A stretch of 43,284 nucleotides of DNA, from IMG/VR virus record IMGVR_UViG_3300031965_000064, positions 1 to 43,284 of that record; one strand, 5' to 3'. Under the pieces are notes generated by a model. It was not told where the DNA came from. It saw only the letters and a list, made by a program, of their open reading frames with translations, and searched no databases. Position 1 is the first letter of the stretch. Each line of letters opens with the position of its first letter. Shown here piece after piece: positions 1 through 43,284 of this stretch. The position numbers were made by a program, and so were the translations under genes. Source of the stretch: a virus. Its lineage: Duplodnaviria; Caudoviricetes.

Positions 1-99
1 TACTTCTCGTTAGGTTGCTTTGATGAGCGGGACGCTTCGTACCCTAGTTGGAAAGTTGGACGGTATCCCCGAGCACGTCTTGCTTTGGGTGAACGTGGG

Positions 100-104
100 G
101 CTTG
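100..104. repeat. Left copy of 5-bp target-site duplication GCTTG
   Basis: Directly precedes the terminal TG. Identical to 43158-43162. Mu-type transposases make 5-bp duplications. Confidence 0.93.
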
Positions 105-110
105 TGCAAG

Positions 111-130
111 GCGACACATGGTTTGCGTAC
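111..130 (+). repeat. Transposase-binding site L1
   Basis: GCGACACATGGTTTGCGTAC begins at the 7th base of the element, the same offset as R1. Confidence 0.85.
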
Positions 131-133
131 GGG

Positions 134-169
134 GCGGGATGAAGCGGGATATGGCGGGAGGGGGTGGGA
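134..169 (+). repeat. Four GYGGGA hexamers phased at 10 bp (candidate pac/terminase-binding region)
   Basis: GCGGGA at 134, 144 and 154; GTGGGA at 164. Lies 30-65 bp inside the left end, where Mu has its pac site. Confidence 0.45.
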
Positions 170-178
170 CTGCTAGAG

Positions 179-191
179 GATCAAGGGGTTA
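179..191 (+). promoter_or_regulatory. IHF-like site between L1 and L2
   Basis: GATCAAGGGGTTA vs consensus WATCARNNNNTTR (one mismatch). Confidence 0.45.
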
Positions 192-226
192 GGGCATTCG
201 AGGTCGAGATGGCGCGGGGATGGGCT

Positions 227-246
227 GCGCCACATGGTTTTGGTAC
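227..246 (+). repeat. Transposase-binding site L2
   Basis: GCGCCACATGGTTTTGGTAC, exact reverse complement of R1/R2. Confidence 0.9.
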
Positions 247-257
247 ATCGAGGCCGC

Positions 258-277
258 GCGCCACATGGTTTCAGTAC
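258..277 (+). repeat. Transposase-binding site L3
   Basis: GCGCCACATGGTTTCAGTAC, 18/20 match to L2. Confidence 0.88.
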
Positions 278-292
278 GCGTGGCGGGTGATG

Positions 293-1111
293 TCACGCCG
301 CGCCGGTGGGCGGCGGTGGGGCTGGTTCAGGCGGTGCTGGCGCGTCGTCCTCCTCGGCCTCCCTGGCCCGTTTTCTGTCGGCCGCGCGGGCGGCTTTCTT
401 CAAAAACTCGGCGGCCTGCTTCGCCTCCTCGCCATCGAACACGTCACGCTTTAATACCTCCGATTGGAGCAGCCCGCGCAGCTCCTCTATGTCAACCTTG
501 ACGCTTTGGCTCACGCGCCGAATCTCCCGGCGCAGGGCATTCAGCATCGGCTCATCGAGCAAGAGCGCGGCGACCGAAAATTTGCAGGTCACCTGGCGCT
601 GCAGGAAGAAGGTGGTCATGGATGACTGCGTAAACCCCTCCCGGCTGAGATTGCCCAGGCACTCGATAATCTGTGGTGACTTCGGGCTGCTTTCGAGCAC
701 ATTGAACTCGGCAATCAGCGTCTTGTCGATCGGCTGCTTGAAGTGAATCTTGTACACCTGCCATTGCACCCCGTTCGTGAGCACGGTCCACTCGATGCCC
801 TGGTTCGCGCCGTAGTCTACCGCCTGCTTAACGTGATTCTCCTTGAGCGAGACGCCGATGGCTTTCGCCTCGATCAGGAACCGCACGTCGTTTCCGACCT
901 TGACCGCCAGGTCCACGTAGGTGCCGCGCACGGAATGCTCTGTGGTGATCTCGGTGTATTTCTTATAACCAAGGACATCGGCGAGCATGTCAACGACGAT
1001 CACAACCGTATCCGACTCACTGATATCCCGATTCTTTGCCTCGGCGAGCACGGCCTGATACCTCTTCAGCTGCGCCGCGATCCGATCAGCAACCCTGCTT
1101 GAGATAGACAT
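293..1111 (-). CDS. Stand-alone type I restriction enzyme HsdR N-terminal-like (PD-(D/E)xK) nuclease
   Basis: SESDT..LGY..E...VDLAV...LIEAK...QAVDY...LTNG motif pattern. RBS GGAGG upstream. Confidence 0.8.
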   Translation of the reverse strand: MSISSRVADRIAAQLKRYQAVLAEAKNRDISESDTVVIVVDMLADVLGYKKYTEITTEHSVRGTYVDLAVKVGNDVRFLIEAKAIGVSLKENHVKQAVDYGANQGIEWTVLTNGVQWQVYKIHFKQPIDKTLIAEFNVLESSPKSPQIIECLGNLSREGFTQSSMTTFFLQRQVTCKFSVAALLLDEPMLNALRREIRRVSQSVKVDIEELRGLLQSEVLKRDVFDGEEAKQAAEFLKKAARAADRKRAREAEEDDAPAPPEPAPPPPTGAA

Positions 1112-1158
1112 AGCCCCTCCTCCCTAAAAACGACGGCTAGACCAGTCGGCGTGGTCGA

Positions 1159-1482
1159 TCAGGCGTGATGCCACCAGGCGCCAATTCCACCTGCGAGGTA
1201 GATAACGGCCCCGATGAGCATCCAGGAGATCGAGCCGGTATTGGCCTCCCCGACACCGGTAAAAGCGCACGAGACTAAACCGAGCAGGAACACACCGGCG
1301 CCGACGGCTTGCACGATTTTGTGAGTCTTGCCGGTGGCCTCCGTCGTCACCACGTGGCCAGGCTGCGTCTCAATCGGCGTGACGGCGGCGGGGGCCGCGT
1401 TCATCGGGTTGCCGCAGTGTGGGCATGCGGCGGCTCGGTCGGAGACCTCTTTCTGACACTCGCTGCATTTCACTAGAGCCAT
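1159..1482 (-). CDS. Zinc-ribbon membrane protein
   Basis: MALVKCSECQKEVSDRAAACPHCG zinc ribbon plus two C-terminal hydrophobic segments. RBS GGGAGG. Confidence 0.8.
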   Translation of the reverse strand: MALVKCSECQKEVSDRAAACPHCGNPMNAAPAAVTPIETQPGHVVTTEATGKTHKIVQAVGAGVFLLGLVSCAFTGVGEANTGSISWMLIGAVIYLAGGIGAWWHHA

Positions 1483-1521
1483 ATCCCTCCCCTTAGAATC
1501 GACGGCAGGCCGGGACGCGCG

Positions 1522-1761
1522 TCATCGCGGGGCGACGGTGTCGCCGAGCCGGTCGTCGAGGGCGGCCACCATGCCGCGCGCGAAGGTAGGGTTACGGCGC
1601 GCCTCACCGGCGGCGTTTACGATGTAGTGGCGGCTGCGGTACATGGCGGCGTAGGCGATTCCAATCATGCGGCCCGACCGGGCATCCGCGAGCAGTTCCT
1701 CGAGCGCCCGCACGGTGTCGGGCGATATCTTATTAGGCACCAGGCGAAATGGCGGCTTCAT
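1522..1761 (-). CDS. Hypothetical protein co-transcribed with the repressor
   Basis: ATGA overlap with the repressor stop. Plausible 79-aa protein. Confidence 0.7.
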   Translation of the reverse strand: MKPPFRLVPNKISPDTVRALEELLADARSGRMIGIAYAAMYRSRHYIVNAAGEARRNPTFARGMVAALDDRLGDTVAPR

Positions 1762-2333
1762 TTTCGCTCAGCCTTCTTGCGACGCTCCACTGCGGGCCAG
1801 GTCGTGGGTCCAGCGGCTGCTTTCGACTGGCGCCCCGTTTCCGGGGCGACTGATGGCCGGGCCGGGGCGCTCTTCGACCACTGCGCGAGGAAGGCGTCAA
1901 GCACGCCTTTCTCCGAGCTCGCGCGCGCGATCATGTAATCGTACGCCAGCGCAATCAAGGCGGCGCGCTCTTCCGGCGTAGCGAGCAGCTGCAGCCCCTC
2001 GACCGCCGAGACGACCATCGACATCAGCTCGACGTTCACAGCCTGGTAGCCCGCCGGCGGCTGCTCCGCCCTCGGCTCACTCTGCATCATAGGCCCGGCA
2101 CCGGTGAGTAGTTGTGCTATGTCAATGCCAGCCGCGCTGAGCCGCGCCAGGTGCTTGCCGCCCGGCGTGCGTGCATCGGTTTCGTACTTCTTGTAGGTGT
2201 CGATCGGGATGCCCGCCTTCCTCGCCATGTCCTCCTGGGAGAGGCTCAAACCGGTACGCGCCGCCCGCAGGCGCGAGCCGACCGTTTGAGCCTTCGGCGG
2301 GGTTGCAGCGTTTATAGGCATCGCTGCAACCAT
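1758..2333 (-). CDS. Phage immunity repressor, XRE-family HTH (start at 2333 or 2321)
   Basis: GSRLRAARTGLSLSQEDMARKAGIPIDTYKKYETDARTP XRE HTH. Divergent from ner. The ORF-track extension to 2783 overlaps ner and is not credible. Confidence 0.85.
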   Translation of the reverse strand: MVAAMPINAATPPKAQTVGSRLRAARTGLSLSQEDMARKAGIPIDTYKKYETDARTPGGKHLARLSAAGIDIAQLLTGAGPMMQSEPRAEQPPAGYQAVNVELMSMVVSAVEGLQLLATPEERAALIALAYDYMIARASSEKGVLDAFLAQWSKSAPARPSVAPETGRQSKAAAGPTTWPAVERRKKAERK

Positions 2334-2411
2334 CGCTGCAACCGAGCGATTTTCATAAGTCCCTGATTTCCCGAGAAGTCGCTCTCGGCCCTCCCCCGAA
2401 TCGCTGCAACC
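2301..2411. promoter_or_regulatory. Repeated ATCGCTGCAACC boxes (operator / transposition-enhancer-like)
   Basis: Exact 12-mer at 2320-2331, 2332-2343 and 2400-2411. Inverted GGTTGCAGCG at 2301-2310. Confidence 0.6.
2356..2368 (-). promoter_or_regulatory. IHF binding site
   Basis: Minus strand AATCAGGGACTTA matches WATCARNNNNTTR. Lies between the 12-mer boxes, as in the Mu O1-IHF-O2 arrangement. Confidence 0.6.
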
Positions 2412-2449
2412 TGTTGGACCCAACTGGGTCGCTTCGTGCCCTTTTGTGC

Positions 2450-2478
2450 TTGACAGGTGCCCAATCGGGCACGACAAT
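2450..2478 (+). promoter_or_regulatory. Early promoter Pe with palindromic operator in the spacer
   Basis: TTGACA-17bp-GACAAT. The spacer contains GTGCCC-AATC-GGGCAC. A related palindrome GACCCA-AC-TGGGTC is at 2417-2430. Confidence 0.75.
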
Positions 2479-2489
2479 GGCGCGTCCCT

Positions 2490-2807
2490 ATGGGAACTAC
2501 CCCAGCGCCACAAAAGCCAGCCCCGCAGGACTGGCACCCGGCCGACATTGTCGCAGCAATCTGGAAGCGGCGCATGAGCCTGATTCGGCTCTCGCGCCTG
2601 AACGGTTACGCGGGCGACTCGCTGAAGATGGCGCTGCGCCGGCCGTGGCCCAAGGCCGAGAAGATCATCGCCGCCCACATCGGCATCCCCCCGCAGGCAA
2701 TCTGGCCGTCGCGCTATAACGCTGACGGCACGCCAAAGATTGGGCTTCAATCGCGCACGGCGGTTGCTGAGCGGGCGCGGCATCTCAGAACGAAGAGGGC
2801 CGCGTGA
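2490..2807 (+). CDS. ner: Ner/Nlp-family transcriptional regulator
   Basis: DWHPADIVAAI...SL..LS...G....L..AL.RPWPKAE.IIA..IG..P..IWPSRY signature. Confidence 0.93.
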   Translation: MGTTPAPQKPAPQDWHPADIVAAIWKRRMSLIRLSRLNGYAGDSLKMALRRPWPKAEKIIAAHIGIPPQAIWPSRYNADGTPKIGLQSRTAVAERARHLRTKRAA

Positions 2808-3079
2808 CAGGCAGCTGCGATTCCCGCAAGACCCCTGGTGTGCGCCGCTCGCTGCTCGGCCTGCGCATCCTCCCCAAGCATACCAAGATCGCCGAGGAAA
2901 CCAACGCGGAGCTGCAACGGCTCTGCCATGAAGCCGATAAATCCGAGTCCGATTTTATTGCGACGCTCATCGAGATCCGCTGCCACGGGTTGGCGGTGGT
3001 GCAGAGGATAGAAGCCGCGCGCATTGAAATCGTCTCCGGCTCGTATCCGCCCCGGATCAATTCAGGCTCCAAGGAGTAG
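2804..3079 (+). CDS. Hypothetical early protein
   Basis: GTGA overlap with ner. Fills the gap to MuA. Confidence 0.55.
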   Translation: MTGSCDSRKTPGVRRSLLGLRILPKHTKIAEETNAELQRLCHEADKSESDFIATLIEIRCHGLAVVQRIEAARIEIVSGSYPPRINSGSKE

Positions 3080-3084
3080 CCGCG

Positions 3085-5229
3085 ATGGAAGACAAGAACA
3101 ACGCGCACCACACATCGTTTGTCTCCGTCGCCCAGGTATCGGCGGCATTGGGGATCAGCCGGCAGGCGACCGATAAGCGCTTGGTGGGGATTCCGTTTGA
3201 GCGCGCCGCCGTCGGTGGGAGGCCCAGGCTCTATGCGATTGACATACTGCCGACGGACATCCAAGGGACGATGGCGGCCGCGGCGATCAAGCTGAACGGC
3301 CATCCGGTGCTCGCGCCGGCGCCGGCTGATGACGCGCGGGCCGAAGCGCTGGCGGCGATCTTCGAGGCGAAGCCGGAGAAGAGCAAGGCACGCGCCCGCG
3401 CGGATCTGGCGATCGTGCAGGAGTATCAGCGGCTCAACGCCGGCGGTTACAAGGAGAAGGCCGCGCGCGCCGCCGTCGCCGGCAAGCACCAGGTCCACGG
3501 GTCGACTGTCTGGTCGTTGTGGCGGGACATCAGAGAGGAGCCACCGCACTTGTGGCTGTACCTATTGGTGGACCGCTATCCGGGCCGCACGAGGCGCGCC
3601 GAGATGAGCGCGGAGGCATGGGAGGCGCTCAAGGGCGATTACCTCCGGCGCGAGCGGCCGACCGCGAAGGCATGCGTCGAGCGCGTGATCCGCGCCAACC
3701 GCGAGCAGGGCGGGAACTGGAAGCTGCCGTCACCGCGCACGATGGAGCGCCGGCTCGCGAAGATCCCGCGCATCGTGCAGGTCGTCAACCGCGAGGGGCC
3801 GACCGCCGCGAAGCAGCTCTATCCCGCGCAGCAGCGCCTGAAGCAGGCGCTCACCGCGATCGAGATCGTGAACGGCGACGGCTATAAGCACAACGTGTGG
3901 GTGCGCTTTCCCGATGGCGAGGTGCGCCGCGCGCAGACCTGGTTCTGGCAGGACGTCTACTCATCGAAGATCCTCAACTGGCGCACCGACAAGACCGAGC
4001 ACACCGACGTCATCCGGCTCTCGTTCGGCGACCTGGTCGAGGCGTGGGGCATCCCCGAGGCGGTCGTGATCGACAACACGCTCGCCGCCGCCAACAAGAC
4101 CATGACGGGCGGAGTCAAGAGCCGCTTCCGCTTCAAGATCCGGGACGACGAGCCGCTCGGCGTTTTCCCGCTGCTTGGCGTCCGCGTGCACTGGGCGACA
4201 CCGGCGCACGGCCAGGCGAAGCCGGTCGAGCGCACCTACGGCATCGGCGGCATCGGCGAGTACGTTGACAAGGCGCCCGAGCTCGCCGGCGCGTGGACCG
4301 GTGCCAACACGCTCGACAAGCCGGAGTATGACGGCAAGCACCGCGCGGTCGAGCTGGTGGACCTGGAGAAGGTCATCGCCCGCGAGGTCGCGAGCTGGAA
4401 TGCGCGCGAGGGCCGGCGCGGAGCGATGCAGCAGGGCCGCTCCTGCGACGCCGTGTTCGAGGAATCCTACTCACGCGCCGCGATCCGGCGCGCGACCGAG
4501 GCGCAGCGGCGGCTCTGGCTCCTCGCGACCGAGCCCGTCACGTGCGCGAGCCGCGACGGTTCGATCACGCTCGGCGCCGGGCGCATCGCCGGCGAGCGTG
4601 TCGCGAACCGCTACTGGTCGGTGGAGATGGCCGACCTCGCCGGCCGCCAGGTCGTCGCCCGCTTCGATCCGCAACGCCTGCATCACGGGGTCCATATCTA
4701 CGCTTTAGATGGCCGTTACGTGTGCTTTGCGGAGTGCGTGAAGCCGGCCGCTTTCAACGACGCCAACGCCGCGCGCGAGCACAACCGCGCGCGCAAGACC
4801 TTCCTCCGCTCCGCGCGCGACATGGCGGATGCCGAGACGCGCATGAGCGCGCTCGATGCCGCCAAAGCCTACGCCGCCGGCGGCCCCTCGACGATCCCGC
4901 CACCGCCCGCAGCCCGCTCGAAGGTCGTGCGCGGGGAGTTCCGCGATCCGCTCGAACGTCCGCTGCGCGAGGCGCCGCCCGACACCGATGAAGACCGCGA
5001 AGCGCTCGCCGCTCTTGCGCGCGAGATGGCGGAGGACAAGGGCCGGGTCATCGAAATGGACGACCCGCGCGTGCGCTACCGGCGCTGGAACTCTCTCGAC
5101 CGGCGGCTCACAGCCGGCGAGCTGATCGCGGACGAGGACCGGGCGTGGCACGCCTCCTATCGAGGCAGCGACGAATGGTCCTCGATGGAGTCGATGGCGC
5201 AGGACTTTCCCCAACTCAAGGAGGCGTGA
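3085..5229 (+). CDS. Mu-like DDE transposase (MuA)
   Basis: N-terminal HTH. DDE triad in NGDGYKH / VIDNT / AKPVER. Mu C-terminal RFDP.RLH.GVHIY motif. RBS AAGGAG. Confidence 0.95.
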   Translation: MEDKNNAHHTSFVSVAQVSAALGISRQATDKRLVGIPFERAAVGGRPRLYAIDILPTDIQGTMAAAAIKLNGHPVLAPAPADDARAEALAAIFEAKPEKSKARARADLAIVQEYQRLNAGGYKEKAARAAVAGKHQVHGSTVWSLWRDIREEPPHLWLYLLVDRYPGRTRRAEMSAEAWEALKGDYLRRERPTAKACVERVIRANREQGGNWKLPSPRTMERRLAKIPRIVQVVNREGPTAAKQLYPAQQRLKQALTAIEIVNGDGYKHNVWVRFPDGEVRRAQTWFWQDVYSSKILNWRTDKTEHTDVIRLSFGDLVEAWGIPEAVVIDNTLAAANKTMTGGVKSRFRFKIRDDEPLGVFPLLGVRVHWATPAHGQAKPVERTYGIGGIGEYVDKAPELAGAWTGANTLDKPEYDGKHRAVELVDLEKVIAREVASWNAREGRRGAMQQGRSCDAVFEESYSRAAIRRATEAQRRLWLLATEPVTCASRDGSITLGAGRIAGERVANRYWSVEMADLAGRQVVARFDPQRLHHGVHIYALDGRYVCFAECVKPAAFNDANAAREHNRARKTFLRSARDMADAETRMSALDAAKAYAAGGPSTIPPPPAARSKVVRGEFRDPLERPLREAPPDTDEDREALAALAREMAEDKGRVIEMDDPRVRYRRWNSLDRRLTAGELIADEDRAWHASYRGSDEWSSMESMAQDFPQLKEA

Positions 5230-5234
5230 TCCAT

Positions 5235-5993
5235 ATGGAAGGCATCAAACGGGAGGGGCGTTGGGCGCCCCTTAAAAACGTACTGCTCGCATCGCGCGCG
5301 CTCGAGCGCGCGCTGAAGCGCGAGCCGAACCTGCCCGGCATCGTCGTGCTCTACGGCCCCTCGGGGTGGGGCAAGAGCATGGCCGCGTCCTACTGCGCCA
5401 ACAAACACGAGGGCATCTACATCGAGTGCCGCAGCTACTTCACGCGCAGGACCTTCGTCGAGTCGATCCTGCGCGAGATGGGCATCAAGGCCGGCCGCAC
5501 CGTCGCCGAGATGATGGAGCAGGTCGCCGAGCAGCTCGACCTCTCCAATCGCCCGCTCATCATCGACGAGATGGACCACCTGGTCGACCGTAACGTGCTC
5601 GAGATCGTGCGCGACCTGCACGAAATGTCCCGCTGCACGATGCTCCTGATCGGCGAGGAGCTGTTCCCGAAGAAACTCAAGCGCCGCTCGGAGCGCTTTC
5701 ACAACCGGGTGCTGGTATGGCAGCCCGCGCTGCCGGCTTCCCGCGAGGACGTCCATTTGCTCGCCGGCTTCTACTGCCCGGGCGTCGCGATCGCCGAGGA
5801 CCTGCTCGAGTTCATCCGCAAGAACTCGGCGAACGTCGTCCGCGTCGTCTGCGTCAACCTCGACGCCGTGCGCGAGTACTGCCAGAAGGAAGGGCTCAAG
5901 AAGATCGACCTCGAAGCCTGGGGCAAGCGCTCGCTCTACACGGGCGATGCGCCGGCGCGCGAGCCGCAGGCGCAGCTGAGGGCGGTGTCGTGA
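5235..5993 (+). CDS. MuB-like AAA+ transposition ATPase
   Basis: Walker A GPSGWGKS and Walker B LIIDEMD. Directly follows MuA. Confidence 0.93.
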   Translation: MEGIKREGRWAPLKNVLLASRALERALKREPNLPGIVVLYGPSGWGKSMAASYCANKHEGIYIECRSYFTRRTFVESILREMGIKAGRTVAEMMEQVAEQLDLSNRPLIIDEMDHLVDRNVLEIVRDLHEMSRCTMLLIGEELFPKKLKRRSERFHNRVLVWQPALPASREDVHLLAGFYCPGVAIAEDLLEFIRKNSANVVRVVCVNLDAVREYCQKEGLKKIDLEAWGKRSLYTGDAPAREPQAQLRAVS

Positions 5994-6247
5994 GCGAGAC
6001 GCGCGTCATCCCCGAATCGCTCGATCTGAAGGCGTTGCACGAGCGGCGCAATGGCGGGATCGCGGCGGTGCCGGCGATCATCCGGGCGTTGCCGGTCCCG
6101 GACGACCTGACGGTCCATCTGCATGTCACGTACCGCCACGGCAAGGGGCTCACGAGCCTCCGTCTCATCCTCCAGCCGCGCGAGTGCGAGCAGGTGATCC
6201 TCATGCTGGAAGAGGCGCTCATGCTGATCGGAGGGCGCGATGCATAG
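5990..6247 (+). CDS. Hypothetical early protein
   Basis: GTGA overlap with the MuB stop. Confidence 0.55.
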   Translation: MSETRVIPESLDLKALHERRNGGIAAVPAIIRALPVPDDLTVHLHVTYRHGKGLTSLRLILQPRECEQVILMLEEALMLIGGRDA

Positions 6248-6884
6248 GCCCGCGAGACTCGAACGCGCCGGGGCGTTGACGCCCCGCGATCGCATATGGG
6301 CGGCGATCCGCTGCTTCGGCAAGGACGACACGTTCTCGATTGCGGAGATCATGGTGTTGTCCGAGCAGCGCGACGATACCGCGCTCACCTACGTCAACGG
6401 TCTGGTCAAGGCTGGCCACCTCACGACGACGCTGCTGCAGCGCCGGCCGGCCTGCAGGCCGCGCCGGGAATTCCGTCGCTTTGCGCTCGTGCGCGACGTC
6501 GGCGTCGACGCCCCGCGCGTCACCGGCGAGGGCGAGCCGGTCGAGCAGGGCGGCGGGCGCGATCAGATGTGGCGCGCGGTGAGGATCCTCAAGGAGTTCG
6601 ATTATCGCGAGCTCGCCGCCGCCGCGTCCACCGAGAAGCATCGCGTCTCCCCGGAAGAGGCGCAGACCTACTGCCGCCACCTCAAGCTCGGGGGCTACCT
6701 CGCCGTCACGCGCCCTGCCGCCTTTGGGACGCTCGGCAGGGCGGAGCGGCTGCGCTTCATCCGCTCGCGCAACACCGGGCCGCGCGCGCCACTCGTCACG
6801 CGCGAGAAGCAAGTGATGGACGCCAACACCGGCGCGATCGTCTACGACTCACGGCCCACGCAGTCAACGAAGGAGGCACCATGA
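6240..6884 (+). CDS. Conserved Mu-like early protein with tandem winged-HTH-like repeats
   Basis: Two related units (RDRIWAAIR..F..Y...LVKAGHL / RDQMWRAVR..F..Y...LKLGGYL) plus NTGPRAP. Typical gene after MuB. Confidence 0.75.
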   Translation: MHRPARLERAGALTPRDRIWAAIRCFGKDDTFSIAEIMVLSEQRDDTALTYVNGLVKAGHLTTTLLQRRPACRPRREFRRFALVRDVGVDAPRVTGEGEPVEQGGGRDQMWRAVRILKEFDYRELAAAASTEKHRVSPEEAQTYCRHLKLGGYLAVTRPAAFGTLGRAERLRFIRSRNTGPRAPLVTREKQVMDANTGAIVYDSRPTQSTKEAP

Positions 6885-7654
6885 TCCGACACCACTCCGA
6901 AATTCACGACCGAACGATTCGCCGTTCGGGCGCGCCGCTCGCGGTCCTGCTCGCGATCGTGGTCCTCGGCATCGCCGCATTCCGCGTCACCCCGGCGGCC
7001 GAGCCGTTGCGTCTCGAGGCGCAAGCCGGACAGTGCGAACACGGTCAGGCCGGTCGGGGCATCTGGTGGAACGATGCCTATCCCACCCACATCGATTTGA
7101 CGTCGTCCTGCTGGCAACTCGGGGCGTCCCGGATCGAGCGGCAATATAAGTGGGGGAACCTTGGCTGGCGCGCGGCCTACGTCGATCTAGGACGCTATTC
7201 AGCCGACAACCAGTTCGCCATGCGTGACGACCAGCAGATGACCCCCTTCAACCCGGCGGATTGCCAGCCCGACATGGTGAACTGCATCGGGCGCGGGAAG
7301 ATCAACGGCAGAACCCGGGGCGTGTCGCTGACGGCCATTACTGAACAGACCTGGGGCCAGATGAAATTCGGGCTGGAGGCGGGGGCGTTCGTCTACTACA
7401 ACCGCTTCGACGTGACCGTTGTCCCGGTCTACTCGGGGGACTTCCAACCGGTGAGCTACGCATGGGGCGACTGGCTGATCACGCCCGTCGTCGGTTTCAC
7501 CGGCAACTACAAATACTGGTTCGCGACCCTGCGGACTTACTTCGACGTGAAGGCCCACGAGAACGGCTGCGCGGGCTGCAGCGGAATAACCGACGGCCCG
7601 GCGTGGCAGGCGACGATCGGCGTCTCGGTGCCGTTCGAATTGGGGCGCCGATGA
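6881..7654 (+). CDS. Exported outer-membrane beta-barrel-like protein
   Basis: RBS AAGGAGG. Hydrophobic signal segment. Alternating aromatic strands (GWRAAYVDLG, FGLEAGAFVY, PVVGFTGNY). Terminal strand WQATIGVSVPF. Confidence 0.65.
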   Translation: MIRHHSEIHDRTIRRSGAPLAVLLAIVVLGIAAFRVTPAAEPLRLEAQAGQCEHGQAGRGIWWNDAYPTHIDLTSSCWQLGASRIERQYKWGNLGWRAAYVDLGRYSADNQFAMRDDQQMTPFNPADCQPDMVNCIGRGKINGRTRGVSLTAITEQTWGQMKFGLEAGAFVYYNRFDVTVVPVYSGDFQPVSYAWGDWLITPVVGFTGNYKYWFATLRTYFDVKAHENGCAGCSGITDGPAWQATIGVSVPFELGRR

Positions 7655-8034
7655 TGCTTGACGGCAAGACCAACATCGAGAAGGTCCGCGCCGCCTGGGG
7701 CAAGGCCGCGCCCGAGTGGGTGATCGTGCTCGCGGAAGCGTGCGATGCGCGCGGCGGCAGCCAGACGGCGGTGGCCGCGCGGCTCAACATCAGCGGCTCG
7801 GCGGTGAGCCAGGTGCTCGGCAACACCTACATCGGCCGGCTCGACCGCATCGAGCAGCGCGTGCGCGGCGAGCTGATGAAGCAATGCGTCGCGTGCCCCG
7901 TCCTCGGCGAGATCACCAAGCGCCGCTGCATGGACGAGCAGAGCCGCACGCAGTTCGCCCCCACCAATGCGGTGCGCGTCGAGCTGCGGCGCGCGTGCCC
8001 GCGCTGCCCCAACTTCATGAGGAAGAGCGCATGA
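7651..8034 (+). CDS. HTH regulator with C-terminal Cys cluster
   Basis: SQTAVAARLNISGSAVSQVL HTH and CPVLGEI...C...ACPRCP. Confidence 0.8.
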   Translation: MMLDGKTNIEKVRAAWGKAAPEWVIVLAEACDARGGSQTAVAARLNISGSAVSQVLGNTYIGRLDRIEQRVRGELMKQCVACPVLGEITKRRCMDEQSRTQFAPTNAVRVELRRACPRCPNFMRKSA

Positions 8035-8285
8035 AGCTGAAGCGCCACGCCGACCGCCGCGAGAATCCGAGCTTCTTTCATGGAGGCCGTCGTTTTTTTG
8101 ATCGTGCTCTGGTGCTGCCGCTCGTCGCCGCGCTGCTGGGCCTGGTCGTATGGCTCCAGCCCCAGCCCGCAGCGGCGCCGCAGAACATGGAACCGGATCG
8201 TGACGGGTGCCGGCGGCTCCTGAGTTTCTATTCGGAGCCTCCGGCAGTGCAACAGTTCTGCAATCGGACAATTTATAAACACTGA
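8031..8285 (+). CDS. Small membrane protein
   Basis: ATGA coupling. One TM segment (LVLPLVAALLGLVVWL). Confidence 0.55.
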   Translation: MKLKRHADRRENPSFFHGGRRFFDRALVLPLVAALLGLVVWLQPQPAAAPQNMEPDRDGCRRLLSFYSEPPAVQQFCNRTIYKH

Positions 8286-8467
8286 TGCCCAACATTCTTG
8301 ATTCGAAGTTCAAGTGGGTATCCGCCGCCAAGACCGACGTGCGCAAGACTATTCGGCGCGAGCAGCGGCGGCTCGCGCGGGAAGCCGAGCGTGCCGCGCA
8401 GCACGACGCGGACAACCAGGCCGAGGCCGCGCGCAAAGTCGCGCCGATCGCCAGGAGGAAGCCATGA
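8285..8467 (+). CDS. Hypothetical early protein
   Basis: Overlapping start/stop junctions on both sides. Confidence 0.6.
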   Translation: MPNILDSKFKWVSAAKTDVRKTIRREQRRLAREAERAAQHDADNQAEAARKVAPIARRKP

Positions 8468-8688
8468 CCTACGACGACGGCTACATCGAGCTCTGGGGCG
8501 AGGTCTACCGCGCCAACCGGCTGCTGCAAGGTTACTGCCCGTTCGTGCAGTTCCTGGCGCGGCCGCGTTACTACCTCGAGCGCGTCGGCCACGCGCTGCT
8601 GCCGGAGCAGCTCGCGGTGCGGCGGCGCATCGACCACGAATCACGACCCACGAATCACGAATCACGGCCGTCAAGGAGATCCGCATGA
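8464..8688 (+). CDS. Hypothetical early protein (3' end formed by a heptamer array)
   Basis: RBS AGGAGG and ATGA coupling. Confidence 0.6.
   Translation: MTYDDGYIELWGEVYRANRLLQGYCPFVQFLARPRYYLERVGHALLPEQLAVRRRIDHESRPTNHESRPSRRSA
8635..8669 (+). repeat. Heptamer tandem array (CACGAAT)x5, degenerate
   Basis: CACGAAT CACGACC CACGAAT CACGAAT CACGGCC, just upstream of the next RBS. Confidence 0.85.
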
Positions 8689-9221
8689 ACTTCGCCAGCT
8701 TGCGTCACCAGATTTCGCATTTCGTCCACGAGTCGCGCGAGCCGCTCTCGAAGCTGCAGCTGCGCGAGATCTGCGACATGGCGGCCGACGACACGGCCCT
8801 CGCCAACGCGCTGTTCAATATGTGCAGGGACGGGCAGCTCACTCGGCACCCGGCGCCGGCGGGCTCCGGTGTCGGCGTGCGCTGGTGCTACGGCGTCGGC
8901 AAGGTGAAGCCGGGCGCGGAGCCGCCGGAAAACGATGCGGGGGGGGCGACCCGAGGGCCGGGAGATCGGGAGAGCGGGAAATCGAAGCGGCGGGCGAAGC
9001 ACGCCAAGGGAAGGAAGCACAAGATGCAGCGTAGGACTGCAAAACGGCCGCGCCAGGCCGCAACACCGAACGATCGTTCGCCCACGCCCGCCGGCATGTG
9101 GGCGCTGCGCAGCGATGGCGCGTTCGTCCTGCTCGGAGACGATCTGGGCCTGGTCGTGCCGCGCGCGGTGGCGAGATCGCTCGTGGACTTCATCCGCACG
9201 CTCGACGAGGGGCAGGCGTAA
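8685..9221 (+). CDS. Hypothetical, possible winged-HTH with basic linker
   Basis: RBS AAGGAG and ATGA coupling. Confidence 0.6.
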   Translation: MNFASLRHQISHFVHESREPLSKLQLREICDMAADDTALANALFNMCRDGQLTRHPAPAGSGVGVRWCYGVGKVKPGAEPPENDAGGATRGPGDRESGKSKRRAKHAKGRKHKMQRRTAKRPRQAATPNDRSPTPAGMWALRSDGAFVLLGDDLGLVVPRAVARSLVDFIRTLDEGQA

Positions 9222-9523
9222 TGAGCCGCCCGCGCATTTTCACCTACGAGCAGGACAGGGTGCTGCGCGCCAACTACGGGCCGCGCGGCGCGGCGTGGTG
9301 CGCGAAGCAGCTGGGATTCACCCTCGAGCAGATCTACGGGCGCGCGAAACGCCTGGGCGTCATGGGGACGCACGCCGCGCCGCGCTCGGGCGCCGGGCGG
9401 GCCTCGCCCAATTCTCGGCCTAACTATGACCACCGCGCGCTCGCCAAGGCGCTCGGCATGCCCGCGTCGCCGCCCGACCCCGGCGCCGTCCTCGAGCGCC
9501 ACTACATGGGTGGCCGGCCGTGA
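9221..9523 (+). CDS. Small HTH-like protein
   Basis: FTYEQDRVLRANY...CAKQLGFTLEQIYGRAKRLGV. Confidence 0.65.
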   Translation: MSRPRIFTYEQDRVLRANYGPRGAAWCAKQLGFTLEQIYGRAKRLGVMGTHAAPRSGAGRASPNSRPNYDHRALAKALGMPASPPDPGAVLERHYMGGRP

Positions 9524-9861
9524 CCATCACCCGCGACCAGGTCCTTGCCGCGCTCGCCCGCCACGTCGGGCGTGACAAGGGCGTGCGCATCCAGGAGCTG
9601 GTCTACGAGATCACCGGCGAGACGCCACGGAGCGAGGGCGCGGAGCGGAAGGTTCGCGAGCTCGTCTCCGAGCTGCGCGAATCGGGTGTCGCCGTCTGCG
9701 CCTACCCCGGCGACGGCTACTACATCGCCGGCAGTGCCGAGGAGCTCGAGCAATGCTGCGCGTTCCTGCGCTCGCGGGCGATGCACAGCCTGGTGCTGGA
9801 ATCGAAGCTGCGCAAGATCCCGCTGCCGGAATTGTTGGGACAACTTCGATTGAACACGTAA
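9520..9861 (+). CDS. Winged-HTH protein typical of Mu-like early regions
   Basis: ERKVRELVSELRESGVAVCA.PGDGYYIA motif. Confidence 0.75.
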   Translation: MTITRDQVLAALARHVGRDKGVRIQELVYEITGETPRSEGAERKVRELVSELRESGVAVCAYPGDGYYIAGSAEELEQCCAFLRSRAMHSLVLESKLRKIPLPELLGQLRLNT

Positions 9862-9873
9862 AAGGAGCGACAC

Positions 9874-10395
9874 ATGGCAGCAAAGAATCGCGTCAAGGCC
9901 ACAGCGGCGGCGTACTCGTCGCAGACACGGGACGATTGCATCGCCGACATCAAGCGGCTCGGCGACACACAGCGCGACCTCACCCGCCGGCAGGCCGACA
10001 TGAACGACGAGATCGCCGAGATCACCAAGCGCCACAGCGCCCGAATAGAGGCGCTTAACGACCAGGTAAACACCCTTCAAAAGGGCATTCAAACCTGGTG
10101 CGAGGCGAACCGCGCCGCCCTCACCGAGGGCGGCAAGGTCAAGAGCGCCAACCTCATCACCGGCGAAGTGCAGTGGCGCCAGCGCCCGCCGAGCTGCAAG
10201 GTGCGCAACGAAGAGGGCGTGATCGAGACCCTGGAGCGCCTCGACCTCGCGCGCTTCGTGCGCGTCAGGAAGGAAGTCAACAAGGAGGCGATCCTGCAGG
10301 AGCCGGACGCCGCGCGCGGTGTCGCGGGGCTCACCATCATCACCGGCGTCGAGGACTTCGCGATCACGCCGTTCGAGCAGGAGGTCGAGGCGTGA
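9874..10395 (+). CDS. gam: Host-nuclease inhibitor Gam
   Basis: IQTWCEANRAALT.GGKVKSANLITGEVQWRQRPPS...EVNKEAIL...GVEDFAITPFE signature. Confidence 0.93.
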   Translation: MAAKNRVKATAAAYSSQTRDDCIADIKRLGDTQRDLTRRQADMNDEIAEITKRHSARIEALNDQVNTLQKGIQTWCEANRAALTEGGKVKSANLITGEVQWRQRPPSCKVRNEEGVIETLERLDLARFVRVRKEVNKEAILQEPDAARGVAGLTIITGVEDFAITPFEQEVEA

Positions 10396-10577
10396 AGGTT
10401 GCAGTGCTCATCTTCGCGTGGCTGTTCTTGGTGCGCGTCATCGCGCGCCTCGTGTGGCTCGGTCTACTTGACTACCCGCGCGTTTTGAAGACCTCGCGCA
10501 GCGTGGATGCCTTTGCCGCCCTCGTCGACGCGGGCATCGCCGCCACCTTGTTCTGGCTTACATGGGGGGCGTCATGA
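10392..10577 (+). CDS. Small two-TM membrane protein
   Basis: GTGA overlap with gam. Hydrophobic. Confidence 0.55.
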   Translation: MKVAVLIFAWLFLVRVIARLVWLGLLDYPRVLKTSRSVDAFAALVDAGIAATLFWLTWGAS

Positions 10578-10783
10578 GTAGCGAGCGCGCCATCGACTTC
10601 ATCGTGCATACGTCCGTCCAGGACGGGCTGTGCTCGGCGACCTACGCAACGCCGGCGACGATCAAGAAGGCAATCGCCTACGAGAAACGGCACAGCAAGC
10701 GCTCGGCGCTGATCGGGGGCCTCGAGCGCGAGCTGCGCCGGCGGGCGAAGGGCGGGAAACGCGCGGGAGCTGGCGACGCATGA
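10574..10783 (+). CDS. Hypothetical early protein
   Basis: ATGA-coupled at both ends. Confidence 0.55.
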   Translation: MSSERAIDFIVHTSVQDGLCSATYATPATIKKAIAYEKRHSKRSALIGGLERELRRRAKGGKRAGAGDA

Positions 10784-11385
10784 CCTACCGCCCCGTCACC
10801 GACGTCGGCCTGTTCGCGCATCCGAAGGTGAAATATTACGGCGCGTTCCTCAACGGATCTCTGGAGCGCATGCGGCTGCCGCTCGGCGCGCAGATCCAGG
10901 ACCCCGTTCTTTTCGTCTGCGGCGGCAAGGTGCGCGAGTATCCCTGCGCCGGCTTCGGCCCGAACGACAAGACCGTCGACATCAACCCGAGGCTCAATCC
11001 CGACTACGTCATGGACGTCCGGCACCGGCTGCCGAAGAAGCGCGGCGGCTGGCGCGCGATGATCGTGGACTCGCCCTGGAGCAAGGAACAGGCGCGCAAT
11101 TACGGCACGGAGGAGCAATATCCGAGACCCGGCCCCCTGCTCAAGCTGTGTCTCGAGCACACGCGACCCGGCGGGCGCGTCGGCATTCTCCACTGGCTGA
11201 TGCCCAGCCCGCCAAAGGAAGTGCATGGCTGCAGGATCAAGTTAGTCTTCGCGCTGCCGATGGCGCTGTACAACAAGACCTGGCGCGGCTATGTCGTGTT
11301 CGAGAAGGTAGTACCGCGAGACGGGAAGCAGGGGCCCCGGTTTCCGGGGATGCGACCAGGCGAGCGGGGCAGGACGCCGACATGA
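10780..11385 (+). CDS. Putative amino (N6A/N4C) DNA methyltransferase, atypical
   Basis: Rossmann-like order VLFVCGG ... TVDINPRLNPDYVMD ... IVDSPW (DPPY-like) ... RPGGRVGILH. Confidence 0.6.
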   Translation: MTYRPVTDVGLFAHPKVKYYGAFLNGSLERMRLPLGAQIQDPVLFVCGGKVREYPCAGFGPNDKTVDINPRLNPDYVMDVRHRLPKKRGGWRAMIVDSPWSKEQARNYGTEEQYPRPGPLLKLCLEHTRPGGRVGILHWLMPSPPKEVHGCRIKLVFALPMALYNKTWRGYVVFEKVVPRDGKQGPRFPGMRPGERGRTPT

Positions 11386-11386
11386 T

Positions 11387-11575
11387 GTGGCCGATGTTCC
11401 AGATGATTCTGCGGAGGCGTCTGCCGTGACGCAGCTGCTCGAGATCCTGCGCCGCCTGTGGCCCTTCGTGCTACGGCGCACGCATGAGCGCGCGGTCGCG
11501 CGGCTGCAGCAGGCGCGCGAGGAAGACCGCAGACGCATCGAGGCGCTGGTGTGGTGGCGGGGAGAGAAGCCATGA
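11387..11575 (+). CDS. Hypothetical early protein
   Basis: Fits the operon tiling. Start uncertain. Confidence 0.45.
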   Translation: MADVPDDSAEASAVTQLLEILRRLWPFVLRRTHERAVARLQQAREEDRRRIEALVWWRGEKP

Positions 11576-11757
11576 TCGGCCGCTTCCTTCGCTGGATCAC
11601 CGGGCATCCGGCGCCGGACTGTACCTATATGGTACGGCACGACTGCCCGATCGAAGGCGCGGTGTCGATCGAGGCGGGGTTGCCGTGCGCCTGGTGCGGG
11701 AAAGTCGAGCCAGTGCCCATGCCCGCGGTATGGCGGTCGAACCGGAGGGCGGCGTGA
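11572..11757 (+). CDS. Small Cys-containing protein
   Basis: RBS GGAG, ATGA coupling, HDC..CAWC. Confidence 0.55.
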   Translation: MIGRFLRWITGHPAPDCTYMVRHDCPIEGAVSIEAGLPCAWCGKVEPVPMPAVWRSNRRAA

Positions 11758-11954
11758 GCGATCTTCGCTACACGCTCCAATGGCGACGGCATCTGCGCTG
11801 GAGGACCGCCAAGTCCTACGACGCCGAACGCGAGGACTTCGACGTGATCGAGCACGTAATGGGGCAGCTCGCGCGCCAGCACCCGCGCTTCGAGTTTCGC
11901 ATCCTGCTCATGCCGGCGAACGTGCTGGCGGCGCAGGTGAGGAGAGCGGCGTGA
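11754..11954 (+). CDS. Hypothetical early protein
   Basis: RBS GGAGG and GTGA coupling. Confidence 0.55.
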   Translation: MSDLRYTLQWRRHLRWRTAKSYDAEREDFDVIEHVMGQLARQHPRFEFRILLMPANVLAAQVRRAA

Positions 11955-12211
11955 GGCTCGATGCGCGCGTCAACCGAGAGGCCTGGTTTTGGTCAGTGTG
12001 GGACTGTGAACACTGCGAGCGTCTTCAGGACGTGGTGTGGGCCGATGACGAGACGGCGCAATACGGACGGTACCCCTACCGAGGCGCCAGGACGATTGTC
12101 ACTCACCAGGCCCGGCGCATTCGTTTCGCATTCGAGAATCAGGTGGTGCTCATCAACCCGCTCGACGACGCGACGATGCGGGAATCCGAGGTCGAGGAGG
12201 CGCACGCCTGA
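11951..12211 (+). CDS. Hypothetical early protein
   Basis: RBS AGGAG and GTGA coupling. Confidence 0.55.
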   Translation: MRLDARVNREAWFWSVWDCEHCERLQDVVWADDETAQYGRYPYRGARTIVTHQARRIRFAFENQVVLINPLDDATMRESEVEEAHA

Positions 12212-12339
12212 TGGACCTGCTCCTCCTCATCCTCAAGGGCGTCGGCGCCGTGTTGATCATCGCGGGCTTGTTCTTCCTCGGGCTCGCGGGCGCCATCTAC
12301 GCCGCCGTTAAACGCGAGCCACCGGAGGACTGGGAATGA
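12211..12339 (+). CDS. 42-aa single-TM protein (below ORF-track cut-off)
   Basis: MDLLLLILKGVGAVLIIAGLFFLGLAGAIYAAVKREPPEDWE. RBS GGAGG. Overlaps at both ends. Confidence 0.6.
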   Translation: MDLLLLILKGVGAVLIIAGLFFLGLAGAIYAAVKREPPEDWE

Positions 12340-12566
12340 GCGCGTGCCCGACCGGTTGCGGCCGCAGCGTCGCGCTCGGCAACCTGCTGTGCCGCACATG
12401 CTGGCACCTGGTGCCGCCGCAGCTCGCTGCCGACGTATGGCGGACCTGGCGGGCGTGGAAGAAGGACCTCGGATCGCGCGAGGCGAGCGCTGCGTACCGG
12501 GCCGCGTCCGATGCCGCGATCGCGGCGGTGCAGGAGCGGATCACGCAGAAGGAGCTGTTCGGATGA
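12336..12566 (+). CDS. Small zinc-finger-like protein
   Basis: CPTGC...LCRTCWHLVP motif common in phage early genes. Confidence 0.65.
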   Translation: MSACPTGCGRSVALGNLLCRTCWHLVPPQLAADVWRTWRAWKKDLGSREASAAYRAASDAAIAAVQERITQKELFG

Positions 12567-12742
12567 GATGGTGGGTTTTCAACCAGAAGCAGCTCGACGC
12601 CGCGCTTACGCGCTGGGCGCAGGACGGCAATTCGCACGGCTCAATCGAGATCCTGCGCCTGCAGCGCGACCTGGAGGCCGTGCAGGAGTTCCTGCAATCG
12701 GACGCGGCGCGCATCCACAAGCTGCGCGGAGATCCCGAATGA
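12563..12742 (+). CDS. Hypothetical early protein
   Basis: RBS AAGGAG and ATGA coupling. Confidence 0.55.
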   Translation: MRWWVFNQKQLDAALTRWAQDGNSHGSIEILRLQRDLEAVQEFLQSDAARIHKLRGDPE

Positions 12743-13380
12743 GCCGCCACTCGACCCTCGACACTCGACACTCGCGCCCGCAGGGCGCTCTGAACACCCA
12801 AGCCGTGAGTGGGGTCAAAAACCACGGCAGGCAGCACGGCAACTCGGCTCGATCCCCTATCCAGCCGACTCCTCCAACCGCGCAAGCGGCGCCGCGAGCT
12901 GCCCGCCCCGCGACCCACCGCCCGCTGCCTGCGGGCGATGCGGGGCGTACCTTATATGGTACCCAGCTCGGCGACGCCTTCGGGCGCGCGGGCTGGAGCG
13001 GAACTCAGGAAGCGCTCACGGCCGCGCGTGCCGGCAACGTGAAGCTCGTGGACGAGCTGGAGCTGGCGTGGCTCAACGCCTGGGGGCCGAAGCCCACACC
13101 GCCGGAGGACGTGCCGGCGCAGCTCCTGGAGGAGAACGGCTGGCGGCTCTACGCGATCGAGATCCTGCACGGCGGCGATGAGACGATGATCGAGTGGGGC
13201 TACGTCCAGCCGTGCCCGCGCTGCTGGCGTGCGATCTCGAAGCGCAAGGGCTGCCGCAAGTGCGAGGGCTGGGGCTATCTCAACGGTGGCGGCCATGAGG
13301 AATGCGCGATCTGGCGCTTCCAGACTGACACCGAGCTGCGCATTGTGCCGGACTCGCTGTCGAACTTTGGTGGCTACTGA
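12739..13380 (+). CDS. Hypothetical with C-terminal CxxC...CxxCxGxG zinc finger
   Basis: CPRC...CRKCEGWG. Start uncertain. Confidence 0.55.
   Translation: MSRHSTLDTRHSRPQGALNTQAVSGVKNHGRQHGNSARSPIQPTPPTAQAAPRAARPATHRPLPAGDAGRTLYGTQLGDAFGRAGWSGTQEALTAARAGNVKLVDELELAWLNAWGPKPTPPEDVPAQLLEENGWRLYAIEILHGGDETMIEWGYVQPCPRCWRAISKRKGCRKCEGWGYLNGGGHEECAIWRFQTDTELRIVPDSLSNFGGY
12748..12775 (+). repeat. Heptamer tandem array (CACTCGA)x4
   Basis: CACTCGA CCCTCGA CACTCGA CACTCGC, right after a gene junction. Confidence 0.8.
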
Positions 13381-13781
13381 TGCCCAAAGGCGTCCACTCG
13401 AATTATTCGCGCGCGAGCCGCCACGGCAGATGGCGGCGCGGGCCGATGCTCTCGTCGCACGGCTACGTGAAAATCCGGGTCGGGATCGGCCACCCGCTCG
13501 CCGATCGGCACGGCTATGCCTACGAGCACCTGCTGGTATGGGTCGCCGCCGGCAACCCGCGGCCGGCGAGATCCGTGTGCCTGCAATGGTTCAACGAGGA
13601 CCGTACCGACAACCGCATCGAGAACCTGTACCTGATCACCCGCGCCGAGCGGGAGCGCCGCCGCAACGCCCGGGTCATCCGCGATCCGCGCGGGCGCGTG
13701 CTCTCGAACGCTGTAACGCGCGCCGTCCAGCGCGGCGCCGCGGTGCGGTACCACTACGGCGACCGGAGGGTGGAGGGATGA
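13380..13781 (+). CDS. HNH endonuclease-like protein, catalytic His apparently lost
   Basis: GYVKIRV..HPLA..GYAYEHLLVW...QWFNEDRTDNRIENL (canonical motif is HHxNGxxxDNxxxNL). Confidence 0.7.
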   Translation: MPKGVHSNYSRASRHGRWRRGPMLSSHGYVKIRVGIGHPLADRHGYAYEHLLVWVAAGNPRPARSVCLQWFNEDRTDNRIENLYLITRAERERRRNARVIRDPRGRVLSNAVTRAVQRGAAVRYHYGDRRVEG

Positions 13782-14110
13782 TTCTATTCACTCTTAAACC
13801 ATCGTCGATTCATGGAGTGGGCGTTTTCGCCGTGAGGCGAATAGCGGCGCGTAAACGCCTTCCACTTTTTGGGGATCACGATTGGCGTTGGCTCTCCCAT
13901 CTTCCGAAGCATGAAGGTCAACGGCTCTGCACGAAAGGTGATGGCGGATTCTACGCACCTTGCGACTGGCATATGCTATCAGTCGGGTGGTTTTTGAATC
14001 ACTCTGAACAGCCAAATGTCTGTGCCAAAACATGGCGTTCTCTTCGCCCGATTCGTCTTGGTGAGGAATTAACTATCTTCTATCCAATACTCGGAGAAGA
14101 GAAGCCATGA
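13778..14110 (+). CDS. Minimal SET-domain (lysine methyltransferase fold) protein
   Basis: SSIHGVGVFA, FLNHSEQPN and GEELTIFY motifs. RBS GGAGG. Visibly AT-richer than its neighbours. Confidence 0.85.
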   Translation: MILFTLKPSSIHGVGVFAVRRIAARKRLPLFGDHDWRWLSHLPKHEGQRLCTKGDGGFYAPCDWHMLSVGWFLNHSEQPNVCAKTWRSLRPIRLGEELTIFYPILGEEKP

Positions 14111-14634
14111 CCGCCCACCCCGCCGACCGCCGCGCGGAGCTCGCCCGGATTCACATCCTGGCGGAGAGCCTCGGCATGGACACCGCGGACAAGCACCCGG
14201 CGAGCGAGTATCGCTCGACGCTCTTCGCCGTCGGCGGACCGACCGCGAGGCGCGGCGAGGAGATCTCGGCCGCCTTCCTCGACCACGTGGGCCGCAAGCG
14301 CGTGGTCGCGCACCTGGCCGCGCTCGCGCGGGCGCGGGGCATCAAGCAGAAACAGCCGCCGATCGGCAAGCCCGGGCGGCCCACGCCCGCCCCGGACCGT
14401 ACCAATATGGTACGGAAGATCCGCGCCATGCTCTACGAGGCGGGCCGCGCGGACGCCTACGCGGACGGCCTGGCCAAAAAGATGTTCCACGTGGAAATGT
14501 TCGAGTGGTGCGCGCCCGACCAGCTGCGCCGCGTGATCGCGGCGCTGTGCTACGACCGAGGACGCCGTGCCGCGCGCGAGGCGCGCGCGGCGGAGAAACG
14601 CGAGCACAATATGGCTTTACCCACGGGGGGATGA
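14107..14634 (+). CDS. gemA: GemA (DUF1018-type) regulatory protein
   Basis: RRAELARIHI...LGM...YR..L ... KIRAML......YADGLAKKMF....EW....QL..VIAAL. Lies before mor. Confidence 0.85.
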   Translation: MTAHPADRRAELARIHILAESLGMDTADKHPASEYRSTLFAVGGPTARRGEEISAAFLDHVGRKRVVAHLAALARARGIKQKQPPIGKPGRPTPAPDRTNMVRKIRAMLYEAGRADAYADGLAKKMFHVEMFEWCAPDQLRRVIAALCYDRGRRAAREARAAEKREHNMALPTGG

Positions 14635-14891
14635 TCATGGCGCAATTCGACCTATATGAAGTATCAAAGCACCACCGCGAACGGGTAATGGAGCTGTTCA
14701 ATCGTGCCCGCATCGATGTGGACAACTTCATTGCGGTTTGCGATGGGCTGGGCGGTCTCGATTGTCGCCGGAATCCGTCGGACGTTGAGCTGCTCACCGC
14801 GCTCGCCGAGAGGTTGTTGAAGGGCTGGGAATGGCAAATCATCGAGGTCGTAGGTGAGGTTCCTGATCTGATGATCGGCAGAAAGCTCTAG
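14631..14891 (+). CDS. Hypothetical protein, lower GC
   Basis: ATGA coupling. Confidence 0.55.
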   Translation: MIMAQFDLYEVSKHHRERVMELFNRARIDVDNFIAVCDGLGGLDCRRNPSDVELLTALAERLLKGWEWQIIEVVGEVPDLMIGRKL

Positions 14892-15175
14892 TGCCCTGCG
14901 TTCACATCAACGGTGCAATCGTCTGCTCGCGCGGGCGCGGCGCGCACCATCCATGCGGCACCTGCGGCGAGCTCGCCGGCTTCCAATGCGACTGGAAAAT
15001 CGGCGGCGGACCTGCGGTGTGGCAAGGCAGAACCTGCGACGCGTGGATCTGCGCGACCCACGCGCAGCAGGTCGGGCCGGACAAGCACCTGTGCCCCGAG
15101 CACCAGCGTACATATAAGGAATGGCTCGCCAAGCGGGTCGAATCACGAATCACGAATCACGAATCACCGTCCTGA
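14891..15175 (+). CDS. Cys/His-rich zinc-binding protein
   Basis: C..C....CDW...TCD..IC..H......HLCPEH. Confidence 0.65.
   Translation: MPCVHINGAIVCSRGRGAHHPCGTCGELAGFQCDWKIGGGPAVWQGRTCDAWICATHAQQVGPDKHLCPEHQRTYKEWLAKRVESRITNHESPS
15135..15167 (+). repeat. Left arm of 33-bp inverted repeat: GGGTC(GAATCAC)x4
   Basis: Exact reverse complement of 16555-16587. Confidence 0.92.
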
Positions 15176-15495
15176 TGGCCGATCCCGCGATCAAATACCC
15201 CGAGATCCTCGCAGAGCTGGCGGCCACGGTGGCCGCTTCCCTTATCGAGAACGGGATCGCGCCGAAAGTCGCGCGCGAAGCCGCGGAAAAGGCCGTCGAG
15301 GACGTGCGCGCGAACTTCGGCGGGCAGAACATCTACATTCCGATGGGGCTGGGCTACAACCTCGCGCGCCGCAACGCGGAGATCCGCCGCCGTCTTGCGG
15401 CGGGCGAGAATCGCGAGGCGATCCGCCGCGAGTTCGAGCTATCGGAGATGCAACTGCACCGCATCGAGGACGACGACACGCCCTCGCGCCGCTGA
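15175..15495 (+). CDS. mor: Mor/C-family late transcription activator
   Basis: YPEILAEL...FGGQNIYIP...RNAEIRR...G.N...I..EF.LS...L..I signature. Confidence 0.9.
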   Translation: MADPAIKYPEILAELAATVAASLIENGIAPKVAREAAEKAVEDVRANFGGQNIYIPMGLGYNLARRNAEIRRRLAAGENREAIRREFELSEMQLHRIEDDDTPSRR

Positions 15496-15509
15496 CTCCG
15501 CGAGCGGCT

Positions 15510-15557
15510 AATTCATAACACGTGTTGAAAGACTCACCGCGCCCGCGCCCCTAGCAT
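15510..15557 (+). promoter_or_regulatory. Late promoter 1 (lysis/packaging operon) with putative Mor box
   Basis: 26-bp AATTCATAACACGTGTTGAAAGACTC identical to 27614-27639. Palindrome AACACGTGTT. -10 TAGCAT at 15552. No -35. Confidence 0.8.
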
Positions 15558-15563
15558 GGGCGG

Positions 15564-16037
15564 GTGCTCGATTACATTCGCCACGTCATCTACCAGGCGG
15601 CGTTGCTGCAGTTGCCCGCGCGCATGGACTCGCACGCCGCGCGCGCGATGCTGACCGCGATCGGCATGCAGGAGTCGCGTCTGCGCCACCGCCGCCAGCA
15701 GGAAAACGGCCCGGCGCGCGGGTTCTGGCAGTTCGAGACGGCGGGCGTGCGCGGCGTGATCAAGCACGGCGCGAGTCGCACGCACCTCGTCCCGATCCTC
15801 GCCGCGATGCAATACGACGAGGAGGTCACCACCAGCTACACCGCGATCGAGCACAACGACATCCTCGCCTGCGTGTACGCGAGGCTCCTGCTCTGGACAC
15901 ACACGGCGCCGCTCCCGCAGAAGGGCGAGCGGGAGGTCGCGTGGCAGTACTACCTGTCGCTGTGGCGCCCGGGCCGCCCGCACCGTGAAACGTGGGATGC
16001 GTTCTTCGACCGGGCGTGGGAGGTAACCGCCGCATGA
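15564..16037 (+). CDS. Putative endolysin (lysozyme/transglycosylase-like)
   Basis: AIGMQES catalytic-Glu helix and GPARGFWQFE. First gene after the late promoter. Probably leaderless (GTG 7 nt after -10). Confidence 0.7.
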   Translation: MLDYIRHVIYQAALLQLPARMDSHAARAMLTAIGMQESRLRHRRQQENGPARGFWQFETAGVRGVIKHGASRTHLVPILAAMQYDEEVTTSYTAIEHNDILACVYARLLLWTHTAPLPQKGEREVAWQYYLSLWRPGRPHRETWDAFFDRAWEVTAA

Positions 16038-16364
16038 GGCTCATGGCCTTAGCCGCGATCGCGGCGCTCGCCGGCTGCGCGACGCTGCCCCCCCCCGGCG
16101 CAACCCGTCGCGGAACTGAAGCAGGACGACATCACGGTCTCGCTCTACAGCGAGCCGTGCGCGCTCGGCGCCGTGGAGAATCTGCAATATCGCGCGACCT
16201 GGGACGACCCGAAACGCGGGCACTTCGAGGGCTGCTACACAGTGCAGCATCAGACGATCGTCGTCCTCTACTTCGAGGACCGCATGGTGATCACCGCGCC
16301 GCTGCGCGTGTTCGCCCCGCCCGCGCCGCCGCAACCCATCAAACCACAACCTATTTCACTCTGA
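16034..16364 (+). pseudogene. Lipoprotein gene frameshifted at a C9 tract (16088-16096)
   Basis: Lipobox LAGC. With C8 the frame continues AQPVAELKQDD...EPC...FEGCY...PISL to the stop at 16364. Confidence 0.7.
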
Positions 16365-16375
16365 AGGAGCCAACG

Positions 16376-16558
16376 ATGAACGCACTCGAAGGCAAGAAGA
16401 CTTACGCCGGCATCGCCACCATGCTGCTCGCGTTCCTGGGGCAGCAACTCGGCGTCGACCTCGGCGACGGCACCGAGATCATCGCCGCCGTCGTCACGCT
16501 CGTCGGCGCCGCGCTCGCCATTTATGGGCGGCTCGTCGCCAAACCCACAAATCCGTGA
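16376..16558 (+). CDS. Putative holin (60 aa, two TM)
   Basis: RBS AAGGAG. GKKTYAGIA... with two hydrophobic helices and a basic C-terminus. Confidence 0.7.
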   Translation: MNALEGKKTYAGIATMLLAFLGQQLGVDLGDGTEIIAAVVTLVGAALAIYGRLVAKPTNP

Positions 16559-16587
16559 TTCGTGATTCGTGATTCGTGATTCGACCC
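16555..16587 (+). repeat. Right arm of 33-bp inverted repeat: (GTGATTC)x4 GACCC
   Basis: First unit supplies the holin TGA stop. Reverse complement of 15135-15167. Confidence 0.92.
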
Positions 16588-16606
16588 CGTAAATAGGAGA
16601 CGCAAA

Positions 16607-16945
16607 ATGAAGCTCAAGTTCTATCTTTTGCTCGCGCTCGCGGCGCTCGTCGGCGCCTGCGCGACCCTCACCGCGCCGCGCAACGTCGACGACAGCATCG
16701 CCTACGGCTACAGCCAGGTCGCCGCCGCGCGCGGCACGGCGGCGGCGCTCCTCGATCGCGGCGCGATCACGGCCGCCGACGCGCGGCGCGCGCAGGTGCA
16801 GGCCGACCAGGCGCGCGCGGCGCTTGACGCGGCCCGGGCCGCGCGTGGTGCCGGCGATCTCGATGGCGCGCAGGGGCAGTTGACGCTCGCGCTGTCTATC
16901 CTTACCCAGCTCGAGACCTACTTGAAAGCACAGGAGGCCAAATGA
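16607..16945 (+). CDS. Lipoprotein in lysis cassette (possible spanin-like)
   Basis: Lipobox LVGAC and a helical Ala-rich body. Confidence 0.6.
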   Translation: MKLKFYLLLALAALVGACATLTAPRNVDDSIAYGYSQVAAARGTAAALLDRGAITAADARRAQVQADQARAALDAARAARGAGDLDGAQGQLTLALSILTQLETYLKAQEAK

Positions 16946-17169
16946 GCAACGTCGCAGCCGCAATCACGATCCTCGCGAACCTGACAACGGTTGCCGCCGA
17001 GGTGCTTGCCAACGCGCAGACGGTCGCGAATCTGATCCAGAAGGCGCAGATGGAAGGCCGCTCGACCTTTACCGACGAGGAGTGGAAGACGATCACCGGG
17101 CTCGATGACGCTGCCCGCAAGCGGCTCGAAGAGGCGATCGCGCGCAAATCCCCCCCAACCCCCCTTTGA
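16942..17169 (+). CDS. Hypothetical lysis-region protein
   Basis: RBS AGGAGG and ATGA coupling. Confidence 0.65.
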   Translation: MSNVAAAITILANLTTVAAEVLANAQTVANLIQKAQMEGRSTFTDEEWKTITGLDDAARKRLEEAIARKSPPTPL

Positions 17170-17200
17170 CAAAGGGGGTCGGGAGACGCGCGGGGGGATT
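17147..17200. repeat. REP-like GC hairpin
   Basis: AATCCCCCC...CCCCCTTT-GAC-AAAGGGGG...GGGGGGATT nested inverted repeats. Confidence 0.7.
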
Positions 17201-17202
17201 CA

Positions 17203-17427
17203 GTGGATGTCACTGACTTCGCTTCTGAGACCGAGCAGCTATGGCTTCTCGGGCGGCTCGCGGAGCAGGCGCGTCGCGCGCCGCGCGGCATCGCGGCCCA
17301 TGACTGCGAGGACTGCGGTGAGCCGATACCCGAGGCGCGGCGCCTGGCCGTTCCAGGGACGACACGGTGCGTGGAGTGCCAGGAGCGGCGTGAGGCGAGG
17401 AGCATGAAGGAGAGGCGGGAACGATGA
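17203..17427 (+). CDS. TraR/DksA C4 zinc-finger protein
   Basis: MD..D.A...CEDCGEPIPEARRLAVPGTTRCVECQE. Confidence 0.88.
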   Translation: MDVTDFASETEQLWLLGRLAEQARRAPRGIAAHDCEDCGEPIPEARRLAVPGTTRCVECQERREARSMKERRER

Positions 17428-17774
17428 GTATTGAATTACTGCCGCACGTGCTCACCACGGTCGCGCTGCTTATCACGGGCGCCTGGGCGCTCCTGAAGAT
17501 CATGGTGCGGCAATACGATCGCAGCCTCGACCAGCGCTTCGCGGCCCAAGAGGCGGTGCGCGTGGACGCCCGCGCCAGTTACGAGAAGCAGTTCAACAAT
17601 CTGGAGAATATGTTCCGGGACCTCGAGCGCGAGTTCCTGAAGCACATCGCGCAGCTGCCGAAGGAGTACGTCAGGCGAGAGGACGCGATCCGCTCCGAGA
17701 CGGTGATCAACGCCAAACTGGATGCGCTCGCCGTGAAGATCGACATGGTGGCGGAACGACAGCAAAGGGCTTGA
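17424..17774 (+). CDS. Membrane-anchored coiled-coil protein (Mu gp25-like position)
   Basis: N-terminal TM and LP..YVRRED motif. Synteny. Confidence 0.7.
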   Translation: MSIELLPHVLTTVALLITGAWALLKIMVRQYDRSLDQRFAAQEAVRVDARASYEKQFNNLENMFRDLEREFLKHIAQLPKEYVRREDAIRSETVINAKLDALAVKIDMVAERQQRA

Positions 17775-17777
17775 ACG

Positions 17778-18080
17778 ATGGACATGGAAAAGACGCGCCG
17801 CGAATCCATCCGCTGGCACATTCTGGTGGCGGTAAACGCCGGCGCGCCGCAGCCGGTTGCCGAGCCATTGATTCTGTCGGCGATCCAGAGCATCCCGGTC
17901 GAGTGCACCGCGCTGGAGCTCCGGAGGCAGCTCGACTACCTGGAGGACCGCAAGCTCGTGGTCCTCGCGCGGCATGAGGGCGCGCCGTGGACGGCGGATC
18001 TGACGCGCGCTGGCGTCGATTACGTGGAATACACGATCGCCGCCGAGCCCGGCATCGCGCGCCCGAAGAAGTACTGGTGA
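17778..18080 (+). CDS. Mu gp26-like winged-HTH protein
   Basis: RRESIRWHIL...LRRQLDYLEDRKLV...LTRAGVDYVE...PGIARP. Confidence 0.8.
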   Translation: MDMEKTRRESIRWHILVAVNAGAPQPVAEPLILSAIQSIPVECTALELRRQLDYLEDRKLVVLARHEGAPWTADLTRAGVDYVEYTIAAEPGIARPKKYW

Positions 18081-18083
18081 GCG

Positions 18084-18647
18084 ATGCGGCGCTCCAAGAT
18101 CGAGCGGTTGCCGGCGCGGCTTCGGGACGAACTCTCGAAGAAGCTCATCGCCGGCGCCTTCAGCGGTTACGACGGGCTGGAGAAGTGGCTCGCCGGGGAA
18201 GGCGCGGCGATCGGCTTGCGGGGCGAGGAGATCCCGAAGCACTCCTCGATCCACCGCTACGGAGTGGAGCTACAGGAAAAGCTCGAGGCGATCCGGGCGA
18301 GCACCGATGCCGCGCGCCAGATTGCAGACGCCGCCCCCGACGATGCGGATTTGCGCTCGGCGGCGGTGATTTCCCTGGTGCAGACGGAAGTGTTCGATCT
18401 GCTGATCAAGCTGCGCGAGGCCGACACGGAAACCGATACGCCGAAGCGCGTGAAGCTCCTTTCGGCCGTCGCCGGCAACATCGCCAAGCTCTCGCGCGCG
18501 AGCGTGAACCAGAAGAAGTGGGAGCAGGAGATCCGGACCAAAGTGCAGGCGGCGGCGGCGAGCATCGAGAAGATCGCGAAGAAGGGCGGGCTCTCGAAGG
18601 GCGCGGTCGCGGAGATACGACGTGAAATCCTCGGCATACCCGCTTGA
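18084..18647 (+). CDS. terS: Terminase small subunit (Mu gp27/DUF3486-like)
   Basis: RRSKIERLP...SSIHRYG...KKGGLS...IRREILGI. Confidence 0.85.
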   Translation: MRRSKIERLPARLRDELSKKLIAGAFSGYDGLEKWLAGEGAAIGLRGEEIPKHSSIHRYGVELQEKLEAIRASTDAARQIADAAPDDADLRSAAVISLVQTEVFDLLIKLREADTETDTPKRVKLLSAVAGNIAKLSRASVNQKKWEQEIRTKVQAAAASIEKIAKKGGLSKGAVAEIRREILGIPA

Positions 18648-18759
18648 CGAGCACCTGACTCGGCTGCGCGACTGGCTCGGCGGGAGTTTTGAGCCGAGCG
18701 ATGATCATGATTGCAATGGGGTGAACTCTAAGCTGATCGATTTTCCTGTAAGGGGGCGA

Positions 18760-19008
18760 ATGATGAAACCGAGTCAAGGCCGCATCGTGATCTTCCACCA
18801 GCCGGACAACGAGGCGCCGCACAACGGCAGCCGCGAGCATCCGGCGATCGTGAATGCAGTGTGGCCGCAGTTTGGCGGCGACGGCGGGATCAACTGCACC
18901 GTGTTTCCAGATCTCGGGCCGGTGGAGTTCCGCACATCGGTACCGCACAAAGGTATCGCCGCGGCCGGGAGCTGCTGGTGGGATTGGCCCACCAGGGAGA
19001 CAGCATGA
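18760..19008 (+). CDS. Hypothetical phage protein
   Basis: MKPSQGRIV...PAIV..V.....N.TVF...W.WP pattern seen in small phage proteins. Confidence 0.6.
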   Translation: MMKPSQGRIVIFHQPDNEAPHNGSREHPAIVNAVWPQFGGDGGINCTVFPDLGPVEFRTSVPHKGIAAAGSCWWDWPTRETA

Positions 19009-19457
19009 AGACGACGACAGGACTGGAGCTGGCGAACGCGAAACTGGCGCAGTTGCGTGCGGCGGGTTTCAAGCCTGCTCCCCGCAGGACGGTGTTCGAG
19101 CGTCTGAAGGACAACCCGAAATCCAAGAGCCTCGCGCTGCGGGCCTATTATCTCGACTTGAACCGCGTCGAGCAGAACGCGGGTTGCCCCGATGCGGGCG
19201 TAGCTGAGCTGCGGGCGGACGCCGTGAGGAAATATCAGGACGCGCGGACGCGCGGCGTCGCGAAGAGCATCCGGAGCGCGTGCTTCGATTGTGTCGGGGG
19301 CGATGATGATCCCGGACCGCGCCAACGGGCGCGGGATTGCGGGGTCTTTGGCTGCCCCTTGCATGCCGTTCGCCCGTGGCAGGGCGTGCTCGGGCGCCTG
19401 GGGCAGGGTTTGGGGGTCCGCAAGTCCGCCCAAAACGCCCAAACGCCGGAATCCTAA
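19005..19457 (+). CDS. Hypothetical with C-terminal Cys4-type zinc site
   Basis: SIRSACFDCVGG...RDC....CPLH..RPWQ. Confidence 0.6.
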   Translation: MKTTTGLELANAKLAQLRAAGFKPAPRRTVFERLKDNPKSKSLALRAYYLDLNRVEQNAGCPDAGVAELRADAVRKYQDARTRGVAKSIRSACFDCVGGDDDPGPRQRARDCGVFGCPLHAVRPWQGVLGRLGQGLGVRKSAQNAQTPES

Positions 19458-19557
19458 TAGGGGCCTTAACCATCTTTTCCGACCTCATGAGGCCCCGGTA
19501 AGGGGGTAGTAGCCAATCGGCGCCACGAACCTCCCCAAGCCCCCTAGAAGACGCGAC

Positions 19558-21147
19558 ATGCCAAAGCCCTCCCGCAAGCCCCTCCCCCCCCCGCCCACCC
19601 CCCGGCCGGGGGCTGGCGAGGCCGCGATCGCGGCCCCGGCCGTGTTCCTGTCCTACCAGCAGGCGTGGGCGGCGGACACGGCGCAGGTGCGCGTGTGGGA
19701 GAAGTCGCGCCGCATCGGGGCCTCCTGGTGCGACGCCGCCGACTCCGTGCTCGAGGCCGGCGCCGAGGGCGGGCAGGATGCGCTCTACATCGGCTACTCG
19801 GAAGACATGGCGCGCGAGTACGTGGACGACTGCGCGATGTGGGCGCGGATGTTTCAAAAGGCCGCCGGCGAGATCCAGGAGCTGCTCTACCAGGACGAGA
19901 AGAACAACATCAAGGCGTTCCGCATCGACTTCGCGAGCGGGCACAAGGTGCTGGCGCTCTCCTCGCGCCCGCGCTCGATCCGCGGCAAGCAGGGCAAGGT
20001 GACGATCGACGAGGCGGCGTTCCACGACGATCTCGAAGGGCTCTTGAAAGCCGCGCTCGCGATGCTGATCTGGGGCGGGCGGGTGGCGATCCTCTCCTCG
20101 CACAATGGCGAGGACAATGCCTTCAACCTACTGCTGAAGGAGATCCGCGCCGGCAAGCTCCCCTACTCGCTCCACCGCGTCACCTTTGACGACGCTCTCG
20201 CGGCCGGGCTCTTCGACCGCGTGAAACTGATCCTGGGGAAACGGCTGGGCTACGAGCTCCCTGACAGGAGCTGGCACGAGATCGCGACGCGCGAGGAATG
20301 GCGCGAGTGGATCTTCGCGAAATACGGCGAGCGCGTGAACGAGGAGCTGCTGTGCATACCGCGCGCGGGCTCCGGCGTCTATATCGCGCGCACGCTGGTC
20401 GAGCGCTGCCAGCGCGATGGCATCACCGTCCTGAAACTCAAGAAGCCGCACGAGTGGATGCTCGACGATCAGCGCCTCGCGGAAGCGGACATCTGGATCA
20501 AGGACGTGTTGAAGCCCGTCATCGATTCGCTCGCCACGGAGAAGCGCACCGTGCTCGGCATGGACTTCGGCCGCAGCGGCGACCTCTCCTATCCGACGGT
20601 GCTCCAGGATCAGGGCGGGGGCAAGTGGCGCGAGGCGTTCTCGATCGAACTGCGCAACATCCCATTCGACGTGCAACGGGCGATCGTGTTCTATCTCCTC
20701 GACAACCTGCCGCTCCTGCACCACGCGAAGTTCGATGCGCGTGGCAACGGCCAGCAGCTCGCCGAGGAGGCGCTGCAGAAGTTCGGCCCGGCGCGCGTTG
20801 AGTGCGTGATGGCCTCGCCCTCCTGGTATGCCGCCAACTTCCCGCCCTACAAGGCGGCGCTCGAGGACCAGTCGGTCGAGATCGCGCGGGGCGAGGACGT
20901 GATCGCGGACCACCGCCGCGTGATCCTGAAAAACGGCTACCCGGCGATGGACGACGGGCGCGACAAGGGCTCGGACGGCGAGTACCGCCACGGCGACGGC
21001 GTGATCGCGCGCGTGCTGGCGTGGGCCGCGACGCGCACCGAGGGCCAGCCGCCGGCCGGTGAATCAGTGGACGCGCCCGAGGATCTCTTCCTCCCGGCGG
21101 CGATGGCGGGGCGCCGGCGCATGACGATGTTCAAGAAGGCGGCGTAG
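19558..21147 (+). CDS. terL: Terminase large subunit (Mu gp28-like)
   Basis: YQQAW, EKSRRIGASW, Walker B VTIDEAAF, nuclease GMDFGRSGD and HGD. Confidence 0.93.
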   Translation: MPKPSRKPLPPPPTPRPGAGEAAIAAPAVFLSYQQAWAADTAQVRVWEKSRRIGASWCDAADSVLEAGAEGGQDALYIGYSEDMAREYVDDCAMWARMFQKAAGEIQELLYQDEKNNIKAFRIDFASGHKVLALSSRPRSIRGKQGKVTIDEAAFHDDLEGLLKAALAMLIWGGRVAILSSHNGEDNAFNLLLKEIRAGKLPYSLHRVTFDDALAAGLFDRVKLILGKRLGYELPDRSWHEIATREEWREWIFAKYGERVNEELLCIPRAGSGVYIARTLVERCQRDGITVLKLKKPHEWMLDDQRLAEADIWIKDVLKPVIDSLATEKRTVLGMDFGRSGDLSYPTVLQDQGGGKWREAFSIELRNIPFDVQRAIVFYLLDNLPLLHHAKFDARGNGQQLAEEALQKFGPARVECVMASPSWYAANFPPYKAALEDQSVEIARGEDVIADHRRVILKNGYPAMDDGRDKGSDGEYRHGDGVIARVLAWAATRTEGQPPAGESVDAPEDLFLPAAMAGRRRMTMFKKAA

Positions 21148-21152
21148 CGGCG

Positions 21153-21180
21153 GTGAACAGTGAACAGTGAACGGTGAACG
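21153..21180 (+). repeat. Heptamer tandem array (GTGAACR)x4
   Basis: Fills the terL-portal intergenic space. Confidence 0.85.
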
Positions 21181-21187
21181 GTCGAAT

Positions 21188-22633
21188 ATGAATCCCAGCC
21201 AGATCTCGATCTGGAAAGACTTCGTTGCGACGATGTACGGCGAGCCGGCAGAGCCCGCGGCGCCGGCCGCGCCGGCGGCGCCGGCGGCGTTCCGCGAAGG
21301 CGCGGGCATAACGGTGGACGTGGACGAGGACCAGTGGCGCAAACTCACCGGCGACGCGCAGCGCGATTTGACGCCGATGACGCAGTCGCGCATGCAGAAG
21401 ATCGCGCACTGGCTGTGGGAAGCGAATCTCCTCGCCAACCGCATCATCGAGCTGCCGGTCGCCTATCTCCTGGCGGAAGGCGCGAAGCTCCAGGTGAAGG
21501 ACGAGGAGAACCAGAAGGCGCTCGATCGATTCTGGCGCGATCCGATCAACGACATGGACCTGAAGCTGCCGAAGAAGGTGCGCGAGCTCGCCATCTTCGG
21601 CGAGCAGTGCTATCCCGCGTTCGTGAACGAGATGGACGGCCACGTGCGGCTCGGCTATCTCGACCCAGCCTTGATCGAGACCGTCGTGATGGACCCCGAC
21701 AACCGCGAGCAGCCGATCGGGATCGTCACGACGCGCGACAGGAAGGGCCGCGCGCGGCGCTACCGGGTGATCATCAACGGGCCTGAGGACGTCTTCACGC
21801 AGCGCACGCGCGAGATCCGGGAGTCATTCCCCGACGGCGATGCGTTCTTCTTCCGCGTGAACGATCTCTCCTCAGGCATGCGCGGGCGCTCGGATCTGCT
21901 CGCGCAAGCCGACTGGCTCGACGTCTACGATCAATTCCTGTTCGGCGAGGGAGAGCGCGCGGCCGCGCTGCGGGCGTTCTTCTGGGACGTGACGCTGAAG
22001 AACGCAACCCCCGACCAGGTCAAGGCGCGAGCGAAGGAGATCACCGCGCCGAAATCGGGCAGCGTGCGCGTGCACAACGACTCGGAGGAGTGGAAGGCGG
22101 AGGCGCCGGAGCTGCAGGGCACGGACCTCTCGGAATTCGCGCGGCTCATGCGCAATCACGTGCTCGGAGGCGCGACGCTCGCGACCAACTGGTTCGGCGG
22201 AACGGACGACGTCAATCGCGCCGGCGGCGAGAGCATGGCGGAGCCGACGTTCAAAGTGCTCTCCATGCGGCAGCGCTTCGTGAAATACATCCTCGAATCC
22301 ATCGGGCGCTACGTGCTGCTTCAGGCGGCTGGCGGGAAGGAGATCGACTGGGCGGACCCCAGGTGGGCGGTCGAAGCGGTGATGCCGGAACTCACCACGA
22401 AGGACACCACCAAGTACGCAGCCGCGCTGCAGCAAGTCGTGGTCGCGGTCGCGCTGGCGATCGAGAAGGCGTTGATGAGCGAAGCCACCGCACTCAAGCT
22501 CATCAACACGATGGCCGCACGGCTCGGCGTCGCGATCGACGCGGAGGCCGAACTCAAGGCTGCGCAGGCGGAGGCCGCGGCGCGCGCCGAGCGCGACGTC
22601 TTTACCGAGCTGCCGGCTGCCGGCGGCCAATAA
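21188..22633 (+). CDS. Portal protein
   Basis: About 480 aa directly after terL. NLLANRIIE...ELAIFGE...RGRSDL pattern. Confidence 0.8.
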   Translation: MNPSQISIWKDFVATMYGEPAEPAAPAAPAAPAAFREGAGITVDVDEDQWRKLTGDAQRDLTPMTQSRMQKIAHWLWEANLLANRIIELPVAYLLAEGAKLQVKDEENQKALDRFWRDPINDMDLKLPKKVRELAIFGEQCYPAFVNEMDGHVRLGYLDPALIETVVMDPDNREQPIGIVTTRDRKGRARRYRVIINGPEDVFTQRTREIRESFPDGDAFFFRVNDLSSGMRGRSDLLAQADWLDVYDQFLFGEGERAAALRAFFWDVTLKNATPDQVKARAKEITAPKSGSVRVHNDSEEWKAEAPELQGTDLSEFARLMRNHVLGGATLATNWFGGTDDVNRAGGESMAEPTFKVLSMRQRFVKYILESIGRYVLLQAAGGKEIDWADPRWAVEAVMPELTTKDTTKYAAALQQVVVAVALAIEKALMSEATALKLINTMAARLGVAIDAEAELKAAQAEAAARAERDVFTELPAAGGQ

Positions 22634-22650
22634 CGGAAAAGGAGACTCAC

Positions 22651-23160
22651 ATGCTGCTGAAACGCATTTACAAGAAGCCGACCGGCTGGAAGCCGGAACG
22701 CAACGTCCGTGGCGCGGACGGGAAGCTGAAGGACGCATCGCGCCCGGAGGGGGAGCTCCTCAATCCCCCGCCGATCGCTCACGTCGAGATCCGGCATACA
22801 GGCACTCACGCCGAGCAGAACTTCTCCACGAGCCTGGTGGAGGCCGCCGTCGCCGACGGCTGGATGACGCTCGGCCGTGGCAAGCTCACCGTCCACGGCA
22901 AGCCGGAGGACCTGGTCTACACGATCAAGCGCGGGCCTGGACACTACTGCTGCCACTGCGGCGAGCGCCTTCCGGATGCCGCGGCGTTCGTCGCGCCGAA
23001 GGTGACGGGAGGCATGCAGCACGTCGCCGTGGTGCACGCCGGCGAGAAATCGCCCGATCGCGGCAACCCGGCGGGTTACTGCCGTCTCAACCATTATGAG
23101 TGCGTGATCGAGGCGAAGCAGCATGAGAAGTTCAACGCGCGCGCGCAGAGGAGAGTCTGA
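22651..23160 (+). CDS. Hypothetical protein (CCHC motif)
   Basis: RBS AAGGAG. GHYCCHCGE. Confidence 0.65.
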   Translation: MLLKRIYKKPTGWKPERNVRGADGKLKDASRPEGELLNPPPIAHVEIRHTGTHAEQNFSTSLVEAAVADGWMTLGRGKLTVHGKPEDLVYTIKRGPGHYCCHCGERLPDAAAFVAPKVTGGMQHVAVVHAGEKSPDRGNPAGYCRLNHYECVIEAKQHEKFNARAQRRV

Positions 23161-23633
23161 TGGCGAACTTCGTTTTCAACGTAGCGAAAGGCCGCGTGGC
23201 GGAGCTCTACAACAGAGTCGATCTCAATGATCCCGCGGCATCCGCTCTCATCGTCGCGATCCTCGCCACCGCGGGCATCGAGTCCGACGCGACGCTGATC
23301 GACAAGGATGATCTCGCGGCGGTCGTCGCGGGCACCACCAACGAAGTGACGAACAGCGGCTACGCGCGCAAGACCCTGACCGACGCTGACATCGTCGCCT
23401 TCGCGCCGGACGACACCAACGACCGGGTGGACCTCGACATCCCGGACCAGACCTGGACCGCGGTCGCCGCGGGCGACGGCTGGAACGACTTCGTGGTGTG
23501 CTACGACAGCGACACCGGCGCCGGCACGGACGCGGCGATCGTGCCGCTCACGCTGCATGATTTTTTGGTGGTGCCCGATGGCAGCGATATAACTGCCCAG
23601 GTGGCTGCCGCAGGATTCTTCCGTGCATCCTAA
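23160..23633 (+). CDS. Virion structural protein (putative fibre base/adaptor)
   Basis: NEVTNSGYARKTL...DRVDLDIPDQTWT...PDGSDIT pattern of small virion beta-proteins that precede fibre genes. Confidence 0.65.
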   Translation: MANFVFNVAKGRVAELYNRVDLNDPAASALIVAILATAGIESDATLIDKDDLAAVVAGTTNEVTNSGYARKTLTDADIVAFAPDDTNDRVDLDIPDQTWTAVAAGDGWNDFVVCYDSDTGAGTDAAIVPLTLHDFLVVPDGSDITAQVAAAGFFRAS

Positions 23634-24114
23634 GTCCGGTGCCTGCGCCGATTGCGGCGTGCCGATTCTCAAAACATCTGCACGTTGTCGGGCGTGCAAC
23701 CTCAAGCGCGTCGGCACGCCAGGATGGAATCGTATCGGAGAAGAACCGTTTACGCGCCCCGAGCTGTCGGCGCGCTGGCGCGCTCACCACCCCGAGCGCG
23801 CAAAGCGCGTCAACATTGCCGCCAAGCAGACTATGCGCTCGCGCGTTGCCGCCTACAAAGCAGAGCGCGGTTGCAAAGACTGCGGCACTACCGACCCGCG
23901 CGTGCTCGATCTGCACCACCACAACGGCGAGGACAAGATCATGGCCGTGAGCCAGATGATGTATCGGTACAGTTGGAAGAAAGTGAAGGCCGAGATGGAC
24001 AAATGCCGCGTGCTTTGCGCGAATTGTCACCGGATTGAACACGCCGAAGAGGCAGACCGCGCGCCCGACATCACCGCGCAGATCGCGGCGGCGGGGTTCT
24101 TCCGGGCGAGCTAG
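23623..24114 (+). CDS. HNH homing endonuclease fused to the displaced 3' end of the upstream gene
   Basis: CKDCG...LDLHH...CRVLCANCHRIEH. Ends DITAQIAAAGFFRAS, a copy of the upstream gene C-terminus. Confidence 0.88.
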   Translation: MHPKSGACADCGVPILKTSARCRACNLKRVGTPGWNRIGEEPFTRPELSARWRAHHPERAKRVNIAAKQTMRSRVAAYKAERGCKDCGTTDPRVLDLHHHNGEDKIMAVSQMMYRYSWKKVKAEMDKCRVLCANCHRIEHAEEADRAPDITAQIAAAGFFRAS

Positions 24115-24155
24115 TAAGGGCGCTGCTTGAATCGTGCTGATGGGATAGTCGTCCC

Positions 24156-26411
24156 ATGACCATCTCCGTCGTCAATGCCTCGGCCGACCAGACGCTCGAC
24201 CAGACGACCAACACGCTCGTCAACTCGATGACGATCACCCCCGGGGCGGGTGATTATCTGGCTGTGTTCACGGGCTACTTCGAGAATGGGGCGACTGCCA
24301 AGACCTACGAGTTCTCGGTCTTCGTCGGCGGCTCTATCGTTCAGCACACCGAGCGGCGGATCGACATCGAGGGATCAATCGCCGCCGCGTCAGTGTTCAC
24401 CGTGGTCACTGTCGCCGCACAGGTCACGCCGACCGCGGGTCAGGCGGTCGAGGTTCGCTACCGGCGCACGACCGGCACGACCGCTTCGACGATGAAGCGC
24501 CGGACGCTGACGCTCTTCCCGAAGGCGTCCGCGGACTTCCAGCAGGATAACTCCACGGCGGACCAGACGATCAGCTCCGGCACGTACACGCTGCTGACCG
24601 GCGCGGACCTGACACCAGGAGCGGGAACTTACTTGCTGCTCTTCAGCGCGAGTGCGACCAATTCATCGACTGGCGCCACGACGAACAACATCTACTACTC
24701 GGTCTTCGTCAACGGTGTGCAGGTCGCTCACACCGAGCGGATTCTCAACGCCGAGGCCTCCATCAGCGCCAATCTTGGAGCCATGACAGGACTCATCGCC
24801 TGCAAGGTCACTCCCACCGCAGGGCAAGTCGTGGACGTTCGTGCGAAGCGGGATGGCACGACGAACTGGGTCGTGCATGAGCGAACGCTCACGCTTATGA
24901 AGGTCGCCGATGCCGACATCAAGGAGGCGACGCAGACGGCAGACGAGGCCGATACCGGGACGACGGACGAGCTGTTGGTAGGCATGACCATCACTGATCC
25001 TGGAGTGGCCGACTGGCTCGCGATCTTCAGCACCAGTCAGGGCTACGGAACGATCAGCGTGAACCAATCCGCGACGTTCTCGCTCTACAACGCGGGTGTC
25101 GCGGACCTCAACACCCTGCGTGTTCAGTCGCAGGAGTCTTCGATCGACAATGGGAACTACTACGGCTTCACCCACGGCAAGCTGACCGTCGCGGGCGGAA
25201 CGGACGATGTGACGCTGCGCTGGAAGGGCTCCAGCGCAACAAGCCGCACGGCGCACGAGCGCACGTTGGTGATGGTGAAGGAGGCGGGCGGCCAGACGAT
25301 TGCCGTGGGCCAGGTGACCGAAACCGATCTCGCCCAGGCGCTCGCGTGGGCGCCCAAGGCGCGGCTCATCGGGCAGGTGAGCGAGACTGACATCGCGCAG
25401 GCGCTGAGCGCCCGCAAGACGCTCGGTGTTGCGCAGGTTAGCGAGGCCGATCTCGCTCAATCGATCACCGCGCCGCGCATCATCGCTGTCGGGCAAACCG
25501 CGGAGACCGATCTCGCCCAGGCGCTCGCATGGGCGCCGAAGGCGCGGCTCGTTGCGCAGGCGACGGAGACCGACGTCGCGCAGCTGCTGACGACCCGCAA
25601 GACAACGGCGATCGCGCAGGCGCTGGAAACCGACAACGCCCAGGCGCTGAGCTCGAGGAAGAGCGTGACGGTGGCGCAGGCGCTCGAGACGGATCTCTCG
25701 CAGGCGATCGGGCGCGCGAAGGCGAAGGCGATCACGCAAGCCGCGGAGATAGATCTCGCGCAGGCGATGACGAGCGCCAAGGCGAAGGCGATCGGTCAGG
25801 CGCAGGAGACCGACCTCGCGCAGCCGGTCACCGCCGGCGGCGTGCACGTTGTTGCGGTCAACCAGGTGGCGGAGACCGACACGGCGCAGCCGATTGCCTG
25901 GGCGCCGAAAGCGCGGCTCGTCGCCCAGGCAGGCGAGGCCGACGTCGCGCAGGCGGTGAGCTCCGCGAAGACAAAGGGCATCGGCCTGGTGCTCGAGATC
26001 GACACCGCGCAGTCGGTCACGCGGGTCAAGACACGGACGATAGGGCAGGCCGCGGAGAGCGACGTCGCGCAGCTCGTCGCCCATCTGAAGTCGCGCACGG
26101 TCGGCCAGGCGCTTGAGACCGATCTCGCGCAGCTCGTCGCGCATCTCAAGACGCGCGCGGTCGGCCAGGCGCTGGAGACGGACTTCGCGCAGTCCATCAC
26201 GCCCTTCCTCGGCGCCCTGGATCTCATCTTCAACATCGTCGAGCGCATCGCGCTCTTCCAACTCCAGTTGTCCGAGACGGCGCGCATGGCGCTGCTGCGC
26301 GACCACGAAGAGCACTTCGCTGGGGAGCGCGACCATGAAGGGCGATTCGCCGGGACCCGTGATGAGGACGGGCGGTTCACCGTAACCCGTGACGAGGAAG
26401 CGAGGTTCTGA
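24156..26411 (+). CDS. Putative head fibre/spike: three beta-sandwich repeats plus 15 x ~20-aa repeats
   Basis: Three ~125-aa T.GAG.YL..F...HTER units, then 15 Q..E.D.AQ repeats and four RD.E..F repeats. Confidence 0.6.
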   Translation: MTISVVNASADQTLDQTTNTLVNSMTITPGAGDYLAVFTGYFENGATAKTYEFSVFVGGSIVQHTERRIDIEGSIAAASVFTVVTVAAQVTPTAGQAVEVRYRRTTGTTASTMKRRTLTLFPKASADFQQDNSTADQTISSGTYTLLTGADLTPGAGTYLLLFSASATNSSTGATTNNIYYSVFVNGVQVAHTERILNAEASISANLGAMTGLIACKVTPTAGQVVDVRAKRDGTTNWVVHERTLTLMKVADADIKEATQTADEADTGTTDELLVGMTITDPGVADWLAIFSTSQGYGTISVNQSATFSLYNAGVADLNTLRVQSQESSIDNGNYYGFTHGKLTVAGGTDDVTLRWKGSSATSRTAHERTLVMVKEAGGQTIAVGQVTETDLAQALAWAPKARLIGQVSETDIAQALSARKTLGVAQVSEADLAQSITAPRIIAVGQTAETDLAQALAWAPKARLVAQATETDVAQLLTTRKTTAIAQALETDNAQALSSRKSVTVAQALETDLSQAIGRAKAKAITQAAEIDLAQAMTSAKAKAIGQAQETDLAQPVTAGGVHVVAVNQVAETDTAQPIAWAPKARLVAQAGEADVAQAVSSAKTKGIGLVLEIDTAQSVTRVKTRTIGQAAESDVAQLVAHLKSRTVGQALETDLAQLVAHLKTRAVGQALETDFAQSITPFLGALDLIFNIVERIALFQLQLSETARMALLRDHEEHFAGERDHEGRFAGTRDEDGRFTVTRDEEARF

Positions 26412-26722
26412 TGCCCTACAAGCTCTCCCAGGGCGACACCGGGTCGAAGATCCGGGCCACCTGCAAGAACGACAGCGACGGCTCACTCATCGACCTGACC
26501 GGCGCGACGGTGCACCTGCTCTGGCGCGATGGTGCGGGCGCCCTGGTGACGAAGACCATGACCATCGTCGGGGCGCCGACCGCGGGCGTCGCCGAGTACC
26601 TTTTCGCGGCGGCGGAGATCTTCCCGCCACAGATGAGCTTTCGCGTCCGGATCACCGATGCCGGCGGCAAGATCACGCACAACCTCGACGCGCTGGTCGA
26701 ATCCGTGATCTCCGCCCCGTGA
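26411..26722 (+). CDS. BppU-N-like fibre attachment protein
   Basis: QGDTG..I...DG..IDLTGATV...G..EY pattern. Confidence 0.65.
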   Translation: MPYKLSQGDTGSKIRATCKNDSDGSLIDLTGATVHLLWRDGAGALVTKTMTIVGAPTAGVAEYLFAAAEIFPPQMSFRVRITDAGGKITHNLDALVESVISAP

Positions 26723-26723
26723 C

Positions 26724-27614
26724 GTGACCGACGACGAGAAGCTGAGGGCCTTCGAGCGAGCAAGGGTCGCGGTGCTGCGCTCGCGCACCGCGATCCAGCG
26801 CGACACGCGGGCCGAGATCGTGCGGCTGCTCAAGGACGCGCAGGCGACAATCAGCACGGCGCTCGCCGCGCAGCCCTCCGATTACCAGCTCTGGATTCTC
26901 CCGCAGCTGCAGCGCGAGGTCCGGCAGACGCTCGCTGGACTGGGCGATGAGGCCGCCACCGGGATCTCGGGCGCCGCGGACCGCGCGTGGGAGGCGGGCC
27001 AGGCGCTGATCGATGAGCCGCTCGCCGCCGGGGGCATCCGCATCGCGGGACTCGCGCCCGCGATCGACACCCGGCAGCTCTTCGCGATGCGCGCGTTCAT
27101 GACCGAGCGCATCAAGGATATCGCGCTCTCGGCGGCGAACAAGATCAACTCAGAACTCGGGCTCGTCGTCATCGGCGCGCAGGGCACGAGCGAGGCGACC
27201 ACCCACATCACCGAGATCCTCGGCGAGCAATCGCGCGCGCGGGCGACCACGATCGTGCGCACCGAGCTCGGCCGCGCCTTCTCCGTCGCGGCCGACGAGC
27301 GGCTGCAGCAGGCGGGCGAATTCCTGCCGGGGTTGAAGAAGCAGTGGCGGCGCTCGGGCAAGCTCCACTCCCGCCCGCACCATGATGCCGCCGACGGCCA
27401 GGTGCAGCCGCGCGATGAGCCGTTCGTGCTCTATGGCCCGACCGGGCGCGTGGAACTCATGTTCCCGCGCGACCCGGCCGCTCCCGCCGGCGAGACGATC
27501 AACTGCGGGTGTGAGTCGCTCCCGATCATGGACTCGTGGGAGGTGGCGCAGCCCGGCCGGCGGCCGCTCACGGACGAAGAAGTCGCCCGCCGGGCGGTGC
27601 GGCGGTCGGCATGA
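26724..27614 (+). CDS. Minor head / head morphogenesis protein (Mu gpF, SPP1 gp7-like)
   Basis: RATTIVRTE...KKQW...R.HHDAADGQ...LMFPRDP....GETINCGC. Confidence 0.88.
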   Translation: MTDDEKLRAFERARVAVLRSRTAIQRDTRAEIVRLLKDAQATISTALAAQPSDYQLWILPQLQREVRQTLAGLGDEAATGISGAADRAWEAGQALIDEPLAAGGIRIAGLAPAIDTRQLFAMRAFMTERIKDIALSAANKINSELGLVVIGAQGTSEATTHITEILGEQSRARATTIVRTELGRAFSVAADERLQQAGEFLPGLKKQWRRSGKLHSRPHHDAADGQVQPRDEPFVLYGPTGRVELMFPRDPAAPAGETINCGCESLPIMDSWEVAQPGRRPLTDEEVARRAVRRSA

Positions 27615-27661
27615 ATTCATAACACGTGTTGAAAGACTCGCCGCGCCGCGGGCGGCACACT
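27614..27661 (+). promoter_or_regulatory. Late promoter 2 (capsid/tail operon) with putative Mor box
   Basis: Same 26-mer as 15510-15535. -10-like CACACT at identical spacing. Confidence 0.8.
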
Positions 27662-27699
27662 CGCGCGTGCCCAGCTGACAACCTCACCGGAGCCGCGAC

Positions 27700-27963
27700 A
27701 TGGCCAAGAACGAGCCCAAGGACATCGCCCCCGCCGACGCGCTGAAGCTTTTCAGCCGCCAGAACATCACCGTGCAAACCGCCACGCCCGTGAAGGTGAA
27801 GGGCGAGGACGGCAAGGAACGGCCCGGCTACAAGACCAAGGCGGAGCCGCTCGCGGAGGATCACATCCTCGCGGCGCGTGACCGCGGCAACATGGTCGCG
27901 ATCACCACCATCGACGGCCACCGTTACGAAGCGGCGAAGCGGGGCGACAAGCAGGCCGCGTGA
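27700..27963 (+). CDS. Hypothetical head-region protein
   Basis: RBS GGAG. GTGA overlap with the next gene. Confidence 0.7.
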   Translation: MAKNEPKDIAPADALKLFSRQNITVQTATPVKVKGEDGKERPGYKTKAEPLAEDHILAARDRGNMVAITTIDGHRYEAAKRGDKQAA

Positions 27964-30251
27964 GTCTCAAGAAAATCCCTACCGACGGCATCATCGGCGC
28001 CGCCCGCCTGGCGGAGGCCGCGACCGGCGAGTACCGGCAGATCATGGAGCTCACGCAGGCCGCGCTCGTCGCGAAGCTGGGCTTGCAGCCGGAGTATGCC
28101 TGGCAGGTCTGCATCGAGGCGATCTTCGCCGAGCGCGTGATCATCCGCCGCGAAGGCCGCTTCTGGTCCTACGGCTACACCCTCGGCGCCGACAACAAAG
28201 TGACGCTCGCCGACGCGCAGGAAGTGGTCGAGAACTACGTGCCGGTCGCGCTTCGCGAAGCGTTTGCGCAGGCGTGCTTCATCGAAGCCGCAGCCGGTGA
28301 CGGGAGCGCCTGGGATGCGATCCTGGTGCGCGCCGGCAAGTCGAAGAACAAGACGTTCTACCCCGACGCAGTGCTGCGCGAAGCCGCGCCGTTGTATGAG
28401 GGCGCGCACATCTATGCGAAGTCGGATGACGACCATCGCAAGGGCGTCGCGCCCGATGTGAACAAGCTGGTGGGCTGGATCTCGGGCGCCCACTTCGTCG
28501 AGGGAGCCCAGACCGACACCGGCTACCTCGCCGGGCGCGTCAACATCGCCGCCGGCGCGGCCAAGCTGCGCGAGACCATCACCGATGCCTGGAAGCGCGG
28601 CAAGCGCGATCTCGTGGCGCTGTCGCACGACGTCTACGGCACCGCCGAGAAGGCGATGCGCGAAGGCGTGAAGTACGCGCGCTCGATCACCAAGGTCAAT
28701 TCCGTGGATTTAATCGTCGAACCCGGCGCAGGCGGCGGGCTGGTTCGACTCGTCGAGGCCGCCGCCGATCCGGAGAACGACACCATGAAGAAACGCATGC
28801 TCGAAGCGATCAAGCAGAAGCTGCCGGCCAAGCACGCGCAGCTCAACGTCGAGACCGCCACCGACGAGGACATCGAGGCGCTCTATCGCGAGGCGATCGC
28901 TCCCGCGCCGGCGCCCGCACCCGCCGCTCAGGTTCCAGGGGTGACCGCCGAGCAGTTGGCCGAGAGCCTGCGCATGGTCGAAGCGCGCGCCAGCGCCCGC
29001 GTGAAGGTCTACGGCACCAAGCTGCCAAAGCCGGTGCAGGACCGGATCTGGTCGGGCTTCGAGACGCGCGAGAAATTCGTCGAGGCCGACGTGGACGCCG
29101 CGATCAAGGCCGAGAAGGAATACGCCGCGCGGCTGACCGAGTCCGGCCACGTCAGCATGGGCGGACTCGACATCGAGGTCGAGGACCGCTCGAAGAAGAT
29201 CGGCGGCATGCTCGATGCCTTCTTCGATCCGAAGCACAAGGACCACGCGACGGTGCACTCCTTCAAGGAGTGCTACATCGAGGTCACCGGCGACAAGCGC
29301 GTCACCGGCCGCTGGGAGAACGTGGACCGCGCGCGGCTCGCCGAGTCGGTCGGCGCGGCCTTCCTCGAATCGCTCGACTCGAGCTCCTTCGCGAACGTGC
29401 TCGGGGACTCGATCACGCGGCGCATGGTCGCCGACTACCGCGAGAAGGGGCAATACGACGTCTGGCGCCAGGCCTGCGACGTGGTGCCCATCACGGACTT
29501 CCGCACCAATGAGCGCACGCGCTTCGGCGGTTACGGAGACCTCGCGGCCGTCGCCCAGGGCGCGCCCTACGTGGCAATGGCCTCGCCCACCGACGAGAAG
29601 GCGACCTACGCCGTCACCAAGCGCGGCGGCACCGAGGACATCACGCTGGAGATGATCAAGAACGACGACGTCGGCACGATCCGGCGCATCCCGGTGAAGC
29701 TCGCCCGCGCGGCCAAGCGCACGCTCGCCAAGTTCGCGCTCGATTTCGTGCGCACCAACCCGACGCTCTACGACTCGGTCGCCTTCTTCCACGCGACCCA
29801 CGCCAACCTCGGCTCGGCGGCGCTCGATGCAACATCGCTCGCGGCCGCGCGGCTGCGGATGTTGAAGCAGGCCGAGTTGAACTCGGCCGACCGCCTCGGG
29901 ATCGGCCCGCGGAACCTCTGGGTCGCGCCTGACGGGGAGGAAGCCGCGGTCGACCTCTTCCGGCGGAACACCAACAACGACCAGACGTTCGTCAACAGCC
30001 TGACGTTGAACGTGCTGCCGGTGTGGTACTGGACCGATGCCAACGACTGGGCGATCTCGGCGGATGTGATGGACGTCCCCGGCATCGAGATCGGTTTCCT
30101 CGACAACCAGCAGGAGCCGGAGCTCTTCGTGCAGGACAACCCCACGGTCGGCTCGATGTTCACCAACGACAAGGTGACCTACAAGATCCGGCACATCTAC
30201 GGCGGCAACGTGGTCGAGTTCCGCGGTTGGGACAAGTCGGTGGTGGCGTAA
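27960..30251 (+). CDS. Prohead protease-scaffold-major capsid fusion protein
   Basis: Protease-like block (G.SKN..FY...L, LS.D, SVDLIVEPGAGG), helical/PA linker, then HK97-fold capsid (SSSFANVL...ITLEMIKNDD...IPVKLARAA...YKIRHIYGG). Confidence 0.85.
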   Translation: MSLKKIPTDGIIGAARLAEAATGEYRQIMELTQAALVAKLGLQPEYAWQVCIEAIFAERVIIRREGRFWSYGYTLGADNKVTLADAQEVVENYVPVALREAFAQACFIEAAAGDGSAWDAILVRAGKSKNKTFYPDAVLREAAPLYEGAHIYAKSDDDHRKGVAPDVNKLVGWISGAHFVEGAQTDTGYLAGRVNIAAGAAKLRETITDAWKRGKRDLVALSHDVYGTAEKAMREGVKYARSITKVNSVDLIVEPGAGGGLVRLVEAAADPENDTMKKRMLEAIKQKLPAKHAQLNVETATDEDIEALYREAIAPAPAPAPAAQVPGVTAEQLAESLRMVEARASARVKVYGTKLPKPVQDRIWSGFETREKFVEADVDAAIKAEKEYAARLTESGHVSMGGLDIEVEDRSKKIGGMLDAFFDPKHKDHATVHSFKECYIEVTGDKRVTGRWENVDRARLAESVGAAFLESLDSSSFANVLGDSITRRMVADYREKGQYDVWRQACDVVPITDFRTNERTRFGGYGDLAAVAQGAPYVAMASPTDEKATYAVTKRGGTEDITLEMIKNDDVGTIRRIPVKLARAAKRTLAKFALDFVRTNPTLYDSVAFFHATHANLGSAALDATSLAAARLRMLKQAELNSADRLGIGPRNLWVAPDGEEAAVDLFRRNTNNDQTFVNSLTLNVLPVWYWTDANDWAISADVMDVPGIEIGFLDNQQEPELFVQDNPTVGSMFTNDKVTYKIRHIYGGNVVEFRGWDKSVVA

Positions 30252-30256
30252 CTACC

Positions 30257-30283
30257 GTGATTCGTGATTCGTGATTCGTGAAT
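30257..30283 (+). repeat. Heptamer tandem array (GTGATTC)x3 + GTGAAT
   Basis: Lies between the capsid stop and the next RBS. Confidence 0.88.
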
Positions 30284-30291
30284 AGGAGCAC

Positions 30292-30765
30292 ATGATGAAA
30301 CGCTTTTCAGGCACCTTCAAAGCCCTCGTAATCGCCGGCGTCCTTGCCGCGCTGGCGCTGGCGATCGCGCTGCCGGTATCGAAGCCGGCGATCGCCGCGA
30401 CGCCGAACGTCACGCCGGGCGCCGGCCAGGTGGTGACGATCCCGATCCTCATCGCCGGGCAGCGCACCGCGACCCAGACCGCGATCGCGCGCTTCGCGAT
30501 GCCCTTCCCCGCCCACGTGCTCGGCGTCTCCGCCACCGCCCGCGCCTCGGGCGGCACCAGCCCGACGCTCACCATCGATGTCATGGCGGGGGGCGTCACG
30601 CTGCTTTCGGCTCCGGTCGCCGTCACCGCCGGTGCGGTCGCGGAGGCCACGGTGACCACGGCCGCCGTTGCGGACGAGGCCGTCATCACGGTCAATACGG
30701 CGATCACCGGCACGAGCCCCACGTGGGACGACATCATGGTGCTGATCACGGTGGCGCGGAAGTAA
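30292..30765 (+). CDS. Putative head decoration-like protein with N-terminal signal-like segment
   Basis: Follows the capsid gene. Ala/Thr/Val beta-rich. Basic-hydrophobic-AxA N-terminus. Confidence 0.55.
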   Translation: MMKRFSGTFKALVIAGVLAALALAIALPVSKPAIAATPNVTPGAGQVVTIPILIAGQRTATQTAIARFAMPFPAHVLGVSATARASGGTSPTLTIDVMAGGVTLLSAPVAVTAGAVAEATVTTAAVADEAVITVNTAITGTSPTWDDIMVLITVARK

Positions 30766-30786
30766 GGACGATTCCAGAGCGGTCAG

Positions 30787-30816
30787 GGCGGGAGCGGCGG
30801 TCCGCCCCGCCCTTTT
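30787..30816 (+). terminator. Intrinsic terminator after head genes
   Basis: GGCGGG-A-GCGG cggt CCGC-CCCGCC followed by TTTTT. Confidence 0.7.
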
Positions 30817-30828
30817 TATTGATGAACG

Positions 30829-31506
30829 ATGCTCTCCGATCACCAGGCCCTTGTCATAGAGCTCATACGCGACGACGCGGGGAAGATCACGACCGCCGAC
30901 CGCGACCGGGCGATCAACCTCGCGATCGAGCGCTACTCCAAGGACCGCCCGCAGGAGAAGACGCAGGACGTGACGCCCGCGGACGCGAACCATCTGCCGC
31001 TGCCGGCGGCATGGGAGACGGACTTCTCGGAGCTGCGCTCACTCGAATACCCGATCGGGAACGTGCCCGCGAGTGTCATCGGCCAGGAGCGCTACGGGTT
31101 TTACCGCTCGCCGACCGCTCTGCAGATCCAGCTCCTCGACGCCGTGGCCGTGGCCGCGAACAACGTGCGCGCGACCTACACCATCCGCCACGTGGTGTCC
31201 CCCACGGCGGACACCATCCCGGTCGGGGATCGGGAGCCCGTCGCGTGCTGGGCGGCGGCGGTGCTGTGCGAGGAGCTCGCGGCGCTCTACTCGGGCAACA
31301 CCGACTCGACGATCCAGGCCGACAACGTGCAGCAGACGAGCAAGGCGCAGGAATACGCCGCGCGCGCGAAGCAGCTCCGCAAGCGCTACATCGACGAGCT
31401 CGGCATCGACGAGAAGCGTTCGCAGCCCGCCGGGGTCGTGGTGAACCTCGATTTCCCGGACAGCCACGGCCAGGAGCGGCTCACGCACCACAGTCAATTC
31501 CGATGA
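30829..31506 (+). CDS. Head-tail adaptor (putative)
   Basis: Position after the capsid operon. Size. Confidence 0.6.
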   Translation: MLSDHQALVIELIRDDAGKITTADRDRAINLAIERYSKDRPQEKTQDVTPADANHLPLPAAWETDFSELRSLEYPIGNVPASVIGQERYGFYRSPTALQIQLLDAVAVAANNVRATYTIRHVVSPTADTIPVGDREPVACWAAAVLCEELAALYSGNTDSTIQADNVQQTSKAQEYAARAKQLRKRYIDELGIDEKRSQPAGVVVNLDFPDSHGQERLTHHSQFR

Positions 31507-32012
31507 TGGTCAAGATCGACCTCGAGGGTTTCGCAGAGCTCGACGCCGCCTGGGCGAAGGCGCCGGACATCGTGCGCGAGGAGATGACCGCCGCGATATC
31601 GGAGGCGGATCTCCTGCTCGAGCGCGAAGTGAAAGAGAAGACGCCCGTCGGCGTGGGCGGCGCGGGCGGGCTGCGCGGCAGCATCGCGGCGCAAGACCCG
31701 GAGGTGAGCTCAGACGTCGTGCTGGGGGTCGTCGGCACGGCGATGGCGCACGCGGTGCCGGTCGAGATCGGGACCAAGCCGCATTTTCCCCCGGTGCAGC
31801 CGCTCGAGGATTGGGTGATCGCGAAGCTCGGCGTGCCGGAGAAGGACGCGCACGGCGTGGCGTTCCTCGTCGCACGCAAGATCGCCGCGCGCGGGACCCT
31901 CGCGGTCGGCATGTTCCACCGCGCCTTCAACGAGCAGCGCCCGAAGGTCGAGGCGATATTCGCCGGCGCGCGCCAGCGTATCGCCGAGCGCCTCACCGCG
32001 AGCGGCGCATGA
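31503..32012 (+). CDS. HK97 gp10-like tail completion/neck protein
   Basis: VKEKTPVG...LRGSI...VG....A..VE.GT.PH.PP...L..W...IA.RGT. Confidence 0.8.
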   Translation: MMVKIDLEGFAELDAAWAKAPDIVREEMTAAISEADLLLEREVKEKTPVGVGGAGGLRGSIAAQDPEVSSDVVLGVVGTAMAHAVPVEIGTKPHFPPVQPLEDWVIAKLGVPEKDAHGVAFLVARKIAARGTLAVGMFHRAFNEQRPKVEAIFAGARQRIAERLTASGA

Positions 32013-32015
32013 TCC

Positions 32016-32492
32016 ATGCCCACGCTCGCAGATATCCGGGAAGCGATCCGCGTCCGGGTTGCCGCCATCTCGAACATCGGCAAGGTCAACGACTACGAGC
32101 GCTACACCACGCAGATGAGCGAGCTGAAGACGCTCTACGTCGCCACCATCGCCGGCGCGGACCAGTTGCGCGGCTGGCACATCCGGCGCACGAGCAGGGT
32201 CGAGACCTATATCGATCTCGAGCGCTGGGTGGTGGTGAACAACTGGCAGATCCGCGGCTTCATGGCCTTGGACGATTCCGCGGGAAGCGAGAAGACCTTC
32301 GACAACCTGGTCGAGGCGGTGTGCGATGCGTTCGACACCACCCCCACGCTGATCGCCGACCCCAACTACGCGGAAGTGATCCTCGACGAGGCGCGCGGCG
32401 GCGTGCAGGTGCCCGAGTCCGGCCCGGTGATGTTTGCCGGCGTGCTGTGCCATGCGGCGCGGCTCACGCTCGCGACGCGGCATTACAAGTAG
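32016..32492 (+). CDS. Tail terminator-like protein
   Basis: Position. V.DYERY...GW.I...PVMFAGVLCH.A.L.L. Confidence 0.65.
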   Translation: MPTLADIREAIRVRVAAISNIGKVNDYERYTTQMSELKTLYVATIAGADQLRGWHIRRTSRVETYIDLERWVVVNNWQIRGFMALDDSAGSEKTFDNLVEAVCDAFDTTPTLIADPNYAEVILDEARGGVQVPESGPVMFAGVLCHAARLTLATRHYK

Positions 32493-32502
32493 GAGCGCAA
32501 CG

Positions 32503-32712
32503 ATGAAAGACGAATTCGCTGGCCAGGGCGGCAGTTATGTTTTCAAGGACGGCAAGCGCGTGCAGGTCGAAGCGCCGACGAAGGACCACCCCGAGGGCAA
32601 CCGCCCGCGCGATGCGGACGGGCGGCCGCTCGATGCCGCGCCCGAGCAGCCCGCGCCAGCGCCGGAGCGCCCGCGCGGCGGCCCGCGCAAGCTCACCTCG
32701 CTCGACACGTGA
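32503..32712 (+). CDS. Small protein preceding tail tube
   Basis: RBS AGGAG. GQGGSY...GKR. Confidence 0.65.
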   Translation: MKDEFAGQGGSYVFKDGKRVQVEAPTKDHPEGNRPRDADGRPLDAAPEQPAPAPERPRGGPRKLTSLDT

Positions 32713-32731
32713 ACGATAACGGAGACGCGAC

Positions 32732-33670
32732 ATGCTGAAGTTCAAGCGCAAGGTCCTGCTGTTCAAGCTGGAGGGCACCTATGGCACCGACTCAGTGCCG
32801 GTCGCCGGCACCGACGGGCTGCTGGTGCGCAATCTGAGCGTCGCCCCTCTCAAACTCTCCTACGACGAACGCGGCGAGCTGGTGCGGCCGTTCTACGCGA
32901 ACGAAGGCAAGGTCGTCTCCGGACAGTGGAGCGAGATGAGCTTCGAGATCGAGATGGCGGGAGCGGGCGGCGCGGTGGACGCGGTCGCCAAGTACGCCCC
33001 GGTGCTGCGCGCCTGCACCTTCGCGCAGACGGTCAACGCCGCCGTCAGCGTGCAATACGACCCGGTGTCTGCGGGCGAGGAGTCGGCCTCGAGCTACTTC
33101 CAGGTCGACGGGCGGCAGCACAAGATGTTGGGGCTCCGCGGCTCGAAGTTCGGGATGATGATCGAGGCCGGCAAGATCCCGGTGTACCAGTTCAGCTTCA
33201 TCGGGCTCCACGTGCAGCCGACCGACACCGCGCTCACGCCCGCCACGCTGACCGGCTTCACGAAACCCGTCGCGGTCAACAACGCGAACACCACGCCTTT
33301 CACGCTGCACGGCTTCGCCGGCAAGTTCCGCTCGTTCAGCTTCGACATGGCGCTCGCCGCGGCTTACCGCAACGGCCCAAACCACGAGAACGTGGTGACG
33401 ACCGGGAGGAAGCCCACCGGCAAGATCACGCTCGAGTCCGAGCTGGTGGCGACGAAGGACTGGTACACCATCATCAAGGCCGGCACCACCGGCGCGCTCG
33501 CCATCACCCACGGCACCGTCGCCGGCAACAAGGTGAAGATCGACGCGCCGAACGTGCAGATCACGGAACCGGAGGACGCCGACGACGGCGGCATCCTGAT
33601 GCTCTCTGCTTCGCTCGATTTCATCCCGGGTGCGACCGGCAACGACGAGATTCGCATCACGACGCTCTAG
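32732..33670 (+). CDS. Major tail tube protein
   Basis: K.E.TYGTD..., 312 aa, ends GNDEIRIT. Precedes the chaperones and tape measure. No sheath gene. Confidence 0.85.
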   Translation: MLKFKRKVLLFKLEGTYGTDSVPVAGTDGLLVRNLSVAPLKLSYDERGELVRPFYANEGKVVSGQWSEMSFEIEMAGAGGAVDAVAKYAPVLRACTFAQTVNAAVSVQYDPVSAGEESASSYFQVDGRQHKMLGLRGSKFGMMIEAGKIPVYQFSFIGLHVQPTDTALTPATLTGFTKPVAVNNANTTPFTLHGFAGKFRSFSFDMALAAAYRNGPNHENVVTTGRKPTGKITLESELVATKDWYTIIKAGTTGALAITHGTVAGNKVKIDAPNVQITEPEDADDGGILMLSASLDFIPGATGNDEIRITTL

Positions 33671-33768
33671 TCACACCGCATCGAACCCCGCGGGCGGCAT
33701 TCCCCAGGCCCGGCCGCCCGCGGAGAGGCACCTACAAGAACAGCAAAGCCAAGGGTCGGGGGCTTCGC

Positions 33769-33804
33769 GATGGGCAAGCCTTAGACGCTGGCCCATCTTT
33801 TTTT
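33769..33804 (+). terminator. Intrinsic terminator/attenuator after tail tube gene
   Basis: GATGGGC...GCCCATC followed by T7. Confidence 0.7.
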
Positions 33805-33819
33805 GAAAGGCTTTAAGGC

Positions 33820-34164
33820 ATGTTCAAGGTAGCTAAAAACCGCATCGTGAAGGACTGGCCGGTGGTGATCTCGGTGCCGCAGGACGGCGGGCGCGTAATG
33901 AAGTATGAGGCGAAGGTCGATTTCGAGATCATCACGCAACCGGAGCACGACGCGATCAGTACGCGCGGCGGGCAAGACGTCGACCTGTTGAACCGCGTGG
34001 TGGTCGGCTGGCCGGAAGGACAGTTCCAGCAGGAGGATGAAACGCCGCTGCTCTTTAACGAGGAGAGCAAGGCGCAGCTGTTCGCGATTTCCTACGTGCG
34101 CCTGGCGTTCGCCACCGCGTACGTTCTGCTCTCCACCGGACGTGAGGGCCAGCGAAAAAACTAG
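33820..34164 (+). CDS. Tail assembly chaperone (lambda G analogue)
   Basis: Position. Ends RKN* on the slippery A AAA AAC. Confidence 0.85.
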   Translation: MFKVAKNRIVKDWPVVISVPQDGGRVMKYEAKVDFEIITQPEHDAISTRGGQDVDLLNRVVVGWPEGQFQQEDETPLLFNEESKAQLFAISYVRLAFATAYVLLSTGREGQRKN

Positions 34165-34538
34165 CCGAGGCCGCGCGGTGGTGGGCTGGGTCCGGCAAGC
34201 GCGGCGGCAAGGACGAGGTCGAGGAGGACCTGCGGTTCTACGGGGCGAACGAGGACACGATCGAGGAAGTGCTGGGTGATGACGACAATGAGGATGATGA
34301 CTTCGAGGTGTGGCCGGAGAACTGGCGGGCGCTGCAGGTGTTCCTCAACTGCGCGCGCTCGTGGGACATCCTCGCGTTTCCCGGCGGCGCCTGGTATCAC
34401 GGCATCCGGCCGGAGAGCATGGAATCCGTCATGCGCATGAGCGGCGTCCCGCGCAAGGACCGCGAATTGCTCCTCGCGGACCTCCAGGTGATGGAAGCGG
34501 CCGCGCTGCCGATTCTCAACGAGAGGCGCGATGGCTGA
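34155..34538 (+). CDS. -1 frameshift extension of tail chaperone (lambda T analogue, DUF1799-like)
   Basis: The -1 frame is open from the slip site: LAEAARWWAG...FEVWPENWRALQVF...LQVMEAAAL. Confidence 0.8.
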   Translation, partial: KKLAEAARWWAGSGKRGGKDEVEEDLRFYGANEDTIEEVLGDDDNEDDDFEVWPENWRALQVFLNCARSWDILAFPGGAWYHGIRPESMESVMRMSGVPRKDRELLLADLQVMEAAALPILNERRDG

Positions 34539-36657
34539 TCTGCAACTCGCGATCCGCTTGACCGCCGACGGCAAGGGCCTGGTCGGAGAGGTGCGCGTCT
34601 CGCGCGAGGAGCTGGAGAAGCTCAAGAAGACGACGGAGGACGGCGCCGGAGCCTCCAAGCAGGCCGCCGAGGCCGGCGGGCGTCACGGCGCCGCGTTGGA
34701 GACCATGCAGCGCAGCGCGCGCGCGGCCGTGCTGACGATCGGTGCGCTCACCACCGCGATCGCGCTCCAGACCAAGCGCTGGATCGATGACGCCGCGAGC
34801 ATGGAGCGCTGGCACCAGGTCACCGGCAAATCGGTGGAGAGCCTCGCCGCGCTGAAGTACGTCGCCGAGCAGACCAGCGTCAGCTTCGACATGCTGATGG
34901 CCACCTATCAGCGGCTGCCGAAGTCGATCGTCGAGGGGCTGGGCGAGGGCAGCGAGGCCGGCCGCGCCTTCAAGGCGCTCATGATCGACCCGCGGCAGTT
35001 GAAGGCCAACGACGAAGGCATGATGCTGATCATCGAGCGCCTGCGCCAGGTGGAGGACCGGGGCACGCGCGCCGCCATCGCGCAGATGATCTTCAAGCAG
35101 CGCGGCGAGGACCTCCTGCTGTGGGTGAACCAGGGCGCCGAGGGCATTCGCCGCCTGACGCAGGAGGGCGAGCGCTGGGCGACCGTCACCGGGGAAGATG
35201 CGAAGCGCGCGGACGACCTCAAGAACAAGATTAACACCCTCACCTACGCCACCGACGCGCTGGCGAAGTCCGTCGCGGATGACGTCATTCCCCAGCTCAA
35301 CACGATGATCGAGCGGATGCTGGAGGGTGCGCGGGCGGGCGGCGGGCTGCGCGGCGCGATCGCGGGCTTCCTCACCGGCAGCGATCTCGATAAGTGGAAC
35401 GCGGACTTCTTCCGGGCGGTGGAGCGCCTGGGCGCAGCACAGACGAACGTCGAGCGGCTGCAGGCGAGCGGCGGCTGGATGCGTCAGGGACTCAAGCGCG
35501 CGCAGGACGAACTCAATGCCGCACAGGCGGAAGTCGCGCGCTTGCAGGCGATCAAGCCGATCATGTTCCCCGAGACCCCGCCGGCCGGCGCCGCGCCGGG
35601 CGCGGCGGGCGGCGGCGCGATCAGGCAACCCAGACTTGCCGATCTCGAGCCGCCGGACACGTCCGGCATGGGCCTCATCCGCTCATTGAAAGACGAGCTC
35701 GCCGGCTTTGATCTGCAGGCGACGACGGTGGACCGCGTCATGCGCCAGTTGACCGACGGCACGCAAAATTACACGCAGGCAAATCGGGACGCCGCGCTCG
35801 CCATCGCCGCCGAGATCGATTTGCGCAAGCAGCAGAAGATCGAGCTCGACGCGTACCTCGAGTCCGCGCGGATGGAGGCCGAGCTCCAGCAGGAAGTTGC
35901 CGACGTTCAGGCCCGCCAGCAGGACAAGCTGAACGCCGCCGTCGAGGCGATCAAGCAGCAAAACATGACCGAGAACGAGCTCATCCAGGTGCATCTCGAC
36001 GAGCAGCTCGCCATACTCAATCAGGCGCGCGCGATGGATCTGATCAACGAGCAGCAGTACGAGGAGCAGCGTTATCTGCTGAAGGTCCAGGCGCAGGCGA
36101 AGCTCGGAGACGTCGCGGCGCAGGGCGTGCTCGCCCGGCGCAGGTTCGAGGAATTGAACGAGCAGGGCAAGGTGCAGTTCGTGCTCGGGCAGATGTCGCA
36201 GATGCTGTCCGGCGTCGCGACATTTTCCAGGGCGCTATTCAATATTCACAAGGTCGCTGCACTCTCGGAGATGGCGATCAGTCTGCCGAAGGGTGTCGAG
36301 AAAACCTTCGACGCCTATCCCTGGCCGTGGAACATCATCCCAGCCGGGATTCACCTGTTGACCGGATTGGCTCGCATCGCCCAGGTCGCCGGGACCAGCT
36401 TCGGCGGAGCGAGTTCCCCGTCAACCGTCGGAGGTGGCGGCGCGGTCCCGGTGTTTCCGGCGCCCGGCTCTGAATCAGCGACCGCGCCGCCAAGCCTGCC
36501 GGTTGCTGCGGCGCCCCGCACGAAAGTCGATGTCATCGTGGAAGGCCCGCTCACGACGCCAGTCACGTATCAGCAGATCATCGACGAGATCGTTCCCGGG
36601 CTGCAGATGGCGTTCGACAATGGCGCGGACCTCACTTTGACGCTGCGGACGACGTGA
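34531..36657 (+). CDS. Tape measure protein
   Basis: 708 aa, helical and Ala/Leu/Glu-rich, after the chaperones. Confidence 0.88.
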   Translation: MADLQLAIRLTADGKGLVGEVRVSREELEKLKKTTEDGAGASKQAAEAGGRHGAALETMQRSARAAVLTIGALTTAIALQTKRWIDDAASMERWHQVTGKSVESLAALKYVAEQTSVSFDMLMATYQRLPKSIVEGLGEGSEAGRAFKALMIDPRQLKANDEGMMLIIERLRQVEDRGTRAAIAQMIFKQRGEDLLLWVNQGAEGIRRLTQEGERWATVTGEDAKRADDLKNKINTLTYATDALAKSVADDVIPQLNTMIERMLEGARAGGGLRGAIAGFLTGSDLDKWNADFFRAVERLGAAQTNVERLQASGGWMRQGLKRAQDELNAAQAEVARLQAIKPIMFPETPPAGAAPGAAGGGAIRQPRLADLEPPDTSGMGLIRSLKDELAGFDLQATTVDRVMRQLTDGTQNYTQANRDAALAIAAEIDLRKQQKIELDAYLESARMEAELQQEVADVQARQQDKLNAAVEAIKQQNMTENELIQVHLDEQLAILNQARAMDLINEQQYEEQRYLLKVQAQAKLGDVAAQGVLARRRFEELNEQGKVQFVLGQMSQMLSGVATFSRALFNIHKVAALSEMAISLPKGVEKTFDAYPWPWNIIPAGIHLLTGLARIAQVAGTSFGGASSPSTVGGGGAVPVFPAPGSESATAPPSLPVAAAPRTKVDVIVEGPLTTPVTYQQIIDEIVPGLQMAFDNGADLTLTLRTT

Positions 36658-36660
36658 GCG

Positions 36661-37398
36661 ATGGCGAAGCCAAAATTCCTCTTCGACAACCGCTTCGACG
36701 ACGCGACGCCGGTCGCGAGCACGACGGCGGCGGGGGATTTCAACGTGCTGAACTTGCGGGACTGGCGCCCCTTCACCTGGTGGAAGCCGACGGCGATCCC
36801 GGCGACGGTCACCGTCGATTCCGGCACCGCGAAGGCGCGCGATTACCTGCTGGTCTACGGCGAGGCGGGGACGTACGAAGCGCGCGGATCGACCGACAAC
36901 TTCAGCGCCAGCAACGTGCTGCTGGCGACGATCGTGCTGACTGCCACTGGCCTCGCGCTGGCGGTGTTCAATAGCGCGTCCTACCGCTACACCCGGCTGA
37001 CCATCCCGAGCGGGGCCGCGCCCGCGGTCGCGATCGCCGCGATTGGCGCGGCGCTCGAGGCGCCGGTGTTTTTCGACGGCTCGTTCAGCCCGATCGACCG
37101 CAAGGTCCACGGCCACACGAACCGCAACGAGAACGGCCACGCCTTAGGGCGCATCGTCGAATTCGAGTCGTGGGAGTCCGATATCCTGCTCAAAAACGTC
37201 TCCTGGTCGTGGGCGCGGGATACCTTCCTGCCGGCGTGGAAGGCGAACCTGCGCGGCTCGCCGTTCGGTTTCGTGTGGGACTCCGATCTCTATCCCGGCG
37301 ACGTGCGCCTGGTGGCGGCCGGCGAGAAGTTCGCCGCCCCGCATCGCGCGGGGTCGCTGTGCGATGTCGAGATCGATGTGGAAGGCGTCGCCCCATGA
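36661..37398 (+). CDS. Distal tail (Dit)-like protein
   Basis: Position after the tape measure gene. Beta-rich. Confidence 0.6.
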   Translation: MAKPKFLFDNRFDDATPVASTTAAGDFNVLNLRDWRPFTWWKPTAIPATVTVDSGTAKARDYLLVYGEAGTYEARGSTDNFSASNVLLATIVLTATGLALAVFNSASYRYTRLTIPSGAAPAVAIAAIGAALEAPVFFDGSFSPIDRKVHGHTNRNENGHALGRIVEFESWESDILLKNVSWSWARDTFLPAWKANLRGSPFGFVWDSDLYPGDVRLVAAGEKFAAPHRAGSLCDVEIDVEGVAP

Positions 37399-37401
37399 AC
37401 C

Positions 37402-37541
37402 CGTCTCAGATACTGCGTCTCAGATACTACGTCTCAGATAAAGCGTCCCAGGTACTGCGTCTCTGGTACTGCGCCTCATCTGGGACGCCTCATCTGGGAC
37501 GCCTCATCTGGGACGCCTTATCTGGGACGCCTCATCTGGGA
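37402..37541 (+). repeat. Ten 14-bp units: five CGTCTCAGATACTG-type then five CGCCTCATCTGGGA-type, mutually inverted
   Basis: Direct inspection. Core CGTCTCAGAT pairs with ATCTGGGACG (one G-U). Confidence 0.92.
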
Positions 37542-37548
37542 CGCAGTT

Positions 37549-40269
37549 ATGACAGCTAGAACCGACGCCCAGGCGAAGCTCGAGCGCATCCCGGTCACGG
37601 TCGCCGAGATGGATCTCGACTATTGTCAGAACATCTATGGCGTCTCGCCCTGCACCGCGGGGAGGAAGGACAGCGGCACCGCGCAGGCGGGCGCGGCGTC
37701 GACGCTGACATTGCGGGCCGCGGCGAGCGCAGTGGATGATGCTTATACAAACATGATGTTGCGCCTGACCGGCGGGACGGGGGCCGCTCAAGAACGCGAG
37801 ATACTCGATTACGTAGGATCAACGCGGGTCGCTACCGTATCTCCGGCGTGGCGCGTGAATCGATGTTTGCAAAGCGAAGCTCTCAACACCGGTGCTTCGT
37901 GGACACCTGTAAACGTGACAGTATCGGCCGATGCAGCCATCGCGCCGGACGGGACAACATCAGCCGAGAAATTAGTCGAGACGGGTGCGGCGGGAGAACA
38001 CAAGGTCTATCAACACCCAATCAGCGTCGGAACGGTATCGACGAAATGGTCGGTTTACGCCAAAGCAGCGGAACGGCAATGGGTGATCGTGAACGTGGCC
38101 GACACGGTTGATCGTTTTTGCTGGTTCAATGTGGCGACCGGCACGATCGGAACACTGGCAGCCGGGGCGACGGCCCAGATTGAAAAGTTATTGGATGGGT
38201 GGTATCGGCTCACGGTGACGCGGACGCCGGGAGTTAGCGATGTTTATATGCAGTGCCAGCTCGCGGATGCGGACGCATCATTCAGTTACACCGGAGACTC
38301 ATCGAAGGGCGCTTACTTTTGGGGTGCGCATGTCAGGCGCGCGGATGAGCCTGACGATTACATCAAGACGACATCCGTCGCAGTCATCCCGCCCGATGTC
38401 ACCAGCACCTACGACGTGATCGACCGGCCGAACGGCTGCTACAACGTGTTCCTCGGCGAGAGCCCGTGCCAGGACCAGCCCAACTACGTCAAGGGCATCA
38501 AAACGATCAAGCTCTGCGATCGCGGCATGCCGATCCCCGCCGGCGAGCAGATCCGGCCCTACCTCGAAAAGGCGAGCCCCACGGCGACGGTGATCGACGC
38601 GGCCAAGGGGCTCGCGATGCGCTCGCAGACGAGCTACACGTTCACCGACGAGCCCGCCCGTGACGATCTCGACAAGTACATCGAGGACCGCCTGGCGCCG
38701 GCGGGGGGCACCTTCTGGACGCGGCTGATCGCCCGCAACCCGAACGCGGTCGGGCGCTTCTTCCGCGCGCGCAGGGGCTACGTGGTGAGCCCCTGGGACT
38801 GGAACACGTTCCAGACCGAGCTCTACGTGATCGACGCGATCCGCGGGCCGGACGCGAGCTGGAAGATCACCGTGGTGACTTCCGACGCGATCAAGCTCCT
38901 CGACCGCAACAAGGTGCCGAAGGTGACCGACGGTAAGCTCGCCGTGGCGCTCCCGGCGACGAGCTTTTCCGGGGTGGCGGCGAGTGGGAGCGCCACGACG
39001 ATCGTGCTGCCGCAGAGCGCCTCGCCGGTGGACGACTTCCACAACGGCGAGGAGGTGTTCATCCTCCAGAACACCGGCGCCGGGCAGCGGCGCGTGATCA
39101 GCGACTACGTCGGCGCGACGCGCACGGCGACGGTCGCCGCCTGGTCCGTCGTTCCCGACTCGACCAGCGTGGTGGAAGTCGCACCGCTGAAACTCACACT
39201 CGCGACCGGCAAAGGCGCGCAATACACGGACCCCGCCACCAGCGGGAAACAAGAGTTCTTCCGCATCGGCGACGAGGAGATCCGCTATACAGCAAAGGCC
39301 GGCGACGTGCTGTCGTGGACCGACAGCACCTACCGCGCCCAGCACGGCACGGCGCGCGAGGACCACAAGGTGAACGACGTCGTGGTGCTGCGCCGCGCCT
39401 GGATCGACAAGCCGGCGAAGGAGGTCATCGAGGACATCATCAACGAGGCCGGGCTCGCGGATGCCTACATCGACCTGGCGGGCCTCGCGACGGAGGACAC
39501 GAACTGGCTCTCCGGCGCGCGGATCACGGCTTCCTTCGATCCCGAGCAGGCGAGCACGCTGCTGGCTGAATTGCTGCGCGATCTGCTGATGATGAGCTGG
39601 TGGAACCCGGTCGAGCAGAAGGTCAAGTTCAAGGTGGACATGCCCGAGCTGCTCGCTTCCGTCACCCTGATCGACACCAACAAGCTGATGCTCGACAAGA
39701 CCGGGACCGCGCGCCTGGACACCGAGCGCATCACGCAGTCATGGATCGACTTCAACCTGCGCTCGGCCACCGCCGACGAGAAAAAGCGCCAGAGCTATCA
39801 GAACATCCGCGGCATCATCGACGCGGTGGCGGAGTCCGCGAACGGCTACGGCGACGTGCGCCCGAGCCTGCCGCGCTCGCGCTGGTTCACCGGAGCGAAC
39901 GAGATCCTCGCCGCGAGCAACGCGGCCCGCCGGCTCGCGCGGCTGCGCGATGCGCCCTCGAAAATAAACTTCCACCTCGATCCCCTTCACGAGGTGGCGC
40001 TGGGGCAACTCGTCGACGTGAGGACGCCGAGGCTGACGGACGCGGCGGGCAACGCGAAGACCGTGCGCTGCCGGGTGGTGAAGTTGACCGACCTCGGGGG
40101 GCACCTCGAGGCCGAGGCGCAGACCACCATCTTCGCGCGGCGCTACGCCTTTATCTGCCCGAACGGCTACCCGAACTACCCGAGCGCGACGGCCGATCAG
40201 CGGCAGCGGGCGTTTATCAGCAACGGCGCGACGATGTCCGATGGCACATCGGCATATCTCATTTCATAG
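37549..40269 (+). CDS. Tail tip/hub protein with inserted accessory domains
   Basis: 906 aa after Dit. Two G.GA.Q.R.I.DYVG.TR.ATV..W modules, one split by a ~177-aa beta-sandwich insert. Confidence 0.75.
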   Translation: MTARTDAQAKLERIPVTVAEMDLDYCQNIYGVSPCTAGRKDSGTAQAGAASTLTLRAAASAVDDAYTNMMLRLTGGTGAAQEREILDYVGSTRVATVSPAWRVNRCLQSEALNTGASWTPVNVTVSADAAIAPDGTTSAEKLVETGAAGEHKVYQHPISVGTVSTKWSVYAKAAERQWVIVNVADTVDRFCWFNVATGTIGTLAAGATAQIEKLLDGWYRLTVTRTPGVSDVYMQCQLADADASFSYTGDSSKGAYFWGAHVRRADEPDDYIKTTSVAVIPPDVTSTYDVIDRPNGCYNVFLGESPCQDQPNYVKGIKTIKLCDRGMPIPAGEQIRPYLEKASPTATVIDAAKGLAMRSQTSYTFTDEPARDDLDKYIEDRLAPAGGTFWTRLIARNPNAVGRFFRARRGYVVSPWDWNTFQTELYVIDAIRGPDASWKITVVTSDAIKLLDRNKVPKVTDGKLAVALPATSFSGVAASGSATTIVLPQSASPVDDFHNGEEVFILQNTGAGQRRVISDYVGATRTATVAAWSVVPDSTSVVEVAPLKLTLATGKGAQYTDPATSGKQEFFRIGDEEIRYTAKAGDVLSWTDSTYRAQHGTAREDHKVNDVVVLRRAWIDKPAKEVIEDIINEAGLADAYIDLAGLATEDTNWLSGARITASFDPEQASTLLAELLRDLLMMSWWNPVEQKVKFKVDMPELLASVTLIDTNKLMLDKTGTARLDTERITQSWIDFNLRSATADEKKRQSYQNIRGIIDAVAESANGYGDVRPSLPRSRWFTGANEILAASNAARRLARLRDAPSKINFHLDPLHEVALGQLVDVRTPRLTDAAGNAKTVRCRVVKLTDLGGHLEAEAQTTIFARRYAFICPNGYPNYPSATADQRQRAFISNGATMSDGTSAYLIS

Positions 40270-40276
40270 GAGTGCC

Positions 40277-40534
40277 ATGAGCGAGGCTGTCAAGCAGGCG
40301 CTGGACCAGGTGGATCACGAAATCGATATCCCCGAGGCCGTGCTCGTGCGTTGCCCGCTGGTGGAGTTCAAGCTGCGCTCGATCGCGCGGCACTGCCCGA
40401 CGTGCCCGCATTTCAAGGGGCTGTCGGACCGTTTCCCGGGCTCCACGCAGCACAGCTTCGTGCAACGTTATCTGCTGCGCTGTCAGGGCGCGGTTGCCAA
40501 TCGGGAAGTGTTTGAGGTCGATAAGGAGGGCTAG
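40277..40534 (+). CDS. Small Cys-rich tail-region protein
   Basis: RBS AGGAG. CP...CPTCPHF..C. Confidence 0.65.
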   Translation: MSEAVKQALDQVDHEIDIPEAVLVRCPLVEFKLRSIARHCPTCPHFKGLSDRFPGSTQHSFVQRYLLRCQGAVANREVFEVDKEG

Positions 40535-40536
40535 CC

Positions 40537-42018
40537 GTGGCGGCGATCTCCAAAGCATGGGTCACGCAGGCCGACGCAGCGGTTGATCCCGACTCGCCGG
40601 TCGACGCGACCCTGATGACGGGGTTCAGGGACAACCTGATCCACCTGCGCGAGTGGCTCGGCAACGCCTTCACCGCCGGCGCCGTCCAGGACCATAATCA
40701 TGACGGGGCCAATTCCGCGCTGGTGCCGGTCGGTCCGAACCTGCTGCGCAATGGCAGCTTCGAGGATGGCGAGAGTGGCTGGACCTTCACCGATTTCACC
40801 GGCGGCTCGCACGCGATCTCGACCAGCAACCACCGCCACGGCGCGAAGTCGGCCACCATCACCTCGACCGTGCTCGCGAACGGCGGAGGCGACGCCCTCA
40901 ACAACGAATATATGCTGTTTGGGGAGGTCGACAACCTCGCGCTGAAATTCTGGATATGGGCATCGGTTGCCAACGTGTCAAGCAAGCTGGAGGTGACATG
41001 GTATGACAACGCGAAGGCGTCGATTTCGACGACGGTGGTGCAGAACTATACCAACACGCCGACGACGCCGACGCATCACAAGACCAATGTAGCAGCTCCG
41101 ACGAATACGCGATTTTTCAAAATCAGAATCACGGGGGGGGTGCCTTCATCTGGCTCCAGCACCGGCACCATCACCTTCGACGGCATCGAGGCCTTCGGGG
41201 CGATCGTGTCGGGGCTGATAAAGACCACGTTCGGGGACAACGTCACAAGCTTGGTGGCGATACAATTGCAGACGTTGGCCGGTGGGACGTTTGGCTTTTA
41301 CCCGCAACTTTTCGGCAGCACCGCGGGGGAGACGAGCCGGTGGGGTGAGGGTAGCGGCGGGGTTTCAAGCGCGGCGGAGCACCTTGGCACGACGCCAACG
41401 ACAAGGATCAAATTCTCCGCAGCGAGCGGCGGCGGCACTGCGGCCTTCGTGCGCCAATATTACATTCAAGCATCGCCGCCCTATAACCTGGGGGACGGCG
41501 ACGTGCCGCTGTTCGTGTTCGCGGTGGTCGACGGGCTGGGCAACGTGGAGTCAAGCTACGTGGCGCCGGAGCCGCCTTGGGCCAACAACGGGCCGACCAA
41601 CATACGCCCGGAGTTCTTTGATGCACGAGGCCGCGGGTTCCGTCGCCGGCGAGCGCTGCGATTCACCTGGCAGGAAGTCAAAGATGATCCGGCGAAACGC
41701 GACCAGTTTCTCAGCCAATTTGATGCCGATGCGACGGACGCCTATGAAATCACGCAGGCGGTGAAGCATGCGGACATGCCACTGATCCCTCACCCATTCC
41801 AGGGCAACGACCTGACCGGCAAGACCATCGTGCTCCTCGATCCAGTGTCCTCAATGTGCGAGCGCCTTTTGCGCATGCATGAGGAGTTCGGCAGCGCCAC
41901 CGAGTCGATCGGGAACCTGCTCCACGGCGGCTACTTGCGCGTGGGCAACACCCCCCTTAACCGCACCGGCCCGCCAGGCGTGATGCCTGTCGCAGCGAGC
42001 TGGAAATTGACCGCCTAA
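40537..42018 (+). CDS. Tail fibre / receptor-binding protein with carbohydrate-binding-like module
   Basis: RBS AAGGAGG. NLLRNGSFE...GW...FDGIE CBM-like domain. Last structural gene. Confidence 0.75.
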   Translation: MAAISKAWVTQADAAVDPDSPVDATLMTGFRDNLIHLREWLGNAFTAGAVQDHNHDGANSALVPVGPNLLRNGSFEDGESGWTFTDFTGGSHAISTSNHRHGAKSATITSTVLANGGGDALNNEYMLFGEVDNLALKFWIWASVANVSSKLEVTWYDNAKASISTTVVQNYTNTPTTPTHHKTNVAAPTNTRFFKIRITGGVPSSGSSTGTITFDGIEAFGAIVSGLIKTTFGDNVTSLVAIQLQTLAGGTFGFYPQLFGSTAGETSRWGEGSGGVSSAAEHLGTTPTTRIKFSAASGGGTAAFVRQYYIQASPPYNLGDGDVPLFVFAVVDGLGNVESSYVAPEPPWANNGPTNIRPEFFDARGRGFRRRRALRFTWQEVKDDPAKRDQFLSQFDADATDAYEITQAVKHADMPLIPHPFQGNDLTGKTIVLLDPVSSMCERLLRMHEEFGSATESIGNLLHGGYLRVGNTPLNRTGPPGVMPVAASWKLTA

Positions 42019-42042
42019 AAGGAGATCTGACGACAATCTAAC

Positions 42043-42179
42043 GAGGGCGGCCTTAAGGTGTTGTCGCACCCGCCAGCCACCTCAGCCCACTGAAGTACCA
42101 GTGAGCCTCAGCCAAGGCCCCCGGCCACGTACGTGACACCGGAGCCTAGCACGAACAACAACGAGGAAAGGCTCACAAT
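42043..42179 (+). ncRNA. Putative structured cis-regulatory leader of the methylase
   Basis: Hairpins at 42057-42070, 42088-42103 and 42121-42142. GTGAGCCT (42101-42108) is complementary to AGGCTCAC (42169-42176) beside the start codon. Confidence 0.5.
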
Positions 42180-42992
42180 TTGAACGCATCACCCATCATC
42201 CCGTGGATAGGTGGCAAGCGACGACTGGCGGACAAAATCCTCCCTATGTTTCCTCAGCACACGTGCTACGTGGAAGCCTTTGCCGGCGGCGCGGCGCTGT
42301 TTTTCCTCAAGGAGCCGTCGAAGGCCGAAGTGCTCAACGACATCAACGGCGAGCTGGTGAACCTCTATCGCATCGTGAAGCATCACGTCGAGGAGTTCGC
42401 CCGGCAATTCAAATGGGCGTTGTCGAGCCGCGAGATTTTCAAGTGGCTGCAGGTGACGCCGCCCGAGACGCTGACCGATGTACAGCGCGCTGCGCGCTTC
42501 TACTACCTGCAGAAACTGGCGTTCGGCGCGCGAGTGCATGGGCAGAGCTACGGCACGGCCACCACGACGCCGCCGCGGCTCAACCTGCTGCGGCTCGAAG
42601 AGGACCTGAGCCAGGCGCACCTGCGGTTATCACACGCCTCGATCGAGCGGCTGGAGTGGTCGGAGTGCGTGCGCCGGTACGACCGCGCCCACACACTGTT
42701 CTACATGGACCCGCCTTATTGGGGCACCGAGGGCTACGGCCTGGCGTTCCCGCTCGAGGAATATGGGCGGCTCGCCGACGCGGTGCGAGGAATGGAGGGG
42801 AAGGTCATCGTCAGCGTCAACGACGTCCCCGAGATGCGCCGGGTGTTCGCCGGGCTGCCGACAAAGCGGGTGAGCATCAGCTATACGGTGGGCGCCTCCG
42901 GGCGCGGCCGCCAGCCTCGTGGCGAGCTGATCATCACCAACTTCCCGTCGGGGCGGGCGGCAGGGCGCCCCGGGAGCGCGCGGCCGCGGTGA
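42180..42992 (+). CDS. D12-class N6-adenine DNA methyltransferase (mom position)
   Basis: PWIGGK, YVEAFAGG, VLNDIN, YMDPPY. TTG start. Confidence 0.93.
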   Translation: MNASPIIPWIGGKRRLADKILPMFPQHTCYVEAFAGGAALFFLKEPSKAEVLNDINGELVNLYRIVKHHVEEFARQFKWALSSREIFKWLQVTPPETLTDVQRAARFYYLQKLAFGARVHGQSYGTATTTPPRLNLLRLEEDLSQAHLRLSHASIERLEWSECVRRYDRAHTLFYMDPPYWGTEGYGLAFPLEEYGRLADAVRGMEGKVIVSVNDVPEMRRVFAGLPTKRVSISYTVGASGRGRQPRGELIITNFPSGRAAGRPGSARPR

Positions 42993-43109
42993 GGGGCATT
43001 GGCTGCCGGCCGCCGACGGGCATCACCACGGCCCCCCTACGGCGCCCTTAAAGGAGTTTCAGGGGGTGTTTACGGCCCCCAAAACCGGCCGAAAACGGCC
43101 CCCAGGGGC

Positions 43110-43151
43110 GTACCAAAACCATGTGGCGCGCGTACCAAAACCATGTGGCGC
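43110..43151 (-). repeat. Transposase-binding sites R2 (43110-43129) and R1 (43132-43151)
   Basis: Two exact GTACCAAAACCATGTGGCGC copies at 22-bp spacing, inverted relative to the L sites. Confidence 0.92.
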
Positions 43152-43157
43152 GTTACA

Positions 43158-43162
43158 GCTTG
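43158..43162. repeat. Right copy of target-site duplication GCTTG
   Basis: Immediately follows the terminal CA. Confidence 0.93.
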
Positions 43163-43284
43163 CTTGCTTTATTGTGATCGCACACGGAGGCGCATTGGCG
43201 ATTACCTATTCAAAGCCAACGCCACACGCAGAGGAAATTCGCCAACTCGCGATGCTTTCGCTGCCTATCGCTACGATTGTCATC

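Follow-up and report, generated by a model that had tools for sequence, protein, structure and literature searches.

Gene order and features of the locus

The DNA analysed here, a virus record of 43,284 bases (the window) with a completeness of about 98%, is that of a Mu-like transposable phage, in which transposase, Gam, repressor, Mu Gp27, terminase, portal, Mu F and protease-capsid genes were detected. Downstream of the portal gene the order is a 169-aa gene, a 157-aa gene that we call the host gene (23160-23633), an HNH gene (23623-24114) and a 751-aa gene (Table 1). The 169-aa gene, the host gene, the 751-aa gene and a 103-aa gene with a weak BppU_N match make up a tail/fibre-like block (22651-26722) placed between portal and Mu F, within the head module. 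The 751-aa gene is possibly fibre-like, and the 169-aa gene also lies 5' of the host gene in contigs L042 and L081.

Table 1. Positions of the genes and of the proposed parts of the element in the window
Feature	Position	Strand	Basis or remark
169-aa gene	22651-23160		Directly 5' of host gene
Host gene, 157 aa, phrog_26662	23160..23633	+	PHROG E 4.6e-36
Presumed foreign replacement 3' end, 26 codons, functional end of host gene	23556..23633	+	Change point at 23556
Candidate cut/insertion site, in the empty allele (P-D-G-S-D-I codons)	23574..23591	+	Inferred
Putative Shine-Dalgarno AGGA and GTG start of HNH, inside replacement tail	23612..23625	+	Sequence
HNH endonuclease body	23623..24066	+	N-terminal CxxC-CxxC, then CxxC, DLHH, CANCHRxxH
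Presumed displaced native 3' end, 15 codons and stop, in-frame HNH C-terminus	24067..24114	+	Third positions, nearest alleles, X3/X5 contigs
751-aa gene, repeat-rich	24156..26411	+	ORF list; phrog_14065, function unassigned; right flank, outside element

PDB sequence searches gave no significant match. A Pfam scan of the host protein gave no match; the Atlas lead for it scored 0.87, with PF23140 (Gp80-like tail-fibre/tail-tip protein) on 23% of the members there. In a fold search its structural model (pLDDT 90.8) resembled tail, baseplate and fibre chains with Z values of 7.8-10.0, namely a Klebsiella phage baseplate chain (Z 10.0), the Bxb1 tail-tip chain 9d93_Ra (Z 9.0, rmsd 2.2, 101 aligned, model range 35-156) and the GP4 fibre I entry 8jou_a (Z 7.8). 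Homologues of the host gene adjoin baseplate or minor-tail genes in Pam4 and Hiyaa, the homologue in the Streptomyces phage Hiyaa standing before a minor tail protein. The host gene product is predicted to be a tail-tip- or fibre-adaptor-like virion protein, possibly with a Gp80-like fold. The last strands of the model (residues 144-146 and 154-156) lie inside the duplicated part described below, so the protein probably needs its end.

The HNH gene product matched PHROGs 3106 (E 1.1e-24) and 2255 (E 6.2e-24) and the Atlas HNH clusters (score 0.95), and was without a match in Pfam and NCBIfam at E<=0.1. It retains the residues that are invariant in alignment A1 (27 sequences), and D96, H98, H99, C132, N134, C135, H136 and H140, which we take to be the catalytic and metal-binding residues, are all present. 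Judged by its sequence, the gene encodes an HNH endonuclease with intact catalytic and zinc motifs.

A gene end present in two copies

The host gene ends by encoding DITAQVAAAGFFRAS and a stop (23586-23633), and the HNH gene ends by encoding DITAQIAAAGFFRAS and a stop (24067-24114). The two copies agree in 14 of 15 residues, 33 of 48 nt and 3 of 16 codons, and A/T third positions number nine in the upstream copy and none in the downstream copy; the residue, codon and third-position counts of the initial annotation were thus all reproduced. Unusual codon use begins before the repeat. The best change point is at codon 133 (23556): A/T makes up 1 of 70 third positions ahead of this point and 12 of 25 beyond it, a departure from the gene body with a Fisher p=3.4e-5. 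The downstream copy, with G/C at 15 of 15 third positions, is like the host gene body in codon use (p=0.36). When L081 was compared with the HNH-free allele L304, the first clustered differences likewise started 26 codons from the end.

Two controls were run. In 11 other genes of the window, 67-96% of the third positions in the last 26 codons were G/C, against 52% at the host gene end. In 156 of 162 HNH-bearing loci scored, at most 5 of the 12 terminal residues matched any upstream stop-proximal peptide; the six rows with at least 8 of 12 matches came from the window (twice), L081 (twice), L162 and L163.

In the window, AGGA (23612-23615) lies 7 nt 5' of the GTG at 23623, and this GTG falls within the host Arg-Ala-Ser-stop codons. 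The suggestion that the upstream copy supplies both signals to the HNH gene fits the window. Such an overlapping start is common and is one variant among the carriers: the HNH genes of L042, L081 and L379 have an ATG of their own 3' of the host stop. The Arg codon CGT occupies the start-overlap place in four of the six carriers, as against 8 of 185 empty alleles, and the N-termini of proteins P0002, P0003, P0005, P0050, P0187 and P0195 are compatible with a window-type overlap. No sigma-70-type promoter was found in the region scanned, the one terminator-like site, on the minus strand, is at chance level, and the RNA fold at either tail is not unusual (z -0.87 and 0.80). No RNA datasets with the sequence were listed, which has no bearing on expression.

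Carriers and empty alleles

If the arrangement in the window is not singular, other HNH genes should end in a copy of the C-terminus of the gene upstream, and a search for such genes, proposed in the initial annotation, was positive. The host-gene tail forms the C-terminal end of 26 of 233 collected proteins, for most of which DNA context is lacking, and six carrier contigs are known. Among 40 HNH homologues it ends 19 of the 26 close ones (the window protein included) and none of the 14 distant ones. Five carrier contigs with DNA besides the window (L042, L081, L162, L163 and L379) have the HNH gene 3' of the same host gene; the duplicated end flanks the HNH ORF in the window, L081, L162, L163 and L379 and is decayed in L042. 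The HNH tail copies the local host end, with GVNGIFRAQ against GVNGTFRAQ in L081 and TTGVFFRAS against TTGTFFRAS in L162. For the HNH protein of L081 the identity figure used is 56%.

The 201 unique host 3' ends that were collected include these six carriers and 185 empty alleles whose flank measures 500 nt or more; the other 10 had short flanks and were left out. The share of carriers is low, at 6 of the 191 alleles scored. All carriers have a single insertion point, in hosts that are 43-79% identical and whose G/C third-position contents run from 0.22 to 1.0. In a quick tree of the host body (95 rows, 132 columns; without L379 and without L163, which is a fragment) the four carriers correspond to four changes, at least three of them forced by strongly supported branches, with gains and losses not distinguishable. 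The tree indicates that a single inherited gain does not explain the distribution, with which repeated loss is compatible.

Generic HNH patterns from alignment A1 recovered the window HNH family in none of 80 viral and 2 of 80 metagenome matches listed, the rest being mostly unrelated HNH loci. A stricter DNA pattern gave three viral stretches (one of them L081, the other two without the host gene) and none in prokaryote genomes. None of 40 host-gene loci of GTDB genomes contained an HNH gene, no close viral contig was found for the L162 HNH gene, and the HNH subfamily was absent from the cultured phages searched, where the best matches were below 60% identity; the host gene is present in six cultured-phage records. 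Two short contigs of sequencing run X3, matched to window positions 23986-24112, have a related HNH 3' end that runs into the tail, and these are further carriers in an independent sediment run. The HNH proteins of L163 (108-659), P0026, P0042 and P0050 have the same tail and a different N-terminal zinc-finger region, which suggests a swapped DNA-binding module at the common insertion site.

Native and foreign copies

The initial annotation took the downstream copy for the displaced native end and predicted that HNH-free alleles would match it. The prediction held in a near-identical pair: the gene bodies of L304, which is HNH-free, and L081, which has the HNH gene, are identical at 184 of 189 and 207 of 210 nt, and the last 42 nt of L304 agree with the downstream copy of L081 at 40 positions and with the upstream copy at 32. 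The names of the two contigs have a dataset number in common, and their next genes differ. For the window the nearest HNH-free allele found has 81% DNA identity. Among the 20 nearest empty alleles, picked from 41 equal-length alleles among 91, the downstream copy is the closer one for 17 and the upstream copy for 2. The Ile of the downstream copy is found in 75 of the 91 alleles and the Val of the upstream copy in 6. Contigs of runs X3 and X5, distant relatives at a depth of 2-3, join the host body directly to 24067. In the L162 subfamily, 23 of 37 alleles resemble the downstream copy more and 12 the upstream copy, the best allele matching them at 45 and 37 of 48 nt, respectively, and body identity correlates to the same degree with each copy (rho 0.63 and 0.64). 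When L162 was compared with alleles from outside its subfamily, whose tails are two codons out of register, the upstream copy came out ahead by 59 to 20; rows of L162 and L163 beyond 23597 in that profile, also out of register, were excluded.

Codon use gave a second line of evidence. The upstream copy departs from the codon use of the gene body in the window, L081, L162 and L163 (p 3e-5 to 0.01) and not significantly in L042 (p=0.22). In L379 the codon-use counts point the same way, with 14 of 23 in the upstream end, against 118 of 125 in the body, and 14 of 14 downstream. The foreign character ascribed to the upstream copy is thereby borne out in five of the six carriers. The downstream copy did not depart from body codon use in any of the five carriers tested. 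Because the shift in the A+T-rich L081 goes towards G/C, it is not plain A/T drift. Composition alone partly favours the G/C-rich downstream copy among G/C-rich alleles. In sum, the comparisons of alleles and codons argue that the downstream copy is native and the upstream copy foreign, the case being weaker for the window itself.

The replacement end had been pictured as a recoded one. A foreign upstream end is indeed present, and it is not one fixed cassette: the upstream copies of L162 and L379 agree at 34 of 48 nt and the downstream copies at 44 of 48. Since the upstream copies have the amino-acid type of the local host subfamily, yet are mutually unlike between carriers, the element must re-acquire or co-evolve its tail. 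Of the HNH-free alleles, L004 (3394-3474) comes closest in its final 78 nt to the foreign tail of the window (85%), with the Leu and Val of that tail, although the L004 gene body is only 13th of 41 in likeness to the window; L004 may represent a donor lineage, or it may retain the remnant of an element since lost. In the HNH-free, G/C-rich alleles L029, L047 and L255 the G/C third positions of the last 26 codons fall from 0.94 to 0.72, from 0.89 to 0.68 and from 0.93 to 0.76, drops that are possibly traces of past invasion.

Proposed mode of homing

The element is probably a free-standing homing endonuclease with gene-end replacement, copied into HNH-free alleles by recombination. It shows every property of a free-standing homing endonuclease that can be read from sequence. 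The gene is optional at one fixed site, given the six carriers, the 185 empty alleles and the near-identical empty L304, and placement in an intron or intein is not indicated, the ORF filling the insert, the host frame being whole and an Rfam match being absent.

A cut near the invariant Gly141 is proposed because none of the 26 tailed HNH proteins keeps native tail sequence to the left of this residue and four of them begin at it; the foreign stretch starts some eight codons to the left of it. None of the six upstream copies uses the most frequent Pro and Ile codons at the proposed site (matched probabilities ~0.002 and ~0.003), a weak signal that is a lead only, 13 codons having been tested post hoc. 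The HNH enzyme would nick or cut the empty allele around the P-D-G-S-D-I codons. During repair, the left homology arm would be the gene body and the right one the native tail, and the recipient would gain the donor's end of about 26 codons together with the HNH gene and lose some 8-10 native codons left of the cut. The host protein would remain whole, which would matter because its last strands belong to the fold. The filled allele would then escape cutting, its upstream copy having diverged and its downstream copy being without the left half of the site. Having no stop of its own, the HNH gene would end at the native stop and so likely leave the next gene's translation context as it was. Immunity by recoding is weakened as an explanation by the tolerance that homing endonucleases often have for third-position changes; the splitting of the site could matter as much. 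The wider proposition, that this HNH family homes, in many phage lineages and without an intron, into the 3' end of a single virion gene, bringing a cleavage-resistant end, borrowing start and stop and so entering a packed operon with both neighbours left undisturbed, has in our estimate an even chance of being correct.

The initial annotation also had the HNH protein using the displaced native tail as its own C-terminus. The HNH frame does run into that tail, and the tail has the look of a by-product. A deletion in L042 (3908-3961) breaks the downstream copy, leaving its first seven codons in frame and remnants of the last codons and the stop out of frame, and the HNH core of L042 is intact. 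The full host tail is missing, being incomplete or absent, from 7 of the 26 close HNH homologues. Because of the L042 frameshift and these seven homologues the fused tail looks dispensable, and most likely the peptide is a passenger on the nuclease. That the tail is usually in frame would be accounted for best if the HNH gene makes use of the native stop.

Alternative explanations

The same history might have been produced by an element that is immobile, or never mobilised itself, through one or a few illegitimate recombinations followed by ordinary module exchange, in which case the diverged tail gives no immunity. We consider this unlikely. Such an element might be expected to be as rare as the carriers are, to have a decayed tail in L042 and to have upstream tails that vary freely between carriers, all of which is seen. 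It accounts poorly for one insertion point in hosts of such varied identity and composition and for motifs invariant in 27 sequences; further, the downstream copies are still near-perfect native ends (40 of 42 nt in the pair above), which suggests recent renewal.

Somewhat less probable than an immobile element is a captured tail with a job on the nuclease, such as docking to the virion or to a host-protein partner, for which the in-frame fusion was selected. The 19 of 26 close homologues that are in frame to the host stop, though the segment past the last CxNCH varies from 15 to 28 residues, fit a tail of this kind, but selection for a nearby stop accounts for the frame equally. Against it are the frameshifted tail beside an intact core in L042, the lack of a full tail in the seven close homologues and also in P0187 and P0195, and a retained length that ranges from 5-7 to ~17 residues. 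In the host model, moreover, the tail residues are strands within a sandwich fold.

It is very improbable that the upstream copy is the native end, changed by drift, and that the downstream copy came with the HNH gene as a target-like duplication. Drift would agree with the likeness of HNH-free L004 to the window's upstream copy (85% over 78 nt) and with upstream tails of the local host's amino-acid type. For L081 it is contradicted by the near-identical empty L304, which matches the downstream copy; the downstream copy fits host codon use in five of five carriers tested and in L379, and the L004 body stands no higher than 13th of 41. We give just as little credence to a self-splicing intron whose second exon would be the downstream copy, or to an HNH protein that is an accessory nuclease of DNA packaging. 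HNH genes are known in phage introns and as packaging aides (available text of PMC12724721), and the gene lies within the head-gene region. Against these readings, the ORF takes up the 481-nt spacing, the host gene already has a complete frame, an Rfam scan of 22500-25000 gave no match at E<=1, 185 alleles are without HNH, and the HNH gene is two genes past the portal gene and does not adjoin terminase.

Relation to known elements

The closest likeness to the layout in the window is found in fungal mitochondria. In Glomus and Allomyces, according to the available text of PMC3630166, the same order of parts occurs with LAGLIDADG or GIY-YIG enzymes, and mobility was shown biochemically; the cases are atp6 of Allomyces macrogynus and atp6, atp9, cox2 and nad3 of Glomus. 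These mobile ORFs have, like the window, a gene body, a foreign end with synonymous divergence, an endonuclease ORF and a displaced native end, without an intron, and the native end matches element-free relatives (PMC3630166, same text). The window differs in being from a bacteriophage, in its zinc-binding HNH enzyme, and in ends, 26 and 15 codons, that are much shorter than the fungal ones. Its HNH gene reads into the native end and uses the native stop, whereas the Glomus ORF comes after the inserted end or forms a fusion with it (as far as the text of PMC3630166 available goes). By analogy, the window element appears to work like the fungal mobile ORFs and is not one of them, since neither the mitochondrial location nor the enzyme class applies.

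In phage T4, the accessible text of PMC2988022 describes free-standing endonucleases that are intergenic, cut far from their own genes, or split genes. The seg and mob genes of T4-like phages, to which 'intronless homing' is attributed, resemble the window HNH gene in having no promoter, a start that overlaps the upstream gene, a patchy distribution and the HNH class; they differ in lying between genes and in cutting at a distance of hundreds to thousands of bases (PMC2988022 and PMC2993671, as far as available). The window HNH gene is within coding sequence, and its cut would be at the insertion point. Aeh1 mobE in nrdA and T4 mobA are also HNH genes in a phage coding region without an intron, but their hosts are made as two polypeptides (PMC2988022, available text); the window host is one chain by way of the replacement end. 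The letters 'duplicat' occur in neither PMC2988022 nor PMC2993671, and no gene-end replacement in a phage is mentioned in the accessible parts of PMC2988022, PMC2993671, PMC10448857, PMC12724721 and PMC7487136. A phage report of it was not found in the literature searched, which covered few subscription journals.

Descriptions of phage homing endonucleases place them in an intron or intein, in the space between genes, or within a gene that they split into pieces; the HNH family would add a fourth place, a coding end repaired by a replacement copy. It suggests, in a form open to experiment, how an endonuclease without an intron may occupy its own target and yet spare its own locus, and L304 and L081, ~97-98% identical in the gene body, are a natural empty and filled pair. 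If the reading is true, gene-end replacement would be a third, so far unpublished, homing route in phages, for which a target is mapped and this pair supplies naturally susceptible and resistant alleles. As the principle is already known in fungal mitochondria, the surprise is moderate. Ends of virion genes that selfish nucleases could swap between lineages would bear on gene trees and annotation.

A distant paralogue of the host gene lies upstream in L077 (1645-1914). In L043, a second copy of the first 16 codons of the host gene is found upstream (2288-2335), and this could be the mirror-image event at the 5' end.
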